A DNA stretch of 64,000 nt from Acidobacteriota bacterium (GTDB lineage Bacteria; Acidobacteriota; Terriglobia; Terriglobales; SCQP01). This document shows positions 1 through 64,000 of this stretch, piece by piece. Numbering within the stretch: position 1 is the first letter of the stretch; every line of letters begins with the position of its first letter. The DNA lies in the NCBI GenBank assembly GCA_021818955.1, contig JAKASR010000004.1, forward strand, positions 100,365-164,364. Direction: 5' to 3'. The translations under genes and the position numbers were made by a program. The notes under the pieces were generated by a model. That model worked only from the letters and a program-made list of their open reading frames with translations. It made no database searches and was not told the origin of the DNA.

Positions 1-556
1 TGTCGGCTTCGAGCGTATAGACGACTTGGATGTGCAGGTTGCCGGGAAAGCCGGCCTCGCCGTTTTTGCTGAAATAGGCCAGCTCCAGCGCCGGCGCGGC
101 GGTGTGCAATTCCCGCGCCTTCCAGACTTGCCGGTCGAAGCCATTCGGGCCGCCGTGCAGGCAGTTTTTGCCATCGTTGGCGGGCAGATGATAAACCTTG
201 CCATCGAGGGTGAAACGCGCATCGCCGATGCGGTTGGCATAGCGGCCGATGATGGCGCCGAAAAAGGGATCGTTCTTTTTGCTGAGATAGCCGGCGAGGT
301 TATCGAAGCCCAGCACGACGTCGGCCATTTTGCCGTTGCGATCGGGGACAAGTATGGATTGAATCCGCGCCCCGTAGGTGATGATTTTGACCACCATGCC
401 GGCGCGGTTGGTGAGGGTGTAAAGCGAAACTTTGCGCCCGTCCGGCATGACGCCAAAGGAGCTTTTGTGAATGCTCGGCCGGGCGGCACGGCAGACCGGC
501 GCCAAGCCCGCCAGCAGCATGACGGCAAGAAACAAGGACAGCGATAACTTTTTCAT
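1..556 (-). CDS. galM: aldose 1-epimerase (mutarotase) with signal peptide; C-terminal part lies beyond the left window edge
   Basis: Absent from the supplied ORF track because it runs off the edge. The reverse complement from ATG (556-554) reads MKKLSLSLFLAVMLLAGLAPVCRAARPSIHKSSFGVMPDGRKVSLYTLTNRAGMVVKIITYGARIQSILVPDRNGKMADVVLGFDNLAGYLSKKNDPFFGAIIGRYANRIGDARFTLDGKVYHLPANDGKNCLHGGPNGFDRQVW... and stays open to base 1. The GRYANRI...F.LDG..Y.L..N.G.N.LHGG..GF pattern is the aldose 1-epimerase family signature. The listed + ORF 26..547 is its antisense shadow. Confidence 0.85.
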   Translation of the reverse strand, partial: MKKLSLSLFLAVMLLAGLAPVCRAARPSIHKSSFGVMPDGRKVSLYTLTNRAGMVVKIITYGARIQSILVPDRNGKMADVVLGFDNLAGYLSKKNDPFFGAIIGRYANRIGDARFTLDGKVYHLPANDGKNCLHGGPNGFDRQVWKARELHTAAPALELAYFSKNGEAGFPGNLHIQVVYTLEAD

Positions 557-775
557 CCGGTCCAGCCTCCTGGTGTGAATGCAAGTGACAGCATATACCA
601 TCGCCACGCCGAATTCAGAACCTATCCATACCAAAATCTCCTTAGCTATAGACAGATACTGATTTGTCATACCATCTCATTTGAATGGTTTGCGGCTTCC
701 GGATAGACCCCGAAGGACACTGGCGGCAGCGGTCCATAAAACCCGGCCTTCAGCTCTGGAAAGGATTTACCAGCT

Positions 776-3580
776 ATGCCTGATGAAACCAGAAGCGTTC
801 CCCCCGATCCGGAACTAACCCGGCGCGAGTTTTTGAAACGATCGGCTACCGGTTCGGTGGCCGTCGCCTTGGCGCCGCCGGCGGCATTGCCGGCGCCGGC
901 GCCTTCGGAGCATCAGTCTGAGTTGCAAAGCGGCTGGCGGCTCATTTCCGCAAGGGAGGTCACGGCCAGCGACGAGGAAGTTTCCCAACCTTCCTATGAT
1001 GCCTCGCACTGGCACCCGATCGCCCGCATGCCGGTGACGGTGCTGCAGGCGCTGGAAGACGCCGACGTTTATAAAAACCTTTATTACGGCATGAACCTCA
1101 CCCAGAGCGTGCCACCCGACCTCTGGCGGCAAGATTGGTGGTACCGGACCACGTTTGTCGCGCCTGAAGGCGAAGTGCATTCGCTGATCTTCAATGGCAT
1201 CAACTACCGCGCTGATATCTGGGTCAATGGCCACCTCGTGGCCGGCAAGCGTCAAGTGGTCGGAATGTATAACAGCTTTGAATACATCGTGACCCCCTAC
1301 GTTCAACCCGGCGGGAAAAATGTGCTGGCCGTGCGCGTAACGCCTCCGCAAAAGCTTCCTTATATCAACGGCGTGGACCTGTGCGACACCTGGCTGGACT
1401 GGATCAACTGGAAATATATCGGCTATCCCGACCCCAAACTATGGCAGGAGCGGCACCTCGGCCTGTCGTTTGTCGCCGACCGGAATGCCGGCGTCTGGAA
1501 AAAAGTTTTTCTGAGCACCACGGGCAAGGTGATGATCCGGAATCCGTATGTGATGACGGACCTGCCGCTGCCCGCGACCAGTCCCGCCGCGCTGACGATT
1601 TATTGCGATTTGCGCAACGGCGTTTCCAGCCCGGTTTCCGGATTTTTGCATGGCGAAATTTCGCGTCCCGGCAAGCCCGCGGTGCGATTTCAACAGAAGG
1701 TGAGCCTGCGCGGCGATGAAACCAAAGAAGTGGCGTTTACCCCGCAAGCCTTTTCCCAACTCTCGCTGCACCATCCGGATCTGTGGTGGCCATACGAGTG
1801 GGGCGAGCCGGCGCTGTATCGATTGAAGCTGGAATTCAGGATCGATGGCGCAGTTTCCGACACTTCGGCCAGTGAATTTGGCATCCGCAAGGTTACGCAG
1901 CATCGCGATGACGATCATCGCTTCCCCCAAGTGGGAACCGGCGGCAATTTTTATTTGAAGGTGAACGGCAAAGACTTCCTGATGCGGGGCGGCTGCTACG
2001 CTCCCGACCTGCTTTTCAAGAACGACCCCGAGCGGGACCGGGCGCTAACGCTCTACGCCAAGGACCTGGGGGCGAACCTGCTGCGCTGGGAGTTGAAGAT
2101 CGCCGACGACACCATGCTGGAGCGCGCCGACCGCGAAGGCATAGGCGTGATGCAGGGCTGGATGTGCTGCATGGAGTGGGAAATGTGGGACCAGTGGGAT
2201 GACGAAGACCATTGGGTAGCGCTGGCCAGCCTGCGGGCGCGCATTCGCAACCTGCGCCGCCATCCCTCGGCCTTTATCTGGGCGAACGGCAGCGATGGAC
2301 GGCCGCCCGACGCGGTGCGCAAAGAATATCACCAGATATTAAAGGAGCTTCACTGGCAGAACGCCGTCGTCGATACCTGTTCCAGCGATAAAAAGGATGC
2401 GGAGGGCCACACGCTATGGAACGGAATACAGATGCTGGGCCCTTACGCCTGGCGCCCTCCCTACTACTGGTTTGACGAGCAGTTTCCCGCAAACCAGGGC
2501 TCGTGCGCGGAACAAGGCGACAACGAAAGCATTCCGCCGTTTGAAAGCCTCAAGAAGTTCATTCCGCCCGATAAGCTTTGGCCCATCAACGACACCTGGC
2601 TTTTCCACGCCGGCGCCACCCGCGGCAACAATCAGCTTGAAACCATCCGGAAGGCGGTCGAAAAACGCTACGGCCCGCCGACGGGCGCGGAGGATTTCTG
2701 TAAAAAGGCGCAACTGGCGCATTACGAGAACACGCGGGCGCAATTCGAAAATTACGCGGCCAACAGCTATGCCACGCACAAGATGTCGCTCTACTGGATG
2801 CTGGATAGCCATTGGCCGTCGTTTTTCGGCCACCTGATCGACTACTATCTGAAGCCTGGCGGAGCTTACTACGGCGCCAAAAAAGGGCTCCGGCCTGTCA
2901 GCCTGGTGTTTGATTACTATGCCACCGGCGACCGGCGCGCGGCGCACATCTATCTCGTCAATCAGACCCTCTTACCCCTGAAGAACCTGAAAGCCACGGC
3001 CAGGGTTTACAACCTGGACGGCACGATAAAGTTTTCCAAAGAGATGGAAGGCTTGAACCTGGGCCCGATTTCACGGCATCGGGTCATGTCCATTCCCCGC
3101 ATTGCCGGCGTGAGCCCGACCTACTTTGTACGGTGCCAACTGGCCGATGCGGCCGGAAGACCGATTACCGACAATCTCTACTGGCAATCCACCATCGACG
3201 ACAACATGGGCACGCAGGATGGCGCCTTCAGCCTGCATCAGATCAGTTGGGCCGACTTTACCGCGCTCAACACCATGCCGCAGGCCGAGGTTGAGCTTTC
3301 CGGCCGCGTCCAGCGCCGTAGGCGTGAATCGCTGGCGACCCTTCAACTCGTAAACCGCTCCAGCCAGATTGCTTTTTTCCTGCGGGCCGAGATCAGCCGG
3401 GGAGCCGATGGAGAAGAAGTTTTGCCGATTCTCTATGAGGACAACTACGTCACGCTTTTCCCCGGGGAATCGAAAACTCTATCGGCCCGGTTTAGAACCG
3501 CCGACCTCAGAGGCAGCCAGCCGCATCTGCGGCTCGAAGGCTATAACGTCCTCCATCGAATGGCCGCTCTGGAGGCGTGA
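776..3580 (+). CDS. glycoside hydrolase family 2 protein, exo-beta-D-glucosaminidase-like, Tat-exported
   Basis: 934-aa ORF. Twin-arginine signal LTRREFLKRSATGSVAVALA. GH2 sugar-binding-domain pattern FNGINYRADIWVNGHLV, followed by a TIM-barrel region (GANLLRWE, GVMQGWMCC). FIWANGSDG sits where GH2 enzymes usually carry W..GNE. Confidence 0.75.
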   Translation: MPDETRSVPPDPELTRREFLKRSATGSVAVALAPPAALPAPAPSEHQSELQSGWRLISAREVTASDEEVSQPSYDASHWHPIARMPVTVLQALEDADVYKNLYYGMNLTQSVPPDLWRQDWWYRTTFVAPEGEVHSLIFNGINYRADIWVNGHLVAGKRQVVGMYNSFEYIVTPYVQPGGKNVLAVRVTPPQKLPYINGVDLCDTWLDWINWKYIGYPDPKLWQERHLGLSFVADRNAGVWKKVFLSTTGKVMIRNPYVMTDLPLPATSPAALTIYCDLRNGVSSPVSGFLHGEISRPGKPAVRFQQKVSLRGDETKEVAFTPQAFSQLSLHHPDLWWPYEWGEPALYRLKLEFRIDGAVSDTSASEFGIRKVTQHRDDDHRFPQVGTGGNFYLKVNGKDFLMRGGCYAPDLLFKNDPERDRALTLYAKDLGANLLRWELKIADDTMLERADREGIGVMQGWMCCMEWEMWDQWDDEDHWVALASLRARIRNLRRHPSAFIWANGSDGRPPDAVRKEYHQILKELHWQNAVVDTCSSDKKDAEGHTLWNGIQMLGPYAWRPPYYWFDEQFPANQGSCAEQGDNESIPPFESLKKFIPPDKLWPINDTWLFHAGATRGNNQLETIRKAVEKRYGPPTGAEDFCKKAQLAHYENTRAQFENYAANSYATHKMSLYWMLDSHWPSFFGHLIDYYLKPGGAYYGAKKGLRPVSLVFDYYATGDRRAAHIYLVNQTLLPLKNLKATARVYNLDGTIKFSKEMEGLNLGPISRHRVMSIPRIAGVSPTYFVRCQLADAAGRPITDNLYWQSTIDDNMGTQDGAFSLHQISWADFTALNTMPQAEVELSGRVQRRRRESLATLQLVNRSSQIAFFLRAEISRGADGEEVLPILYEDNYVTLFPGESKTLSARFRTADLRGSQPHLRLEGYNVLHRMAALEA

Positions 3581-3590
3581 GGCAGCTTCA

Positions 3591-3815
3591 AATGCGGCAC
3601 GGCCGCTTTTACTTTTAGGCGCTGACGCTTTCGCTATGGTCCGGCCGAAACCGGACGCATGGCGAATACTCATGGATACCGAAAGTTTATTGTCGTTAAT
3701 AGGCGCGGGACCTAACCGGAACCCCGCGCGAAAGCGGCCTGCGAGCATGGCTAGAGGCAATTTCCTCGAAATTGCCCATGATGAAAACTACTGCCCGACT
3801 CGGCCGTTAACGCTT
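3591..3815 (+). repeat. hairpin-rich intergenic repeat of about 222 nt, copy 1
   Basis: Near-identical to 32884-33105 (about 17 mismatches by hand alignment) and to the reverse complement of 22899-23150. Contains hairpins GTCCGG-ccgaaa-CCGGAC, GCGCGGG-13nt-CCCGCGC and GGCAATTTC-ctc-GAAATTGCC. Starts 10 nt after the GH2 stop. Confidence 0.85.
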
Positions 3816-4303
3816 CCGGCCGCCCTGCCTCCACAAAAATGGCTAACAGCCGCTGCCGCCCCACCCGCAGCGTGGCAAACCAGATTTCAATCGCCAGAAT
3901 AGCGTTTACCAACCCAGGATGGAGCCGCGTCGAGTGGCTTCATGCTGCATCATGGCTGGAAATCTCCGCGAGTAATCTCTGCCGGGCGTAATAAAAAGCA
4001 AGCATATTTTATAGATGCGAAGCTGAAATCAAGCTGAATTCAGCTCTTAAATGCAACATTCATAATTTTAAAATTTTATTCCTTCGAGGCTGCAACCCGA
4101 GTTGTGGGCATGTCGTAAATGGTTAAATGAATCGATCCATTCCTGCGCAAAATAATTGTCATTTTTACCGCATGGATTTTTTCCGCGTCTCTAGCCGCAA
4201 TCGCAATGCCGGGCTCGCATCGTTTTCCGCGGGGCACCGCCGGAAGCGCGCCGCTCTTCTATCATTCTCAAGCTCAGGAAAACGTCACCCGCATCGTTCT
4301 GGC

Positions 4304-7216
4304 ATGACGAAATTTCAATGGCTTCCCGCATGGGTTCCCGTCAGACGGGCTTTCCATGGACGCCAGCCGCTGCTGGTGATTCTTTTGGCTTTTTTTATGC
4401 CGGTGGCTCTGCAGGCACAAACCGGCGGCGGGTTGGCCGGACATGTGGTGGATTCCTCCGGCGCTTACATTCCAAAAGCGCTGGTTCGGATTGTCTCGGC
4501 AAGCGGCCATGTCTGGCAGACCCAAACGGATCCTCACGGCGACTACGCCATTCACCATCTGCCGCCCGGCCGTTATCAGGTCACGATTACCGCGCTGAAC
4601 TTTCAGCCCTATCAGGCCTCCGGCATCGAGATTGCCGCCGGACGCATTCGCCGCCTCGATGCCCGCCTGCCGCTCGAAAGCCTGCGACAAAATGTCGTGG
4701 TGCGTGGCCACGCCCAGCGGCTGAGCCTCAGCCCCGGGAAAAATGCCAGCGCCATGGTGGTGCGCGGCGCGGCCCTCAATGCGTTATCCAACGATCCCGA
4801 CGTGCTCACCGACGAACTGCAGGCCATGGCCGGGCCGGTGGCCGGCCCCGGCGGCGGCCAAATCTACGTCAACGGCATGGCCATGAGCGGCGACATGCCG
4901 CCCAAGTCGCAAATCCTCGAGGTGCACATCAACCGCAATCCCTTCACCGCGGCTCATGCCCATTTGGGCTATGGCCGGGTGGATATCATCACCAAGCCCG
5001 GTGCTCAGAAATTCCATGGCGAAGGCTTCGTGTTTGGCACCTTCTCGGGGCTCAATGCCCGCAATCCTTTTGCCCCCCATGAACCGGCTTACCACGACCT
5101 TTTTTATCATGGCGACCTCGGCGGCCCTCTGGGGAAAAAGGCGGCCTTCTTTTTCGACGCCTTTCATCGCGCCTCGCAGTTTGTCTCCGTGATCGATGCA
5201 TTTACGCTGAATTCGTCCTACCAGCCTACGCTGCTGGCCGAAGCCATCTCGACTCCGCAAACCTTTACCCGCATCAGCCCGCGCCTCAATTTTCAGTTGA
5301 GCAACAATAATGTCCTGGCCGTCGAATATCACCAGAACTGGGGCAGCTTCCCTAATAGTGGGATCGGCTTATTCAATCTGCCCAGCCAGGGCTATTTCCG
5401 CCTGCATCATGAATATGGGGTGTCGGTGCTCGATACTCAGATCGTCAGCCCGGAAACTATCAACTCGCTCCATTTTTTCGTCGGCCATGAGTTCAATCGC
5501 CAGACCCCAAACGCTTCCGAAACGCCGACCTTGAACGTGCGCGGCGCCTTCCTCGGCGGCGGCAACCAGCAGGGCAACTATCAGGAAAACCACTGGAATA
5601 CCTGGCTGGCCGACGACGTGAATATGACCCATGGCAGCCAGTCGATTTCCTTCGGCGGACGCCTGCACCAATACCACGATTTTCTGAATTCACCGCAAGG
5701 TTTCAATGGCGAATTCATCTTTCCCTCGCTCGACGCTTACCGCATCACCGTGCAAGGCCAAGCGCAGGGCGAGAGCATGTCGCAAATCCGCGCCGCCGGC
5801 GGAGGTCCCAGCCAGTACACCGTGACCGCCGGCAATCCGATCAATACCGTAAGCCTCTTCGATCTCGCCTTCTATGGCGAAGACACCTGGAAGGCGTTGC
5901 CTAACCTGAGCCTGAGCCTGGGGCTGCGCCTCGAAACCCAAAATCACATCTCCGACCACGCCGATTTCGCCCCGCGTTTCGGCCTGGCCTGGGGGCTCGA
6001 CAAACGCCGGAAAACGGTGTTCCGCGCCGGTTTTGGCCTGTTTTACAGCCGCATCTGGCGCGACACCATCTTGCAGGTGGAGCAATTAAACGGCGTTCAC
6101 CAGCAGCAGTATATTGTCAACCAGCCGGATTTTTATCCTCAGGCCCCACCGCCCAGTTCGCTTTCCGGGTCGGCAACTTTTCCCTCCATCTACGAGCTCG
6201 ACTCCCGGCTGCAGGCGCCCTATGTTATCGAGTCCGCCCTGAGTCTCGAGCGCCAGGTGACACGCAACCTGAACACCTCGGTGACCTATATTTTTTCCCA
6301 TGGCGCGCATCAGCTCATGCTGCGCAACATCAACGCACCCTTGCCGGGCACTTACGATCCCTCCAATCCCTCCAGCGGCGTTCGCCCGCTGGGCAATATC
6401 GGCAACGTCAACCAATACGAGACGGTGGGGAATTTCAATGAGAGCCAAATGATCGCCAATTTCCGGCTCAATGCCGGCGCGGGCATTTCCGCTTTCGGCA
6501 ATTACACGCTGAGCTTCGCCAACAGCGACCCGCTGGGCACTTTCCCCATGAATCAGTACGATATTGCCGCCGATTACGGTGCGGCGGGGTTTGTGGTGCG
6601 CCATCGCCTTTTCGTGGGCAGCACCTTTTCGCTGCCCTACTCGGCCCAGCTCAGCTCGTTTCTGCTGTTTAATTCCGGCAGGCCTTATAACATTACCCTG
6701 GGCGAAGACTTGAACGGCGACTCGATCTTTAACGATCGGCCGGCTTACGCCGCCCCCGGAGCCACCGGTCCCAATATCGTGGTCACCCCGCTGGGCGCAT
6801 TCAACGCCGCGCCGGGACCCAACCAGCCACGCGTACCCATTAACGCCCTCACCGGCCCCTCGAATTTTTCCGTGAATTTACGCCTGAGCAAGACCTTCGG
6901 CTTCGGCGGCCGTATCCATGGTCATGGCGGCGGCGGCGGATTTCATCATGACGATCATCGTCGCGGCCTGCGTAACGGGCTTGGCGGCGGCCGGGGCGGC
7001 TTCTTTCATCCCGGCGGCGCCGCGGATCGCCGTTATAAGCTCACCGTCAGCCTGACCGCGCGCAACATCTTCAATCAAGTCAACCTGGGCACGCCCATTG
7101 GCACCCTCAGCTCGCCCCTGTTTGGCCAATCGAATTCCCTTGCCGGCGGTTTTTTCGGACATAACACGCTGCCCTGGAACCGCAGCCTCTTCGCCATGCT
7201 CCGCTTCAGTTTTTAA
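4304..7216 (+). CDS. TonB-dependent-receptor-like outer membrane protein with N-terminal carboxypeptidase-regulatory-like domain
   Basis: Start moved to internal ATG 4304 (MTKFQWLPAW...LLVILLAFFMPVALQAQT signal peptide). CarboxypepD_reg-like beta-sandwich GHVVDSSGAYIPKALVRIVSASGHVWQTQTDPHGDYAIHHLPPGRYQVTITALNFQP. A long Gly/Asn/Tyr/Phe-rich barrel region follows. C-terminal ...MLRFSF is an aromatic OMP terminus. Confidence 0.8.
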   Translation: MTKFQWLPAWVPVRRAFHGRQPLLVILLAFFMPVALQAQTGGGLAGHVVDSSGAYIPKALVRIVSASGHVWQTQTDPHGDYAIHHLPPGRYQVTITALNFQPYQASGIEIAAGRIRRLDARLPLESLRQNVVVRGHAQRLSLSPGKNASAMVVRGAALNALSNDPDVLTDELQAMAGPVAGPGGGQIYVNGMAMSGDMPPKSQILEVHINRNPFTAAHAHLGYGRVDIITKPGAQKFHGEGFVFGTFSGLNARNPFAPHEPAYHDLFYHGDLGGPLGKKAAFFFDAFHRASQFVSVIDAFTLNSSYQPTLLAEAISTPQTFTRISPRLNFQLSNNNVLAVEYHQNWGSFPNSGIGLFNLPSQGYFRLHHEYGVSVLDTQIVSPETINSLHFFVGHEFNRQTPNASETPTLNVRGAFLGGGNQQGNYQENHWNTWLADDVNMTHGSQSISFGGRLHQYHDFLNSPQGFNGEFIFPSLDAYRITVQGQAQGESMSQIRAAGGGPSQYTVTAGNPINTVSLFDLAFYGEDTWKALPNLSLSLGLRLETQNHISDHADFAPRFGLAWGLDKRRKTVFRAGFGLFYSRIWRDTILQVEQLNGVHQQQYIVNQPDFYPQAPPPSSLSGSATFPSIYELDSRLQAPYVIESALSLERQVTRNLNTSVTYIFSHGAHQLMLRNINAPLPGTYDPSNPSSGVRPLGNIGNVNQYETVGNFNESQMIANFRLNAGAGISAFGNYTLSFANSDPLGTFPMNQYDIAADYGAAGFVVRHRLFVGSTFSLPYSAQLSSFLLFNSGRPYNITLGEDLNGDSIFNDRPAYAAPGATGPNIVVTPLGAFNAAPGPNQPRVPINALTGPSNFSVNLRLSKTFGFGGRIHGHGGGGGFHHDDHRRGLRNGLGGGRGGFFHPGGAADRRYKLTVSLTARNIFNQVNLGTPIGTLSSPLFGQSNSLAGGFFGHNTLPWNRSLFAMLRFSF

Positions 7217-7367
7217 GCGGGCGGCGGCGACTGCGGATCCATGCTGCGTGATTTGCATGCTCTCAGCCCTGGATAGCGTCCAGACCATCGGCGCGGATGA
7301 GGATGATTTCTGAATCAAGTTCTCTGGCCGGTAGCGAGCGCGCTGGCGGGCTTGATGGGGGGCCCCG

Positions 7368-7460
7368 ACATTGCCTGCCTTAGCGCAATTCCCGCGGAAT
7401 TGCTTTCAGACTCCGGCCGAAACCGGACAGCCGCCGTGGCGGACGAAAACTCGAGACGGA
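7368..7460 (+). repeat. compact, rearranged relative of the 222-nt repeat
   Basis: Carries GCAATTCC-cgc-GGAATTGC (7385-7403), which is the hairpin module inserted in copy 2. Also carries TCCGG-ccgaaa-CCGGA (7412-7427), the hairpin of copies 1-3, and then gacgaaaact, as near the 3' end of the full copies. Confidence 0.5.
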
Positions 7461-7539
7461 TTTCCCATCGCCCGCTCCAAGCAGCTCTTTTATCCGCCGC
7501 CAAGCTTGCCGCCGCCGCGGGCCTGGGCTAGGGTGTGGC

Positions 7540-7956
7540 ATGACCTATCAGCAGGAAATCAGCTTGCACACCCGCGGACATGGGCAGATGGACGATCTCA
7601 CCGCCCGGCTGGGCGAGATTGTCAGCGCCTCCAGCATCCGCCAGGGGATCGCCAACCTGGCGGTGATCGGCAGCACCGCGGCAATTGTCGGCATCGAGTT
7701 TGAGCCCGGCTTGCAGCGCGACCTGCCGGAAGCGCTTGACCGGCTGCTGCCCGCCTCGCGCCAATACCATCACGAACAGGCCTGGCACGACGGCAACGGG
7801 CATTCGCACCTGCAGGCGTCCTGGCTGGGGCAGTCGCTGACGGTGCCGGTGCGCGAAGGCGCGCCGGCGCTGGGCGTCTGGCAGCAGATTGCACATCTGG
7901 AATGCGATGTGCGCGCGAGAAAGCGCAGGATCTTGGTCACGGTGATGGGCGATTGA
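7540..7956 (+). CDS. YjbQ/UPF0047 family protein (secondary thiamine-phosphate synthase-like)
   Basis: 138 aa. Family-typical pattern ...ISLHTRGHGQMDDLT..., AVIGSTAAI..EFEPGL..DL, HHEQAWHDGNGHSHLQASWLGQSLTVPV..G.LALG.WQ.I. Confidence 0.8.
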   Translation: MTYQQEISLHTRGHGQMDDLTARLGEIVSASSIRQGIANLAVIGSTAAIVGIEFEPGLQRDLPEALDRLLPASRQYHHEQAWHDGNGHSHLQASWLGQSLTVPVREGAPALGVWQQIAHLECDVRARKRRILVTVMGD

Positions 7957-8144
7957 AACAGAGCCATCCGCCACCGCCGCCAGCCGAAGGACGAAGAAGG
8001 CCAACCGCAGCCACTTCCGTCAACTGTTGCCGATTTAAACCGCTGATAAAAAAGGACTTGGGTCTAGCCCAGAATGGAAATGCCGGCACTGGCGGGGGCC
8101 GGAAAAGTTTTGCTTTTCTTTCGCCTTGACGCTAGCATAAGCTC

Positions 8145-9416
8145 ATGCCCCGCCCCCGACTTGCTTCTCTCGCCGACTGCCCCTGGGTGCGCTGGCTGTT
8201 TCTCGACCTGAACGCCTATTTCGCCTCGATCGAGCAGCAGGAGCGTCCCGAATTGCGCGGCCGCCCGATTGCCGTGGTGCCGATGATTACGGAAAACACG
8301 GTTTGCATAGCCGCCAGCTATGAAGCCAAGCATTTCGGGGTGAAGACGGGCACAAAGCTGGCCGACGCGCAGGCGATGTGCCCGGGGCTGGAGTTGGTGG
8401 AGGCGCGGCCCAAGCTTTACGTGGAATACCATCACGCCATTGTCAGCGCGGTGGATCGTTGCGTGCCGATCAGCGCGGTAATGTCGGTGGACGAGATGGC
8501 CTGCGAGCTGAGTGGGCGCGAGCAGGCGCTGCCGAACGCGCTGCAGCTGGCCGACGCGCTGAAGCAGGAGCTGCGCGGGGTGGGCGAGACCCTGCGTTGC
8601 TCGATCGGGCTGGCGCCCAACCGCTTCCTGGCGAAAGTGGCGTCGGACATGGAAAAGCCGGACGGGCTGACCTTCCTGCTGAAGGGGGATTTGCCGCAGG
8701 CGCTGTTCCGGCTGGCGCCGGGCGATCTGCCCGGCATCGGCGCACGCATGCAGGCGCGGCTGGAATTGGCGGGGATCCGCACCATGCGGCAACTGGCGGC
8801 GCTCTCGCCGGCGCGGATGCGAGCGCTGTGGGGAAGCGTGGTGGGGGAGCGCATGTGGCACTGGATGCGGGGCGCGGACTTTCACGATCCGCCCTCACCG
8901 CGGCGCAGCCTGGGGCGGCAGCACGTGCTGGCGCCGGAATTCCGCTCGCGCGAAGCGGCGCTGGAGGTGGCGCTGCAGTTGCTCCACCTGGCCGCCACGG
9001 AACTGCGCAAGCTGGAGCTGTGGGCGGGCGGGCTGAGCGTGCAGGTGGATTTCATGCGCTTCCCGAAGCAGCCGCGCGAGGGCGATCCCTACTGGGAGGC
9101 GCACGCGCGCATCGCCGATTGCCGCGACGATTTCATGTTGCAGCGCCACCTGCGCCGGCTCTGGGGCGGCTGCCCGGCGGCGAAACCGATCGCGGTCGGG
9201 GTGCGGCTCTACGACTTGAGCGGCGAGCAACAGCGCACGCTGCCGCTGTTCGATGCCGATGAACAGCGGCGGCGCGAGCGCGCCAGCGCCGCCATGGACG
9301 CCCTCAACCTCAAGTTCGGTCCGCAGACGGTCTATCCCGCCGGGCTGCAGGCGGTGCGCACCGCCGCACCCACCCGCATCTCGTTCAGCAGCATTCCCAG
9401 CCTGGAACGGTTTTAA
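8145..9416 (+). CDS. Y-family DNA polymerase, UmuC/DinB-like with catalytic residues present
   Basis: LFLDLNAYFASIEQ (N-terminal catalytic Asp motif in the UmuC-like D-x-N form). SVDEMACEL (D-E catalytic pair). LAPNRFLAKVASDMEKPDG. DLPGIG helix-hairpin-helix. The true start may be the GTG at 8187 (VRWLFLDL...). Confidence 0.85.
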   Translation: MPRPRLASLADCPWVRWLFLDLNAYFASIEQQERPELRGRPIAVVPMITENTVCIAASYEAKHFGVKTGTKLADAQAMCPGLELVEARPKLYVEYHHAIVSAVDRCVPISAVMSVDEMACELSGREQALPNALQLADALKQELRGVGETLRCSIGLAPNRFLAKVASDMEKPDGLTFLLKGDLPQALFRLAPGDLPGIGARMQARLELAGIRTMRQLAALSPARMRALWGSVVGERMWHWMRGADFHDPPSPRRSLGRQHVLAPEFRSREAALEVALQLLHLAATELRKLELWAGGLSVQVDFMRFPKQPREGDPYWEAHARIADCRDDFMLQRHLRRLWGGCPAAKPIAVGVRLYDLSGEQQRTLPLFDADEQRRRERASAAMDALNLKFGPQTVYPAGLQAVRTAAPTRISFSSIPSLERF

Positions 9417-9538
9417 AGCCAAGCGTCAGGAGTTTTACCACTGCATTTTTAAAGCGCGGGACAGAGGCCCGCGCTCCCAGAACGGCGGAATAGCCCATTG
9501 TTTTTTGTGCTGAACTCAGGTGATATTTCTATTGACCC

Positions 9539-10201
9539 ATGTGTGGACGATTTACCCTTACCCAGCCCGGCGAAGCCGTGGCGGCGCACTTCCGACTGGA
9601 GCCGGCGCCGGTGCTGCGCGCGCGCTTCAACATCGCGCCGATGCAGCCGGTGCTGGCGGTGCGGGCGCGCCCGGAGGGTGGACGCGAGGCCGCCCACTTC
9701 CGCTGGGGGCTGATTCCCGCCTGGGCGCGCCCGCCGGTAAAGTCTTCGACCCCGCTGATTAATGCCCGCGCCGAAGGGTTGGCGTCCAAGCCGTCCTTTC
9801 GCGAAGCCTGGCGCCGCCGCCGCTGCCTGGTGCCCGCCGACGGTTTTTATGAATGGGCGGAAGAGCAAGGCCGGCGGCGCTGCTGGCAGATCCGCCGCCG
9901 CGACCAGGGCATTTTCGCCATCGCCGGCTTATGGGAACCCTGGCCGGCGGCGCTGCCGCCAGTGGCGAATCCGCCGGCGGCGGAGGGCCCGAAGGAAAGC
10001 TGCACCCTGATTACGACCACGCCTAACGCGTTGGTGGCGCCGGTGCATAACCGCATGCCGGCGGTGCTGGCGCCGGAGGCTTACGATCGCTGGCTCAACG
10101 CCGCCAGCGGCGCTTCCGCGCTCGAACGCCTACTGCATCCGTGGCCGGCAGACGATTGGGAACGCGTGCCGGTGGAGGCGCCGCTGCCGAAAGAAAGCTA
10201 A
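9539..10201 (+). CDS. SOS response-associated peptidase (SRAP/YedK family), abasic-site processing protein
   Basis: MCGRF N-terminus (catalytic Cys2), FNIAP, INARAE, CLVPADGFYEW, HNRMPAVL. All are SRAP family hallmarks. Confidence 0.9.
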   Translation: MCGRFTLTQPGEAVAAHFRLEPAPVLRARFNIAPMQPVLAVRARPEGGREAAHFRWGLIPAWARPPVKSSTPLINARAEGLASKPSFREAWRRRRCLVPADGFYEWAEEQGRRRCWQIRRRDQGIFAIAGLWEPWPAALPPVANPPAAEGPKESCTLITTTPNALVAPVHNRMPAVLAPEAYDRWLNAASGASALERLLHPWPADDWERVPVEAPLPKES

Positions 10202-10310
10202 CAGCACTCAGCGCAAGCGCGCGAAAAGCAGTCGGAATTTTCCTGGCGCCCCGGCCCGCAAACCCCAAAGCTGACGGCCGGCGGCTGAAGCAAGTTGACA
10301 GGCGGGCAAC

Positions 10311-10363
10311 TTTAAAAAAATAAGCTCCCGCGGCGCCGTGTGGCAACTCGGCGCCGCGGGAGC
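10311..10363 (-). terminator. rho-independent terminator downstream of pal
   Basis: Perfect 15-bp GC-rich stem (10324-10338 pairs with 10349-10363) with a 10-nt loop. On the minus strand it is followed by TTATTTTTTTAAA (10311-10323). Lies 21 nt after the pal stop. Confidence 0.85.
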
Positions 10364-10383
10364 GGGAGGGGATAGCGAACGGG

Positions 10384-11148
10384 CTACTGGCTGGAGCCGC
10401 CGCCGGAGGTCTGCATGACAATATGCGCGCGCCGGTTTTGCTGGTAGCATTCCGACGTGGCCTCCGTGCAGAAAGGCCGTTCCTTGCCGTAGCTGATGGT
10501 GCGGATGCGGCTGGCATCCACGCCCAACGCCACCAGGTATTTGCGGGCGGCATTGGCACGGCGGTCGCCCAAGCCCATGTTGTATTCGGCGCTGCCGCGG
10601 GCATCGCAATGACCCTCGATGATGATATTCACTTCGGGGTTTTGCTTCAGCCAATCGGCGTCTCCCTCGAGCGCCTGTTGCGCATCGCCACGAATATTCC
10701 ACTTATCGAAATCGAAGAAAGCATCGTGAATATTCTGCTGGAAGCGTTCACTCAGCGGCACGACCGTGGGCGCCGGCGGGGGCGGGGGCGGCGGCGGTTG
10801 CGTGACGGTGACGCGCACGCTGGAATCCGCCGTCTTCCCATCGGAGTTGGTGGCCACCAGCTCGTAATCGGTGGAATCGGTGGGCGAAACCTGTTGCGAG
10901 CCGTTGAGGTCGACGCGCGCGCCGTTCAACGTCACTGACACCGCATTGGTCGAGGTCCAGGTAAGGGTGCTGCTCTGGCCGCGCTGGATAGCGGTGGGAT
11001 CGGCACTGATGCTGGCCGTCGGCAGTGGCGCTGCCGCCACAGGCGCCGGCGGCGGGGGCGGCGGCAGCTTTTTATGGCCGCAGCCGGTTAACCACAGCAA
11101 AAGAGGCAAACTGGCAGCAGCGGCCAGCAGCCGGTTACGTACTTGCAT
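10384..11148 (-). CDS. pal: peptidoglycan-associated lipoprotein Pal (OmpA family) with extra N-terminal beta-rich domain
   Basis: Start moved to ATG 11148, which has GGAGGA 8 nt upstream. Lipobox LLWLTG|C. OmpA-like domain FDFDKWNIRGDAQ...IIIEGHCDARGSAEYNMGLGDRRANAARKYLVALGV. Last gene of the tol cluster. Confidence 0.85.
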   Translation of the reverse strand: MQVRNRLLAAAASLPLLLWLTGCGHKKLPPPPPPAPVAAAPLPTASISADPTAIQRGQSSTLTWTSTNAVSVTLNGARVDLNGSQQVSPTDSTDYELVATNSDGKTADSSVRVTVTQPPPPPPPPAPTVVPLSERFQQNIHDAFFDFDKWNIRGDAQQALEGDADWLKQNPEVNIIIEGHCDARGSAEYNMGLGDRRANAARKYLVALGVDASRIRTISYGKERPFCTEATSECYQQNRRAHIVMQTSGGGSSQ

Positions 11149-11285
11149 GAGAATCATCCTCCATCGTGGGATCATGACCCACGGATTGTGAATGCACAAC
11201 TTAAGCCGTCGCGCCGGCCGGGCATCCGGCCGGAGCACGAAACGGCCATTGACCGCAGGAGCCGGTCAGCTCTATCGGGCGGCAA

Positions 11286-12644
11286 TCAATGTGACGACCA
11301 ATTTGGCATTTGATTGCTGCCACGGCGACTGATCTCGGCAGGATTCGAACCATCCGCCAGGATGGTAAACAACTGCCAATGTCCCGGGCGGCCGGAGGTA
11401 AACACGACGTGGCGCCCATCCGGCGCCCAGGAAGGATAATCGTTCCGCAGGCCATTATGCGTCAATTGAACAAAATTTCGGCTAGCCAAATCCATTAAAT
11501 AAATATCGTAAGCGCCGCCATTGTTTTCGCCGCCTCCGGTGCGCCGCCAGGAGAAGGCCAGCACCTGGCCGTTAGGCGACCAGGAGGGGCTGACGGCATA
11601 GCCGCTGGTGGTGAGCACCTGCTGGTTGGCGCCATCCGCATCCATGATATAGATTTGCGGCAGGCCGGTGCGGTCACTCTCGAAGGCGATCTGGGCGCCG
11701 GTTTTCGGGTTCCAGACCGGGGCGATGTTGACACTGTGAGAATAAGTCAGGCGATGCAGGCCGGAACCGTTGGCGTTGATGACGTAAATTTCCGGATTCC
11801 CGCTGTGATCTAGATCGGCGGAGAACGCCAGCTTAGTCCCATCCGGGGACCAGGCGGGGGTGGCGATGAAGCCGTTGAAATGCGGGAAGTACAAATAGCG
11901 ATTGGTGAGCAGCGAGTAGATCCAGATCTGCCAGGTACCGCTGCGATTGCTGATAAAGGCAATGCGGTTGCCGCCGGGTGAGATGCGCGGGGAGTAGCAG
12001 ATGCTGTTGAGATGGGTAATCTGGCGCTTGTTGGTTCCGTCGTAATCCATCAACCAGACTTCCTTGTGGCCGCTGCGGTTGCTGATATAAGCGATATGCG
12101 TGCCGGCGATGCCCTGGCCGCCGCCCAGGGCGGCGATAATGGCATCGGCGAATTCATGCGCCATCAGCCGCGCCTCTGGCGCCGTCGGCGGGCCGGAATA
12201 GCGCTTGCCCAGCATATAAGGCGAAGACGGCTGGGTGAGGTCGTAAAGGTAGCCTTCGATTTGCAGCACATTATTGCCCACCGCCAGGTTGCCAAAGACC
12301 AGGCGTTGCGCCTGCGCCGGCGGGTTCGACCAGGCCGCCATCGCGCCGCCATTTAAATCCTGCGGTTGGGCGGGCGTGGCTTGGGGATAGAGGCTGCGGC
12401 TGACCATGATCACCAGGCCGGATTGATTCAGATCATTCCAAAGCGTCTGGTTGAACGCCTCGGCCAGGCTGGCCGCCTGCGGATTGCCGGCGGGAGCGAC
12501 GAAGGCGGGCTGCGCCAACCGGTATTTTTTAAACCCGGTTATGTTGATGGTCAGTTGCGACTGGGCAAAAAGCGGCCCCGCACACCATCCGGCGAGCAAG
12601 AACGCCATGCCAACGGAGAGCTTCAGTGCCTGAAAACGCATCAA
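11286..12644 (-). CDS. tolB: Tol-Pal system beta-propeller protein TolB
   Basis: Signal peptide and TolB N-domain, then repeated propeller motifs (PAWSPDGTKLAFS, PSWSPNGQVLAFS, PSWAPDGRHVVFTS). Sits between the tolA-like gene and pal. Confidence 0.9.
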   Translation of the reverse strand: MMRFQALKLSVGMAFLLAGWCAGPLFAQSQLTINITGFKKYRLAQPAFVAPAGNPQAASLAEAFNQTLWNDLNQSGLVIMVSRSLYPQATPAQPQDLNGGAMAAWSNPPAQAQRLVFGNLAVGNNVLQIEGYLYDLTQPSSPYMLGKRYSGPPTAPEARLMAHEFADAIIAALGGGQGIAGTHIAYISNRSGHKEVWLMDYDGTNKRQITHLNSICYSPRISPGGNRIAFISNRSGTWQIWIYSLLTNRYLYFPHFNGFIATPAWSPDGTKLAFSADLDHSGNPEIYVINANGSGLHRLTYSHSVNIAPVWNPKTGAQIAFESDRTGLPQIYIMDADGANQQVLTTSGYAVSPSWSPNGQVLAFSWRRTGGGENNGGAYDIYLMDLASRNFVQLTHNGLRNDYPSWAPDGRHVVFTSGRPGHWQLFTILADGSNPAEISRRGSNQMPNWSSH

Positions 12645-12699
12645 TTAATGCCTGCTCCTAAGACTTACGATGGGTGCGGCTGGTTACAAAAATCATGAT

Positions 12700-13512
12700 C
12701 TATTGCAATTCAAATGAAACGGTCACAGTCAGTAATGATTGCGGATAACCTGCCGGCAAGGGCAAACGTTCCGAGTTCGCCATCTGTTGAACCGCATGCA
12801 GCGCCATGCCATCCAGCGAGGGAACGCCGCTGCGGCGAGCGAATTGAATATCATAAATGTTTCCGGCGCGGTTGACGGTAAAGGCCACCCAGACGAGGCG
12901 TCCGACGGGTGCGGACGGATCGCGATACTGCAGACTCCAGTAATAATTGAGGCGATTACGGAGTTGGTTCACATAGGCGGTATAGAGCGAACCGAAGGTG
13001 GCATCGCCAAAGGACATGCCGCCGCCGCCGCCCACGCCTTGTTGCAAGCCATAGTTAAACGAGGCCGGCCCGCCGGCGCCAAACATGGCGCGGCGATGCG
13101 GGCGGCGGCGGTTGACGTCAGCCTGTTGCATATGGCGCAACTCGCGCAAGGCCTGGCGTCGTGCCAGATCGGGAATGCGCACCGCGGTTGGCAGCCGCAC
13201 CGCATGCGGATGCGGGCGCGGAGCGCGGTGGGGAATGGTTTTGGTCAAGCCGGGAAGATTGTTCGCCAGCCGATTTTTAGTAACCAGCGCGGTGGGCGCG
13301 GGCATGGGAATGCTGCCGCCGGGAACTTTGGCCACCAGGTTGGCCTGGATGGCGCCGCCGGCGCCGCCCGGATGTTTTCCGCCCAGCGGCAGGTTCAGCC
13401 AGGCGCCGGCAATAAATCCGCCGCCCAGCAGGATTGCATGCGCCAGAATGGAGAGGAACAAACTGCTGCTCCAGCCTTTTTCATACCGCCGGGTTGAAAC
13501 GGAATAATTCAC
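12700..13512 (-). CDS. TolA-like / TonB-family energy transducer of the Tol cluster
   Basis: Single N-terminal TM (SSSLFLSILAHAILLGGGFIAGAW). C-terminal TonB_C/TolA-like domain (VWVAFTVNRAGNIYDIQFARRSGVPSLDGMALHAV). Sits between tolR and tolB. Confidence 0.65.
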   Translation of the reverse strand: MNYSVSTRRYEKGWSSSLFLSILAHAILLGGGFIAGAWLNLPLGGKHPGGAGGAIQANLVAKVPGGSIPMPAPTALVTKNRLANNLPGLTKTIPHRAPRPHPHAVRLPTAVRIPDLARRQALRELRHMQQADVNRRRPHRRAMFGAGGPASFNYGLQQGVGGGGGMSFGDATFGSLYTAYVNQLRNRLNYYWSLQYRDPSAPVGRLVWVAFTVNRAGNIYDIQFARRSGVPSLDGMALHAVQQMANSERLPLPAGYPQSLLTVTVSFELQ

Positions 13513-13536
13513 TTGGAAATCCCGCCGGAAGCCCGG

Positions 13537-13953
13537 CTAGGGTTTATGCGAATAAGGCTGCGTCACCAAGCTGACCCGCTGTAAACCGCCCCGCTTAATC
13601 TCGTCCATGACCTGCGCCAGCATGCCCCAGGGCACGCGCTCATCGGCGCGCACATAAATGGTGTGCTTGCCCGCGGGCACCTGCTGCTTCAACAAGGCCG
13701 GCAAAGCATGAATATTGACCCGCTTGTCATTGACGTAAATATCGCCGCCCTGGGCCACGGTCACCACCAACCGCGGCTTCAATAGTTGCCGGGTATTGCG
13801 GGTGTGGGGAACGGTCACCGAGATGCCCGATTGGATGACCGGAGCGGTGATCATAAAAATCACCAGCAGCACCAGCACCACATCGACCAGGGGGGTGACA
13901 TTGATGTCGGCCAGCGCGGTTTGCGTGCGTCCATTGGGAAGGCTCCAGGCCAT
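13537..13953 (-). CDS. tolR: biopolymer transport protein TolR (ExbD/TolR family)
   Basis: ADINVTPLVDVVLVLLVIFMITAP TM motif and ExbD-type periplasmic domain. Lies 3 nt downstream of tolQ. Confidence 0.8.
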   Translation of the reverse strand: MAWSLPNGRTQTALADINVTPLVDVVLVLLVIFMITAPVIQSGISVTVPHTRNTRQLLKPRLVVTVAQGGDIYVNDKRVNIHALPALLKQQVPAGKHTIYVRADERVPWGMLAQVMDEIKRGGLQRVSLVTQPYSHKP

Positions 13954-13956
13954 AGC

Positions 13957-14661
13957 TCACCTCGGCCCGGGGCGGTAGCCGGCAGCAGCCTCTTCCACCA
14001 CGCCGGCTTCTTCCAGACGATTGACCAGTTCAAGCCCGAATTCATCGGTGGTGGCCGCCAGCACTTTCACCTGATTGGAGAGCGCGTTATAGGCAATCAG
14101 CGCCGGCACTGCCGCGAACAACCCGGCCGCGGTCGTCACCAGCGCTTCGGAAATACCGGGAGCGACGGCGCGCAAGGTGGCCGCGCCCTCGGCTCCCAGC
14201 CCGTGAAAAGCGTTGATGATGCCCCACACGGTGCCAAACAGGCCGATAAACGGGCTGGCACCGGCAATCGTGGCCAGCCACCCCAAGCGGTCTTCGAGCG
14301 CGGTGATCTGATCGGTGGTGGCGGCGCGCACAGCGCGTTCCAAGGCGGGAGCGCGTGCGCCGCCACGCTGGCGCGTTAATTCCTCGTAACCGGCTTCAAA
14401 CACTTCGACCAGCGGCGAAGGACGGAAGTTTTCCGACACGGCATGCATGTCGGGCAACCGGGCGGCTTTATGAAAGGCGCGCAGGAATTTCTGCGTTTGC
14501 CGGCGAACACGGCGAAACGCGCTCCATTTTTTCAAGATCAGAGCCCAGGAAAAAATCGAGAGCAGCAGCAAAATGGCCAATACGGTTTTGGCCACCGGTC
14601 CCGATTGGCTCAAGAACTCGGTAAAAGCCCCGGTATTCGGGGAGAAATTGGGAAACTGCAA
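13957..14661 (-). CDS. tolQ: Tol-Pal proton channel protein TolQ (MotA/TolQ/ExbB family)
   Basis: Three TM segments. Family core ...ATIAGASPFIGLFGTVWGIINAFHGL... and ...GISEALVTTAAGLFAAVPALIAYN. Confidence 0.85.
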   Translation of the reverse strand: MQFPNFSPNTGAFTEFLSQSGPVAKTVLAILLLLSIFSWALILKKWSAFRRVRRQTQKFLRAFHKAARLPDMHAVSENFRPSPLVEVFEAGYEELTRQRGGARAPALERAVRAATTDQITALEDRLGWLATIAGASPFIGLFGTVWGIINAFHGLGAEGAATLRAVAPGISEALVTTAAGLFAAVPALIAYNALSNQVKVLAATTDEFGLELVNRLEEAGVVEEAAAGYRPGPR

Positions 14662-14977
14662 TGCCGTCCCTCAGCGAATGAATTAGAAGCGGACTCAAAA
14701 GTATGATCGCTGGAAAAGTTACAGCCCCAATCCCGGCCAACGATCCTAATTCTTTTTGAAACCACTTCCCGGCCCTTGTTCCCCGGACTCGGCCGGGGCC
14801 GGCCAGACTGAATATATTTAGCATACCAACCCGGCGCGCTTTCATGGGCTGGCAAGACAAATTCAGTGAAAATTTGGTGTCATTTGAGATACTCGCCTGA
14901 ATTCCGGCGGCCCACGGGCGGCCCGGCTGGAAACGCTCCCGGGTAACTGGCATAATCCGGCTACCGGGAAGGCGGAC

Positions 14978-16687
14978 ATGCTGCTCAGCCTGCAAATAGA
15001 AAATTACGCCGTAATCGACCAGGCCGCACTGGAGTTCGGCGCCGGTTTGAACGTGCTTAGCGGCGAAACCGGCTCGGGCAAATCCATCGTAGTCGACGCG
15101 CTAAGCCTGCTGCTGGGGCGCCGCGCCGATGCGCAGGTGGTGCGGCAGGGTGCGGAGAAAGCCTCGATCCATGGCGCATTCATGCTGGAAGATGCGGCCG
15201 GCGCCGCCGCCATGTTGTCGCAGCAAGGCATTGCCGCCGATGCGGATGAGCCGCTGATTATCCGCCGTGAATTGAACGCTGGAGGCAAAAGCCGCGCTTT
15301 CATCAATGCCCAGCCGGCCACGCTGGCGCAGTTGCGCGAACTGGCGCCCTGGCTGGCCGCCATCCAATCCCAAAACGAGGCGCTGGTGGCCTTCCAGCCA
15401 GCCACGGAATTGGCTTACCTCGACCGTTACGCGCAACTCGAGTCCGAGTTGGACGCGCTGGCGGAAGCCCATGAGACCTGGCGCAAAGCTCGCCAGCACG
15501 TGGAAGAGCTGGCCAGCGCCGATCGCCAGCGCTTGCAGGAATTGGACCTGTGGAATTTTCAATGGCAGGAACTGCAGGCGGCGCGCCTGGCCGCGGGCGA
15601 AGATGCCGAACTCGAACTGGAACACCGCCGCCTGGCCAACGCCGGCAAAATTCTGGAAATCGCGCAGAGCGCCTATAACACGCTTTACGATTCGCCCAGC
15701 GCGGCGGCGGCGGATTTGAAATCGGCCGAACGGGATTTACAGGAACTGGCCCGGCTCGATCCCGGCTGCGAAGCACTGCCGCCACGGCTGGCTTCGCTGC
15801 GCAGCGAGCTGGCCGATATTGCTGAAAGCCTGCGCGCCTGGACCGAAGAGAGCGAGGCTTCGACCGAGCGGCTGGCGCAAATTGAGGAACGGCTGTCGCT
15901 GCTAGACCGGCTCAAGCGCAAATACGGCCCCAGCCTGGAAGAAGTCCTCGTCTGGCGCGATCAATTGGCGGAAAAGCTGGAAGCGGCGGTGCACGCGGAT
16001 GAACGCCTGGCGGCGGCGCAGGCTGAAGTCCAGCACGCGGCCGAAGCTTACGCGCGGCGGGCGGAAGCGGCCTCGCGACGGCGCCATCAGGCGGCGCCGC
16101 GCCTGGCGCGCGCGGTCGAACAGCAGGCCAAGGCCATGGCGATGCCCTTACGGCTGGAAATCACCCTGAATTCGCGGGATGAGCCCGAGGGCTGGACCGC
16201 CGCCGGTTACGATACGGCCGCTTTTCAGGGCACGCTGAATCCCGGCGAGCCGTTACGCGAGTTGGCCGACTGCGCTTCCGGGGGAGAATTGTCGCGGCTG
16301 CTGCTGGCGCTGCAGGTGGCGATTGAGGAGAATGGCCGCCGCGATTCCGCCGGCGCCAGAGAAGGCGCACGCACGCTGGTGTTCGATGAAATTGATGCCG
16401 GCATCGGCGGCCAGGCGGCGGAAACGGTGGGCCGCAAGCTGTCCGGACTGGCCCGCCACTGGCAGCTGCTCTGCGTCACCCACCTGGCGCAGATCGCCAC
16501 CTTCGCCGACCACCACCTGCAAGTGGAAAAACAGGTTCGCCAGGGCCGCGCCTTTACCGTAGTCCGCAAGCTGACGGGCGCCGAACGCGTGGAGGAGATC
16601 GCGCGCATGCTGGCCGGCAAGAGCCAAGACCCGACCGCGCGCCGCCATGCCGCCGAATTACTGGCCGCCGCCCATGCCGGGCGTTAA
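14978..16687 (+). CDS. recN: DNA repair protein RecN
   Basis: N-terminal Walker A GETGSGKS, a long coiled-coil middle, C-terminal ASGGELSRLLLAL signature and LVFDEIDAGIGG Walker B. Confidence 0.92.
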   Translation: MLLSLQIENYAVIDQAALEFGAGLNVLSGETGSGKSIVVDALSLLLGRRADAQVVRQGAEKASIHGAFMLEDAAGAAAMLSQQGIAADADEPLIIRRELNAGGKSRAFINAQPATLAQLRELAPWLAAIQSQNEALVAFQPATELAYLDRYAQLESELDALAEAHETWRKARQHVEELASADRQRLQELDLWNFQWQELQAARLAAGEDAELELEHRRLANAGKILEIAQSAYNTLYDSPSAAAADLKSAERDLQELARLDPGCEALPPRLASLRSELADIAESLRAWTEESEASTERLAQIEERLSLLDRLKRKYGPSLEEVLVWRDQLAEKLEAAVHADERLAAAQAEVQHAAEAYARRAEAASRRRHQAAPRLARAVEQQAKAMAMPLRLEITLNSRDEPEGWTAAGYDTAAFQGTLNPGEPLRELADCASGGELSRLLLALQVAIEENGRRDSAGAREGARTLVFDEIDAGIGGQAAETVGRKLSGLARHWQLLCVTHLAQIATFADHHLQVEKQVRQGRAFTVVRKLTGAERVEEIARMLAGKSQDPTARRHAAELLAAAHAGR

Positions 16688-16704
16688 ACATGCCGGGCGT
16701 TAAA
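16673..16704. repeat. perfect 16-bp tandem duplication spanning the recN stop codon
   Basis: CATGCCGGGCGTTAAA occurs at 16673-16688 and again at 16689-16704. The first copy encodes the last residues HAGR plus TAA. Confidence 0.9.
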
Positions 16705-16837
16705 GTCGAGGCGAGAAGCTGCGCAAAATTTGGTTGACGACCCGGCCATGAACATTTCGTGCCCGCCGGGCGCCTTGGTAGAACCCACGAGGGCCGCTTG
16801 TTATACTGAGGCCAGATCCTAGCCCGAACCGCGCACC

Positions 16838-18226
16838 ATGCCTATTCCGTCCAAAACTTTCTGGATCGAGACCTTTGGCTGCCAGATGAATGTGCATGAT
16901 TCCGAGCGGGTAGCGGGCACGCTGTCCGCGCGCGGCTACACTCCGGTCGAGCGGATGGAAGACGCCGGCCTGATCCTGTTCAACACCTGCAGCATTCGCG
17001 ACAAAGCCGCGCAGAAAGTCTTCAGCCGATTGTCGCAATACAAAGCCTTGCATCGCGAAGGCCGGGTTTTCGGCGTGCTCGGCTGCGTCGCGCAGCAGGA
17101 AGGCGAAGCGCTGTTTCGCCGCGCCCCGCACGTCAGCCTGGTGGCGGGCTCGGCCAGCTATCCGCGGCTGCCGGAACTGCTCGCGCGCCTGGAAGCGGGC
17201 GAGCATCGCGTCACCGGCCTGGACCCGGCCAGCGAGGAAGCTTTTGAAACCGAACTGACGCGCCGCGACCACCCCTTCCGCGCCTGGCTCACCATTATTG
17301 AAGGCTGTGACAAGCACTGCGCCTACTGTATTGTTCCTTACACGCGCGGGGGCGAGCGCAGCCGCGCCAGCGCGGCCATCCTGCGCGAAGCCCGCATGCT
17401 GGCCGACACCGGTTACACCGAAATTCAACTGCTAGGCCAGAATGTCAATTCCTATCGCGATCCCAGTCCGGCCGGCCTGAGTTTCGCCGAGCTGCTGGCG
17501 GCGGTGGCGGAAACTCCCGGGCTGAAGCGAGTGCGCTACACCACCTCGCATCCGCGCGATTTCAGCGCCGAAATTGTGCGCGTGATGGGCGACCACCCCA
17601 CGCTCTGCGATCACGTTCACCTACCTTCGCAATCCGGCTCGGACGAGGTGTTGCGGCGCATGCGGCGGGAATACACGCGCGCCGAATACCTGGAAAAAAT
17701 CGCGCTGATCCGTGGTTGCCGCCGGCCGCTGGCCATCACCACCGACCTGATCGTCGGTTTTCCCGGAGAAAACGAGCGCGATTTCGAGCAGACGATGAGC
17801 CTGATCGAGGAAGTGCATTATTCGGGCACATTCATCTTTCAATATTCGCCCCGCCCGCACACCGAAGCCGGCGCCTGGGGCGAGACCGAGGCCGTGCCGG
17901 ATGCCGTGAAAATCGAACGACTAATGGCGCTGCAACGCCGGCAGCAGGAGATCCAGGCCGCCGACAATCAAGCTTGGGTGGGCCGCCCGGTCGAGGTCAT
18001 GATCGAGGCTTATCAAACCAAACTAGCGCAGTGGAGCGGACGCGCCAGCTCGAACCGGGTGGTGAATTTTAGCGGCGATGGCCGGGTAGAAGCCACGGCG
18101 CCGGGGGCGTTGCCGGTTTACCGGCCGCTGCGGCCGGGCGAATATGCCTGGGTGCGGATATTGCGCGCGGGCGCCAACAGCCTGGTGGGCGAACAGATCG
18201 CGGCTCCGCCGGCCGCCAATGCCTGA
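16838..18226 (+). CDS. miaB: tRNA-2-methylthio-N6-dimethylallyladenosine synthase MiaB
   Basis: FWIETFGCQMNVHDSE (UPF0004 domain), radical-SAM cluster GCDKHCAYCIVPYTRG, C-terminal TRAM-like region. Confidence 0.9.
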   Translation: MPIPSKTFWIETFGCQMNVHDSERVAGTLSARGYTPVERMEDAGLILFNTCSIRDKAAQKVFSRLSQYKALHREGRVFGVLGCVAQQEGEALFRRAPHVSLVAGSASYPRLPELLARLEAGEHRVTGLDPASEEAFETELTRRDHPFRAWLTIIEGCDKHCAYCIVPYTRGGERSRASAAILREARMLADTGYTEIQLLGQNVNSYRDPSPAGLSFAELLAAVAETPGLKRVRYTTSHPRDFSAEIVRVMGDHPTLCDHVHLPSQSGSDEVLRRMRREYTRAEYLEKIALIRGCRRPLAITTDLIVGFPGENERDFEQTMSLIEEVHYSGTFIFQYSPRPHTEAGAWGETEAVPDAVKIERLMALQRRQQEIQAADNQAWVGRPVEVMIEAYQTKLAQWSGRASSNRVVNFSGDGRVEATAPGALPVYRPLRPGEYAWVRILRAGANSLVGEQIAAPPAANA

Positions 18227-18246
18227 TGGCTTGAAAGGGGAAGGCC

Positions 18247-18732
18247 ATGGAAATCGAGATGAAAATCCGCGGCTTGATGATGGATGCCAGCACCAATACG
18301 CCCATCGTCATTTTGCGCGATGCCGAAGGCAAAGCCGTGCTCCCCATCTGGGTCGGCATTTATGAGGCGAATGCGATCGCGCTGGAAATTGAAAAAATCG
18401 CCACGCCCCGGCCCATGACACATGACCTGATCAAACAACTGCTCCTGGGCTTAAATTTCAGCATTCATAAAGTCGTGGTCAGCGAACTGAAGGACGATAC
18501 TTTTTACGCCCTCATCTGGCTCGAGCGCGAGGGCGAGATGATCGCCATGGACGCGCGTCCCAGCGACGCGCTGGCGCTGGCGCTGCGGATGGACTGCCCG
18601 ATCTACGTTGAAGACGAGGTGTTAAAAAATTCCAAAGTGGCGGCGGCCGCCGCCGATCCGGCCTCCAGCGAGGAACTGCGCCGCTGGCTGGAAAACCTGG
18701 GCGAAGATGAAACCGGCCGCTATAAAATGTGA
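18247..18732 (+). CDS. bifunctional nuclease family protein (DUF151/BFN)
   Basis: PIVILRDAEGKAVLPIWVGIYEANAIALEIE...RPMTHDL...FYALIWLEREGE...DARPSDALALALR. This is the typical BFN pattern. Confidence 0.8.
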   Translation: MEIEMKIRGLMMDASTNTPIVILRDAEGKAVLPIWVGIYEANAIALEIEKIATPRPMTHDLIKQLLLGLNFSIHKVVVSELKDDTFYALIWLEREGEMIAMDARPSDALALALRMDCPIYVEDEVLKNSKVAAAAADPASSEELRRWLENLGEDETGRYKM

Positions 18733-18783
18733 CCGCAGCGCGTTTTCTTACATTCAGCGCAGGGGCAAGCTCAATAATATGGT

Positions 18784-20019
18784 ATGAACTTGGCTATTAG
18801 CGCCGATCGCCTGTTTACTCCCGACGAAGAGATTGCGAACCCCATCCTGCTAATCCGCGACGGCCAGATCGCCGCTCTCGGACCGCGGGAGGAAGTGGCG
18901 TTGCCCGGCGGCGCCGAAGCCCGCCATTTTCCCGGAGCGGTCATCCTGCCGGGCATGCTCGATCTCCACATTCACGGCGGCGCCGGGCACGATCTGATGC
19001 GCCCGGATGAGCAGGGACGCGAGCGCTTCGAACGCCATTTATTCCGGCGGGGCGTGACCGCGTACCTGCCCACCACGATGACGGCATCCGTGGAGGCCAC
19101 GCTCAAAGCCATCGAATTTCTGGCGGACGGGATTGAGGCCGCCGGCCAGGGCGATCAAAGCACGGGCGGAGGCGCGCGCGCCCGTTTCAGCGGCCGCGCA
19201 CGTCCTCTGGGCATTCACCTGGAAGGCCCGTTCATCAGTCCGGAAAAGGCCGGCGTGCAGCCGGTGGAATACATGCAGGCGCCCTCGCCGGAGCTTTTTG
19301 AGCGGTTTTGGCAAGCCGCCCGTGGCCATATTAAGTTAATGACCGCCGCGCCCGAGTTGCCCGGCGCCGAGGAATTGATCGCCATCGCAACCCGCCGCGG
19401 CGTGACGATCAGCCTGGGGCATAGCAATGCGGATTATGAGACCGCGCGCCGCGGCATTGAAGCCGGCGCGCGCCATGCCACGCATACCTTCAATGCCATG
19501 CGCGCGCTCGAGCATCGCGCCCCCGGCATTGCCGGCGCGGTGCTGAGCGACGACCGCGCGTACGCCGAAGTCATTGCGGACGGGCTGCATGTGCATCCGG
19601 CGATCGTGAAGTTGATCGTGCGCGCCAAGGGCGAGCTTCGGAGCGTGCTGGTTACCGACGCGATCAGCGCCACCGGGCAAGGAGACGGCCGGTTTCAGCT
19701 GGGGCCGGTTGAAGTCCAGGTCGAAGGCCAGCGCTGCCTTTGGAATGGGCACCTGGCCGGCAGCGTGCTGACGCTCGATCGCGCCGTGCGCAATGTGATG
19801 GAATTCGCAGACCTGGACTTGGCGACGGCCTGGCGTATGGCCAGCGCCAACCCCGCCCGTATGCTGGGCCTGCAGCCAGCGCATGGACGGCTGCTGCCCA
19901 ACGCGCCCGCCGACCTGGTTGTGGCTAATCCGGCAGGCGAAATTCTGGCGGTTTTTGGCGAAGGGCGGCAGCTTACCGCGTTATCATCAGAGCAGACTGC
20001 GCCGGCTTCGTACTACTAG
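18784..20019 (+). CDS. nagA: N-acetylglucosamine-6-phosphate deacetylase
   Basis: Amidohydrolase HxH (PGMLDLHIHGG), HLEGPFISPEKAGVQ, SLGHSNADYE, ATHTFNAM, VTDAISA. Confidence 0.85.
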   Translation: MNLAISADRLFTPDEEIANPILLIRDGQIAALGPREEVALPGGAEARHFPGAVILPGMLDLHIHGGAGHDLMRPDEQGRERFERHLFRRGVTAYLPTTMTASVEATLKAIEFLADGIEAAGQGDQSTGGGARARFSGRARPLGIHLEGPFISPEKAGVQPVEYMQAPSPELFERFWQAARGHIKLMTAAPELPGAEELIAIATRRGVTISLGHSNADYETARRGIEAGARHATHTFNAMRALEHRAPGIAGAVLSDDRAYAEVIADGLHVHPAIVKLIVRAKGELRSVLVTDAISATGQGDGRFQLGPVEVQVEGQRCLWNGHLAGSVLTLDRAVRNVMEFADLDLATAWRMASANPARMLGLQPAHGRLLPNAPADLVVANPAGEILAVFGEGRQLTALSSEQTAPASYY

Positions 20020-20027
20020 CAGAGGGA

Positions 20028-21338
20028 TTGGCTCGAATGGATAAACTGGTCATCCGCGGCGGCGTGCCGCTGCACGGCACGATTCGCGTGGGAGGCGCAA
20101 AAAATGCCGCCCTGCCCTGCATGGCCGCCTGCCTGTTAACCGAAGACGAGTTGCTGCTCGACCAAGTACCGGACGTCCGCGATCTGCAGACGACGCGCCG
20201 CCTATTGGAAACCATGGGGGTCGAAACCGATGCCGGCAGCGGCCGGGCACGCCACCGGATGGCGCTGAAGGCACGCAACATCACCAACCCCGAAGCGGCT
20301 TACGACCTGGTCAAGACCATGCGCGCCTCAACCCTGGTGCTGGGACCCCTCCTGGCCCGCACCGGCCAAGCCCGCGTTTCCCTGCCCGGCGGCTGCGCCA
20401 TCGGCGCGCGCCCGATCAATTTGCATTTGCTCGGATTGGAAAAACTGGGCGCGCGTTTGCGCCAGGAGCACGGGTATGTGATTGCCGAGACTGACCGCCT
20501 GCGCGGCAATCACTATGTATTCGATCGCATCACCGTCACCGGCACCGAAGATGTGCTGATGGCGGCGGTGCTGGCCGAAGGCGAAACCGTGCTGGAAAAT
20601 TGCGCCCTTGAGCCGGAAGTGGTCGATCTGGCCGAGTTGCTGATTAAAATGGGCGCCAAAATCGAGGGCGCCGGCACGCCCACGCTGCGCATTCAAGGCG
20701 TTGCACGCCTACACGGCGCCAGCCATCGAATTATTCCCGACCGCATTGAAGCCGGCACCTTCATCCTGGCCGGGTTAATCACCGGCGGGCAACTCACCGT
20801 TACCGGGCTGAACCCGCTACATCTCCGCGCCTTGCTCGACCGGTTGCAGGAGGCCGGCGCCGATCTGCGCGTCGGCGCGGATGCGGTCGAAACCCATCCC
20901 AGCCCGCGCCTGCGCGGTTTGGACATCACCACCGCCGAATATCCCGGCTTCGCTACCGATCTACAGGCGCAATACATGGCCCTGATGACCCGGGCCGAAG
21001 GCACCGCCGTCATCACGGAAACCATTTTTGAAAACCGCTTCATGCACGCGCTGGAAATGGTGCGCATGGGCGCGGATATCAAAATCGAAGGCAACCGCGC
21101 CATTGTTCGCGGCCCCGCCCCGCTCACCGGCGCCGCCGTACTGGCGAGCGATCTGCGCGCCAGCGCTTCGCTGGTGCTCTCCGGGCTAGCGGCCGAAGGC
21201 GAAACCATCATCGACCGCATCTACCACATTGACCGCGGTTACGAACGCATTGAAGATAAGCTGCGCGCCGTGGGCGGCGTCATCCGCCGCATCGGCAATC
21301 TAATTCCGCAGCCGGCAAGCGCCGCGGCCAGCCTGTGA
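20028..21338 (+). CDS. murA: UDP-N-acetylglucosamine 1-carboxyvinyltransferase
   Basis: [28 protein letters not shown]-terminus. Active-site loop [19 protein letters not shown]-synthase-type fold across the whole length. Confidence 0.93.
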
Positions 21339-21468
21339 AGCACAGCCCAATTCCCTGCTCGGCAGCGTACTCAAGCGCACTGCGGCCAGCCACATAAAAC
21401 GTAAACTGGTGTGCATATTCCGGGTTATGCTAGGTGTAACTTTGTTCGGCAAGCGGCCTGAAGGTGAC

Positions 21469-22884
21469 ATGAAACGTGCACTACTAATCGGCTTGGCGGG
21501 ATGGATGGGACTAGCATCCTCGGGATGTTTTTTCGTCCATCATGCCTCGACCAACCCGCTGGCGAGTGTTCACTCAGCCCAACCCGACAAACAGCTCTTT
21601 AACCGCGCCATGGTCGCGATGGACCAAAACAAGTTCACCGTAGCGCGGTTGCTGTTACAGGCCTTGATCAACACCTATCCCGACAGCCAATACCTGGCGC
21701 GCGCCAAGATGGCAATTGGCGATAGCTGGTACCGCCAAGGCGGCGTCGAAGGCCTGGAACAGGCGGATGCCGAATACCGGGACTTCATCACCTTTTTCCC
21801 CACCATGCCGGAGGCCAGCGAGGCCCAGCTCAAGATCGCCGAAATTCAGTTCCGGCAGATTCAAAAGCCCGATCGCGACCCCACGCATGCGTATCGCGCC
21901 CAGCGCGCATTGCGCAACTTTCTGTTGAACTATCCCCACAGTCCCCTGCGCTCCCAAGCCGAGCAAATGCTGCGCGAGACCCAGGAAGTACTCGCTACCC
22001 GGGACTACCGCATCGCGAAGTTTTATTATTTGCGCGGCAACTATCGCGCCGCCCAAGGGCGGTTGAAATCCGTCATCGCGCACTATCCGCTTTTCAGCAA
22101 TGGCGATCAGGCGCTAGCCATGCTGGCGCGTTCCTACGAGATCACCTCCAGCCGTTACCGGATTGCCGCCCGATTGGATGCTTCGAATCCGGACATTAAA
22201 AAATTGCTCTTGCAGGACGCCCAACTGGATCAGAGCGACTCCATCGCATATTGGCATCACCTCATCCTGCGCTACCCCTTGAGCCCGGAGGCAAAAAATG
22301 CCGCGCAGGCGCTGGCGAAGCTGCATCGGCCGATTCCGCAGCCCAGCACGCGCGCCATTGCGTTCAACCGCGCCGAGATCCACAGCCGCACGGCTCCAAG
22401 CCGTTTGCAGGAATTGGCCGGGGTGCTGCACTCCTCCCCCATCGCCATTTTCGACCGGGCGGATAAGGTCGGAGAGCCGACATTATCCAATCAGGACATT
22501 GGCGAAGTCGTGGGAGAGTTGGCGAATAATTCAGCCAGCCCCATCGTCGTCGCCAGCAATAACAGCAATGGCCCCACCGGGCAAATTGAATTAGAAAATC
22601 TGGGCGCGGGGGGCTTAAAACCGACCGACGCGCCTACCGCGATGGAAGCTTCAAACGCCAACGATCCGAATGCCTTGCCCACCACGCCAGGAACCCCGCC
22701 AAGCCAGGGGACGCTGATCACGCCTGATGAGGAAGAACGCCAGGCGCAGCAACGCCTGCTGGCCGCTGAACTGCGCGCCAACGTTCCCAACGTGGTCAAC
22801 TATCGCAAGGTCGTCGAGCAACAGCAAAAAGAACAGGCCAAGCTGCGCTCACAGGCAAACAAGAAGCCAAATCCCAAGCAATAA
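21469..22884 (+). CDS. bamD: BamD/YfiO-like TPR lipoprotein with long low-complexity C-terminal extension
   Basis: Start moved to ATG 21469 (MKRALLIGLAGWMGLASSG|C lipobox). YfiO-like TPR region (FTVARLLLQALINTYPDSQYLARAKMAIGDSWY, AEYRDFITFFPTMPEASEAQLKIAE, YRIAKFYYLRGNYRAA). Confidence 0.7.
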   Translation: MKRALLIGLAGWMGLASSGCFFVHHASTNPLASVHSAQPDKQLFNRAMVAMDQNKFTVARLLLQALINTYPDSQYLARAKMAIGDSWYRQGGVEGLEQADAEYRDFITFFPTMPEASEAQLKIAEIQFRQIQKPDRDPTHAYRAQRALRNFLLNYPHSPLRSQAEQMLRETQEVLATRDYRIAKFYYLRGNYRAAQGRLKSVIAHYPLFSNGDQALAMLARSYEITSSRYRIAARLDASNPDIKKLLLQDAQLDQSDSIAYWHHLILRYPLSPEAKNAAQALAKLHRPIPQPSTRAIAFNRAEIHSRTAPSRLQELAGVLHSSPIAIFDRADKVGEPTLSNQDIGEVVGELANNSASPIVVASNNSNGPTGQIELENLGAGGLKPTDAPTAMEASNANDPNALPTTPGTPPSQGTLITPDEEERQAQQRLLAAELRANVPNVVNYRKVVEQQQKEQAKLRSQANKKPNPKQ

Positions 22885-22898
22885 AGCATTATCTCATC

Positions 22899-23150
22899 AA
22901 GCGTTAACGGCCGAGTCGGACAGCAGTTTTCGTCATTGGCAATTTCGGAGAAATTGCCTCGAGCTATGCCCGCAGGCCGAAGCGCGGGGTTCCGGTTAGG
23001 TCCCGCGCCTATTAACGACGATACCAAGCAATTCCGCAGGAATTGCGCCCGGCAATGCCCGGCATCCATGAGCATTCGCCCTGCGTCCGGTTTCGGCCGG
23101 ACCTTTGCGAAAGCGTTAGCGCCTAAAAGTAAAAGCGGCCGAGCCGCATT
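22899..23150 (-). repeat. hairpin-rich intergenic repeat, copy 2 (inverted; carries a 40-nt replacement insert)
   Basis: The reverse complement aligns end to end with copies 1 and 3. Segment 23021-23060 replaces a 10-nt linker and adds the hairpin GCAATTCC-tgc-GGAATTGC. Sits between the convergent stops at 22884 and 23232. Confidence 0.85.
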
Positions 23151-23231
23151 CACCGCGGGAAGCGGAAGACCGCGCAATAGCCAAAGACATCAAAAGCTGT
23201 CCGACTCGGCGGTTAGGCGGTGAGCGGCGGA

Positions 23232-23924
23232 TCAGTTCTTATTTTTTACGACGGCGTTATAGCCATCGGCCAACAGGCGCGCGCGCATGGCCGAAGCCTG
23301 CTGCAGGGTGGCATATGGCCCGACCTGCACCCGGTACAGATTTTCTCCAGCCGAAGGCACGACCACAAACACGGGGTATTGGCGGGCTTTCAACGCCGCC
23401 GCCAGACTGTAGGCATCGTTTCGCATCACGCCGGCAAATACCTGGACAACAAACGCACTGCCGGCAGCGGCATGACTCGCCGGGGTCGGGAGCGCAGGCG
23501 CCAACGGCGCAGGTTGCGCCGGCGTCGACGTTGAGGCCAGAGCCGCGCGCGTGGAGGACGGCGCCGCGGGCGGGGTGTTCGTATTGGCAACGGGCGCGAC
23601 GGTGGAAACCGGAGTTGGCGCCGGGGTCAGCATGGCGGGAGTTTTTCCCTGCTCGGCCGCGCTCAATTCGATGGGATTGGGCGGTTGCGCGCTTCCGGGA
23701 GTCAGGACGGAACTGGAGCTTGCACGCACCGGCGGCGGGGCGGGGTTCAAGGAGAACGTCTGCGGCGCCGAATGCCGGCCAATGGTATAGCCGAGCGCGT
23801 AAAACAGCCCGCAAACGACGGCTAAAATGCCCAGCAGGATCAGCAGACTCGAGGCGCGCAGCTCAAGCTGCACCTCTTTCTCTTTCCTCCGGGCAGGCCG
23901 GTCATCTTCCATGCGATAGCGCAT
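23232..23924 (-). CDS. SPOR domain-containing membrane protein
   Basis: N-terminal TM (LLILLGILAVVCGLFYALGY), a Pro/Ala/Ser-rich linker, and a C-terminal SPOR pattern FVVQVFAGVMRNDAYSLAAALKARQYPVFVVV...LYRVQVGPYATLQQASAMRARL. Confidence 0.75.
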   Translation of the reverse strand: MRYRMEDDRPARRKEKEVQLELRASSLLILLGILAVVCGLFYALGYTIGRHSAPQTFSLNPAPPPVRASSSSVLTPGSAQPPNPIELSAAEQGKTPAMLTPAPTPVSTVAPVANTNTPPAAPSSTRAALASTSTPAQPAPLAPALPTPASHAAAGSAFVVQVFAGVMRNDAYSLAAALKARQYPVFVVVPSAGENLYRVQVGPYATLQQASAMRARLLADGYNAVVKNKN

Positions 23925-23931
23925 GCGGTTA

Positions 23932-24720
23932 TTATCCTCCGCTTTGCGGCGGATTGCCGGGCTGCAGACGGGCGCCCGAGCCCAAACCGCGCATTAAGCC
24001 TTCCAGCAAGTCTATCGGCACGGGAAAGATGATAGTTGAGTTCTTTTCCGCGGCAATTTCGGAAAGTGTCTGCAAATAGCGCAACTGCAGGGTCACCGGA
24101 TGGGTGCCGATAATTTTGGCGGCATCGGCCAGGCGCTGGGAGGCGGCATACTCGCCTTCGGCATGGATGATCTTGGCGCGTTTTTCCCGTTCCGCTTCCG
24201 CCTGGCGGGCAATGGCGCGTTGCAGCCCCTCGGGCAAATCCACCGCCTTAATGGCGACATCGGTGACCTTCACGCCCCAGGGCTCGGTACGCTCGTCCAG
24301 AATCGCCTGCAGCCGCACGTTCATCTTCTCGCGTGATGACAACAGATCGTCGAATTCGACTTCCCCCAGCACCGAGCGCAGGGTGGTTTGCGCGAACTGC
24401 GAGCTGGCAAAGCGGAAATTCTGCACTTCCAATACCGACTTCAGCGGATCGATCACGCGAAAATAAACCACCGCGGTCACAGTCGCGGTCACATTATCCC
24501 GCGTAATGATGTCCTGCGGCGGCACATCGAGCGTATCCACGCGCAGCGAAACCCACACCACGCGGTCCACAAGCGGAATGATCAGCACGACGCCGGGCCC
24601 TTTCGGCCGGCCCAGCACGCGCCCCAACCGGAAAACCACCAGCCGCTCGTACTCCGGGACCACTTTGATCGCGGCAAACAGGAACAGGATTACGACCACC
24701 AGAAAGATCAAGACCGGCAT
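23932..24720 (-). CDS. SPFH/band 7 (stomatin-like) protein
   Basis: N-terminal [36 protein letters not shown], and a coiled coil [18 protein letters not shown]. Lies directly downstream of nfeD. Confidence 0.9.
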
Positions 24721-24785
24721 AAAACCCCATCTCCTCGGCGGCTCGGAAATTGACCGAAGCTCATTCTACTCCGTTAAAGCTCGAA

Positions 24786-26150
24786 TCAATATTTTTCCGC
24801 GGCGCGCGGGGGCAGGCTTTCGGGCGCGGGTTCCACTTCCAGGCGCAAGCCGCGCACGGCGATGACGCGCACGCGCGCGCCGGCGGGCACGGGCTGAGCG
24901 GCATGAGCGCGCCAATGCTCGCCGGCCAGCAGCACATCGCCTTCCGGGGCCAGCGCCTGGCTTGTCACGGCAATCGAGCCCAGCAGCGCTTCCGACCCCG
25001 ACCAGTGCTTGGCGCGGCGGGCCAGCAAGACCAGCCGCAAAGTCAGCGTCAACAGCAGGCCTAAGGCCGCGGCCAACCCGCCCGCCTCGCCCCAGCCAAT
25101 GCGCATGGCGGGCAGAGGCGTATTAATCAAGAACACCGCTCCCAGGGTGAGGGCCACCACCCCGCCCACCGCCCAGAGCCCATGCGCGGGAAACTTGGCT
25201 TCGATCACGATCAGGATCAGGCCGAGCAACAGCAATCCGGCCGCCGCCCAGCGGATAGGAAACACCGCCATGCCCAGCAAACCCAGCGCCAGCAACAGCA
25301 CGCCGGCGACGCCGGGAACAATCACGCCGGGATGGGTGAACTCGATGTAGATGCAGATGGCGCCCGCCGCCAGCAACAGAAACGCCAGCCCCGGATCCAT
25401 ATCCAGCAGGCGCTCGCGCAGGCTCATGGCGAACGGCAGAATCCGAGCGTTCGCGGTGTCGAATTGCCCGAGCTGGCCGTCGATGCGACGAAACGGGCGG
25501 TTCTGCGCCTGGCGAAGCAGGCCGGCAAGATTAGGAGCGATGAGCTCGATCAGTTGTAGCTTGAGCGCTTCCTGATCGGTGTAGGAAGAGCTTTTCACTA
25601 CGGCCTGTTCGGCGGCATCGGCATTGCGGCCGCGGCGCGTGGCCAGCGCGCGTATATACGCGGCGGCGTCATTTTGTATTTTTTGCGCCTCGATGCCGGT
25701 GGGCTGCGGGCCGCCCAGCACGACCGGATGCGAGGCGCCGGTATTGGTGCCGGGCGCCATGGCGGCCAGATCGCAGCTTTCCAGGATAAAAAATCCGGCT
25801 GAAGCGGCGCGCGCGCCGCTGGGCGCGACATAGCCGATCACCGGTACCGGCGACCGCAAAATCGCCTCGATGATTTGCCGCATGGCGGTGTCCAGGCCGC
25901 CTGGAGTCGCCAATTCGATCACCACCGCCTGGGCATGCGTCTGGCGGGCATAACGCAGGCCATGGCGAATGTATTCCGCCGTCACCGGCAAGACAATGCC
26001 GTGCAATTTCAGCAGCACCACACGCGGGTGGGCGGCGGCGGGCGCCCCGGGCCGCCAGGCGCCGGAAGCGCACGCCAGCAGAACAACCAGGGCAAGTTCC
26101 CTGCTCCGGAAAAAGAACGTTGAACGGCGCGTGGCGGCGGGAAGATTCAT
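24786..26150 (-). CDS. NfeD-family membrane-bound serine protease (ClpP class), stomatin operon partner
   Basis: N-terminal ClpP/S49-like domain, a multi-TM middle, and a C-terminal NfeD OB-fold (GEHWRAHAAQPVPAGARVRVIAVRGLRLEVEP). Classical pairing with the downstream SPFH gene. Confidence 0.85.
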   Translation of the reverse strand: MNLPAATRRSTFFFRSRELALVVLLACASGAWRPGAPAAAHPRVVLLKLHGIVLPVTAEYIRHGLRYARQTHAQAVVIELATPGGLDTAMRQIIEAILRSPVPVIGYVAPSGARAASAGFFILESCDLAAMAPGTNTGASHPVVLGGPQPTGIEAQKIQNDAAAYIRALATRRGRNADAAEQAVVKSSSYTDQEALKLQLIELIAPNLAGLLRQAQNRPFRRIDGQLGQFDTANARILPFAMSLRERLLDMDPGLAFLLLAAGAICIYIEFTHPGVIVPGVAGVLLLALGLLGMAVFPIRWAAAGLLLLGLILIVIEAKFPAHGLWAVGGVVALTLGAVFLINTPLPAMRIGWGEAGGLAAALGLLLTLTLRLVLLARRAKHWSGSEALLGSIAVTSQALAPEGDVLLAGEHWRAHAAQPVPAGARVRVIAVRGLRLEVEPAPESLPPRAAEKY

Positions 26151-26205
26151 GAGCTATTTATCCAAATTCAATACTGCGCCGAAGCGGGCTCGCGGGGCAA
26201 CCTGG

Positions 26206-27885
26206 CTAGGGCTGGGCATTCAACTGAGTGTATAAGGCGCGGGCGGCGGCTAAATCCGGCTGCAAGGCCAAGGCGGCGGCGATTTCGCGGCGAGCGACCA
26301 GCCGCTGGCCACGCGCCAGTGCGGCGCGCGCCAGCACCAGGTGCGGCTCCGCTGCGGGGGCAATGGCCAGCGCGGCTTGAGCCTCATACCGCGCCTCGGA
26401 CCAATTGCCGCGGGCGGCGTAGATTTGCGCTAATCCGGCATGGGCTCCGGCCGCTTGTTCGTCCAGCGCCAGGGCGGCGCGGTAATCGCGTTCCGCGCCG
26501 TCGAGCGCGCCCGCGCGCAGCAGCGAATTGCCCTGCCGTAAATACAATTGTACTTGCCGGGCGCGCGCCAGGCGGCTTGCCTTTTGCTCGGCAAACGCCA
26601 CCAGGGCCGCCGCCAACTGGCGAAATCGGTTGGCGGGGAAATGCTGGCTGGGGGTTTCCATCTGCGCCGCCAGAGCCGGCTGCGGTCCTGCCGGCGACTT
26701 TTGCAGTTCGTATATCCACTGCGACAGTTTGGTTTTTTCCGGGAAGGGCGCCTGGTCGCGAGCGTGGCGCAGCCAACGCAGAGCCCGGGCAATTTGGCCG
26801 CGGCGGCATTCATCGGCCGCTAGATTGATTTCCAGAGGCACGGCGGCGGCCGTATCCAATCCGGTTTGCTCCAAGCCGCGGCGGAAAATCTGTTCCGCCA
26901 TGGGATTGGAGCGCCGCGCTTCGGCCAAGCCCCAGTTATTGAGCACTTCGGGCAACGGCAGCAGGGTGGCAATGCGCTGGAGAAACAGCGCCGCGCGCAA
27001 GTTTTGGCCCAGCGCCAGGGCCGCCCGGCCGGCCAGAAATTGCGCCCGCCAATAATGGGGGTCGTTTTGGCGCAGGCGAGTAAGCCAACGGAGCGAGGCC
27101 GCGGCATCGCCGTTTATCAGATACCAGCGCCCCAATTGGTAAATGGCCAGGGCATAGCCGGGTTGAATGTGCGCCGCAGCGCGAAAATAATACAACTGTT
27201 GTTGCGGCCGTGACGTCATAAGACCACGAATGTAGCTTTCAAAAGCCGGCAAAGCTACGGGTGGTTGCCGGCGCCAGAACTGCTCGAAGCTGGAATTCCA
27301 GTGGGGATCGATCCAGCGCCGCAATTTCCAACCCAGCCGCGCCTGCAGCCATTGCAGGTGATCCAGGGGTACAGGCTGCGCCGCAAGTCGCCAGAGATGC
27401 TCCCGGCGCAGATCAATCAAATCCGCCCGCGCGGTCAGATGCCCATCGTTGTAATCGTAAGCCCCCAAAATCAGCCAGCGTGCGTCCACATTGTCTGCCA
27501 CTTGTATCAGCGTCGCCCGGCTGAGGGTGGGCAGCATGGGGATGCCTTCACGATCGAATGCCGCCTGGCGTTGCCGCCGGCTCAAGATTTCCACCCTATC
27601 CCCCGCAATGGTTTGTGCCAGGTTCTCGGCAAAACTCTCCCCGATCCATTCCAGGCTCGGATTGGCGGCTCGATCCTGGAAAGGAATGATCATGCACAAA
27701 GAACCGGCGGCAGGAACGGAAGGAGCCGCCGGCGGGGCGGATGGCATGCGCGCCGAACCCGACAGCGGGGCGGATGCGGAAGTCGCGGCCGCGGCGGTCG
27801 CCGCTTGCGCCCGGAGCGGCAAACCCAGCCCGGCGAATAGCCCGAGACTGCAAAGCGCAAGCCGGATTCCGGCGCGATAATTCAT
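26206..27885 (-). CDS. TPR repeat protein with signal peptide
   Basis: Start moved to ATG 27885 (MNYRAGIRLALCSLGLFAGLGLPLRAQA). The C-terminal half is repeated TPR-like helices (YALAIYQLGRWYLINGD, AGLAQIYAARGNWSEARYEAQAALAIAP...). Confidence 0.7.
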   Translation of the reverse strand: MNYRAGIRLALCSLGLFAGLGLPLRAQAATAAAATSASAPLSGSARMPSAPPAAPSVPAAGSLCMIIPFQDRAANPSLEWIGESFAENLAQTIAGDRVEILSRRQRQAAFDREGIPMLPTLSRATLIQVADNVDARWLILGAYDYNDGHLTARADLIDLRREHLWRLAAQPVPLDHLQWLQARLGWKLRRWIDPHWNSSFEQFWRRQPPVALPAFESYIRGLMTSRPQQQLYYFRAAAHIQPGYALAIYQLGRWYLINGDAAASLRWLTRLRQNDPHYWRAQFLAGRAALALGQNLRAALFLQRIATLLPLPEVLNNWGLAEARRSNPMAEQIFRRGLEQTGLDTAAAVPLEINLAADECRRGQIARALRWLRHARDQAPFPEKTKLSQWIYELQKSPAGPQPALAAQMETPSQHFPANRFRQLAAALVAFAEQKASRLARARQVQLYLRQGNSLLRAGALDGAERDYRAALALDEQAAGAHAGLAQIYAARGNWSEARYEAQAALAIAPAAEPHLVLARAALARGQRLVARREIAAALALQPDLAAARALYTQLNAQP

Positions 27886-27990
27886 GGATAAATCCAATAA
27901 ATCACAAGAGTTAGGACGTTTTACGATATACGATTGTAGCCGGTTTTCGGGAGGGCGGCAGCTCGGGAAAATTTCCCGTAAAATAAGCGC

Positions 27991-28902
27991 ATGCCCACCT
28001 GCTCCGCTTGCCAAGCAGCCAATCCCGCCGATGCCCGCTTTTGCGTTCGCTGTGGCGCGCCGCTCGCCGGCGAGGCTGCCGCAAATTCGACTTCGCCCGC
28101 GTCCTCCCCTGTCAATCAAGGCAGGCTGGGCAACGCCACCTATCGCGTCTCCGGCTACGAGATGCAAGCGGTCGTGGTCAATCTTTCCGCTGGCGAAACG
28201 GTGCAGGCCGAACCCGGCATGCTGCTCTACATGCGCGGCCAGATCGGCATGCAGACGGGCACGGGCGGGGGAGTAATGGCCGGTTTCAAGCGCGCCCTGG
28301 CGGGCGATTCCTTCTTTTTATCGGAATTCAGCGGGCCGGGCGAAGTGGCGTTTGCCGCGCCTTATCCCGGCACCATTCATCCCGTTGCGATCGGCGCCGG
28401 CGAAACCCAGACCTGGCTCTGCCAGCGGCACTCCTTCCTCTGCTGCACGCCGGGGGTGACCATCTCGGTGGCTTTCAGCCAGAAGCTGAGCTACGGCATG
28501 TTCAGCGGCGAAGGCTTCATCTTACAAAAACTTGCCGGAGCCGGACAGGCGTTGCTGCACGCCGGCGGGCATTTCATCCGCATGGAACTGGCGCCGGGCG
28601 AACAGATTCGAGTGGATACCGGCAGCGTGGTGGCCTTCGATAGCCGCGCCAGCTACACTATCGAGTTCGTCAAAGGAGTAAAAAACGCGCTGTTCGGCGG
28701 CGAGGGCCTGTTTTTTATTGTGCTCACCGGGCCCGCCGTGGTCATCTTGCAGTCGCTATCCTTCGATCGCCTGGTGAGCCGCATCGCCGCCCAAGCGCAA
28801 CTTAGCTCCGGACAAAACGCCGGCGCCGCCGTAGGCTTGGGCGCGCTGGGCGGCATGTTGGGCGGCATGCTGGGCGGGGGCGGTAACACCGGCAATTGGT
28901 GA
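27991..28902 (+). CDS. AIM24/DUF124 (TIGR00266-like) family protein with N-terminal zinc ribbon
   Basis: CSACQAANPADARFCVRCGAPL zinc-ribbon. AIM24-type core: YEMQAVVVNLSAGETVQAEPGMLLYM...LAGDSFFLSEFSGPGEVAFAAPYPGTI...GEGFILQKLAGAGQALLHAGG. Gly/Met-rich tail. Confidence 0.75.
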   Translation: MPTCSACQAANPADARFCVRCGAPLAGEAAANSTSPASSPVNQGRLGNATYRVSGYEMQAVVVNLSAGETVQAEPGMLLYMRGQIGMQTGTGGGVMAGFKRALAGDSFFLSEFSGPGEVAFAAPYPGTIHPVAIGAGETQTWLCQRHSFLCCTPGVTISVAFSQKLSYGMFSGEGFILQKLAGAGQALLHAGGHFIRMELAPGEQIRVDTGSVVAFDSRASYTIEFVKGVKNALFGGEGLFFIVLTGPAVVILQSLSFDRLVSRIAAQAQLSSGQNAGAAVGLGALGGMLGGMLGGGGNTGNW

Positions 28903-28944
28903 GTCGGGTAGCCAAGCGAAAACTTTCCACCCCGGGTTGAGCCG

Positions 28945-29787
28945 CTACTTCGTCTTCCGCCGGAACAGCATCCTTAATGGATCGAAGTACTCGTCCACCA
29001 CGCGCTCTTTCAGCGGAATGATGGCGTTGTCGGTAATGTGGATGCCTTCCGGGCAAACCTTGGTGCAGCATTTGGTAATGTTGCACAAGCCCAGGCCGAA
29101 TTCTTCGCGCAGCGCTTTCAGCCGCGAGCCCTGATCAATCGGATGCATTTCGAGCGCGGCCATGTGGGTAAAAAAGCGCGGACCGGCGAATTCATCAAAC
29201 CCCTGGTGTTCGCGCAGGACATGGCAGACGTCCTGGCAGAGATAGCACTCGATGCATTTCCGAAACTCCTGCACCCGGTCCATATCCTGCTGCTGCACGC
29301 GCCAAGTGCCGTCGGAATCGTCGGGCGGGCGCGGCGTAAGCGGCTGGATGCGCCGCTTAATCGAATAATTCCAGGAAACGTCGGTCACCAGGTCACGGAT
29401 CAGGGGAAAGGTTCGCATCGGCTCGATTTGCACCGGTTTATCGAGCGGCAGGTGATTCAGCCGGGTCATGCACATCAGGCGCGGCATGCCATTGATTTCC
29501 GCCGAGCAGGAACCGCATTTGCCGGCCTTGCAGTTCCAGCGCACGGCCAGATCGGGCGCCTGTTCGGCCTGGATGCGATGCACGGCGTCGAGCACCACCA
29601 TGCCCTCGCTGATTTCCAGCGGATAATCCACGAAACCCGAACCGCTTTGGGAAGCGCGCTCGGTATCGCGGGGCGCAGTGGCGCCGCGCCAGATGCGGAA
29701 GATCGCCCTGGACATTTTGCTTTCTCCTCGATCCTCGCCGTGCAGGCCCTCGCGAACGCCGGAGGGCTTGAAGGTCGCGCTGGCCAT
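28945..29787 (-). CDS. sdhB: succinate dehydrogenase/fumarate reductase iron-sulfur subunit
   Basis: Three cluster motifs: CKAGKCGSCSAEINGMPRLMC, CIECYLCQDVC, CNITKCCTKVCP. An alternative start at ATG 29715 (MSRAIFRIWRG, GAGGAG upstream) is equally plausible. Confidence 0.9.
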   Translation of the reverse strand: MASATFKPSGVREGLHGEDRGESKMSRAIFRIWRGATAPRDTERASQSGSGFVDYPLEISEGMVVLDAVHRIQAEQAPDLAVRWNCKAGKCGSCSAEINGMPRLMCMTRLNHLPLDKPVQIEPMRTFPLIRDLVTDVSWNYSIKRRIQPLTPRPPDDSDGTWRVQQQDMDRVQEFRKCIECYLCQDVCHVLREHQGFDEFAGPRFFTHMAALEMHPIDQGSRLKALREEFGLGLCNITKCCTKVCPEGIHITDNAIIPLKERVVDEYFDPLRMLFRRKTK

Positions 29788-29789
29788 GA

Positions 29790-31610
29790 TTATTTCATCT
29801 CCTCAATAATCACCTGCAGCGGCGCCGGCATGGGCGGCAGCGGCTGCCGGCGCAGCTCCATGCGCCCATCGCCGCCGCGCCGCAACACCTGGTTAAACCC
29901 GCCATATTCGGGGCTTTTTTCGGGGAAATCCTCACGAAAATGCGCACCCCGGCTTTCCTTGCGTTCGAGCGCGGCCCGGGTGATGGCTTCGGCCACGAGC
30001 AACAGGTTGCGCAAGTCGAGCGCGGTATGCCAGCCGGGATTGTACTCCCGATTGCCGGCGACGCCGACCCGCTCCGCGCGCTGGCGCAGGTTTTCGAGCT
30101 TGGTCAAGGCCTGTTCCATTTCGTCCGCCCGGCGCACGATGCCGACATGGCTTTGCATCATGACCTGCAGATCCTGCTGAATCAGGAACGGACTGCTCTC
30201 GGCGGAAGCGGCGCGCTCGAAGGGCGCAACCGCGGCGCGCGCGGCGGCCTCGATCTGGGCTTCGTCGGGCCGAGCCGGACCGTGCTGTTGCGCGAATTCC
30301 GCCGCATATTGGCCGGCGCGATTGCCGAAGACCAGCAGGTCGGAAAGCGAGTTGCCGCCCAGCCGGTTGGCGCCATGCAGGCCCGCGGCGCACTCGCCCG
30401 CGGCAAACAAGCCCGGCACACTCGACATCTGCGTATCGGCATCCACCCGCACCCCGCCCATCGCATAATGCGTCGTCGGCCCAATTTCCATCGGCTCGCG
30501 GGTGATATCCAGGTCGGCCAGCTCTTTAAATTGCTGGTACATGCTGGGCAGTTTGCGGCGAATGTGCTCGCCGGCATTGGGGATTTTTTCCGCGATCCAG
30601 GCAATATCAAGATAGACGCCGCCATGCGGGCTGCCGCGCCCCTGCTTGATCTCGCGCACGATGCAGCGGGCCACATGGTCGCGGGTCAGCAGTTCGGGCG
30701 GACGGCGGGCATTGCGGTCGCCGGTGACGTAGCGCCAGCCTTCCTCGGGATTGTCGGCGGTCTGGTTGCGGTAGAGCGGCGGTATGTCGTCGAACATAAA
30801 CCGCTTGCCTTCGCTGTTGCGTAACACGCCGCCTTCGCCGCGCACCCCTTCCGTCACCAGCACGCCGCGCACGCTGGGCGGCCATACCATGCCGGTAGGA
30901 TGGAACTGGACGAACTCCATGTCCATTAGCTCCGCACCGGCGCGGTACGCCAGCGCCGGACCATCGCCGGTGTATTCCCAGCTATTGCTGGTGATTTGGA
31001 AAGCGCGGCCGAACCCGCCCGTGGCCAGCACCACGGCGCGGGCGCGAAACACGCGCAGGCGCCCGCGTTCGCGGTCATAACCAATCGCGCCGGCGATGCG
31101 GCCGTCGTCGAGCAGCAGCGCCACCAGCGTGGTTTCCATGTGGGTGGTCATGCCGCGATGAATGCCGTGATCCTGCAGGGTGCGGATCATCTCCAGGCCG
31201 GTGCGGTCGCCCACGTGCGCCAGGCGGGGATAGCGATGGCCGCCGAAGTTGCGCTGCAGAATGCGCCCATCGTGGGTGCGGTCGAACACCGCGCCCCAGG
31301 CTTCCAACTCGCGCACCCGCTCGGGCGCCTCCTTGGCGTGCAGTTCGGCCATGCGCCACTGGTTTAGATACGCGCCGCCGCGCATGGTATCGGAAAAGTG
31401 CACTTTCCAGTTGTCGCGCTCATCCACGTTGGCCAGGGCAGCCGCTACGCCCCCTTCGGCCATGACGGTGTGTGCTTTCCCCAATAACGACTTCATGACC
31501 ACGCCGACTTTAGCGCCGGCGGCGGAGGCGGCAATCGCCGCGCGCAGGCCAGCGCCACCGGCGCCGACCACCAGCACGTCGTACTCGTGCGCTTCGTAGG
31601 CAACGCTCAT
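29790..31610 (-). CDS. sdhA: succinate dehydrogenase/fumarate reductase flavoprotein subunit
   Basis: YDVLVVGAGGAGLRAA FAD fold. AHTVMAEGG (covalent-FAD His region). Family-typical length. Start placed at ATG 31610 (MSVAYEAHEYDV...), which gives an ATGA overlap with the sdhC stop. The track start 31625 would overlap sdhC by 19 nt. Confidence 0.92.
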   Translation of the reverse strand: MSVAYEAHEYDVLVVGAGGAGLRAAIAASAAGAKVGVVMKSLLGKAHTVMAEGGVAAALANVDERDNWKVHFSDTMRGGAYLNQWRMAELHAKEAPERVRELEAWGAVFDRTHDGRILQRNFGGHRYPRLAHVGDRTGLEMIRTLQDHGIHRGMTTHMETTLVALLLDDGRIAGAIGYDRERGRLRVFRARAVVLATGGFGRAFQITSNSWEYTGDGPALAYRAGAELMDMEFVQFHPTGMVWPPSVRGVLVTEGVRGEGGVLRNSEGKRFMFDDIPPLYRNQTADNPEEGWRYVTGDRNARRPPELLTRDHVARCIVREIKQGRGSPHGGVYLDIAWIAEKIPNAGEHIRRKLPSMYQQFKELADLDITREPMEIGPTTHYAMGGVRVDADTQMSSVPGLFAAGECAAGLHGANRLGGNSLSDLLVFGNRAGQYAAEFAQQHGPARPDEAQIEAAARAAVAPFERAASAESSPFLIQQDLQVMMQSHVGIVRRADEMEQALTKLENLRQRAERVGVAGNREYNPGWHTALDLRNLLLVAEAITRAALERKESRGAHFREDFPEKSPEYGGFNQVLRRGGDGRMELRRQPLPPMPAPLQVIIEEMK

Positions 31611-32407
31611 CGCAGAATTCTCCAATCATGCCAGATACCCATCGCGCACAGCCGCACGTAAAGGTCGGAAAATGCTACCCAGAACAGGCTGAACCAGGCC
31701 CAGGTCATGTGGCGCTCGTTCAATTTAGTCACGCAGCGGTAGGCGCAGGCGTGGCCGGGCTGGCTGGAGAGCTTGTCGCGCCCGCCGCCGATCAGATGGC
31801 GCAAGGAATGGCAACCGAAGGTATAGCCGGCGAGCAGCACCACATTCAGGAGCAGCACCAGCGTGCCGACCCCGATGCCGAACTCGCGTCCGCCGCTCGC
31901 GGTGCGAAACCACATCGCATCCCAGGCGTCTTTACCCAGGATGAAAATGAAGAACACCGCAATGTACATGAAATAGCGGTGCACATTTTGCAGAATCAGC
32001 GGAAAGCGCCGCTCGCCGCGATATTTCAGCCGCGGCTCGCCCACCGCGCAGGCGGGCGGATCGGCCCAATGCGATTTATAGTACGCGCCGCGGTAATAGT
32101 AACAACTCACGCGGAAGCCGCCCGGAGCCCAGAGAATCAGCAAAGCGGGCGAGATATTTACCAGCCAATGCGGGGGCACGCCAAACCAGCTATGGATGCC
32201 GCCGTGGGACCAGAACAGCAGGGGAGAATAAAACGGCGAAAGGTAGTTGTGGAAATAAAAATAATTTCCCTGCAATGCCGCCCAGGTGGCGTACACCACG
32301 AAGGCGGTCAGCCCCAGAAAAACCGAACTGGGGTACAGCCACCAGGCGTCGCGGCGCGAAGTATTGCCCAAGCCGCCCCGCCGTATGCCTACATCTAGCG
32401 ATCCCAT
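31607..32407 (-). CDS. sdhC: succinate dehydrogenase cytochrome b subunit (single large membrane anchor)
   Basis: Polytopic membrane protein (about 5 hydrophobic helices with conserved His residues). Lies immediately upstream of sdhA and is translationally coupled to it. Confidence 0.75.
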   Translation of the reverse strand: MGSLDVGIRRGGLGNTSRRDAWWLYPSSVFLGLTAFVVYATWAALQGNYFYFHNYLSPFYSPLLFWSHGGIHSWFGVPPHWLVNISPALLILWAPGGFRVSCYYYRGAYYKSHWADPPACAVGEPRLKYRGERRFPLILQNVHRYFMYIAVFFIFILGKDAWDAMWFRTASGGREFGIGVGTLVLLLNVVLLAGYTFGCHSLRHLIGGGRDKLSSQPGHACAYRCVTKLNERHMTWAWFSLFWVAFSDLYVRLCAMGIWHDWRILR

Positions 32408-32591
32408 CGCTCACCCTCCCGAAATGCGGCTGCCGCCATCCGTCCCGGCTTTCGAGCCGTGGCTTCCGCCGGCAAGTGGCCGTAAGCCAAGAATTTTCAC
32501 ACTAAGCCATGCCGCGCTGCAAATGCAAGTTATCCGGGGTGACGCCCGACACATTCGCGCCAAGCCGCAGGCCGGGGAGTATGATGATTTT

Positions 32592-32777
32592 ATGAGCGAA
32601 TCGTTAATTGCGGCGCGCTGGGTGGGGGCGCTGCTGCTCGCCGCAGGTATTGGGCTTTATGCCGCCGGGTCGGCGATTGGCCCCGAAGCGCTGCATATTG
32701 TTCTCATGTTCGCCGGCGTTCTGCTGGGCGTGGCCGGCTTGCGCCGCATCTTCGATCCCAGCGGCTGCGGCACCTGA
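32592..32777 (+). CDS. hypothetical small membrane protein (61 aa, two predicted TM helices)
   Basis: MSESLIAARWVGALLLAAGIGLYAAGSAIGPEALHIVLMFAGVLLGVAGLRRIFDPSGCGT. Third-position GC looks similar to neighbouring genes. GGGGAG lies about 14 nt upstream. No family recognised. Confidence 0.4.
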   Translation: MSESLIAARWVGALLLAAGIGLYAAGSAIGPEALHIVLMFAGVLLGVAGLRRIFDPSGCGT

Positions 32778-32883
32778 CAGCGCTAACCCTGCAGGCCGCG
32801 GGCCGGCCTGAAATAAAACTGCCAGAATCAACGGAGCGCTGTCCGCTAAGGACAGACGCGCGGCCGCTTCGGGCGGAAATCTA

Positions 32884-33105
32884 GCGGCACGGCCGCTTTT
32901 ACTTTTAGGCGCTGACGCTTTCGCAAAGGTCCGGCCGAAACCGGACACATTGCGAATACTCATGGATGCCGAAAGTTTATTGTCGTGAATAGGCGCGGAA
33001 TCTAACAGGAACCCCGCGCGAACCCGGCCTGCGCGCATGGTTTGAGGCAATTTCTTCGAAATTGCCAATGACGAAAACTACTGCCCGACTCGGCCGTTAA
33101 CGCTT
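32884..33105 (+). repeat. hairpin-rich intergenic repeat of about 222 nt, copy 3
   Basis: About 17 mismatches to copy 1 over 222 nt by hand alignment. Same four hairpins. The loop of the last hairpin is ttc instead of ctc. Ends 128 nt before the M28 peptidase ATG. Confidence 0.85.
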
Positions 33106-33233
33106 TTTGGCTAAGAAACCTGCCACGGCTATATTTCTGAGGCCGCTTCTAAGAAATAGTTGCTCTGCTCCCATGCGTAGTGCATACTCCCGCCGTGCGG
33201 CTTTTCAAGGTGGCCGCCGGAGGACGCACGCCC

Positions 33234-35444
33234 ATGCGCACGCGCATCTTATTGCTAGTTCCCGTCTGCCTGTTGCTGCTGGCCGCTCAGGCTCCGGTTC
33301 AGGCTCCCGCTCGTTTCCCTCGCGGCGCGGCGCGGTCCGCGGCAACGCCCCGACCGGATCGCAATTTGCGCGGCTTCTCCTTGACCGCCGCGCATCGGGA
33401 ACTCATCTGGGAGCGGCGCTTCGACCGCCTTCCCCAGGGGGCGCATATACGCGCCGTCATGCAGCATCTCAGCGCCTATCCGCACCATCTCGGCTCACCC
33501 TACGATTACCAGAACGCGCTCTGGATTCTGCATAAATTCCAGCAATACGGGCTCGACGCTCATATCGAAAAATTCATGGTGTTGTTTCCCACGCCGAAAC
33601 AGCGCCTGGTGGAAATGGTTGCGCCGAAAACCTACAAAGCCAAGCTGAAGGAGCCATCCATCGCGGCGGATCCCACTTCGGGGCAATCCGGCCAGTTGCC
33701 CACCTATAACGCCTACTCCGGCGACGGGGACGTGACCGCCTCGCTGGTGTATGTCAACTATGGCGTCCCGGCGGACTATGCCCGGCTGGCCAAACTGGGC
33801 ATTAATGTCCAAGGCAAGATCGTGCTCGCGCGTTATGGCCATAGCTGGCGCGGCATCAAGCCCAAGCTGGCGCACCAGCATGGCGCGATCGGCTGCATCA
33901 TTTATTCCGATCCGCGCGACGATGGCTATTTTCAAGGCGACGTTTTCCCCAAAGGGCCGTTTCGTCCCTGGCAGGGAGTACAACGCGGCAGCGTGATGGA
34001 GATGGAAAAATATCCGGGCGATCCCTCGACCCCGGGGTGGGGTTCGACGCCCGGAGCCCGGCATCTGCCACTCAATCAAATCACCAATCTGGAAAAAATA
34101 CCGGTGCTGCCCATTTCCTACGGCGACGCGCTGCCGCTGCTGCGCGCCCTGGGCGGCCCGGTCGCGCCGCCGAGCTGGAGAGGCGCGTTGCCGGTCACCT
34201 ATCATCTCGGGCCCGGACCGGCGCGCGTGCATCTGATCGTGCGCCAGCACTGGCAATTAGTTCCGCTCTATGATGTCATCGCCAAAATTCCCGGCCGGGT
34301 CTGGCCCGGACAATGGGTGATCCGCGGCAACCATTTCGATGCCTGGGTCAACGGCGCCGCCGACCCGATCAGCGGCCAGGCATCGCTGTTGGAGGAAGCC
34401 AAGGCCTACGGCCAACTGCTGCATCAGGGCTGGCGCCCCCGCCGCACCATCATCTACTGCGCCTGGGATGGCGAAGAGCCGGGCTTGCTGGGCTCGACCG
34501 AATGGTGCGAAACCCACGCCGCCGCCTTGCAGCAGCATGCGGTAGCCTATCTCAACTCCGATACCAGCATGCGCGGCATTCTGGGTATCGGTGGCAGCCA
34601 CAGCCTGGAACGCTTCGCCAATGAGGTGGCCACGGCGTTGCTCGATCCGCACAGCCGCGAAACGCTCTGGCAAATGCAGGTGGAGGCGCGCGCCCGCGCG
34701 CTGCGAAAAACGCATGTTGCCCGCCCGCTGGATGGGCATGATTTACATATTGGCGCGCTGGGATCCGGCTCCGATTACTCACCGTTCCTCCAGCATCTCG
34801 GCATTCCCACGCTCGATCTCGGTTTTTACAACCGCCAGCCCTTTGGGCAATACCATTCCATCTATGATGATTTTTACTGGTACACCCATTTTGGCGATCC
34901 CGGATTCCGCTACGAACGCAAGCTCGCCCAGGTTTTCGGCACGGCGGTGATGCGCCTGGCCGATGCCCAGGTATTGCCTTTGGAATACGGCGATTTCGCC
35001 GACACCATTTCCCGCTATGACCGGCAGTTGCATACGCTGGCGCGTCGCCAGGGCAACGCCGGCTTCAGCCTGAGCGAGTTGGATCTGGCGGCGGCGCGGG
35101 CGCGCCGCGCCGCCGCGGCCTATGATCGCGCCTATCGCCGCGCCGCCGGCGGCGGCGCGCTCTTCCGGCAAAGCTCCGCCGCCTTGGGCCGGCTCGACGC
35201 CGGCCTGGCCAAAACCGAGCAGGCTTTACTGAATCCGGCCGGCTTGCCCCGCCGCCCCTGGTACCGGCACACCATCTACGCTCCCGGCTATTACACCGGC
35301 TATGGAGTCAAAACCATGCCCGGCATCCGCGAGGCGCTGGAACAGAAAAACTACGCCGAAGCCGCCTTCCAGGAACGGAAAATCGTGGCGGCGCTCAATC
35401 GCTGGGCAGCGCGATTGGCACACCTGCGGGCGGAAGTGCAATAA
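33234..35444 (+). CDS. M28-family zinc peptidase, glutamate carboxypeptidase II (NAALADase/PSMA)-like, secreted
   Basis: Start moved to ATG 33234 (MRTRILLLVPVCLLLLAAQAP signal). PSMA-type motifs RGNHFDAWVNGAADPISG, CAWDGEEPGLLGSTEW, GSGSDYSPFLQHLGIP, YHSIYDDFYW. C-terminal transferrin-receptor-like dimerisation region. Confidence 0.85.
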   Translation: MRTRILLLVPVCLLLLAAQAPVQAPARFPRGAARSAATPRPDRNLRGFSLTAAHRELIWERRFDRLPQGAHIRAVMQHLSAYPHHLGSPYDYQNALWILHKFQQYGLDAHIEKFMVLFPTPKQRLVEMVAPKTYKAKLKEPSIAADPTSGQSGQLPTYNAYSGDGDVTASLVYVNYGVPADYARLAKLGINVQGKIVLARYGHSWRGIKPKLAHQHGAIGCIIYSDPRDDGYFQGDVFPKGPFRPWQGVQRGSVMEMEKYPGDPSTPGWGSTPGARHLPLNQITNLEKIPVLPISYGDALPLLRALGGPVAPPSWRGALPVTYHLGPGPARVHLIVRQHWQLVPLYDVIAKIPGRVWPGQWVIRGNHFDAWVNGAADPISGQASLLEEAKAYGQLLHQGWRPRRTIIYCAWDGEEPGLLGSTEWCETHAAALQQHAVAYLNSDTSMRGILGIGGSHSLERFANEVATALLDPHSRETLWQMQVEARARALRKTHVARPLDGHDLHIGALGSGSDYSPFLQHLGIPTLDLGFYNRQPFGQYHSIYDDFYWYTHFGDPGFRYERKLAQVFGTAVMRLADAQVLPLEYGDFADTISRYDRQLHTLARRQGNAGFSLSELDLAAARARRAAAAYDRAYRRAAGGGALFRQSSAALGRLDAGLAKTEQALLNPAGLPRRPWYRHTIYAPGYYTGYGVKTMPGIREALEQKNYAEAAFQERKIVAALNRWAARLAHLRAEVQ

Positions 35445-35447
35445 GCT

Positions 35448-37106
35448 TTACGGCCCCAGCAACGGCGAAACCCGCAGCCGAAGCGAGGAAAACAGCGTCC
35501 AATCAGCCCGGCGGTAGCGCACCGCCGCCTCCTGCCAGGCGATTTCGGCCTGCAAGAGGGCGCTTTCGGCGTCGCTCAACTGCGATTGTTGCTGTAAATA
35601 TTCAAATAACGTGGTGGTGCCGAGAATATATTTCTTGTGCGCCGCGTCCACATTCTTTTGCGCCAGGTCGCGGGCCAGGCGTGCTTCCTTAATTTCGGAG
35701 CCGGCCATGCGCAGCTCGATATCGGCCAGCCGGACTTGTTGCGCCACCGATTGTTGCTGGTCGCGCATGACCGCGCGATCGCGGCTGCGGGCGATGAGCG
35801 CGTTAGCCAGCGAGGCGGCGGCGGCGCTATTGCGGAGCGGCAGCGTGAGCTGCAATGAAAATCCATATGTGGGGGTCTGAAACCGGAACATTTGTCCCAG
35901 GGCATTGCTCAGGCCGCCGGGTTGAATCATTGCGCCGGCGGTGCTAAGGGCATCGCCACCCAGGCCATTGGAGCCGTATAACCCGGTTAGGTCCAACTCC
36001 GGCTGCAGGTTGTTGCGGTCGGCGGTTTCGCCCAGAGCATCCATCAGCAGTTGGCGGCGGGCGGCGCGCAGTGCGGGACGATGGCGCAAAGCGCGGTCCA
36101 GGGCCGTATCCAGCGGCTGGCGGGGCGAATCTCCCGGCTGGGGTTTGGGCTGGTCTTCCAACGTAATCGGCAAATTGCGCAACTTCGGAATCAAATCGGC
36201 GCCGATCAGCCGGCGCAGGCTATCGAGCGCTTCGCGGTAACTGGCCTGCGCTTCGAGCAACGCCAGGCGGGTGCGCGCCACCTGCGCCTCCGACTGGTAG
36301 ATATCCATCGGCGGCAACGCGCCCAGCTTCAGCGAGCGCTGGTCGTGTTGGTACGAACGCTGGGCCAGCTTGAGCGCCGCCTGCTGTACTTGAATCGCCT
36401 GGCGCGCGCCCGCCGCGATCCAGTACGACTGGGCGGCGGAAACCAGCAGATCGGCAATTTGTTCCTGGCTCTGCTCGCTCGCAATCAAGACTTCGCCGTG
36501 GGCTTGGAGCAGGGGAATTTTGTAGAGCAGGTTGCCGCGATTGCGCAGCAGCGGTTCGGTCAGTGAGAGCGACAGCCCGGTCGAGATGGAGGGATTGAAG
36601 AGATTGTAGAGGCTGTTAGCGGAATAACGGTTGCCGTTGAAGCCGGCGCTGAACGTCTGCCCGGAAGGAAGCCTCTCGCTAAAATTGATGCTGGAATTCT
36701 GCGACAGGCTGTCGAGCGTGTTCGCTCCTCCCAACTGCGAGTATTGCGGCGCGAGTTGGCGTGTGCTGCCGAAATCGAAGGCCAATTGCGGATCGTAGGG
36801 CGCGCGGGCGGCAAGCGCCTGGGTGGCCGTCTGGCTGACGTTAAGCCGGGCCAATTGCACCTGCGGATCGTTGCGCAACACCAGGAGCAGAAATTGCCGC
36901 AGGCTGAGCTGTAATCCGTGCGGGCCAACGTGCGCCCGCAGGCCGGCCACCGGCCTGAGCCGCAGCGGCGGCAGTTGAAAATGCCGCCCCAGATAACTGG
37001 GCAGCCGCTGCCCCCATGCCGCCAGGCTTAAGCCGAGCGTCAATCCGAGCGCCAGCCGGCCGCGGCGTGCTCCGGGGCTATTGATCTGCCTTTCTTTGTG
37101 GCTCAC
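35448..37106 (-). CDS. TolC-family outer membrane efflux protein
   Basis: Signal peptide. Two OEP-type repeats with long coiled helices (e.g. YDPQLAFDF, LLEAQASYREALDSLRRL, LQAEIAWQEAAVRYRRA). Last gene of the efflux operon. Confidence 0.85.
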   Translation of the reverse strand: MSHKERQINSPGARRGRLALGLTLGLSLAAWGQRLPSYLGRHFQLPPLRLRPVAGLRAHVGPHGLQLSLRQFLLLVLRNDPQVQLARLNVSQTATQALAARAPYDPQLAFDFGSTRQLAPQYSQLGGANTLDSLSQNSSINFSERLPSGQTFSAGFNGNRYSANSLYNLFNPSISTGLSLSLTEPLLRNRGNLLYKIPLLQAHGEVLIASEQSQEQIADLLVSAAQSYWIAAGARQAIQVQQAALKLAQRSYQHDQRSLKLGALPPMDIYQSEAQVARTRLALLEAQASYREALDSLRRLIGADLIPKLRNLPITLEDQPKPQPGDSPRQPLDTALDRALRHRPALRAARRQLLMDALGETADRNNLQPELDLTGLYGSNGLGGDALSTAGAMIQPGGLSNALGQMFRFQTPTYGFSLQLTLPLRNSAAAASLANALIARSRDRAVMRDQQQSVAQQVRLADIELRMAGSEIKEARLARDLAQKNVDAAHKKYILGTTTLFEYLQQQSQLSDAESALLQAEIAWQEAAVRYRRADWTLFSSLRLRVSPLLGP

Positions 37107-37157
37107 CTTGTTCCTCGTCTTTTGCTTCTGCCGTCTTGCCTGGTTTGATCTGCTCTC

Positions 37158-38399
37158 TCACTCATAGCGCAGCGCCTCGATCGGATCGATGCGCGCCGCC
37201 TGGCGCGCGGGATACAAACCGAAGATCACGCCCACCGCCGCGGAAACGCCGAAGGCGACCAGGATCGAAGGCAGAGATACGATCGTCTGCCAACCCGCCG
37301 ACCAGGCAATCAGGCGCGAAAGCAGCAGTCCGAAAAGCACGCCCATGAGCCCGCCGGAAAAAGATATGAGCAGCGACTCCACCAGAAACTGGCGCATAAT
37401 GTCGCCCCGGCGCGCGCCGATAGCCCGCCGCACTCCGATTTCGCGGGTGCGTTCCATCACGGTGGCAAGCACGATATTCATAATCCCGATGCCGCCGACC
37501 AGCAGGGAGATTGCGGCAATGGCGACCATCACCAGGGTAAAAATCCGTTGTGTGCGCTCTTGCGCCGCCAGCAGCGCGGCGGGAGCGACCACATGATAAT
37601 CATGCGTCCCATGATGGCTGGCGGAAAGGATAGCCTGGGCGACCGCCGCGGCGCGGAGCACGTTGGCGGCAGGCGCCAAGGCGATATCGACTCCATCAAG
37701 CGGATCTTTAAAGCTGAAATCGGCGTCCCAAATGCGGTGCTCAAAAGCGGTAAAGGGAATATAGATCGCGTGGCCGCCGCCGGCGCTGTTAGCGCCCGAG
37801 CCCAGCACGCCGATGACGCGGAACCAGACGTCATTGATCTTGACCCAGCGGCCCAGGGCGTTGCGATAGCCCAGTAGCCGCACCTTGATCGCCTGGCCGA
37901 GCACGCACACGGCGGTGCCGGCCGCTTCGTCGGTGGCGTCGAAAAAGCGCCCCTGGTCCACGTTCAAGTCGTGAATGCGGGCATAGACGGGATACACGCC
38001 ATAGACTTCCGGCCAAGCGCCTTGCGGGCGGGGCAGCAGCGATACCGGCCGCATCTCGCGCCGTGGCGTAATCCAGCGCACTCCCGGAACGTTGGCACCC
38101 AGCAGCCGCAAGTCACTCTGGTTCAGCCCGTGCGAGGTCTGGCGTCGCTGTTGCAATTGTTGCTGGCTGGTGGCGGGAATGGAGTCGATCAGCAGATTGC
38201 GGACTCCGAGTTTCTCAATCAGGCGCAGCGATTGCGCCCGCGCGCCGGCGCCGATCGAGAGCATCGCGATGACCGCGCCCACGCCGAAGATGATGCCCAG
38301 CGCGGTCAAAATCGTGCGCACCTTTTGTGCGCGCAAATTCTGCCACGCCAGGCCCAGGTCGGCGATGATCCGCTTCCAGTCCCGCCAGGCTGCGGGCAT
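37158..38399 (-). CDS. MacB/FtsX-type ABC transporter permease with no ATPase domain
   Basis: Start moved to ATG 38399 (MPAAWRDWKRIIADLGLAWQNLRAQKVRTILTALGIIFGVGAVIAMLSIG). A periplasmic domain of about 230 aa is followed by the FtsX 3-TM domain ending GLYPARQAARIDPIEALRYE. The 115-codon upstream extension in the track overlaps the preceding gene. Confidence 0.85.
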   Translation of the reverse strand: MPAAWRDWKRIIADLGLAWQNLRAQKVRTILTALGIIFGVGAVIAMLSIGAGARAQSLRLIEKLGVRNLLIDSIPATSQQQLQQRRQTSHGLNQSDLRLLGANVPGVRWITPRREMRPVSLLPRPQGAWPEVYGVYPVYARIHDLNVDQGRFFDATDEAAGTAVCVLGQAIKVRLLGYRNALGRWVKINDVWFRVIGVLGSGANSAGGGHAIYIPFTAFEHRIWDADFSFKDPLDGVDIALAPAANVLRAAAVAQAILSASHHGTHDYHVVAPAALLAAQERTQRIFTLVMVAIAAISLLVGGIGIMNIVLATVMERTREIGVRRAIGARRGDIMRQFLVESLLISFSGGLMGVLFGLLLSRLIAWSAGWQTIVSLPSILVAFGVSAAVGVIFGLYPARQAARIDPIEALRYE

Positions 38400-38449
38400 G
38401 GCTTCCGGCCGCCGCGAGGCCGGGCCAGGGTGCTGGAGCGTCCCCGGAC

Positions 38450-39757
38450 TCACGATTTTTCCTCTTTGCCGTTCACGGCCGTCTGCGGGTTGATCAAGGC
38501 GATCGTGTCGCCGGCTTTCACTCCCGCCAGCGCTACTCGCGACTCGCTGCGCAGCAGCACTTTCACCGGCTGGCGCACGAAACGGCCCTGGCGGCGCACA
38601 TAGACGTATGCGGCGCCGCTGGCGCCGAAGACCGCTTCCGTCGGCGCCCAGAGCGCGTGCGGCAGATTCTTTACGGTAATGCGCGCCTCGGCGCTCATGC
38701 CGGGGCGCAGCCCGGAAACTTTGTTTAACAGCGCTAGAGTGCAATGAAAACGGCGGTTCCAGGGCCGCCCGGTGACGCCGCCGACGTTGATCACGCGGGC
38801 GGCGATGCTGCGTCCGGGCAACGCGATTACGCTGATCACCGCCTGCTCGCCGGCCGCCAGGTAGGCGCGATTGGCCTCCCCCATGGTGGCGTTCAGGCGG
38901 AGCTGGGAAAGATCGGGAATCTCCGCCACCAGGTTGCCGGGATAGACCTGGTCGCCCAGGTGGTAGCGTGGAAAGGTCATGCCCGGGTAATAAAAATACT
39001 GGTTGTGCGGGTTCGGCTGAATCGAAAAATAGCCGGCGCGATGGGCGCGCAATTCCATGGCGCCGATATTGTGGCGCGCCAGGTCCACTTTTAATTGCGC
39101 TTCATGCTCGGCGGCTTCCTGGATGCGAATCTGCGCCAGCCCGCTTTGCCGCTCGCCGGCCAAATTGCTTTTCAGCTGGCGCAACTGCGCTTGCGCCGCG
39201 CTCAGCTTCAGCAGGTTGGCGCGGGCATCCAGCGCGGCCAGAATGGGATTGCGGCGCACCTCGAGCTCGGCCAATCGCACCTGATCGCGGGCGTCGAGTA
39301 GCGCATAGCTGTCTTCCTCCGCCTGCGCCAGCATGGCGTCGCGAGCGGAGGCGATATTGGCCTGCGCCTGCGCCACATCGTTTTCCGCTTGCAGCAATTG
39401 GTATTGTTGCTGGGCGGCGCTAAACCGCGCCACCACTTCGCCCGGTTGCACCCGCGTGCCATCCGGCAATAAATAGCTGAGATACAATTGCCCGCCGCCA
39501 ATGCCTGGCGCGGCCAATAGATCGGGATTCTGGCCGCCCAGCGTGCCATGCGCGTATAGCACCACTCGCACAGCGCCGTAACCGATGCGAAAGACCGGCA
39601 GTGAAACCTTGGCCGCAGGCTGCAAGCGCCGCCAGACCCCTACGCTCAGCGCCGCCGCCGCGAGCAGCCCGGCCACCCCCCATAACCATCTCCGCCGCAA
39701 GGGAGAAGCGTGCCGCGGCGCCACCGGCGCTAGCGCGGGCTGGGGCTGCGCGCTCAT
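38450..39757 (-). CDS. HlyD-family periplasmic adaptor (membrane fusion protein), paralog 3
   Basis: N-terminal TM, a barrel-sandwich/lipoyl-like segment (GEVVARF), a long coiled-coil hairpin and a beta-barrel C-terminus. ATGA overlap with the upstream paralog. Confidence 0.8.
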   Translation of the reverse strand: MSAQPQPALAPVAPRHASPLRRRWLWGVAGLLAAAALSVGVWRRLQPAAKVSLPVFRIGYGAVRVVLYAHGTLGGQNPDLLAAPGIGGGQLYLSYLLPDGTRVQPGEVVARFSAAQQQYQLLQAENDVAQAQANIASARDAMLAQAEEDSYALLDARDQVRLAELEVRRNPILAALDARANLLKLSAAQAQLRQLKSNLAGERQSGLAQIRIQEAAEHEAQLKVDLARHNIGAMELRAHRAGYFSIQPNPHNQYFYYPGMTFPRYHLGDQVYPGNLVAEIPDLSQLRLNATMGEANRAYLAAGEQAVISVIALPGRSIAARVINVGGVTGRPWNRRFHCTLALLNKVSGLRPGMSAEARITVKNLPHALWAPTEAVFGASGAAYVYVRRQGRFVRQPVKVLLRSESRVALAGVKAGDTIALINPQTAVNGKEEKS

Positions 39758-41061
39758 AGCCGCGCTCCGCCCGAAATTTGGGCTCCGGGCGTTGGCGCCG
39801 CGCCCTTCTCGTGGTCCGGGGTTTTCGCGCCCGGACGTTTCAGCGCCACGGTTTGCCCGGCCGTCAATCCTTCAATGGCAATTTCATTGGGATTGCGCCC
39901 GACCACCCGGATCGGGTGCGGACGAAAACCGTTTCCCTGGCGTAGATACACCACCGTCTTCCCATCCACGATAAACAGCGCCTGGGCGGGAAGTATCAAG
40001 GCGTGCGGCAGCCGGCGGGTGATGATTTCCAGATCGCCGTTCATCTGGGGACGCAGCCGTGGATCGGGATGCTCAAGCGTGGCGTAAGCCAGAAAATAGC
40101 GCGGTGGCGGCCAGCCCTGGCCGAAGACCACTTGCGTCAACGGCGAAATGGCGTACAGCCGGCCATCGAATTGGCGGTCGGGCAGCGCATTGACATGCAT
40201 CTGCACCGTTTGGCCGACCTGCAATTGCCCGCGCTCGGCTTGCATCAGGTTGCCGCGCATCACCAACGTCGAAAGCACGGGAATTTCCGCAATGATCGCC
40301 CCGGAAAACACCTGATCGCCCACCTGGTAGGTGTGCGGGTTGGTAAATGAGGCGCGATTGTTGCTCATGTAAGTGATGATTCCGGAAACCGGAGCGCGCA
40401 GCACGGTTTGGGCATAGATCGCCTGCCGGCGCTGCAACTTGGCTTCCGCCAGCATCCGCGCCTCCCGGTGCCGGGTAATGCTCGCCGCGGCCGATTGCTG
40501 GTGCTGGCGAATGGTGGCCTCTTCGACTTTCAGCGCGGCTTGGGCGGTGTGCAGCGCCAGCCGGGCTTCGGCGCCGTCAATGAAGCTGAGAATGGCTTGG
40601 CGGGCAGCTTCGAGGCGCGCCTCCTGCACCGCGACCTGGGCCTGGGCCAGCGCCAGCCGGTCCTGATCCGCCTGCAGCTTGGCATTGGCGTGGCTCTGCC
40701 GCAACTGGGCGGTGGCGCTATGCACTTCGGCCTGCTGCTCGCGCATCTGCTCCTGCAGTTCCGAGCTGTCGAAACGGATCACCACCTGGCCGGTGCGCAC
40801 CGGCTTGCCCGCCGGCGCCAGCCACAGAATGTGCAGGTCCTGGGCGTTGCGGGGCGCGCGCAGGTACGCCGCCTTTTTCACCCACAGCTTGCCTTCGCAG
40901 CGCACGTATTCCAGCAGTTCGCCCCGCCGCACCACCGCGGTGGGCAGCGCCGCGCCGTTCCGGTCGCCATAGCGCCGCCAACCCCACCATCCGCCGCCCC
41001 CGAGCGCCGCCGCGAGCACGGGAATGGCGGCCCGTTTCCAGGCTGTCCCCTGGACTTTCAT
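39754..41061 (-). CDS. HlyD-family periplasmic adaptor (membrane fusion protein), paralog 2
   Basis: Same architecture and the same length (435 aa) as paralog 3: TM anchor, GQVVIRFD, coiled coil, APVSGIITYM, beta-barrel. Confidence 0.8.
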   Translation of the reverse strand: MKVQGTAWKRAAIPVLAAALGGGGWWGWRRYGDRNGAALPTAVVRRGELLEYVRCEGKLWVKKAAYLRAPRNAQDLHILWLAPAGKPVRTGQVVIRFDSSELQEQMREQQAEVHSATAQLRQSHANAKLQADQDRLALAQAQVAVQEARLEAARQAILSFIDGAEARLALHTAQAALKVEEATIRQHQQSAAASITRHREARMLAEAKLQRRQAIYAQTVLRAPVSGIITYMSNNRASFTNPHTYQVGDQVFSGAIIAEIPVLSTLVMRGNLMQAERGQLQVGQTVQMHVNALPDRQFDGRLYAISPLTQVVFGQGWPPPRYFLAYATLEHPDPRLRPQMNGDLEIITRRLPHALILPAQALFIVDGKTVVYLRQGNGFRPHPIRVVGRNPNEIAIEGLTAGQTVALKRPGAKTPDHEKGAAPTPGAQISGGARL

Positions 41062-41089
41062 GCTTCGCCTCGCCTGCCGCGCCCGAAAT

Positions 41090-42316
41090 TCATTGCCCGC
41101 CTTCCGGCGCTAACACCGGGGTAGCGTCATTGACTCCCCTGAGCAGCACGCCGTGATGGTCGAAGCCGGCCACTTGCACCGGCAGGCGTTGCGCCTGCCC
41201 CTGGCGCCAGATGCGTATATACGCCGCGCCATTCGTTGCGTAGTACACCGTATCGCGCGGCGCCAGCCATCCCGATCTCGGCGGCAGATGCAGGGTAATT
41301 TCGCAGTTCAGATCGGGCAGCAGCCGCGGGTCGCGGCTCAGCAATTTGAAATTGGCGCTAAAATTGCGGATCGGGTTATCCGCCGAGCCCGTGGCCACCG
41401 GGCTGAAACTCAGCAACTGCGCGGGAAAATGCACCCCCGGATAGGCGTCCAGTTGGACGATTCCCGGCGTACCCTCCGGCAGTGCGGAATAATCCGCTTC
41501 GCTTATTAGCACCCGCACCCGCATGCTGTCGCGATTGAAAACTTCGAGCAGCTTCATGCCGTGCCAGACCTGGGTCCCCGGCGCCAGGTTTCCAATCCAC
41601 GGTGGCGCGGTATAAGCCAGCATCCCGTCCATGGGCGAGCGCACCACCAATTTACGGCTGTCCGATTCCGCCCGCTGCCAATCCAGCTTCTGGCGGTCGC
41701 GCTGCAACTCCAGCACGCGCAGGCTGGCTTCGGCCTTGGCGGTTTCCAACGGATTGGAACGCTTCAAACTGGCTACGTGGGCGCGGGCGTCGGCCCACTC
41801 GACCTGATCTTCTTCCACCTGGATTTGGCTCAGTATCGGCGCCTTGCGCAACTCCAGCGCCGCCCTCGCCTCGTCCGCCTCCGCCTGCTCCAACTGCTGC
41901 GCCCGCACCGCCGCATCGGCATCGTTTTGCGCCCGCTGCTTGCGTACTTGCGCCGCCAGGTCCATGTATTGGGCATAGGCGCCGCGCGCCCTCACTTCCA
42001 GATCGGTTTGATCGAAGGCGACCAGTAAATCGCCTTTTTTGACGCGTGCGCCGTTGGGGGCCAATTGCGTGATGGTGAGTTGGGGAGAAAATTGCGCCAG
42101 CGCCGGCGCCAGAATGGGCGTTTCCCGCGTCGGCACGATCACCCCGCTGGCGCGGATCACGCGCCGCACCGTTCCCCGGCGAAGATGGATGATCCTTCCC
42201 GGTGCGGTGCGGGCTGAAACCTTGCTGGAAAAGCGCCGGCAGCCGGATATGACCAGGCTTGACGCCAACCCCAACAGGCCTAAAATTAAACCTCGACTGT
42301 ACAGCTTAGAATTCAA
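41090..42316 (-). CDS. HlyD-family periplasmic adaptor, lipoprotein-type, paralog 1
   Basis: Lipobox LVISG|C. GDLLVAFDQ, coiled coil, RSPMDGMLAY, beta-barrel. First gene of the operon. Confidence 0.8.
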   Translation of the reverse strand: MNSKLYSRGLILGLLGLASSLVISGCRRFSSKVSARTAPGRIIHLRRGTVRRVIRASGVIVPTRETPILAPALAQFSPQLTITQLAPNGARVKKGDLLVAFDQTDLEVRARGAYAQYMDLAAQVRKQRAQNDADAAVRAQQLEQAEADEARAALELRKAPILSQIQVEEDQVEWADARAHVASLKRSNPLETAKAEASLRVLELQRDRQKLDWQRAESDSRKLVVRSPMDGMLAYTAPPWIGNLAPGTQVWHGMKLLEVFNRDSMRVRVLISEADYSALPEGTPGIVQLDAYPGVHFPAQLLSFSPVATGSADNPIRNFSANFKLLSRDPRLLPDLNCEITLHLPPRSGWLAPRDTVYYATNGAAYIRIWRQGQAQRLPVQVAGFDHHGVLLRGVNDATPVLAPEGGQ

Positions 42317-42589
42317 TCGCTATATCCCCCGGGGTCGCCCGGTTCAATTACAATGCCGCATTTGGCATGCATTTGGCAATGACTCCCATTAAGTGGTTAT
42401 GTGTTTTACGCTCGGAATCATTCTTCAGTTACTTTAATTTACCGTCATGAAATTGTATCCGGCAGTCTTGGCGCCGGCTTGGGCTCCATGCCGGATTTCC
42501 GGCGCCTGACTCCTGCCACAACCCGGCGCCTGGAAGGGTGGATCACTCCTGGTCTAAAATGCTCTGATGGCTTTCAGGGGAGCTGGCGC

Positions 42590-45205
42590 ATGGAGCGGTT
42601 CTTTTGGCAAAAATTAAATTTTAGGGCGCCGGGCTTCGGTTTACTGCTGGGAGCCTTCCTGCTGCCGCTGGCGGCGCAACGCCCCGCGCCGTCCCATGCC
42701 CATCCGATTTTCGGCAACCCCCATCGCTGGCAATGGGCCCCGGATAAGACGTTTCACGTTTTGAACTACCGATTACGCTTGCATTTTAATGAGCCTAAAA
42801 GCGAGATCTTCGGCGAGGAAACCATCAGCCTCACCCCCTACCGAAGCCATTGCCAGCATGTGACGCTCGATAGCACCGGATTGACCATAGACCGCGTCAC
42901 GCTGGCCGGCCACGCGGCTCGCGCGCTGGTTTTTACCGCTCACGATCCCCATCTGACCATCACCCTTCCGGGTTCCTATCCGGCCGGCAGCTTCATTAAA
43001 CTGCGCATTGTCTACCACGGCTTTCCCAAGACCGGTTTATTTTTCATCAATCCCGATCGTTTCTATCCCCGGCGTCCCCAGGAAATCTGGTCGCAAGGCG
43101 AACCGGAAGACAACCAGTACTGGTTCCCCTGCTGGGATTACCCGAACGACAAAGCCACCAGCGAAATCGTAACCACCGTGCCCGCGGGGCAATCGGTGGT
43201 CTCCAATGGCCGCCTGGTCAGCGTCCGGCGGCGCGGCAATCAGGTCACTTACGACTGGGTCGAGCGAGTGCCGCACAGCTCTTATCTCATTTCCATCGCG
43301 GTTGGCCCCTGGGTGCGAATTACCCAGCACCTGGGCCGTTTGCCGGTCGAATACTACGTGCCCAACTACATTAGCCGCGCCCGCGCCCTGCGCTCATTCG
43401 GGCTCACGCCGCAAATGATCGCCTGGTACGAACAGGAAACCGGCGTCGCTTATCCCTATGAGAAGTACGCTCAAACCACGGTGCACAACTTCACCGAAGG
43501 CGGCATGGAAAACATCAGCGCCACCACTCAAACCGAATGGACGCTGCATGACGCTCGCGCCGAATTGGATTTTAAGAGCCAGGGCCTGGTCTCGCACGAG
43601 CTGGCGCATCAATGGTTTGGCGATCTGGTGACCACGCGGGATTGGGCCAATATCTGGTTAAATGAAGGCTTTGCCACCTTCATGTCCGCCACCTGGACCG
43701 AGCATCACGACGGGGAAGACGCCTATCGCTACCAGATTTACCAGGACCAGAGCGGCGCGCGCATGGAAGATCAGGACCGGTATCGCCGTCCGGTAGTGGA
43801 CTATCACTATCGCTACCCCATGCAAATGTTTGACGCCACCACCTATTCCAAGGGAGCGGCGGTACTGGCGATGCTGCGCGACGTGCTCGGCAACCGGCTG
43901 TTTTGGAAATCGCTGCACAACTATTTGCAGGCTCATCGCGCCGCCAATGTGGGAACGAGCGATTTGATGGAAGCCATCCGCGAAACCAGCGGGCGATCGC
44001 TGGATTGGTTCTTCCATGAATGGATTTTTCGCGGCGGCTATCCCGAGTACGCGGTACAGGCGCATTACAATCCCGCCAACCATATGGAAAGCGTCGCCGT
44101 CCGGCAGACGCAGCCGGTGAATGGAGTTACCCCTCTTTTCCGCATGCCGGTCGAGCTGGCGTTTTATGGCGCGCCCGGCCAGTCGCGTCATCTGACGATC
44201 CAGGTAGCGCAGCGCAACCAGACCTTTTTCGTGCCGCTGTCGTTCGATCCCAAAATCGTGGATTTCGATCCCAACGATCGGGTGTTGAAGCGCCTGAGAT
44301 ACTCGCCGCCACTGGAACAATTGCTGGCGCAGGTGCGCAGCGACCCGGCCATGATGAGCCGGTTGTGGGCTGCGCGGCAACTGGGACGCCGTGAAGCCGG
44401 ACAGCCGGGAACCGCGGGCAATGCGGTGGCGGCATTGCGCCAGGCGCTGCGCGCGGATCCTTTCTGGGCGGTGCGCGCCGAGGCCGCCACCGCGCTGGCG
44501 GCCATTGGCGGAAAGGCGGCCAAAGCCGCGCTTATGGCCGGCTTGCACGATCGCAATAGCAGCGTTCGCGCCGGAGTGGCTGATGCCCTGGGCCGCTTCG
44601 CCGGCTCCGATCCGGATGTTTTTCAGGCGCTCGTCACCCGTCTGCGGCAAGACCCCAGTTACGCGGTTGAGGCTCAGGCTGCTAGCAGCCTGGGGGCGAC
44701 TCGTTCTCCCCAGGCCATAACGGTCCTGCTCTCCGTCGCCCAAAGCCCGGCTTCGATCTATGTGCAACAGGGAGTTTTGGCAGCGCTTGCCGCCACCGGC
44801 AACCCCGCCGTTGCGCCGCTGCTGCTGGCCGACGCCCGCCCCGGCATACCGGAACGGCTGCGCCTGACTGCGCTTGGATTGCTGCCGCGTCTCAAGGCCG
44901 TGCTGAAACCGGAACAAACTCAGCCGGTGATCGAAGCCGCGCTGGATTCCAGCTTTCCTTTCCTGCAGGGTGTGGCCATGCAGGATGCCGCCGACCTGGG
45001 CCTGACCGCGCTCAAGCCGCGCATCCAAAATCTCGCCACCAGCCTGCCGCAGGCGGCTCAGCGCAGCCAGGCGCGGCACGCGCTCGAGCGCTTCGCGCCG
45101 AAAAAGCCCGCCCCCGCGCATCCGCCTCTCAGCCAGTTGCAGCGGCTCGAACAACGCGTGCGCGAACTGGAAAAACAAGTCCGCGCGCTGCAAAAAAAAC
45201 CTTGA
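42590..45205 (+). CDS. M1-family aminopeptidase N-like zinc metallopeptidase with C-terminal HEAT repeats, secreted
   Basis: Start moved to ATG 42590 (signal FGLLLGAFLLPLAAQ). EGGMEN exopeptidase motif. HELAHQWFGDLVT-x-WLNEGFATF (HExxH+E). C-terminal HEAT-like repeats (DPFWAVRAEAATALAAIG, DRNSSVRAGVADALGRF). Confidence 0.88.
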   Translation: MERFFWQKLNFRAPGFGLLLGAFLLPLAAQRPAPSHAHPIFGNPHRWQWAPDKTFHVLNYRLRLHFNEPKSEIFGEETISLTPYRSHCQHVTLDSTGLTIDRVTLAGHAARALVFTAHDPHLTITLPGSYPAGSFIKLRIVYHGFPKTGLFFINPDRFYPRRPQEIWSQGEPEDNQYWFPCWDYPNDKATSEIVTTVPAGQSVVSNGRLVSVRRRGNQVTYDWVERVPHSSYLISIAVGPWVRITQHLGRLPVEYYVPNYISRARALRSFGLTPQMIAWYEQETGVAYPYEKYAQTTVHNFTEGGMENISATTQTEWTLHDARAELDFKSQGLVSHELAHQWFGDLVTTRDWANIWLNEGFATFMSATWTEHHDGEDAYRYQIYQDQSGARMEDQDRYRRPVVDYHYRYPMQMFDATTYSKGAAVLAMLRDVLGNRLFWKSLHNYLQAHRAANVGTSDLMEAIRETSGRSLDWFFHEWIFRGGYPEYAVQAHYNPANHMESVAVRQTQPVNGVTPLFRMPVELAFYGAPGQSRHLTIQVAQRNQTFFVPLSFDPKIVDFDPNDRVLKRLRYSPPLEQLLAQVRSDPAMMSRLWAARQLGRREAGQPGTAGNAVAALRQALRADPFWAVRAEAATALAAIGGKAAKAALMAGLHDRNSSVRAGVADALGRFAGSDPDVFQALVTRLRQDPSYAVEAQAASSLGATRSPQAITVLLSVAQSPASIYVQQGVLAALAATGNPAVAPLLLADARPGIPERLRLTALGLLPRLKAVLKPEQTQPVIEAALDSSFPFLQGVAMQDAADLGLTALKPRIQNLATSLPQAAQRSQARHALERFAPKKPAPAHPPLSQLQRLEQRVRELEKQVRALQKKP

Positions 45206-45366
45206 ACCTGTCCGTTGGCGCCCGGCAACTTGGTTGTATCCGCTCTAGGCGGAGGACGCGCATCATGAAAAGCCGCCAATCCTAAATTTTTACCCCGGCA
45301 ACCGATAACTGCCGCCGGCGCCGCCTGGCCCGTAATCGCGCCCGCGCTGAACCTGAGATGGCCGGC

Positions 45367-46143
45367 TTATTTCAAGTCGCGGGTTTCCAATATCAAGCTG
45401 GCCAACCCCAGCAGGATCAGCATATAAAACGCCGCATACCCGGCGTTCCAGGCCAGCAGTTGTCCGGGCGGCGGCTGGAAATGCGACGCCGAGGTGGCGA
45501 GATTGAAATTGGAGAAGTTGGGCAGTAAATAATAGATGCCCAGCGCCAGCCAGCGTGTCGCCGCATGATGACTGGTCTCGCCCAGGCCGTGTAAATCGCG
45601 GGCAAAATTTCCGATCAGAAACAGCACCAGGCTGAAGGCCGCGGCCAGCACCGGAGAAGAAAAGCTGGAAAACAGCAGCGACAACGCGGTGAGCAGCCCC
45701 AGGGCAAAAAAGATATTCAGGCCGGCAATCAGCACCGCGCTCTCGCCCGGCTGCCAAAGCGAGTGCAGCCCGGCCAGGGCCACCAGTAGCGCCGCCAACA
45801 TCAGCGCCGTATTCAGCGCCAGCGCGGCCAGCAAACCGAAATATTTGCCGAAGATAAATTGGCGGCGGCTCAGGGGCCGGGCCAGCAGGGTATACAGCGT
45901 GCGGCGCTCAATTTCTTTGGCAACCAACTGGTTGCCGAGAAATACGGCGATGACCGCGCCGAAAAGCGTAATCGCAAACAATGAAAAATTGATGACGGCG
46001 GAAGCGGTATCGCCAAACGCCATCTGGCTGAAGAGCAGCGCGGCGCCGGCCAGCAGTACCGCGAATGCCACCAGCGACAGCAGGATGCGATCGCGGATGG
46101 CTTCGCGAAAGCTGTTGCGGGCGACGCTGAACACCGGGCTCAT
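45367..46143 (-). CDS. ABC-2 type transporter permease
   Basis: 258 aa with about 6 hydrophobic helices. ATGA overlap with the upstream ABC ATPase gene. Confidence 0.75.
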
Positions 46144-47078
46144 GCGGGAGGCGCCTCGCGCGTTTCATCGCCGTCGGTGAAAAGATGTTCCAGCCCGCGG
46201 CGTCGTGGTTCAATGGCGAGCAGTTCCGCCCCCGCCGGCCGCAAGGCGCTCAGCAGATCCCAAACCTGGTTGCGCCCGACCCACGCGCGCGAAGATCCGT
46301 CCGGCAGCGGCTCCACTCCGGTCAGCGGCACCGCGAAGGGCCGCGGCGAACGCCAGCGCACTTCCAGTTGGTCGCTTTCCCCGCCTTCCTCCGCTGCCAT
46401 CGCGGTGAGCGCCGCCAGCGAGCCCAGGCGCCGCAGCCGGCCGCGTTTCAGGATTGCCACCCGGTCGCAGAGCTGTTCGGCGTCGCTGAGAATATGCGTC
46501 GAGAAAAAAATTGTGCGGCCGCGCCGCTTCAGGTCCAGAATCATTTCGCGCACCAGGCCGCGCCCGAGCGGATCGAGGCCGCTCATTGGTTCGTCCAGGA
46601 TCAGCAGCTCGGGATCGTGCAGGATCGCCTGCGCCAATCCGACCCGCTGCAGCATGCCTTTCGAGCACTTGCGCAAGGCCATGCCGGCATGCTCGGCCAT
46701 CTCCACCCGCTCCAGCGCGGCGGTCACCGCTTGTTCCAGATCGGGCCCCCGCAACCCGCTCAAACGGCCGTAGTATTCCAGCAGTTCGCGGCAGCTTAGA
46801 TATTCGTAAAAATAGGGATTTTCCGGCAAGTAGCCGATGCGCGCCAAGCGTTCTCCCGGCGCCGCGTCCAAGAGCCGCGCCGTGCCTGAACTGGGCCGGA
46901 TCAGGCCCATCAGCAGCTTCAGCGTGGTGGTTTTACCGGCGCCATTGGGTCCGAGAAATCCAAAGATTTCTCCCGCTTCAACCCGCAGCGTGAGATGGTC
47001 CAGGGCGCGGCGCGGACGGCGCACCCAAAATCCGGCGTAGTAATCCTTCGTCAATTCCTGGCACTCGATCACAGGCAT
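46140..47078 (-). CDS. ABC transporter ATP-binding protein
   Basis: Walker [10 protein letters not shown], signature-like [12 protein letters not shown], Walker [14 protein letters not shown]-loop STHIL. Confidence 0.9.
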
Positions 47079-47546
47079 AGCCGTTGGTGAGTAGTGACAG
47101 GCATTCTAGCATGCCCGCCTGCCTTCGCCAGATGTCCGGCCCGCGCGCCGCCGCGCCGCTTGCGCCATTCACCGACGAGGCGGCGGGTTTTGCCGAATTG
47201 GGCATGCGCCGGGCGCCGGGCTGGGGCGGAATGGTGGCATGGAACAACCCCGGCCAACGTCACTGGACGGCAGCGGCTCCGCCCCTCTTCGCGCCGCCTT
47301 CCCCCCGCCTCATGCCGGTAGGCTGACGGCATTGTTGGCCCTACCGGCGCTGTTTTCACTGCATTTCATCGCGCCGAATTGTATATGCTGGCTGGGGCAG
47401 GCGATTAGTGCTCTACTCGTCCCGTTTTGCCTTGGCCACGCCGCCCATGCCCTTTCGGCGGCAGAGTCGATGATCGGGCTGATGCAGTCCAGTTGGTTCT
47501 GGATCTTGGTTCACCTGGGTCTCAAATACGCATTCGGACGCAGCTT

Positions 47547-48605
47547 ATGAGCGATACTCCTGTAACTCCTTCCCCCGCCGCGCCGCCTCCTCCCCAGCGC
47601 TGGCATGCGCTCATTCCCGGACTGTTTGCGCTGGGTCTGGGCCTGTTCTTTCTGTCGCACACGCTGGGTTGGCTCGCCACGCCCTGGCGCTATCTGCCGC
47701 TCTGGCCCTGGGCCTTCATCGTGCTCATTGGCTTGCTGAAGATGAGCCGCGGCAACGCCCACGACGTAATCGTCGGGCTGCTGATCAGCCTCTTTGGCGG
47801 AGCCTTGATCATGCAAACCCTGGGCTACTGGCACGACATCTGGCGCTTCTGGCCGGTGCTATTAATTGCCGCCGGCGTCTTGTTGCTGGTTGAGGCCAAT
47901 CAATATCGCGGCGGAAACACTCCGGTTCCAGCCAGCTATTCCGGTTGTTATAACCATGCCGCCTGGCGCGCGCAACGTCGAGCCTGGCGCGAGCAGCGCC
48001 GCGCGGCCTGGCGGGCTCAGTGGCAACGTGATTGGAACCGTCGCTTCTCTGCTTCCGCGTGGCCCACTGGCGCCACCGTCAATGCCACTGCCAATCCAGC
48101 CTCGCGGGAGAACACGGCCGGCAATCCCGCGGCTGAGCCGGACGCCACGGCCGGCAATCCCGCGGCTGAGCCGGACGCCACGGCCGGCAATCCTCCGGAT
48201 TCGGCTTATTTCATGCCCGCCGCCGGCCCGCACGCCGCGGCGGATTCCATCGACGACGACGCCGGGTGGCTGCACATGGAAGCCTACTTCAGCGAAAACA
48301 AGCGCCGCGTCGTCACGCCCGGCTTTCGCGCCGGCCACATTGTCGCCGTCTTTGGCGCCTGTAGACTCGACCTGCGGGCGGCGCCTCAACCCCCGGGGAC
48401 CAAGCTCTTGATCGAGGCCAACGTGGTTTTTGGCGAAATTCAGATTTACGTTCCCAGCCATTGGAAAGTCAGCGTTCGCGGCGCGGGCATCTTCGGTAAC
48501 TTTCAAGATGATACTTTGCCGCCGGTCACGCCGCTCGCCTCCAGCGACATTCGCCTGGAAGTGTACGGCACGTCCGCATTTGGCCAGGTTTCGGTCCGCA
48601 ATTAA
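47547..48605 (+). CDS. LiaF-like membrane protein (N-terminal 4-TM region, C-terminal DUF2154/LiaF-type beta domain)
   Basis: Start moved to ATG 47547. TM block ALIPGLFALGLGLFFLSH...WPVLLIAAGVLLLVE. Arg/Trp/Gln-rich linker. C-terminal VVFGEIQIYVPSHWKVSVRGAGIFGNFQDD...LEVYGTSAFGQVSV resembles the LiaF C-terminal domain. This assignment is from memory of the pattern only. Confidence 0.6.
   Translation: MSDTPVTPSPAAPPPPQRWHALIPGLFALGLGLFFLSHTLGWLATPWRYLPLWPWAFIVLIGLLKMSRGNAHDVIVGLLISLFGGALIMQTLGYWHDIWRFWPVLLIAAGVLLLVEANQYRGGNTPVPASYSGCYNHAAWRAQRRAWREQRRAAWRAQWQRDWNRRFSASAWPTGATVNATANPASRENTAGNPAAEPDATAGNPAAEPDATAGNPPDSAYFMPAAGPHAAADSIDDDAGWLHMEAYFSENKRRVVTPGFRAGHIVAVFGACRLDLRAAPQPPGTKLLIEANVVFGEIQIYVPSHWKVSVRGAGIFGNFQDDTLPPVTPLASSDIRLEVYGTSAFGQVSVRN
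48114..48193. repeat. 33-bp in-frame tandem repeat (about 2.4 units) inside the LiaF-like gene
   Basis: ACGGCCGGCAATCCCGCGGCTGAGCCGGACGCC at 48114-48146 and 48147-48179, with a partial third unit to 48193. Encodes TAGNPAAEPDA repeats. Confidence 0.9.
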
Positions 48606-48659
48606 CGCTGCGATCGGGAATCGAGGGCCGTTAACACCCGCCATGAATTGACAGACCTG

Positions 48660-49784
48660 ATGAAACCCGCCGCCCGATTGGAAATATCCGCCGGCGCCGG
48701 CCTTTGGCCGGCATGGGCCCGCCGCCGTCCCGGGGTGACCCAAGTCATTGCCCTGGCGGCGTTGACCGGATTTATTTGGGAATTGTGGATCGCCATCATC
48801 CATCTCCATCCGCCGGCGCACTCGATGGCAGCTTACTGGATCGGACTGCCGCTGGCGCTGATCTATGCCCTGGTGCTGGTCAATGTACGCTGGCTCTGCC
48901 GGGCATTTCCGCTGCGCGCCGGAAAAATTCGCCGCGCTTTATGGGTGCAGCTCCAGGCGGCTCTGGTGCTGGCCGTGGCCTGGAGTTGGGGCGCGGGTCT
49001 GGTCATGGCGCATTGGGCGCCGCAAGCTGCCGCCGCCGCTCATTGGCTGATGCTGGTCAGCCTCGGACTTTATGCTTTAACCGTCGCCATAATCTACGCT
49101 GTGGAAACCTGGCAAGCGGCGCAACAGGCGGAGCGCGATGCCGCGCAAGCCAAAGTCACCGCCCGCGAAGCCGAATTACGCGCCTTGCGCGCCCAATTAA
49201 ACCCCCACTTTTTGTTCAATAGCCTGCACTCCATCGGCGCCCTGGCCGGCTCCGATCCGGCCGGCGCCCGCGAAATGTGCCTGCATTTATCCGAACTGTA
49301 CCGGCTCACCTTGGGACTGGCGCTGCGCGAATCCATTCCCCTGGAGCAGGAACTAGCCATGCTGCGCGCCTATGTGGCGGTCGAAGCGGTGCGCTTCGGG
49401 CGCCGCCTGGTCTATCAGCAGGACGTTCCCGGCGACCTGTTGCGCCTGAGCTTGCCTTCGCTATTGCTGCAGCCGCTAGTGGAAAACGCCATCAAGCACG
49501 GCATCGCCGGGCTGACCGGACCGGGCATCCTGCGGCTTGAAGCCCGGCGTGTGGATAACCGCCTGTGGTTGACCCTGATCAACGATTACGATCCCGAATC
49601 GCCCTCCCCGGCTTCCAACGGACATGGGCTGGAAAATATCCGCCAGCGCCTGGCGGTGCACTATGGCGCCGGACAGCCGGCCCGGCTCTGGTTGGAACGC
49701 AAGGGTGGCCAATTTCTTGCTCGCCTGGAATTGCCTGCCGCCACTTTTTCCGAGCCGCTGGCTGCGCCCGCTTTGGAGGCTTGA
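48660..49784 (+). CDS. LytS/YehU-type sensor histidine kinase
   Basis: Multi-TM N-terminus. His_kinase motif LNPHFLFNSLHSI. HATPase_c motifs LLLQPLVENAIKHG and GHGLENIRQRL. ATG 48660 is preferred over the TTG at 48648, but the start is uncertain. Confidence 0.85.
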   Translation: MKPAARLEISAGAGLWPAWARRRPGVTQVIALAALTGFIWELWIAIIHLHPPAHSMAAYWIGLPLALIYALVLVNVRWLCRAFPLRAGKIRRALWVQLQAALVLAVAWSWGAGLVMAHWAPQAAAAAHWLMLVSLGLYALTVAIIYAVETWQAAQQAERDAAQAKVTAREAELRALRAQLNPHFLFNSLHSIGALAGSDPAGAREMCLHLSELYRLTLGLALRESIPLEQELAMLRAYVAVEAVRFGRRLVYQQDVPGDLLRLSLPSLLLQPLVENAIKHGIAGLTGPGILRLEARRVDNRLWLTLINDYDPESPSPASNGHGLENIRQRLAVHYGAGQPARLWLERKGGQFLARLELPAATFSEPLAAPALEA

Positions 49785-49790
49785 GCGCTC

Positions 49791-50573
49791 ATGCCGATAC
49801 GCGTGTTGATTGCCGATGACGAGGATCTGGCACGGCGCCTGCTGCGCGAATTTCTGGCCCCTCTGCCCGATGCCGAAGTGGTTGGCGAGGTGGCGGATGG
49901 GTTCAGCGCCGTCAAAGCCATCGCCGAACTCAAGCCTGGAGTGCTCTTTCTGGATGTCCAGATGCCCAAGCTCAACGGCTTCGAGGTGCTGGAGTTGGTG
50001 GAGCCGGCAGCCGATGACCTGGAGCCGCGGCCGGCGGTGATCTTCACCACCGCCTATGATCAATACGCCTTGCGCGCCTTTGATGCGCACGCGGTGGATT
50101 ACCTGCTCAAGCCTTTCAGCCAGGAACGTTTTCTCGCCGCCTGGGATCGCACCCGGCGGCAGTTGCAGGTGGGTGCGCCCGCCGCCCCGCCCGCCTCGAG
50201 CGGCGCCGCGCTCGCCTCGCTGGCCGGTCAGGCGCAATCGCAGCCGCTCTCCCGCCTGGTGGTCAAAGACGGGCCGCGTATCGCCCTCGTGCCGCTCGAT
50301 CAGTTGCTGGCGATTGAAGCCCAGGACGACTATGTCGCGCTCCATACCGCCGAACGGAGTTGGCTGAAAAAACAAACCATCGCCGGCCTGGAGGCTCGGC
50401 TCGATCCGGCCCGCTTTCTGCGCGTGCACCGCGGCTGGATCGTCAACCTGGCCGCGATCGCGCGCCTGGAGCCATTGGCCAAAGATCGTTTTGTGCTGCT
50501 GCTCGCCGGCGGACGCCGCGTCCCGGTCAGCCGCGCCGGTTATGACCGCTTGAAGAAAATCCTAGCCGGTTAA
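49791..50573 (+). CDS. LytTR-family response regulator
   Basis: REC domain (VLIADDEDLARRLL, FLDVQMPKLNG, DYLLKP) plus a C-terminal LytTR DNA-binding domain (IEAQDDYVALHT...FLRVHRGWIVNL). Confidence 0.9.
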   Translation: MPIRVLIADDEDLARRLLREFLAPLPDAEVVGEVADGFSAVKAIAELKPGVLFLDVQMPKLNGFEVLELVEPAADDLEPRPAVIFTTAYDQYALRAFDAHAVDYLLKPFSQERFLAAWDRTRRQLQVGAPAAPPASSGAALASLAGQAQSQPLSRLVVKDGPRIALVPLDQLLAIEAQDDYVALHTAERSWLKKQTIAGLEARLDPARFLRVHRGWIVNLAAIARLEPLAKDRFVLLLAGGRRVPVSRAGYDRLKKILAG

Positions 50574-52126
50574 AGCCGCCGCGCCTTTCTTTTTCTCTCT
50601 TTTTCAGCCAGTCGTTCCACCAGGCGCAAGTTGGCAATCGCATCTTCCGGCCGGCTGCGCGGGTTCATGATGACCATGCGCAAAACCCGCTCCCCTTCCA
50701 GCTCAGTCGAGCTGAGATAGCCTTCGCCGCTGCCGTTAACCGCCTCCTCCAGCGCGAGATGCAGCCGGTTGGAAGCGGCCGGGTCGCGTGGCCGGCGGCG
50801 CAGGCGAAAGCAGAAAATATTGGCGGCCGGCCGGTGCGCCGGCTCTAAATTTTCCGAGGCCAGGCAGTAAGCGTGCGCGGCCGCGGCTACGGCGCAGACG
50901 CGCTCCGTCAGTTGGCCGAAATAAGCTTCCCCATACGCGCGCAGCGCGATCCAGACCTTGAGCGATTCGAAGCGTTGCGAGCAGGCGATCGTAAAGCGCC
51001 CCAGATCGGGAACTTCGCGCGGCAGCGCGCTGAACAGATAAGGCGCGTCCTGCTCGAAAGCGCGCCGCAGCGCATTGCCGTCGCGCACCAGCACATAACC
51101 GGCGCTGAGCGGCATGAACATCATTTTATGAGGATCGAAGGTGATGGAATCCGCCTGCGCAATGCCGCGCAACAGACGCCGGTATTGCGGGCTGAGGATC
51201 ATGCCCCCGCCATGCGCCGCATCCACGTGAAACCAGGCGCCGGCGGCGCGCGCTAAAGCCGCCAGGGCTTCCAGATCATCAAAGCTGGATGTCGGCGTCG
51301 AGCCGCTGGTGCCCGCCAGGATGAAACGCCGATATCCGGCGCGGCGGGCGGCGCGCAATGCCGCCGGCACCGCTGCGGGATCGGTGCGGCGTTCGCGATC
51401 GAGCGCGATGCTGAAAACCGACTGCGTGCCCAGCCCGAGAATGCCGGCGGCGCGGCGCAGCGAATAATGCGCCTGCTCGCCGCAAAGCACGGCAAGGCGC
51501 GCCTGTCCCCGCCGCCAGGCTTGCGGCGCGAGCGCGGCGCGGGCCGCCAGCAGCGCGGTCAGATTGGCAAAGCTGCCGCCGGGTACAAAGCTGCCTTCGG
51601 CGCCCGCCGGGTAGCCAAACCATTGCTTGAACCGCCCCGCCAGTTCGCGGTCGAGCAGAGTGCCGGCGGGCGACATGCGCCATACCGCCAGGCTTTGGTT
51701 CATGGCGGCAACCACGCTTTCCACCAGCGCCGCCGCCGGCAGTGGCGCCGCGACCTGCTGCGCCATATAGCGGGGATGGCAAAGATGCAGGCTGGCGGCG
51801 CGCACTTCTTCGACGATCGCGCCAATCTCGCTCGCATGGAATTTGCGTCCCAGCAGCCGCCGGGTGCGGAGCTGAAAATCGGGGGCGCGCACCGGGCCGC
51901 GCCTGCGGGTCAGTTCATCCACTGCCATCTCGGCCAACTCTTTGGCCAGGCGGCGCAGTGGCGCTACATTCCAGGCTTCCTCCTGCGCCCATTCCGCGGC
52001 TTGGCCTCGTCGTTGTTCGGCGGATGACGTTTTTTTCGGCAAGCACTGGACTCCGGAAACGGCTGGAACTTTCAGCATAACGCTCGATGCGCGCCCGCCC
52101 CTCAACGCCGCAGTGGTTCTCTTCAT
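50570..52126 (-). CDS. pyridoxal phosphate-dependent group II decarboxylase family protein
   Basis: PLP-lysine motif SITFDPHKMMFMP, WFHVDAAHGG, and fold-type I length. The N-terminal start is uncertain. Confidence 0.8.
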   Translation of the reverse strand: MKRTTAALRGGRASSVMLKVPAVSGVQCLPKKTSSAEQRRGQAAEWAQEEAWNVAPLRRLAKELAEMAVDELTRRRGPVRAPDFQLRTRRLLGRKFHASEIGAIVEEVRAASLHLCHPRYMAQQVAAPLPAAALVESVVAAMNQSLAVWRMSPAGTLLDRELAGRFKQWFGYPAGAEGSFVPGGSFANLTALLAARAALAPQAWRRGQARLAVLCGEQAHYSLRRAAGILGLGTQSVFSIALDRERRTDPAAVPAALRAARRAGYRRFILAGTSGSTPTSSFDDLEALAALARAAGAWFHVDAAHGGGMILSPQYRRLLRGIAQADSITFDPHKMMFMPLSAGYVLVRDGNALRRAFEQDAPYLFSALPREVPDLGRFTIACSQRFESLKVWIALRAYGEAYFGQLTERVCAVAAAAHAYCLASENLEPAHRPAANIFCFRLRRRPRDPAASNRLHLALEEAVNGSGEGYLSSTELEGERVLRMVIMNPRSRPEDAIANLRLVERLAEKERKRKARRL

Positions 52127-52142
52127 CGGGTAATGGCTGGAG

Positions 52143-52541
52143 TCAGCGCGATCTCAGCCGCATGTAGGTCACCTGCGCGACCGCCGTCATCGCGCCTTGC
52201 GCATCGCGCAACTCCACCGCCACCGGGCAAAGCGTTTTCCCATACTTGATCACGCGCGCTTCGGCGCTGGCGTCGGAGCGGCAGGCGGCGAGGAAGCGAA
52301 TATTCATGTCGGTAGTGGTGATGGCGGCATCGGCGCCGGCCAGGGTTAAAACCGCAACGCAGGCGGCGGTATCGGCCAGGGTCATCAGCAGCCCGCCATG
52401 AAATGACTCGAAAATTCCGTCATAGGCGCGGTCGTAAGGCGCCACCAGCGTGGCGGCGCCCTCGCCGGCCGAACGCAGTTGGAGCCGCAACGCCTGGAAA
52501 ATGGGAATGCGCGCCAGCCGAGCTTCGAGCGCTGGAGTCAT
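52143..52541 (-). CDS. PaaI-family hotdog-fold thioesterase
   Basis: 132 aa. FHGGLLMTLADTA core motif and a typical hotdog C-terminal strand pattern. Confidence 0.75.
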   Translation of the reverse strand: MTPALEARLARIPIFQALRLQLRSAGEGAATLVAPYDRAYDGIFESFHGGLLMTLADTAACVAVLTLAGADAAITTTDMNIRFLAACRSDASAEARVIKYGKTLCPVAVELRDAQGAMTAVAQVTYMRLRSR

Positions 52542-52580
52542 GTTGTCGTCTTCTCCGCGGTAATCCCGCCCTATTGTTGG

Positions 52581-55500
52581 TTAATGCCTTGCTGTCTGCG
52601 GCATGTTCTGCCCGGCGCGCCGCGCGGCAGATGGCGCCGGCGTTGCCAATTTCTCAATGGCCTGCCAGTTTCGCTCGTTGCTCGCCAGCAAAGCCTGGGC
52701 GCGGCGCCAGGCCCAGATGAGTTGCGCGGTGGGCGCGCGGTCGGCGCTATTGACGCCATAGCTGATCTGCTGCAGCAGGCCTTGGACATAGCGAAGGCTG
52801 GAGGTGTCGCTGGAAGGCCCGCCCTCGCCGGAATAATCCGGGCCCAACCGCACTGGCGTGGGTCCCAGCAGCGTCTGCAGCCGCGTCGCCAGGCGCCGCA
52901 CCCCGCCGGCGGTGGCAGTCGATGCTTGGGCGAACTTTTCCTGTTTCGTTAATCGGCGTTCCAGGGCGCTGGCCTCGTGGAATATGCGTCCGGCGCGGGC
53001 AGAAGCCAACTGCACCTCGAGCGCGAGGTGCAGTTGGCGCTCCAGCGCCCGCTGCGTCACATGCACTCGCGGATCCATTTTCAACTGGAATGGCCGGCGG
53101 TATTTTTTCCCATTCATGGTCAGCGTGACGGTATAGCGGCCGGGCACGGCCCAGGGGCCGCCGCCGAAGAAAGCGGCAAACATGGCCCGCCGTCCGTGCA
53201 GTGCGGGCGCGGCATAGTGCAGGTCCCAAATCCAGCGGTGCATGCCGGCGGCGGCGGATAGCACAGGCGCGGGATGGATCCAGTACATGGGAATATCGAG
53301 CTTGCGCGGATTCACCGCCGGGTGATGCTCGCTGCTGGAATAGCGCCGCACCAGCCGGCCCGAGGCGTCGCGCACTGAAAGCGTTACCGGCGCCCGCGCC
53401 GGCCGCGCCAGATAGTAATCGAAGATGGCTCCGGTCGGCGCGGCTTGGCCCGCTGGCGTTTCCGGCGGCAGCGGCGTGCCTTTCTCATTGCCGGGGCGAA
53501 CCCGCCACGCCACCTCGGGGGGAAACAGGTGCGCCGGCGCCGAAGCCAGCGCCGCGCTCAGATGGCGCAGCGGCGTCATATCGTCCATCACCCACACCGA
53601 ACGCCCGTGCGTGGCGGCGATCAAATCGTTGTCGCGCACCACCAGTTCCCGCACTGAGCTGACCGGCAGATTGAGCTGCAGCGATTGCCAGTGATCGCCG
53701 GCGTCAAACGAGACATACACCCCCAGCTCCGTGCCGGCGTAGAGCAATCCCGGGCGGCGGGGATCCTCGGTTATCGCGTTCACATACGCGCCCTGGGGAA
53801 TGCCGCTGGTGATTTTTTGCCAGCTTCGCCCGCCGTCGCGGGTGCGGTAAAGGTAAGGGGCGAAATCGTCGAGCCGATGCCGGTCCACGGCCGCATAAGC
53901 GGCTTGGACGGAAAAGTGGGAAGCCGCGATTTCTGCAACCTTGCTCCAGCCGGACAGTCCTGCCGGAGTGACGTTATGCCAGGTCTTGCCATTGTCGCGG
54001 GTAAATTGGATATTGCCATCGTCGGTGCCCACCCAAACCGTGGCCGCGTTCAAGGGCGAGGGCGCAATGCAGTAAATGACGCCCTTCCGCGCGCCGCCCC
54101 AGCCGTCGCGCGCGGTCACGGGATCGAGTGTCGCGGGCACGCCGGGATTCCGGCGTGTGAGGTCGGGGCTGATCCGCCGCCAGGAATTGCCGCCATCGTC
54201 GGTGAGAAACAGATATTGGTTGGCAAAATACAATTCCGCCGGGTTGGCGGGCGAGAAGACCAGCGGCAGGGTCCAATCGTGCCGGAACGTGTGCGGGCGT
54301 CCCACCAGGGGCGAAACGCTGGCGCTTTCGCCGGTGCGCTGGTTATAGCGGGTCACGCCGCCGCCAAAGAGGATTTCGGGATTCCGCGGATCGGGCGTCA
54401 CCATCCCGCTTTCGCCGCCGGCCGCGATCGGATGCCAGGCGAGATCGCTGATCTTGCCGTAGATGCTGCCGCTGGCCACCGCCATCGCGCCGCTGTCCTG
54501 CTGCGCTCCATAGAGCCAGTAGGGAAAGCGGTTGTCGGCGGTGAGGTGATAAATCTGCGCGGTGGGCTGGTTGTACCAGGAACTCCAGGTGCGGCCGCCG
54601 TTGAGCGAAATCACCACCCCCTGATCGCTTGCCAGAATGATGCGCCGGGGATGATGCGGGGCGATCCAGACGCTGTGGTAATCGTCGCCCCCGGGCGCGC
54701 CTTTGATCGCCACGAAACTCTGGCCTCCGTTCACCGAGCGGTAGGTGGAGGTGTTGGCGATATAGACGACGTTGGCGTTGAGGGGATCCACCGTCACGCC
54801 GCCGAAGTACCAGCCCCGTCCCCAGATCCGCGGCTCGTTGTCCACCAGGTGAAAGCTGTCGCCGCCATCGTCGGAGCGGTAAAGTCCGCCGCGGCGGGCG
54901 TCCACCAGCGCATAAACGCGCCGCGGATTGCTGGGCGCGACGGCGATGCCGATTCGTCCCAGCCCGGCGCGGGGTAACCCTTGCGTGAGCCGTTGCCAGG
55001 TGCGGCCGCCGTCGCGCGAGCGGTACAGCCCGCTGCCCGGCCCGCTCGAAGGCGGATATACGTTCCACGGCGGCCGCCGCGTCTGCCAGAGCGCGGCATA
55101 CAGCGTCCGTGGATTGCCCGGCTCAAAGGCCAGCGCGATCGCTCCGGTATTCGGGTTCTTGTATAAAATCTTCCGCCAGCTTCGCCCGCCGTCGCGGCTC
55201 TCGAACACCCCGCGCTCGGCATTGGGGCCGTAAGCGTGGCCGAGCGCGGCCACATAAACGTGGTTGGCGTCGCGCGGCGAAATCAGAATCGCGCCAATAT
55301 GGCGGGTGTCGGTCAACCCCTCATGCCGCCAGGTTTTGCCGCCATCGCTGGATTTCCAAACCCCATCGCCATAGCTGATGTCCGAGCGCATGTCGGCTTC
55401 GCCGGTGCCCACATAAATCACCTTGGGATTGGACGGCGCAATGGCGAGGGCGCCAATCGAGGCAATCGGCTCATTGAAAATCGGCTGCCAGGTGTTGCCG

Positions 55501-55811
55501 GCGTCGGTGGTTTTCCAGACTCCGCCGTCCACCGCGCCAAAATAATAGAGCGCGGGATGGCCGGGCACGCCCACCGCGGCCAGTGAACGTCCGCCGCGAA
55601 ACGGTCCGATTAAACGCCAGTGCAGGCTGGAGAATAGGCGCGGAGGTATGCCGGCGTCCATGCCGCCGGCTGCCGGCCCCTGCTGCCTGGCCTTGCCTCG
55701 CATGCCGCCTGGGGGAGCCGCTATTAACCAGGAAAGGCACAGGAAAGGTAAAAGCAGGCGCAAACATCCCAAGCTGGAGCGGGAGCGAAGCGACACGATG
55801 ATGGCCTCCAT
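52581..55811 (-). CDS. BNR/Asp-box repeat (sortilin/VPS10- or GH74-like double propeller) exported protein
   Basis: Signal peptide. More than ten Asp-box motifs (TTDAGNTWQP, SSDGGKTWRH, SRDGGRSWRK, SRDGGRTWQR, SLNGGRTWSS, TDDGGNSWRR, TRDNGKTWHN, TRDGGRSWQK, SFDAGDHWQS). About 300 aa of unassigned C-terminus. Confidence 0.75.
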   Translation of the reverse strand: MEAIIVSLRSRSSLGCLRLLLPFLCLSWLIAAPPGGMRGKARQQGPAAGGMDAGIPPRLFSSLHWRLIGPFRGGRSLAAVGVPGHPALYYFGAVDGGVWKTTDAGNTWQPIFNEPIASIGALAIAPSNPKVIYVGTGEADMRSDISYGDGVWKSSDGGKTWRHEGLTDTRHIGAILISPRDANHVYVAALGHAYGPNAERGVFESRDGGRSWRKILYKNPNTGAIALAFEPGNPRTLYAALWQTRRPPWNVYPPSSGPGSGLYRSRDGGRTWQRLTQGLPRAGLGRIGIAVAPSNPRRVYALVDARRGGLYRSDDGGDSFHLVDNEPRIWGRGWYFGGVTVDPLNANVVYIANTSTYRSVNGGQSFVAIKGAPGGDDYHSVWIAPHHPRRIILASDQGVVISLNGGRTWSSWYNQPTAQIYHLTADNRFPYWLYGAQQDSGAMAVASGSIYGKISDLAWHPIAAGGESGMVTPDPRNPEILFGGGVTRYNQRTGESASVSPLVGRPHTFRHDWTLPLVFSPANPAELYFANQYLFLTDDGGNSWRRISPDLTRRNPGVPATLDPVTARDGWGGARKGVIYCIAPSPLNAATVWVGTDDGNIQFTRDNGKTWHNVTPAGLSGWSKVAEIAASHFSVQAAYAAVDRHRLDDFAPYLYRTRDGGRSWQKITSGIPQGAYVNAITEDPRRPGLLYAGTELGVYVSFDAGDHWQSLQLNLPVSSVRELVVRDNDLIAATHGRSVWVMDDMTPLRHLSAALASAPAHLFPPEVAWRVRPGNEKGTPLPPETPAGQAAPTGAIFDYYLARPARAPVTLSVRDASGRLVRRYSSSEHHPAVNPRKLDIPMYWIHPAPVLSAAAGMHRWIWDLHYAAPALHGRRAMFAAFFGGGPWAVPGRYTVTLTMNGKKYRRPFQLKMDPRVHVTQRALERQLHLALEVQLASARAGRIFHEASALERRLTKQEKFAQASTATAGGVRRLATRLQTLLGPTPVRLGPDYSGEGGPSSDTSSLRYVQGLLQQISYGVNSADRAPTAQLIWAWRRAQALLASNERNWQAIEKLATPAPSAARRAGQNMPQTARH

Positions 55812-55927
55812 CGGAAAATCTCGCGACGTATCGTCTAGCTTAATGCAGCCCTGCCCCGGAAAACAAAGCGGAAGCCGGAATGTTTTGCTGAAAACCGCGT
55901 TATTTTAACGAGGTCCGTCCGCGAAAA

Positions 55928-57640
55928 CTACTTTGTAGCGCGCGCGGGCAATTGCCGCAGCCAGGCCGGCCGCGGCGGCCGGAGTAGCGGCAGCGGCTGG
56001 GCTACTTTTTGAAAAAGCATCAGGTGAATGCCGTTAAAGATGCGCTGTTGCATCAGGGGAAACCGGGGTAACGGCTGATTGTGAAAATACAGCACTCGCT
56101 GCGGCAAGCGTAGCGCCCAGCCCGGGGCTTTGTAATTCAAGTCCAGCAGCATCCACACCCGCGCCCCCACCGGCAGGCGATGCAGCCGTTCGAGCGCCAG
56201 CTCTTTCGCCCGGCCATGGACGCCGCGCGCGCGCAGCAACTGCGCCGGGTCGGCGCTTTCCGGATAGATCATGCCCGCCGCTAGCGCTTCGCGGTGATCG
56301 CGATAAAGATAATAATCCAGTACGATAGCGCCGCCATCCTGATACGCCAGGATACGGTCGCCCGGGCGATAGTGCCGCAAAAAATACCCCGTCGCCTGGC
56401 GCCAGGGTGGTATCCGGTGCTGGTAATAGGAAAAATCCGCCGCCGCCTGCATTCCCAGAAGCAGCGCCAGCACGTAGGGCAATGCCCGCCGCGGGCGTAT
56501 GGCTTCCAGCCCGCGCGCCGCCAGCAGCGCCCAGGGGATCAGGCAAGGCAGCAGATAACGGTTCACGAACATCGGCTGCCATAAATACGAACCCAGAAAG
56601 GTCAATGCGATCGGCAGCCATAGCCAGAGCGCCAGCAAACCGGTTAACGCGCGGGCATGGGGTGGCAATTTCGCCGGCGAGTTTTCAGCGCCGGCATCGG
56701 CGGCGGCCTCCGGCTGATGCCGCAGGCCCATCGTCATGCCGAAAATGACCAGCCCTAGCCAGAGCCACCATAATGGCCAGAGCACGCTCGCGGTGTGCGC
56801 TCCCTCGCCCGCCAGGGCTTGCAAGAAGCCTGTGATTTGGCCAAAAAATGGCGCCGGGACCCAGGAAATCTGTCCGCGATTGTGGAATAAGACAAATGCG
56901 ATCAATGGTGAAACCAGCAGCAGAATGCTGCCTACGCTGATCCAGAGCGGCTTCCAGGCGGTCTTGGGCGGACGCTTCAGCGCCAGCCAGATCCACTGGC
57001 TGAGCAGAAATAAACCGGCAAAAAAATGGGCATAAACGGCGGCGATGCTCAAAACGCAATAAACCGCCCAGCGCCGCCTGCGTTGCTTGGCTGGCGCCTC
57101 CAGGGCGCGCAAAAGCTGGAACGCCGCCGCGGTCAGCAGCAGCAGATAAAGGCTGTAGGAGCGCGCATCCTGGGCGTATCGCAGCGCCAGCATATTCGGC
57201 GCCAGCAGCAAACCGGCCAACAGTCCGGCGCGCGCGCTATACAGGCGCCGGCCCAGCGCGAACAGCAGCGGAAATTCAGCCAGCCCGATCAGCACCGACA
57301 GCAGCCGTATGGCCGCTTCCTGGCGCGCCCAATTCGGCGCTATCGCCCTCAACGCCGTCATCCAGCCGCGTAGCAGCAGGTAATACAGCGACATGTTGGC
57401 TTCGCGGTGCGCGAGCACGGCGAAAAAATCGCGCCAGTGCATCCGGACAATCAGCACGCTGGCGCATTCGTCGAAGATCAGATTTTGCCAGTTCAGTCCC
57501 AATAATCGCAGCGCCGCCGCCAGCAATAGAATGCCGGCCAGCGCTCGGCATTCAGGCTTGCCGGCCCAGCCGCATTGTTTCCGCCGCGGGGTCCCATTCG
57601 TCGCCGTCGGCGCGGCCCGGCTGGGAAGATCGATCTGCAT
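55928..57640 (-). CDS. glycosyltransferase family 39 (ArnT/PMT-like) membrane protein
   Basis: Polytopic membrane protein. N-terminal LRLLGLNWQNLIFDECAS resembles the GT39 first-loop D-E motif region. More than 10 hydrophobic helices. Confidence 0.65.
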   Translation of the reverse strand: MQIDLPSRAAPTATNGTPRRKQCGWAGKPECRALAGILLLAAALRLLGLNWQNLIFDECASVLIVRMHWRDFFAVLAHREANMSLYYLLLRGWMTALRAIAPNWARQEAAIRLLSVLIGLAEFPLLFALGRRLYSARAGLLAGLLLAPNMLALRYAQDARSYSLYLLLLTAAAFQLLRALEAPAKQRRRRWAVYCVLSIAAVYAHFFAGLFLLSQWIWLALKRPPKTAWKPLWISVGSILLLVSPLIAFVLFHNRGQISWVPAPFFGQITGFLQALAGEGAHTASVLWPLWWLWLGLVIFGMTMGLRHQPEAAADAGAENSPAKLPPHARALTGLLALWLWLPIALTFLGSYLWQPMFVNRYLLPCLIPWALLAARGLEAIRPRRALPYVLALLLGMQAAADFSYYQHRIPPWRQATGYFLRHYRPGDRILAYQDGGAIVLDYYLYRDHREALAAGMIYPESADPAQLLRARGVHGRAKELALERLHRLPVGARVWMLLDLNYKAPGWALRLPQRVLYFHNQPLPRFPLMQQRIFNGIHLMLFQKVAQPLPLLRPPRPAWLRQLPARATK

Positions 57641-57856
57641 AATGGCGTGTTTGTGGGCTGCTCCAGCTTTATTTCTCAGTTGGAATTGTTAAGCCCCTCT
57701 GCGCTTTCTGGTTCGCACAACGGCTTGCCCTAAATTATGGGCTAGCCGTCCGCTTTGCCGCCCGGTTCCGCATCGGGCCCAAAATCTTGTGACCGCAATT
57801 CACGGCCCAATCGCTTCGCGGTAAAACTCGAAAGCAATGTTGTCTTCCTGGCCTTG

Positions 57857-57889
57857 GAAAATAAAAAGGGGAGCTTTCGCCCCCCTTTG
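57857..57889 (-). terminator. rho-independent terminator downstream of the pilin gene
   Basis: The minus strand reads AAAGGGGGGCGAAAGCTCCCCTTT followed by TTATTTTCC. Lies about 25 nt after the pilin stop. Confidence 0.75.
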
Positions 57890-57914
57890 ACCTCGGGCAG
57901 TAAAAAAACTGAAA

Positions 57915-58412
57915 TTAGCCGATGAGCGAACTGGTAGCAGTCGCGGCAGCGCCGTCGGCATAGCGGATTTCGCTGGTCTGATCGGTGAAGAAATCCCGCG
58001 TTGCGGTGTTGCCTTGCGGCGTGCCGGTCATGGTGTAAACCGTGAACGGTGCGGCTGTATTCATCGACGTGTCATAGGCGAAAATATAGCCCTGTTTCGC
58101 GGTGGTTCCTGAATTCGCCAGCGATTCATCCACCAGGTTGGCTTGGGTCGAGGTCGGCGCCGCGGTAGTTTGGCCCACAGTGCCGCCCAGGTCCGTCAGG
58201 GAGACGCTATAACCCAGGCTCGGGAATTCGCTGGCGTACGCGGTCTCGGCGGTATTGATCGAACGCATGTTCGAAACCGCCGCGGTGGCGTTGGCCAACT
58301 GTTTGACCTGCAACAGCCGCGGGATGGCAATCGCGGCGATGATCAGGATGATGGTCACCACGATCAGCAGCTCAATCAACGAAAAGCCCCGGCTGCGTTT
58401 TCTGGTATTCAT
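57915..58412 (-). CDS. type IV pilin / prepilin-type N-terminal cleavage-methylation domain protein
   Basis: Start moved to ATG 58412 (GGAGGAGGAAGG upstream). MNTRKRSRG|FSLIELLIVVTIILIIAAIAIP is a class III signal peptide with the G|F cleavage site and Glu+5. Confidence 0.85.
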   Translation of the reverse strand: MNTRKRSRGFSLIELLIVVTIILIIAAIAIPRLLQVKQLANATAAVSNMRSINTAETAYASEFPSLGYSVSLTDLGGTVGQTTAAPTSTQANLVDESLANSGTTAKQGYIFAYDTSMNTAAPFTVYTMTGTPQGNTATRDFFTDQTSEIRYADGAAATATSSLIG

Positions 58413-58501
58413 ATCGGAAAATCCTTCCTCCTCCAAAGATTGAACGGTTAGCTGTTCCCGCTGCCGTCCGGGACTGAATCCGGCAAGGCAGCTTGTTAAA
58501 T

Positions 58502-58517
58502 CGCAATCCTGGTGCCA
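58502..58517 (-). promoter_or_regulatory. sigma-54 (-24/-12) promoter upstream of the pilin gene
   Basis: The minus strand reads TGGCACCAGGATTGCG, which matches TGGCAC-N5-TTGC exactly. Lies about 90 nt upstream of the pilin ATG. Confidence 0.6.
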
Positions 58518-58812
58518 AGTGACGGAAATCCGCGGCGGGCGCTCTTTTTATCCGGCTAACCTGTGTCTTTTATTATAGTTGCAATTCTCTCCCCGCATCG
58601 TTTGTTTTTCCATTTTGGCGCCGGAAAGGGTCAGGCTGGACGTTTTTTGTCACTACGGGTTGACGCAAATTGTCATTCTCATCATATGTTTACTGCTTGA
58701 TTACCCCGGCGCGGATTCATCGCGGCTCTCCGCCGTATGCGGCCTAAACTTATGTTTGCGAAAAGCGCCTCGGCCCCGCGGCAGCGCCTCGTTTTCGAAG
58801 GAGACACGGAAC

Positions 58813-59580
58813 ATGCGCATTCGGAATCGCAAAAACCTGGGCCTCTATTGCTTGCCTGGTGTAGCCGCCTTGTGTGTGACCGCAATGACGTCGACGCTTT
58901 GGGCGCAGAGCGCGCCGCCGCCGGTTTCCGCCGACCTGGCGCCCAATGGCCAGGTGATTCCTTCGCGTTCCAGCGCGCCGGCCCCTTTGCCGCGCCCGCG
59001 GCTGCTCAGCCGTCAAAGCGATTCCAGCGTGGTATTGCCGGCGGGGACGCCGATCCCGATCCGCCTGGAAATGCCGCTATCGAGCGGCGATAATCAAGCC
59101 GGCGGCAGCTTTGCCGGCCGGGTGACGCGCGATATTTATCTGAACGGGCATTTGGCCATTCCCGAAGGCAGCATTCTGGAAGGCCGCATCATGCGCGTGC
59201 GCGACCGCTCTCCGCTGACGGGCCGTTCCGAGATGCTGCTCAATCCGGATTTCCTACGCCTTCCCGGCGGGCGTTCCTACACCGTCAGCGCCGGCGTCCT
59301 GCCCGGAAAGCTCGCGCAAGCAGGCGTTTCCGTAGGCCAGGAGGGCGCCATTCATGGCCAGCGCGGCCCGAATCGCCAGGATAAAGATCATGCCGTGATT
59401 GCCGGCACGGGAGGCTTGATCACCGGCGCGCTGTTTGCCGGCGGCGAAGGCGCTTTGATCGGCACCGGCGTCGGCGCGGCCGCGGTGGGCGGCTGGTATC
59501 TGTTCCATGCCCGCCATCTCAAGCTCCCCGCCGGCACCCGCCTGGTGATCCGGCTCGAGCGCGGCCTTGCGCTGCGGTAA
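58813..59580 (+). CDS. hypothetical secreted protein with C-terminal glycine-zipper segment
   Basis: Start moved to ATG 58813 (AAGGAG upstream). Signal peptide LPGVAALCVTAMTSTLWAQS. LPAGTPIPIRLEMPLSS...AIPEGSILEGRI core. Gly-zipper IAGTGGLITGALFAGGEGALIGTGVGAAAVGG. Confidence 0.55.
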   Translation: MRIRNRKNLGLYCLPGVAALCVTAMTSTLWAQSAPPPVSADLAPNGQVIPSRSSAPAPLPRPRLLSRQSDSSVVLPAGTPIPIRLEMPLSSGDNQAGGSFAGRVTRDIYLNGHLAIPEGSILEGRIMRVRDRSPLTGRSEMLLNPDFLRLPGGRSYTVSAGVLPGKLAQAGVSVGQEGAIHGQRGPNRQDKDHAVIAGTGGLITGALFAGGEGALIGTGVGAAAVGGWYLFHARHLKLPAGTRLVIRLERGLALR

Positions 59581-59637
59581 TCCGCGACGCGTTGCGGCAT
59601 GCTCTTGAGCGGGCTTCCTTAATCAGCCTTACCGCAA

Positions 59638-60261
59638 TTAAGATTGCGGCCGGGCGGCCGATTCCATCGCCTGGCCGCGAGGGCTGAATTTGCGCTGGCG
59701 CTTCACGCTTTCGTCAATTTGCTGCCAGAAGCGGCGGAAATACGTGAAGGCGGAGAGCAGCGCGAAAATCACCACCAGCCACAGCGCCACTCTCCCCCAA
59801 AAACGCAGGTTGACACCCAGCAACTGGGGATAGGTGTGAGCCAGAATGATGATCGTAATGGCGATCACCTGGCTGACCAGTTTGGCCTTGCCCAGTTCGT
59901 TGGCGGAAATGGTGAACCCATGCGCCGAAGCGATCGCCCGCAGCCCGGTGACGGCAAATTCCCGGCCGATAATGATTACCACCATCCAGGCCGGCGCCAT
60001 ATCGGGCGCCACTTGCACCAGCGAAATGAACGCGGCGGAAATGAGCAGCTTATCGGCGATGGGATCGAGCAGGATGCCGAGCGTGGTTACCTGCTTGCGG
60101 CGGCGGGCGAAAAAGCCGTCAAACCAATCCGTGATCGCGGCCGCCAGGAAGATGGCGGTGGCGTACAGTTCGTGCCGGGGCAAGCGCGTGCTGAACAGAA
60201 AAGCGATCAGCAGCGGCACCAGGAAAATGCGCAGCAGCGTCAGTGCGTTCGGCAGGTTCAA
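59638..60261 (-). CDS. pgsA: CDP-diacylglycerol--glycerol-3-phosphate 3-phosphatidyltransferase
   Basis: TTG start giving MNLPNALTLLRIFLVP. CDP-alcohol phosphatidyltransferase motif ITDWFDGFFARRRKQVTTLGILLDPIADK. Confidence 0.88.
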   Translation of the reverse strand: MNLPNALTLLRIFLVPLLIAFLFSTRLPRHELYATAIFLAAAITDWFDGFFARRRKQVTTLGILLDPIADKLLISAAFISLVQVAPDMAPAWMVVIIIGREFAVTGLRAIASAHGFTISANELGKAKLVSQVIAITIIILAHTYPQLLGVNLRFWGRVALWLVVIFALLSAFTYFRRFWQQIDESVKRQRKFSPRGQAMESAARPQS

Positions 60262-60456
60262 GCCGGCGGCCTCAAGCCTGGAGGTTTCATGCCTTTTTCC
60301 AGGCTAGCCCTCAGCTTGCAATAAAAGCGGCGCGGGAGCAAGCGCGTGTACGCTCATAAAAGTTGCCTGAGGTAATCCCTACCGCCCGCAAATGAGCCCA
60401 GGCTCCGCCCGGCCGCGGCCGGACATCGTGTCCGGGATTCAGCGCTCCGCAAACCG

Positions 60457-60482
60457 AGGCGGAGGGCTAACGCCCTCCGCCT
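60457..60482 (-). terminator. possible intrinsic terminator after the TPR gene (weak U-tract)
   Basis: Perfect 11-bp stem AGGCGGAGGGC/GCCCTCCGCCT with a 4-nt loop. On the minus strand it is followed only by CGGTTTGCGG, so termination efficiency is doubtful. Confidence 0.3.
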
Positions 60483-60536
60483 GGATAAAAAACCGGACTC
60501 TTTGCAACTTGGAAACGCCGGCGTTCGCCTTCTCGC

Positions 60537-61358
60537 CTACTGCGCCGCGGAAGCTTTCGATTTTGCCAACGCCTCGGCGCGCGTCAACGCGGCCGCCTTG
60601 TTATACCAGTCGTTGGCCTTGTTCGAATATTCCTGGTAGGCCTTCTGGTTGCCGCATTGCAAATCGGCTTTTTCGCGGTAGAGCAGGTTCATGTAATCCA
60701 TGGCGTCGGCGTAGTTCTGGCGCAACTCCATCGCCTTGCGCAGATTTTGCAAGCCGTCGTCCACCTTGGACATATTCGCAGATGCCAGTTGCTTGCAGGC
60801 CTGAATGATCTGTCGCGGCGAGCGCCGCCCGACAAACGGGGCGGCGGCATTGGTGATCCCAAACTTGATGCGGGTGGCAAGTCGCGGCCGATACGACTGG
60901 TTCCAGTCAATCACCGCCAGGGTGTAATACGGCGTCGGATCGTTGGGGTCCCGCTGGATCTGCAATAGGTAGTATTTGCGGGCGTGTTGAAAACGTCCCA
61001 TGCCGTAGTAAATCGAGGCGATGCCGGCGATGGCATTGGCGTTGTTCGGCTGCCGCTGGAGAATGGATTGATACACCCGCAGCGCCTCGCGGCCAAAACG
61101 CAAGTTATCGGGCGATGGATTACCGGGAGTGAACTGGGTCTGGTAAGCCGTGGCCAGATAAAGCCGCGCCGTCAACAGCGAAGGGTCGAGCCGGACGGCG
61201 TTTTTGAAGTGCTCGGCCGCGATATTGAATTGGGCCGATTTATAGGCGCGCACGCCCTTGTTCAACTGGTCCCGCGCCCGAAGCTGGCTGCAGCCGGCGG
61301 CCACCAGGGCTCCGACCGCCAGGACCATAACCATTCCCCAACGTTTCCTGGAAGACAT
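60537..61358 (-). CDS. TPR repeat lipoprotein, terminal gene of the TonB-ExbBD operon
   Basis: Start moved to ATG 61358 (AAGGAG upstream). Lipobox LVAAG|C. TPR helices (AAEHFKNAVRLDPSLLTARLYLATAY, ASIYYGMGRFQHARKYYLLQIQRDPNDP). Confidence 0.7.
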   Translation of the reverse strand: MSSRKRWGMVMVLAVGALVAAGCSQLRARDQLNKGVRAYKSAQFNIAAEHFKNAVRLDPSLLTARLYLATAYQTQFTPGNPSPDNLRFGREALRVYQSILQRQPNNANAIAGIASIYYGMGRFQHARKYYLLQIQRDPNDPTPYYTLAVIDWNQSYRPRLATRIKFGITNAAAPFVGRRSPRQIIQACKQLASANMSKVDDGLQNLRKAMELRQNYADAMDYMNLLYREKADLQCGNQKAYQEYSNKANDWYNKAAALTRAEALAKSKASAAQ

Positions 61359-61633
61359 TCGTGTATTCTCCTTCGCCGCCCGATCCCGCAAAGCGGGGCC
61401 GCTGGCGGTAAGCGGCGGGTGCCGCTTTTTATTTCCAATCCTCTCGCCGCGGGCACAACCGCCCGGGCGCCAGCCTCGCTGGTTGCAGGCCGGTTCCGGT
61501 TGCCGGCTCACCAGCTTACCATCTCAGCCTTGAGTCGCATGCCGGATGAGAGGGCTTTTGCCGGCGATCACGTCCATGCCGCGGCCGGTCCCCGGCTTTA
61601 TCCGGCGGCCGGTTCCGGCGCAGCCGGCGAGCC

Positions 61634-62065
61634 TCAATGCCCGGACATCATCTTCGGCGTCAGCATGCCAACCTTAATCGTGGGGTCCACGCCCTTGGCG
61701 ATGTCGATCGCCCGCGCCACCGCGGCGAACGGGATATCGTTGTTGGCGGTCACGAACATGACTTTTTCGGCGCGCGTCCGGTAGATTCCTTCGAGTTGGC
61801 TACCCAGCGTGTTCCAGGTCACCGACGTCTGGTTGATCTTGAGCTGGTTGCCATCCAGCACCGACACCACGATGGTGGCGGTATTGGTCGGCGTGTTTTT
61901 GCTTTTATGCTTATTCGGCTGCGGCACCAGCGTATGCAAGCCATGCGGTTTGAGCGGCGTGATGACCATGAAAATGATGATCAGCACCAGCAGCACGTCA
62001 ATCAACGGCGTGACGTTGATATCCGAACTGGGCCCGCCCTTGCTGCCTCCAACTGTCATTGCCAT
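61634..62065 (-). CDS. exbD: biopolymer transport protein ExbD/TolR
   Basis: SDINVTPLIDVLLVLIIIFMVITP TM motif and an ExbD periplasmic domain. Confidence 0.85.
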   Translation of the reverse strand: MAMTVGGSKGGPSSDINVTPLIDVLLVLIIIFMVITPLKPHGLHTLVPQPNKHKSKNTPTNTATIVVSVLDGNQLKINQTSVTWNTLGSQLEGIYRTRAEKVMFVTANNDIPFAAVARAIDIAKGVDPTIKVGMLTPKMMSGH

Positions 62066-62098
62066 ATCGAAACTCCTTCGCGCCGGGCGCGGTACGGA

Positions 62099-62539
<441 letters not shown>

Positions 62540-62697
62540 AAATTTCCGACTCCTACACTGAAGCCGGCGCAACCGGCTTCAGCCTTGACGCCTCCCCGCC
62601 GGTCCCATCCCGCTAAGCGGGACGGGACTGGCGGGCTGGAGGACAGGCAACATTCGCGCGCGACCGGCGCCGCCCAGCGGCCACCGGCGCAGCGATA

Positions 62698-63423
62698 CTA
62701 CTTGCGCACCGCGGCCCGGCCGGAGCGCTTCAGGAAGTAATCGATCAGCTCGCTGGAGGAGTTGTCCATCTCGATGTCGAACGCCTCCACCTTGCCGGTG
62801 AAATAGTTGTAAGCCCACACGGCCGGCACGGCGACCAGCAGGCCGAATGCGGTGGTGACCAGCGCTTCGGAAATGCCGCCCGCGACCGCCGCAATACCGG
62901 TGGTGTTCGAGGTGCTGATGCTGGCGAAGGCGTGAATAATGCCCAGCACCGTGCCGAACAGTCCCACGAAGGGGGCGGTGGCGCCGATGGTGGCCAGCGA
63001 GCCCAAGCCGCGCTTCAACTCGGCGTGCTCAATCGCCTCGGCGCGGTCGAGCGCGCGCCGCGAAGCCTCAATTTCATCGCCCGGAATCTCGCTGGAGACT
63101 TCGTGCGCCTGAAACTCCGCCAAGCCGGCCGTCACCACCTTCGCCAGGTGGCTCTTCTTATTGCGCTCGGCAATTTTGATGGCTTCGTCCACCCGCCCGT
63201 TTTTCAGCGCGCCGGCCACCGCGGGAGCGAACTCGCGCGACTGCCGGCGGGCGGCGGAATAAACCAGCCAGCGGTCCACCATCACGCCGATGGAAATCAC
63301 CGACATGATGAAGAGCAACACCACCACCGCCTTGGCCGGGACGCCCATCTGGTTCCACAGCGCGACCGGATCGCCCAAGTTGGCGCTGTTGTTGGCCTGC
63401 AGTAAAAAGTAAATCGCGTACAT
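62698..63423 (-). CDS. exbB: MotA/TolQ/ExbB proton channel family protein
   Basis: Three TM segments. Core LATIGATAPFVGLFGTVLGIIHAF and GISEALVTTAFGLLVAVPAVWAYN. Confidence 0.88.
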   Translation of the reverse strand: MYAIYFLLQANNSANLGDPVALWNQMGVPAKAVVVLLFIMSVISIGVMVDRWLVYSAARRQSREFAPAVAGALKNGRVDEAIKIAERNKKSHLAKVVTAGLAEFQAHEVSSEIPGDEIEASRRALDRAEAIEHAELKRGLGSLATIGATAPFVGLFGTVLGIIHAFASISTSNTTGIAAVAGGISEALVTTAFGLLVAVPAVWAYNYFTGKVEAFDIEMDNSSSELIDYFLKRSGRAAVRK

Positions 63424-63510
63424 ACGTTGCCTATCCTCCTGAAATGACTACCGGATCTGAAATGCCTTTCCGGAGCGCGCGACGCTCCGGAATCGGTTCC
63501 CTCCGGGAGA

Positions 63511-64000
63511 CTAATCGCCTCCCAGCGTGAAATTGACGTTAATGATCGTGTCCACCTTGACTGGAACGCCGTTCAGCAAAGTCGGGGCGTAATGCCAGGT
63601 GCGCACCGCCTGCAACGCGGCGCCCACCAGCAGGCCGGGGCCGCTGACCACTTGCAGGTTGTCGATTCTGCCATCCTTGCCAATGATGGCGTGCAGCACC
63701 ACCGTGCCCTGAATATGAGCTTCCCGCGCCAGCGGCGGATACTGCGGATCCTGGCAATCCAGGCACTTGGCCGACTGCACGTTGCCGCCAACATGAATGA
63801 TCTGCGGCGTGGGCGGCGGCGGCGGCGGGGGCGCGGCCGAGGGCAGGCTGCTGAATACGCCCCCCATCACCCCCGTACTCGCGCTGTTGACCCCGCCGAT
63901 CACCCCGCTGGTGGGCGCTTGCGGCGGCGGCGCCTGTTCCTTGATCATGGCGATTTTTTTGGGAATCTGCTTCGGCGCCAGCAACTGGTTGTTCTTCATC
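63511..64000 (-). CDS. tonB: TonB-family energy transducer, N-terminus beyond the right window edge
   Basis: Pro-rich spacer (APPPPPPPTPQ). TonB_C domain PQYPPLAREAHIQGTVVLHAIIGKDGRIDNLQVVSGPGLLVGAALQAVRTWHYAPTLLNGVPV. No TM anchor is visible, so the gene probably starts upstream of base 64000. Confidence 0.75.
   Translation of the reverse strand, partial: MKNNQLLAPKQIPKKIAMIKEQAPPPQAPTSGVIGGVNSASTGVMGGVFSSLPSAAPPPPPPPTPQIIHVGGNVQSAKCLDCQDPQYPPLAREAHIQGTVVLHAIIGKDGRIDNLQVVSGPGLLVGAALQAVRTWHYAPTLLNGVPVKVDTIINVNFTLGGD

Follow-up and report, generated by a model that had tools for sequence, protein, structure and literature searches.

The BIME/REP sequences of E. coli, with their RAYT (TnpA-REP), are intergenic, high-copy, GC-rich hairpins without terminal inverted repeats (TIRs) or target-site duplications (TSDs); they form mosaics in which tandem hairpins vary in number between fixed linkers, and they often lie behind stop codons. 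The BOX elements of S. pneumoniae (boxA, boxB in n copies, boxC) combine constant ends with an internal module in variable number, and are non-coding, intergenic, strongly folding elements of 100-350 nucleotides. In Acidobacteria and Planctomycetes, class-3 TnpA_Y1 genes are flanked by atypical hairpins, REP-like but off the GTAG rule and present in hundreds of copies, with about 600 in Solibacter (Quentin et al. 2018, PMC6006769). Acidobacteria also have tyrosine transposases that form a group of their own (PMC3733652). Other small repeats worth considering are the IS200/IS605-derived PATEs, which have distinct ends and subterminal hairpins with neither TIR nor TSD, and the Correia (CREE/NEMIS) elements of Neisseria and ERIC/IRU elements of enterobacteria, repeats of 100-160 nucleotides that are transcribed with their neighbours and bring along terminators, promoters and RNase sites. 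Rfam also holds two structured non-coding motifs from acidobacteria, Acido-1 and Acido-Lenti-1.

We analysed a repeat present in three copies in a stretch of 64,000 nucleotides from a Terriglobales genome (hereafter the window, meaning the whole of that stretch); its assignment to Terriglobales is borne out by BamD homologues. The element shares with BIME/REP and BOX all of the general features listed above. However, its unit is far larger than a REP (about 220 nucleotides) and contains five different hairpins, none of which has GTAG or CGTC at the foot of its stem; it lacks the alternating inverted-REP arrangement of BIMEs, and no RAYT was found in the window or in the other loci that we fetched. 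BOX elements, which come from another phylum, are unrelated to it in sequence; their two ends partly complement one another, whereas the head and tail of our element do not, and the element has two different variable internal modules and a head module that can itself be repeated. The class-3 TnpA_Y1 hairpins, compared here by their published description (PMC6006769), are single and have a 5' CnGA foot that is not consistent in our element. Unlike a PATE, the element has no conserved target of four or five nucleotides adjoining its left end. Correia elements differ by 26-bp TIRs, a TA duplication and a non-modular build, ERIC by being a single long imperfect palindrome, again non-modular, and neither Acido-1 nor Acido-Lenti-1 matches the element even at E <= 10.

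Judged by its sequence and by the defining marks of the known families, the element falls outside both REP/BIME and BOX, and the family is previously undescribed, restricted to a few soil Terriglobales and best filed with the bacterial mosaic intergenic repeats. It opens no new category. What it contributes is a clearly delimited repeat family in the Acidobacteriota, a phylum in which small mobile DNA is almost undescribed.

Three copies in the window and the modules of the family

The three near-identical copies reported in the earlier note are located at 3594-3815 (+), 22899-23147 (-) and 32884-33105 (+), with pairwise identities of 90-93%. Copies 1 and 3 align without a gap over 222 nucleotides at 92% identity; we count some 17 to 18 mismatches, in agreement with the previous figure of about 17. 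Similarity of this length and level is impossible by chance in 64 kb, and the claim that it exceeds anything expected of unrelated spacers is upheld. Copy 2, which is inverted, differs from copies 1 and 3 by a 30-nucleotide insertion, itself a hairpin that we call V, and by a 3-nucleotide deletion. The observation that indels are multiples of three is correct within the window, but does not extend to the family, where 14 copies range from 189 to 344 nucleotides with length differences that are not multiples of three. Short-read contigs from the window's own source end within copies 1 and 2, as expected of a high-copy repeat.

Raw sequences and a 13-copy alignment reveal a mosaic made of a constant head, internal hairpin modules and a constant tail. 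The head reads GCGGC-N-CGGCCGC TTTTACTTTT AGGCGCTGACGC and continues into hairpin H2, TTCGCAAAG GTCCGG ccgaaa CCGGAC n CTTTGCGAA. It is followed by a linker, TACTCATGGmTGCCG, and by the optional hairpin V, GCAATTCC tgc GGAATTGC, a 32-nucleotide unit present in zero, one, two or at least three tandem copies. Next come TGTCGTTAATA with hairpin H3 (GCGCGGG...CCCGCGC), and then CGGCCTGCG with hairpin H4, GGCAATTTC nnc GAAATTGCC, a 30-nucleotide unit in zero to three tandem copies. The tail, GACGAAAACTnCTGyCCGACTCGGCCGTTAACGCTT(yTGG), has the constant end ...CCGACTCGGCCGTTAACGCTT. V and H4 are paralogous and differ by a compensated pair adjoining the loop, which is C:G in V and T:A in H4. On the reverse strand, 11 nucleotides from H4, some copies have GTAG and others GCAG.

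The four stem-loops named in the earlier note are present in all three window copies, and the last of them, H4, indeed combines an invariant 9-bp stem with a variable 3-nucleotide loop (ctc, tcc or ttc). Missing from that list was the opening hairpin, GCGGC-N-CG-GCCGC with TTTTACTTTT behind it, which obtains a terminator-like score in each of the three copies. What was listed as the GTCCGG hairpin caps a longer stem, which reaches up to 15 bp: TTCGCAAAG-GTCCGG...CCGGAC-n-CTTTGCGAA. A closing helix between ACGGCCG and CGGCCGT, proposed as a possible link between the two ends, finds no support: most copies have T instead of A at the position concerned, and the 5' CGGCCG is already engaged in the first hairpin. 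Sequence differences do fall mainly outside the stems, with non-consensus bases in 1.6% of stem columns versus 10.5% of other columns over 13 full copies, a contrast between non-independent copies (its p-value is overstated) in which the structure was derived from the same sequences.

Copy 1 (3594-3815, +; nhmmer 273.6 bits, head covariance model 112.8 bits) is a full element without V, whose head begins 14 nucleotides past the stop codon of a GH2 gene (3580). Its parts, all on the same strand, are the terminator-like head hairpin GCGGC-ACG-GCCGC followed by TTTTACTTTT (3594-3616; hairpin at -8.3 kcal/mol); H2, TTCGC TATG GTCCGG ccgaaa CCGGAC g CATG GCGAA (3630-3666), whose middle section TATG/CATG carries two pairing-preserving changes relative to the other copies; H3, GCGCGGG-13 nt-CCCGCGC (3703-3729); H4, GGCAATTTC-ctc-GAAATTGCC (3756-3776); and the constant tail GATGAAAACTACTGCCCGACTCGGCCGTTAACGCTT (3780-3815).

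Copy 2 (22899-23147, -; nhmmer 257.5 bits), a full element with one V, lies between the convergent genes for BamD (stop at 22884) and a SPOR-domain protein (stop at 23232). On the minus strand we place its head at 23125-23147, H2 at 23075-23111, V (GCAATTCC-tgc-GGAATTGC) at 23028-23046, H3 at 22982-23008, H4 at 22938-22958 and the tail at 22899-22934. Directly upstream of the head, and in inverted orientation, is a solo tail fragment of 45 nucleotides (23171-23215, +; E 7.7e-4), 79% complementary to the tail of copy 2. This fragment is a remnant lying beside the copy and does not amount to a general terminal inverted repeat.

Copy 3 (32884-33105, +; nhmmer 277.7 bits) is again a full element without V, with its head at 32884-32906, H2 at 32920-32956, H3 at 32993-33019, H4 at 33046-33066 and the tail at 33070-33105, all on the plus strand. 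It is located between a conserved ORF for a 61-aa membrane protein (stop at 32777) and the promoter region of an M28 peptidase gene (33180). Copies 2 and 3, together with a copy from another Acidobacteria MAG (L041), have in common an extra 15-20 nucleotides 5' of the head (CCGCTTCnnGCGGnAAT).

Copies in other genomes and empty sites in relatives

Using nhmmer and a covariance model, we extended the family by about 25 copies, full or partial, from four to five other Terriglobales assemblies. Two reading frames happen to be open in the window copies, and other assemblies consequently carry predicted ORFs that run across copies: searching proteins with translations of both frames detected seven such annotated ORFs in public protein sets, and the contigs of six of the seven provided loci L056 to L061, from three assemblies. 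Copies are dense, at roughly one per 3-5 kb in L056-L058 according to the nucleotide profile, and the covariance model of the head module found 21 solid heads in 243 kb. The copy-bearing loci have no genes in common with the window.

Broader scans were performed with short patterns. In a genome collection, the palindromic H4 pattern gave mostly chance occurrences among the matches listed (for instance in Chryseobacterium), along with at least one true full copy, that of L041, and fragments in L037. In metagenomes, a 19-nucleotide tail pattern retrieved a deletion derivative (L053), a 23-nucleotide piece of tail (L054) and two chance matches in coding sequence. Viral contigs, phage records and plasmid records contained no match to the element. 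When 1.84 billion representative proteins were searched exhaustively, only about six genuine copy-derived ORF artefacts emerged; the family is therefore rare and lineage-restricted. Two other strong matches from that search, P0128 and P0129, are unrelated repeat proteins.

The modules are also found outside complete elements. Three heads stand in tandem at 19.2-19.6 kb of L056; solo heads occur in L057 (4380-4467 and 12670-12757) and L056 (15746-15833), and a solo tail module in L056 (12647-12743); and two mini-derivatives, in L057 (8503-8582) and L053, consist of head and tail only. Copies of the same assembly are hardly closer than copies of different assemblies, with a mean core identity of 89.7% versus 88.8% (L041 excluded). 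Sub-types, such as elements with V or without H4, are common to different assemblies, and examples of such pairs across assemblies are L056_10k with L059 (96%) and window copy 2 with a copy of L058 (94%). As far as can be judged from these sequences, either the assemblies may be close relatives with inherited sub-types, or the family may have been exchanged.

Are the copies fixed features of their loci? We retrieved two syntenic loci through their BamD homologues, L062 (75% identical) and L064 (72% identical). Both keep the gene order EPSP synthase, BamD, SPOR, Band_7, NfeD and on to the succinate dehydrogenase genes, and in L064 synteny extends as far as the M28 peptidase gene. The BamD-SPOR spacer of L064 is element-free and measures 84 nucleotides, against 347 in the window; L062 has no copy in 21 kb, hence the copy-2 site is empty there as well. 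For copy 3 the comparison involves L064 only, the L062 locus stopping within the small ORF, short of the site. L064 has no element in the spacer between its small membrane ORF and its M28 peptidase gene. At this position the window and L064 both retain a hairpin after the small ORF and a promoter-like TTGCnn-17-CATACT before the peptidase gene, and the window has about 340 additional nucleotides exactly between the conserved hairpin and the promoter-like site. This extra DNA exceeds the conserved core, and GAAATA is present at both of its sides. The element is therefore gained or lost as one unit; the filled and empty sites compared belong to relatives whose BamD proteins are 72-75% identical, so the exact ends of the element and the absence of a target duplication are provisional. 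A more distant relative, L066 (BamD 60% identical), harbours a further, more diverged copy in another place.

Scattered between genes and missing at the corresponding sites of relatives, the element is most likely a small mobile DNA. We thus favour, as the probable explanation, a lineage-restricted, high-copy, non-coding mosaic repeat, that is, non-autonomous mobile DNA of the REP/BIME/BOX kind. The initial alternative between a structured RNA and a REP/MITE-like family is thereby reduced: the REP-like, non-coding hairpin repeat stands, with presence/absence polymorphism, and neither a dedicated structured RNA nor a classical MITE does.

Gene ends, element ends and proposed mobilisation

Every copy lies between genes, in spacers of all three kinds: convergent, co-directional and divergent. 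In about 12 of the 16 assessable copies the head is turned towards the 3' end of a gene in the same orientation, a marginal bias (p of about 0.04) counted by hand from gene tables. In most copies it begins 0-110 nucleotides past the stop codon of such a gene, a distance of no more than 14 nucleotides (0-14) in four of them, and in the case of the public ORF P0006, a glyoxalase gene reads directly into the head. A consensus scan detects the pattern of an intrinsic terminator, a GC-rich hairpin and U-run behind a co-oriented gene, in all three window copies. The bias could reflect a preference for gene ends or else selection for the terminator-like signal of the head.

This raises a real, if clearly less probable, alternative: the element could be an RNA module that acts in cis and is maintained by the host, either as a portable terminator of the intrinsic type that also stabilises 3'-UTRs or as an exonuclease-blocking hairpin. 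It would have spread by any means and been retained mainly where it ends a transcript, and this reading is compatible with mobility. The presence of the head hairpin and U-run in every copy, the position of the head just past co-oriented stop codons and the conservation of the stems all point in this direction, as do the two solo heads retained behind genes in L057. Yet the 150-250 nucleotides past a terminating head would go untranscribed, and they are equally conserved. Furthermore, four of the 16 copies (in L056 at 10.3 and 15.8 kb, in L057 at 5.8 kb, and in L066) lie in divergent spacers or are antisense to both neighbours; the head hairpin is weak, with 5 bp, a 3-nucleotide loop and a folding z-score of -1.5; and the gene beside copy 3 already has a conserved hairpin of its own.

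If the element is mobile DNA, as we prefer, then its mobilisation in trans through recognition of hairpins on single-stranded DNA, with a terminator-like activity of the head as a possible side-effect, is the plausible scheme that we favour. An enzyme encoded elsewhere in the genome, possibly an HUH/Y1 protein of the RAYT or class-3 TnpA type, would recognise the folded hairpins on single-stranded DNA and make or move copies. The number of modules would then shift by slippage or by unequal recombination between similar hairpins. Where a copy has settled behind a gene in the same direction, the head hairpin and U-run would probably stop or stabilise the transcript of that gene as a by-product, which would account for the head so often facing a stop codon. 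If the head does terminate transcription, this would be another case of mobile DNA spreading regulatory signals.

The ends of the element agree with this scheme. The 5' end has the head hairpin, and the 3' end a hairpin closed by CGGCC...GGCCG. Two dissimilar ends, each with a subterminal hairpin, and the lack of both TIR and TSD fit the HUH/Y1 enzymes of IS200/IS605 and REP-RAYT, which act on folded single-stranded DNA. The unconserved left flank is at odds with IS200/IS605. Copies on the same contig tend to share one strand, at five of five sites in L056, three of three in L058 and two of two in L060; in L056 this pattern is independent of gene direction. Such a distribution would fit replication-strand targeting, and the GC skew at the copy-bearing loci is too weak to show a replication-strand bias.

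Which enzyme could be involved? The absence of a transposase in the window is confirmed, its genes being ordinary chromosomal genes, and neither a RAYT/TnpA_Y1 nor any other mobilising enzyme is present in the window or beside any copy in the fetched loci. By comparison with described families, a class-3 TnpA_Y1 would be the most plausible kind of partner, although no gene of this class was seen near any copy examined. A more specific proposal is that the five-hairpin unit of about 220 nucleotides is copied via single-stranded DNA by a domesticated class-3 HUH/Y1 enzyme within one Terriglobales lineage, with modules gained and lost singly and the head acting as a portable terminator; we put this forward as speculative. 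Should the class-3 HUH/Y1 reading be true, it would describe a persistent, vertically inherited partnership of repeat and enzyme like that of REPIN and RAYT, with a much larger mosaic substrate. For the class-3 HUH enzymes, which are poorly understood, the family provides a candidate substrate.

A DDE transposase is a less likely agent, given the lack of TIRs, of target duplication and of a conserved flanking target. The corresponding explanation, a classical MITE derived by internal deletion from a DDE transposon and having TIRs either short (the CGGCCG at both ends) or decayed, seems to us improbable. The element is short, non-coding, multi-copy and insertion-polymorphic, as a MITE would be, and the two mini-derivatives reduced to the ends of the element (L057 8503-8582 and L053), the CGGCCG at either end and the inverted tail upstream of copy 2 and of L041 would also suit one. 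Yet this CGGCCG is a 6-nucleotide palindrome and not a terminal repeat. An inverted tail precedes the head only at copy 2 and in L041, and the other 17 of the 19 heads tested score at background, in line with the initial statement that clear TIRs are lacking. The GAAATA on both sides of the extra DNA at copy 3 could be a duplication, but among 14 copies analysed with 30-nucleotide flanks, the longest direct repeats are of 4-6 nucleotides and do not adjoin the junctions, in keeping with the reported absence of a TSD. Nor was a related transposase found in the window, plasmids, phages or viral contigs. There is no conserved target 5' of GCGGC: left flanks include AAAT, GAAT, TCTA, TCTT, CCGA, ACTG, CCAT and AGGG, among others. 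Two further candidate features were rejected. A tail-like similarity upstream of copy 1, in the region encoding the C-terminus of the GH2 protein, is due to chance, this region encoding a typical GH2 end, and a split hairpin flanking the insertion sites was not above chance.

Folding, covariation and coding potential

The element folds better than shuffled sequence on both strands, with a z-score of -3.7 for the element strand and -3.4 for the opposite strand. The full element has seven helices, in which 97.7% of stem cells are paired. Because their sequence barely varies, not one of the 43 pairs shows a change in both partners. In a set of 20 head modules, both partners have been replaced in three of 20 pairs, all in the middle of H2. 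Two of these are specific to copy 1 (A:U to U:G and A:U to U:A) and one to L066 (G:C to C:G). The same count was matched in 17 of 500 shuffles, and slid controls gave 0-2, so the head-module covariation provides weak support for pairing. Degenerate solo copies have stems broken without compensation, as expected of decay after insertion. These observations indicate that the hairpins matter for the making or the keeping of new copies, and they apply alike whether the molecule concerned is RNA or single-stranded DNA.

Could the copies then be a family of genes whose product is a structured RNA acting in trans (a regulatory sRNA, a protein sponge or a ribozyme, for example), with its hairpins and conserved loops as functional parts? 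Beyond the strength of folding, the invariance of the H2 loop CCGAAA and of several unpaired stretches, the few compensatory changes and the constant insertion point of the optional hairpin, reminiscent of variable arms in RNAs, would all suit such a molecule. We nevertheless think it doubtful. The comparison with known RNA families that the earlier note suggested gave no match: in Rfam 15, with Acido-1 and Acido-Lenti-1 included, no match reaches the gathering score across the whole window, and copy 1, copy 2 and L057 produce nothing or chance matches only at E <= 10. No window copy is preceded by a promoter-like site. Both strands fold equally well, and G-U pair counts, at 2 versus 5, do not indicate a strand. 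A conserved RNA gene also sits poorly with the absence of covarying pairs in full copies, the empty orthologous sites of relatives, the frequency of truncated, solo and tandem modules, the uncompensated stem breaks of decayed copies, and the occurrence of copies in convergent, co-directional and divergent spacers alike. As to a protein-binding motif of the CsrA type, the GGA at the CATGGATG site reads GGC in many copies and is not conserved.

Finally, a small-protein gene family on the antisense strand (...AISxKLP...SKSGRAA) can be dismissed with near certainty, for although this frame is open in all three window copies, as first reported, and gene callers have annotated ORFs over copies in other assemblies, it is open in the window only and is interrupted by stops and frameshifts in L041 and L066, which agrees with the previous argument against a conserved peptide, and copy lengths do not differ by multiples of three. 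A search for any other reading frame conserved across the family failed likewise, every frame having stops in most of 14 copies. The ORFs annotated over copies use differing frames and strands and extend into the flanks. In Terriglobales MAGs, the family thus explains breaks in assemblies as well as spurious 'hypothetical protein' calls, which amount to at least seven ORFs.

Composite copies and assembly breaks

Several copies of the repeat in other Terriglobales assemblies are composite. In one locus (L056), a head with its V hairpin is followed by a full copy lacking H4 and then by an H3-H4-tail segment (9859-10358), while a second array in the same locus (19273-19648) consists of three heads in tandem, with a flank that duplicates 12 nucleotides of the head, ACGCAGGGCGAA. 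At another locus (L058, 14-203), the V hairpin occurs at least three times, up to the contig end. These arrays point to unequal recombination or to insertion of the element into other copies of itself.

An aberrant order is also seen on the minus strand of L037 (109-310), which belongs to the same metagenome-assembled genome (MAG) as L041: an H4-like hairpin is accompanied by a diverged tail and, about 100 nucleotides further on, the start of a head is joined to V-like hairpins. This arrangement may represent a second sub-family of the repeat.

Two short-read Logan contigs from the same organism end inside copies of the repeat, one (L055) at window position 3619, 26 nucleotides inside copy 1, and the other (L070) at 22926, within the tail belonging to copy 2. 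Assembly of this genome is thus interrupted at the repeat.

Annotated proteins and a small membrane ORF

'Hypothetical proteins' of 53 to 162 amino acids in public MAG annotations (P0001-P0007, P0130, P0131 and P0133) are translations of the repeat in various frames. In the case of P0006, which belongs to the glyoxalase family, the ORF extends into the head of a repeat copy.

Beside copy 3 lies a hydrophobic ORF of 61 amino acids (MSESLIAARWVGALLLAAGIG...; 32592-32777, plus strand), conserved in the syntenic loci L064 and L062 and followed by a conserved GC hairpin and A-run. The 163-amino-acid ORF that an ORF tool listed from 32286 is an over-extension.

Other repeats and gene sets in the window

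Around the 284-amino-acid ORF at 10384-11238 lie direct repeats of GC-rich, low-complexity sequence (GGCGGCGG...; 9938-11065), which make up families D3 and D4. Synteny with L064 makes it probable that they code for the Pro/Gly-rich part of a TonB-like protein. Two paralogous ExbB/ExbD gene sets of the TonB system (13852-14169 and 61967-62889) correspond to repeat families D2 and D5, with 71-81% identity; ExbB was confirmed at 62698-63423. In an efflux cluster on the minus strand (35448-42316), three HlyD-type membrane-fusion paralogues stand in a row, together with a MacB/FtsX permease and an outer-membrane factor.
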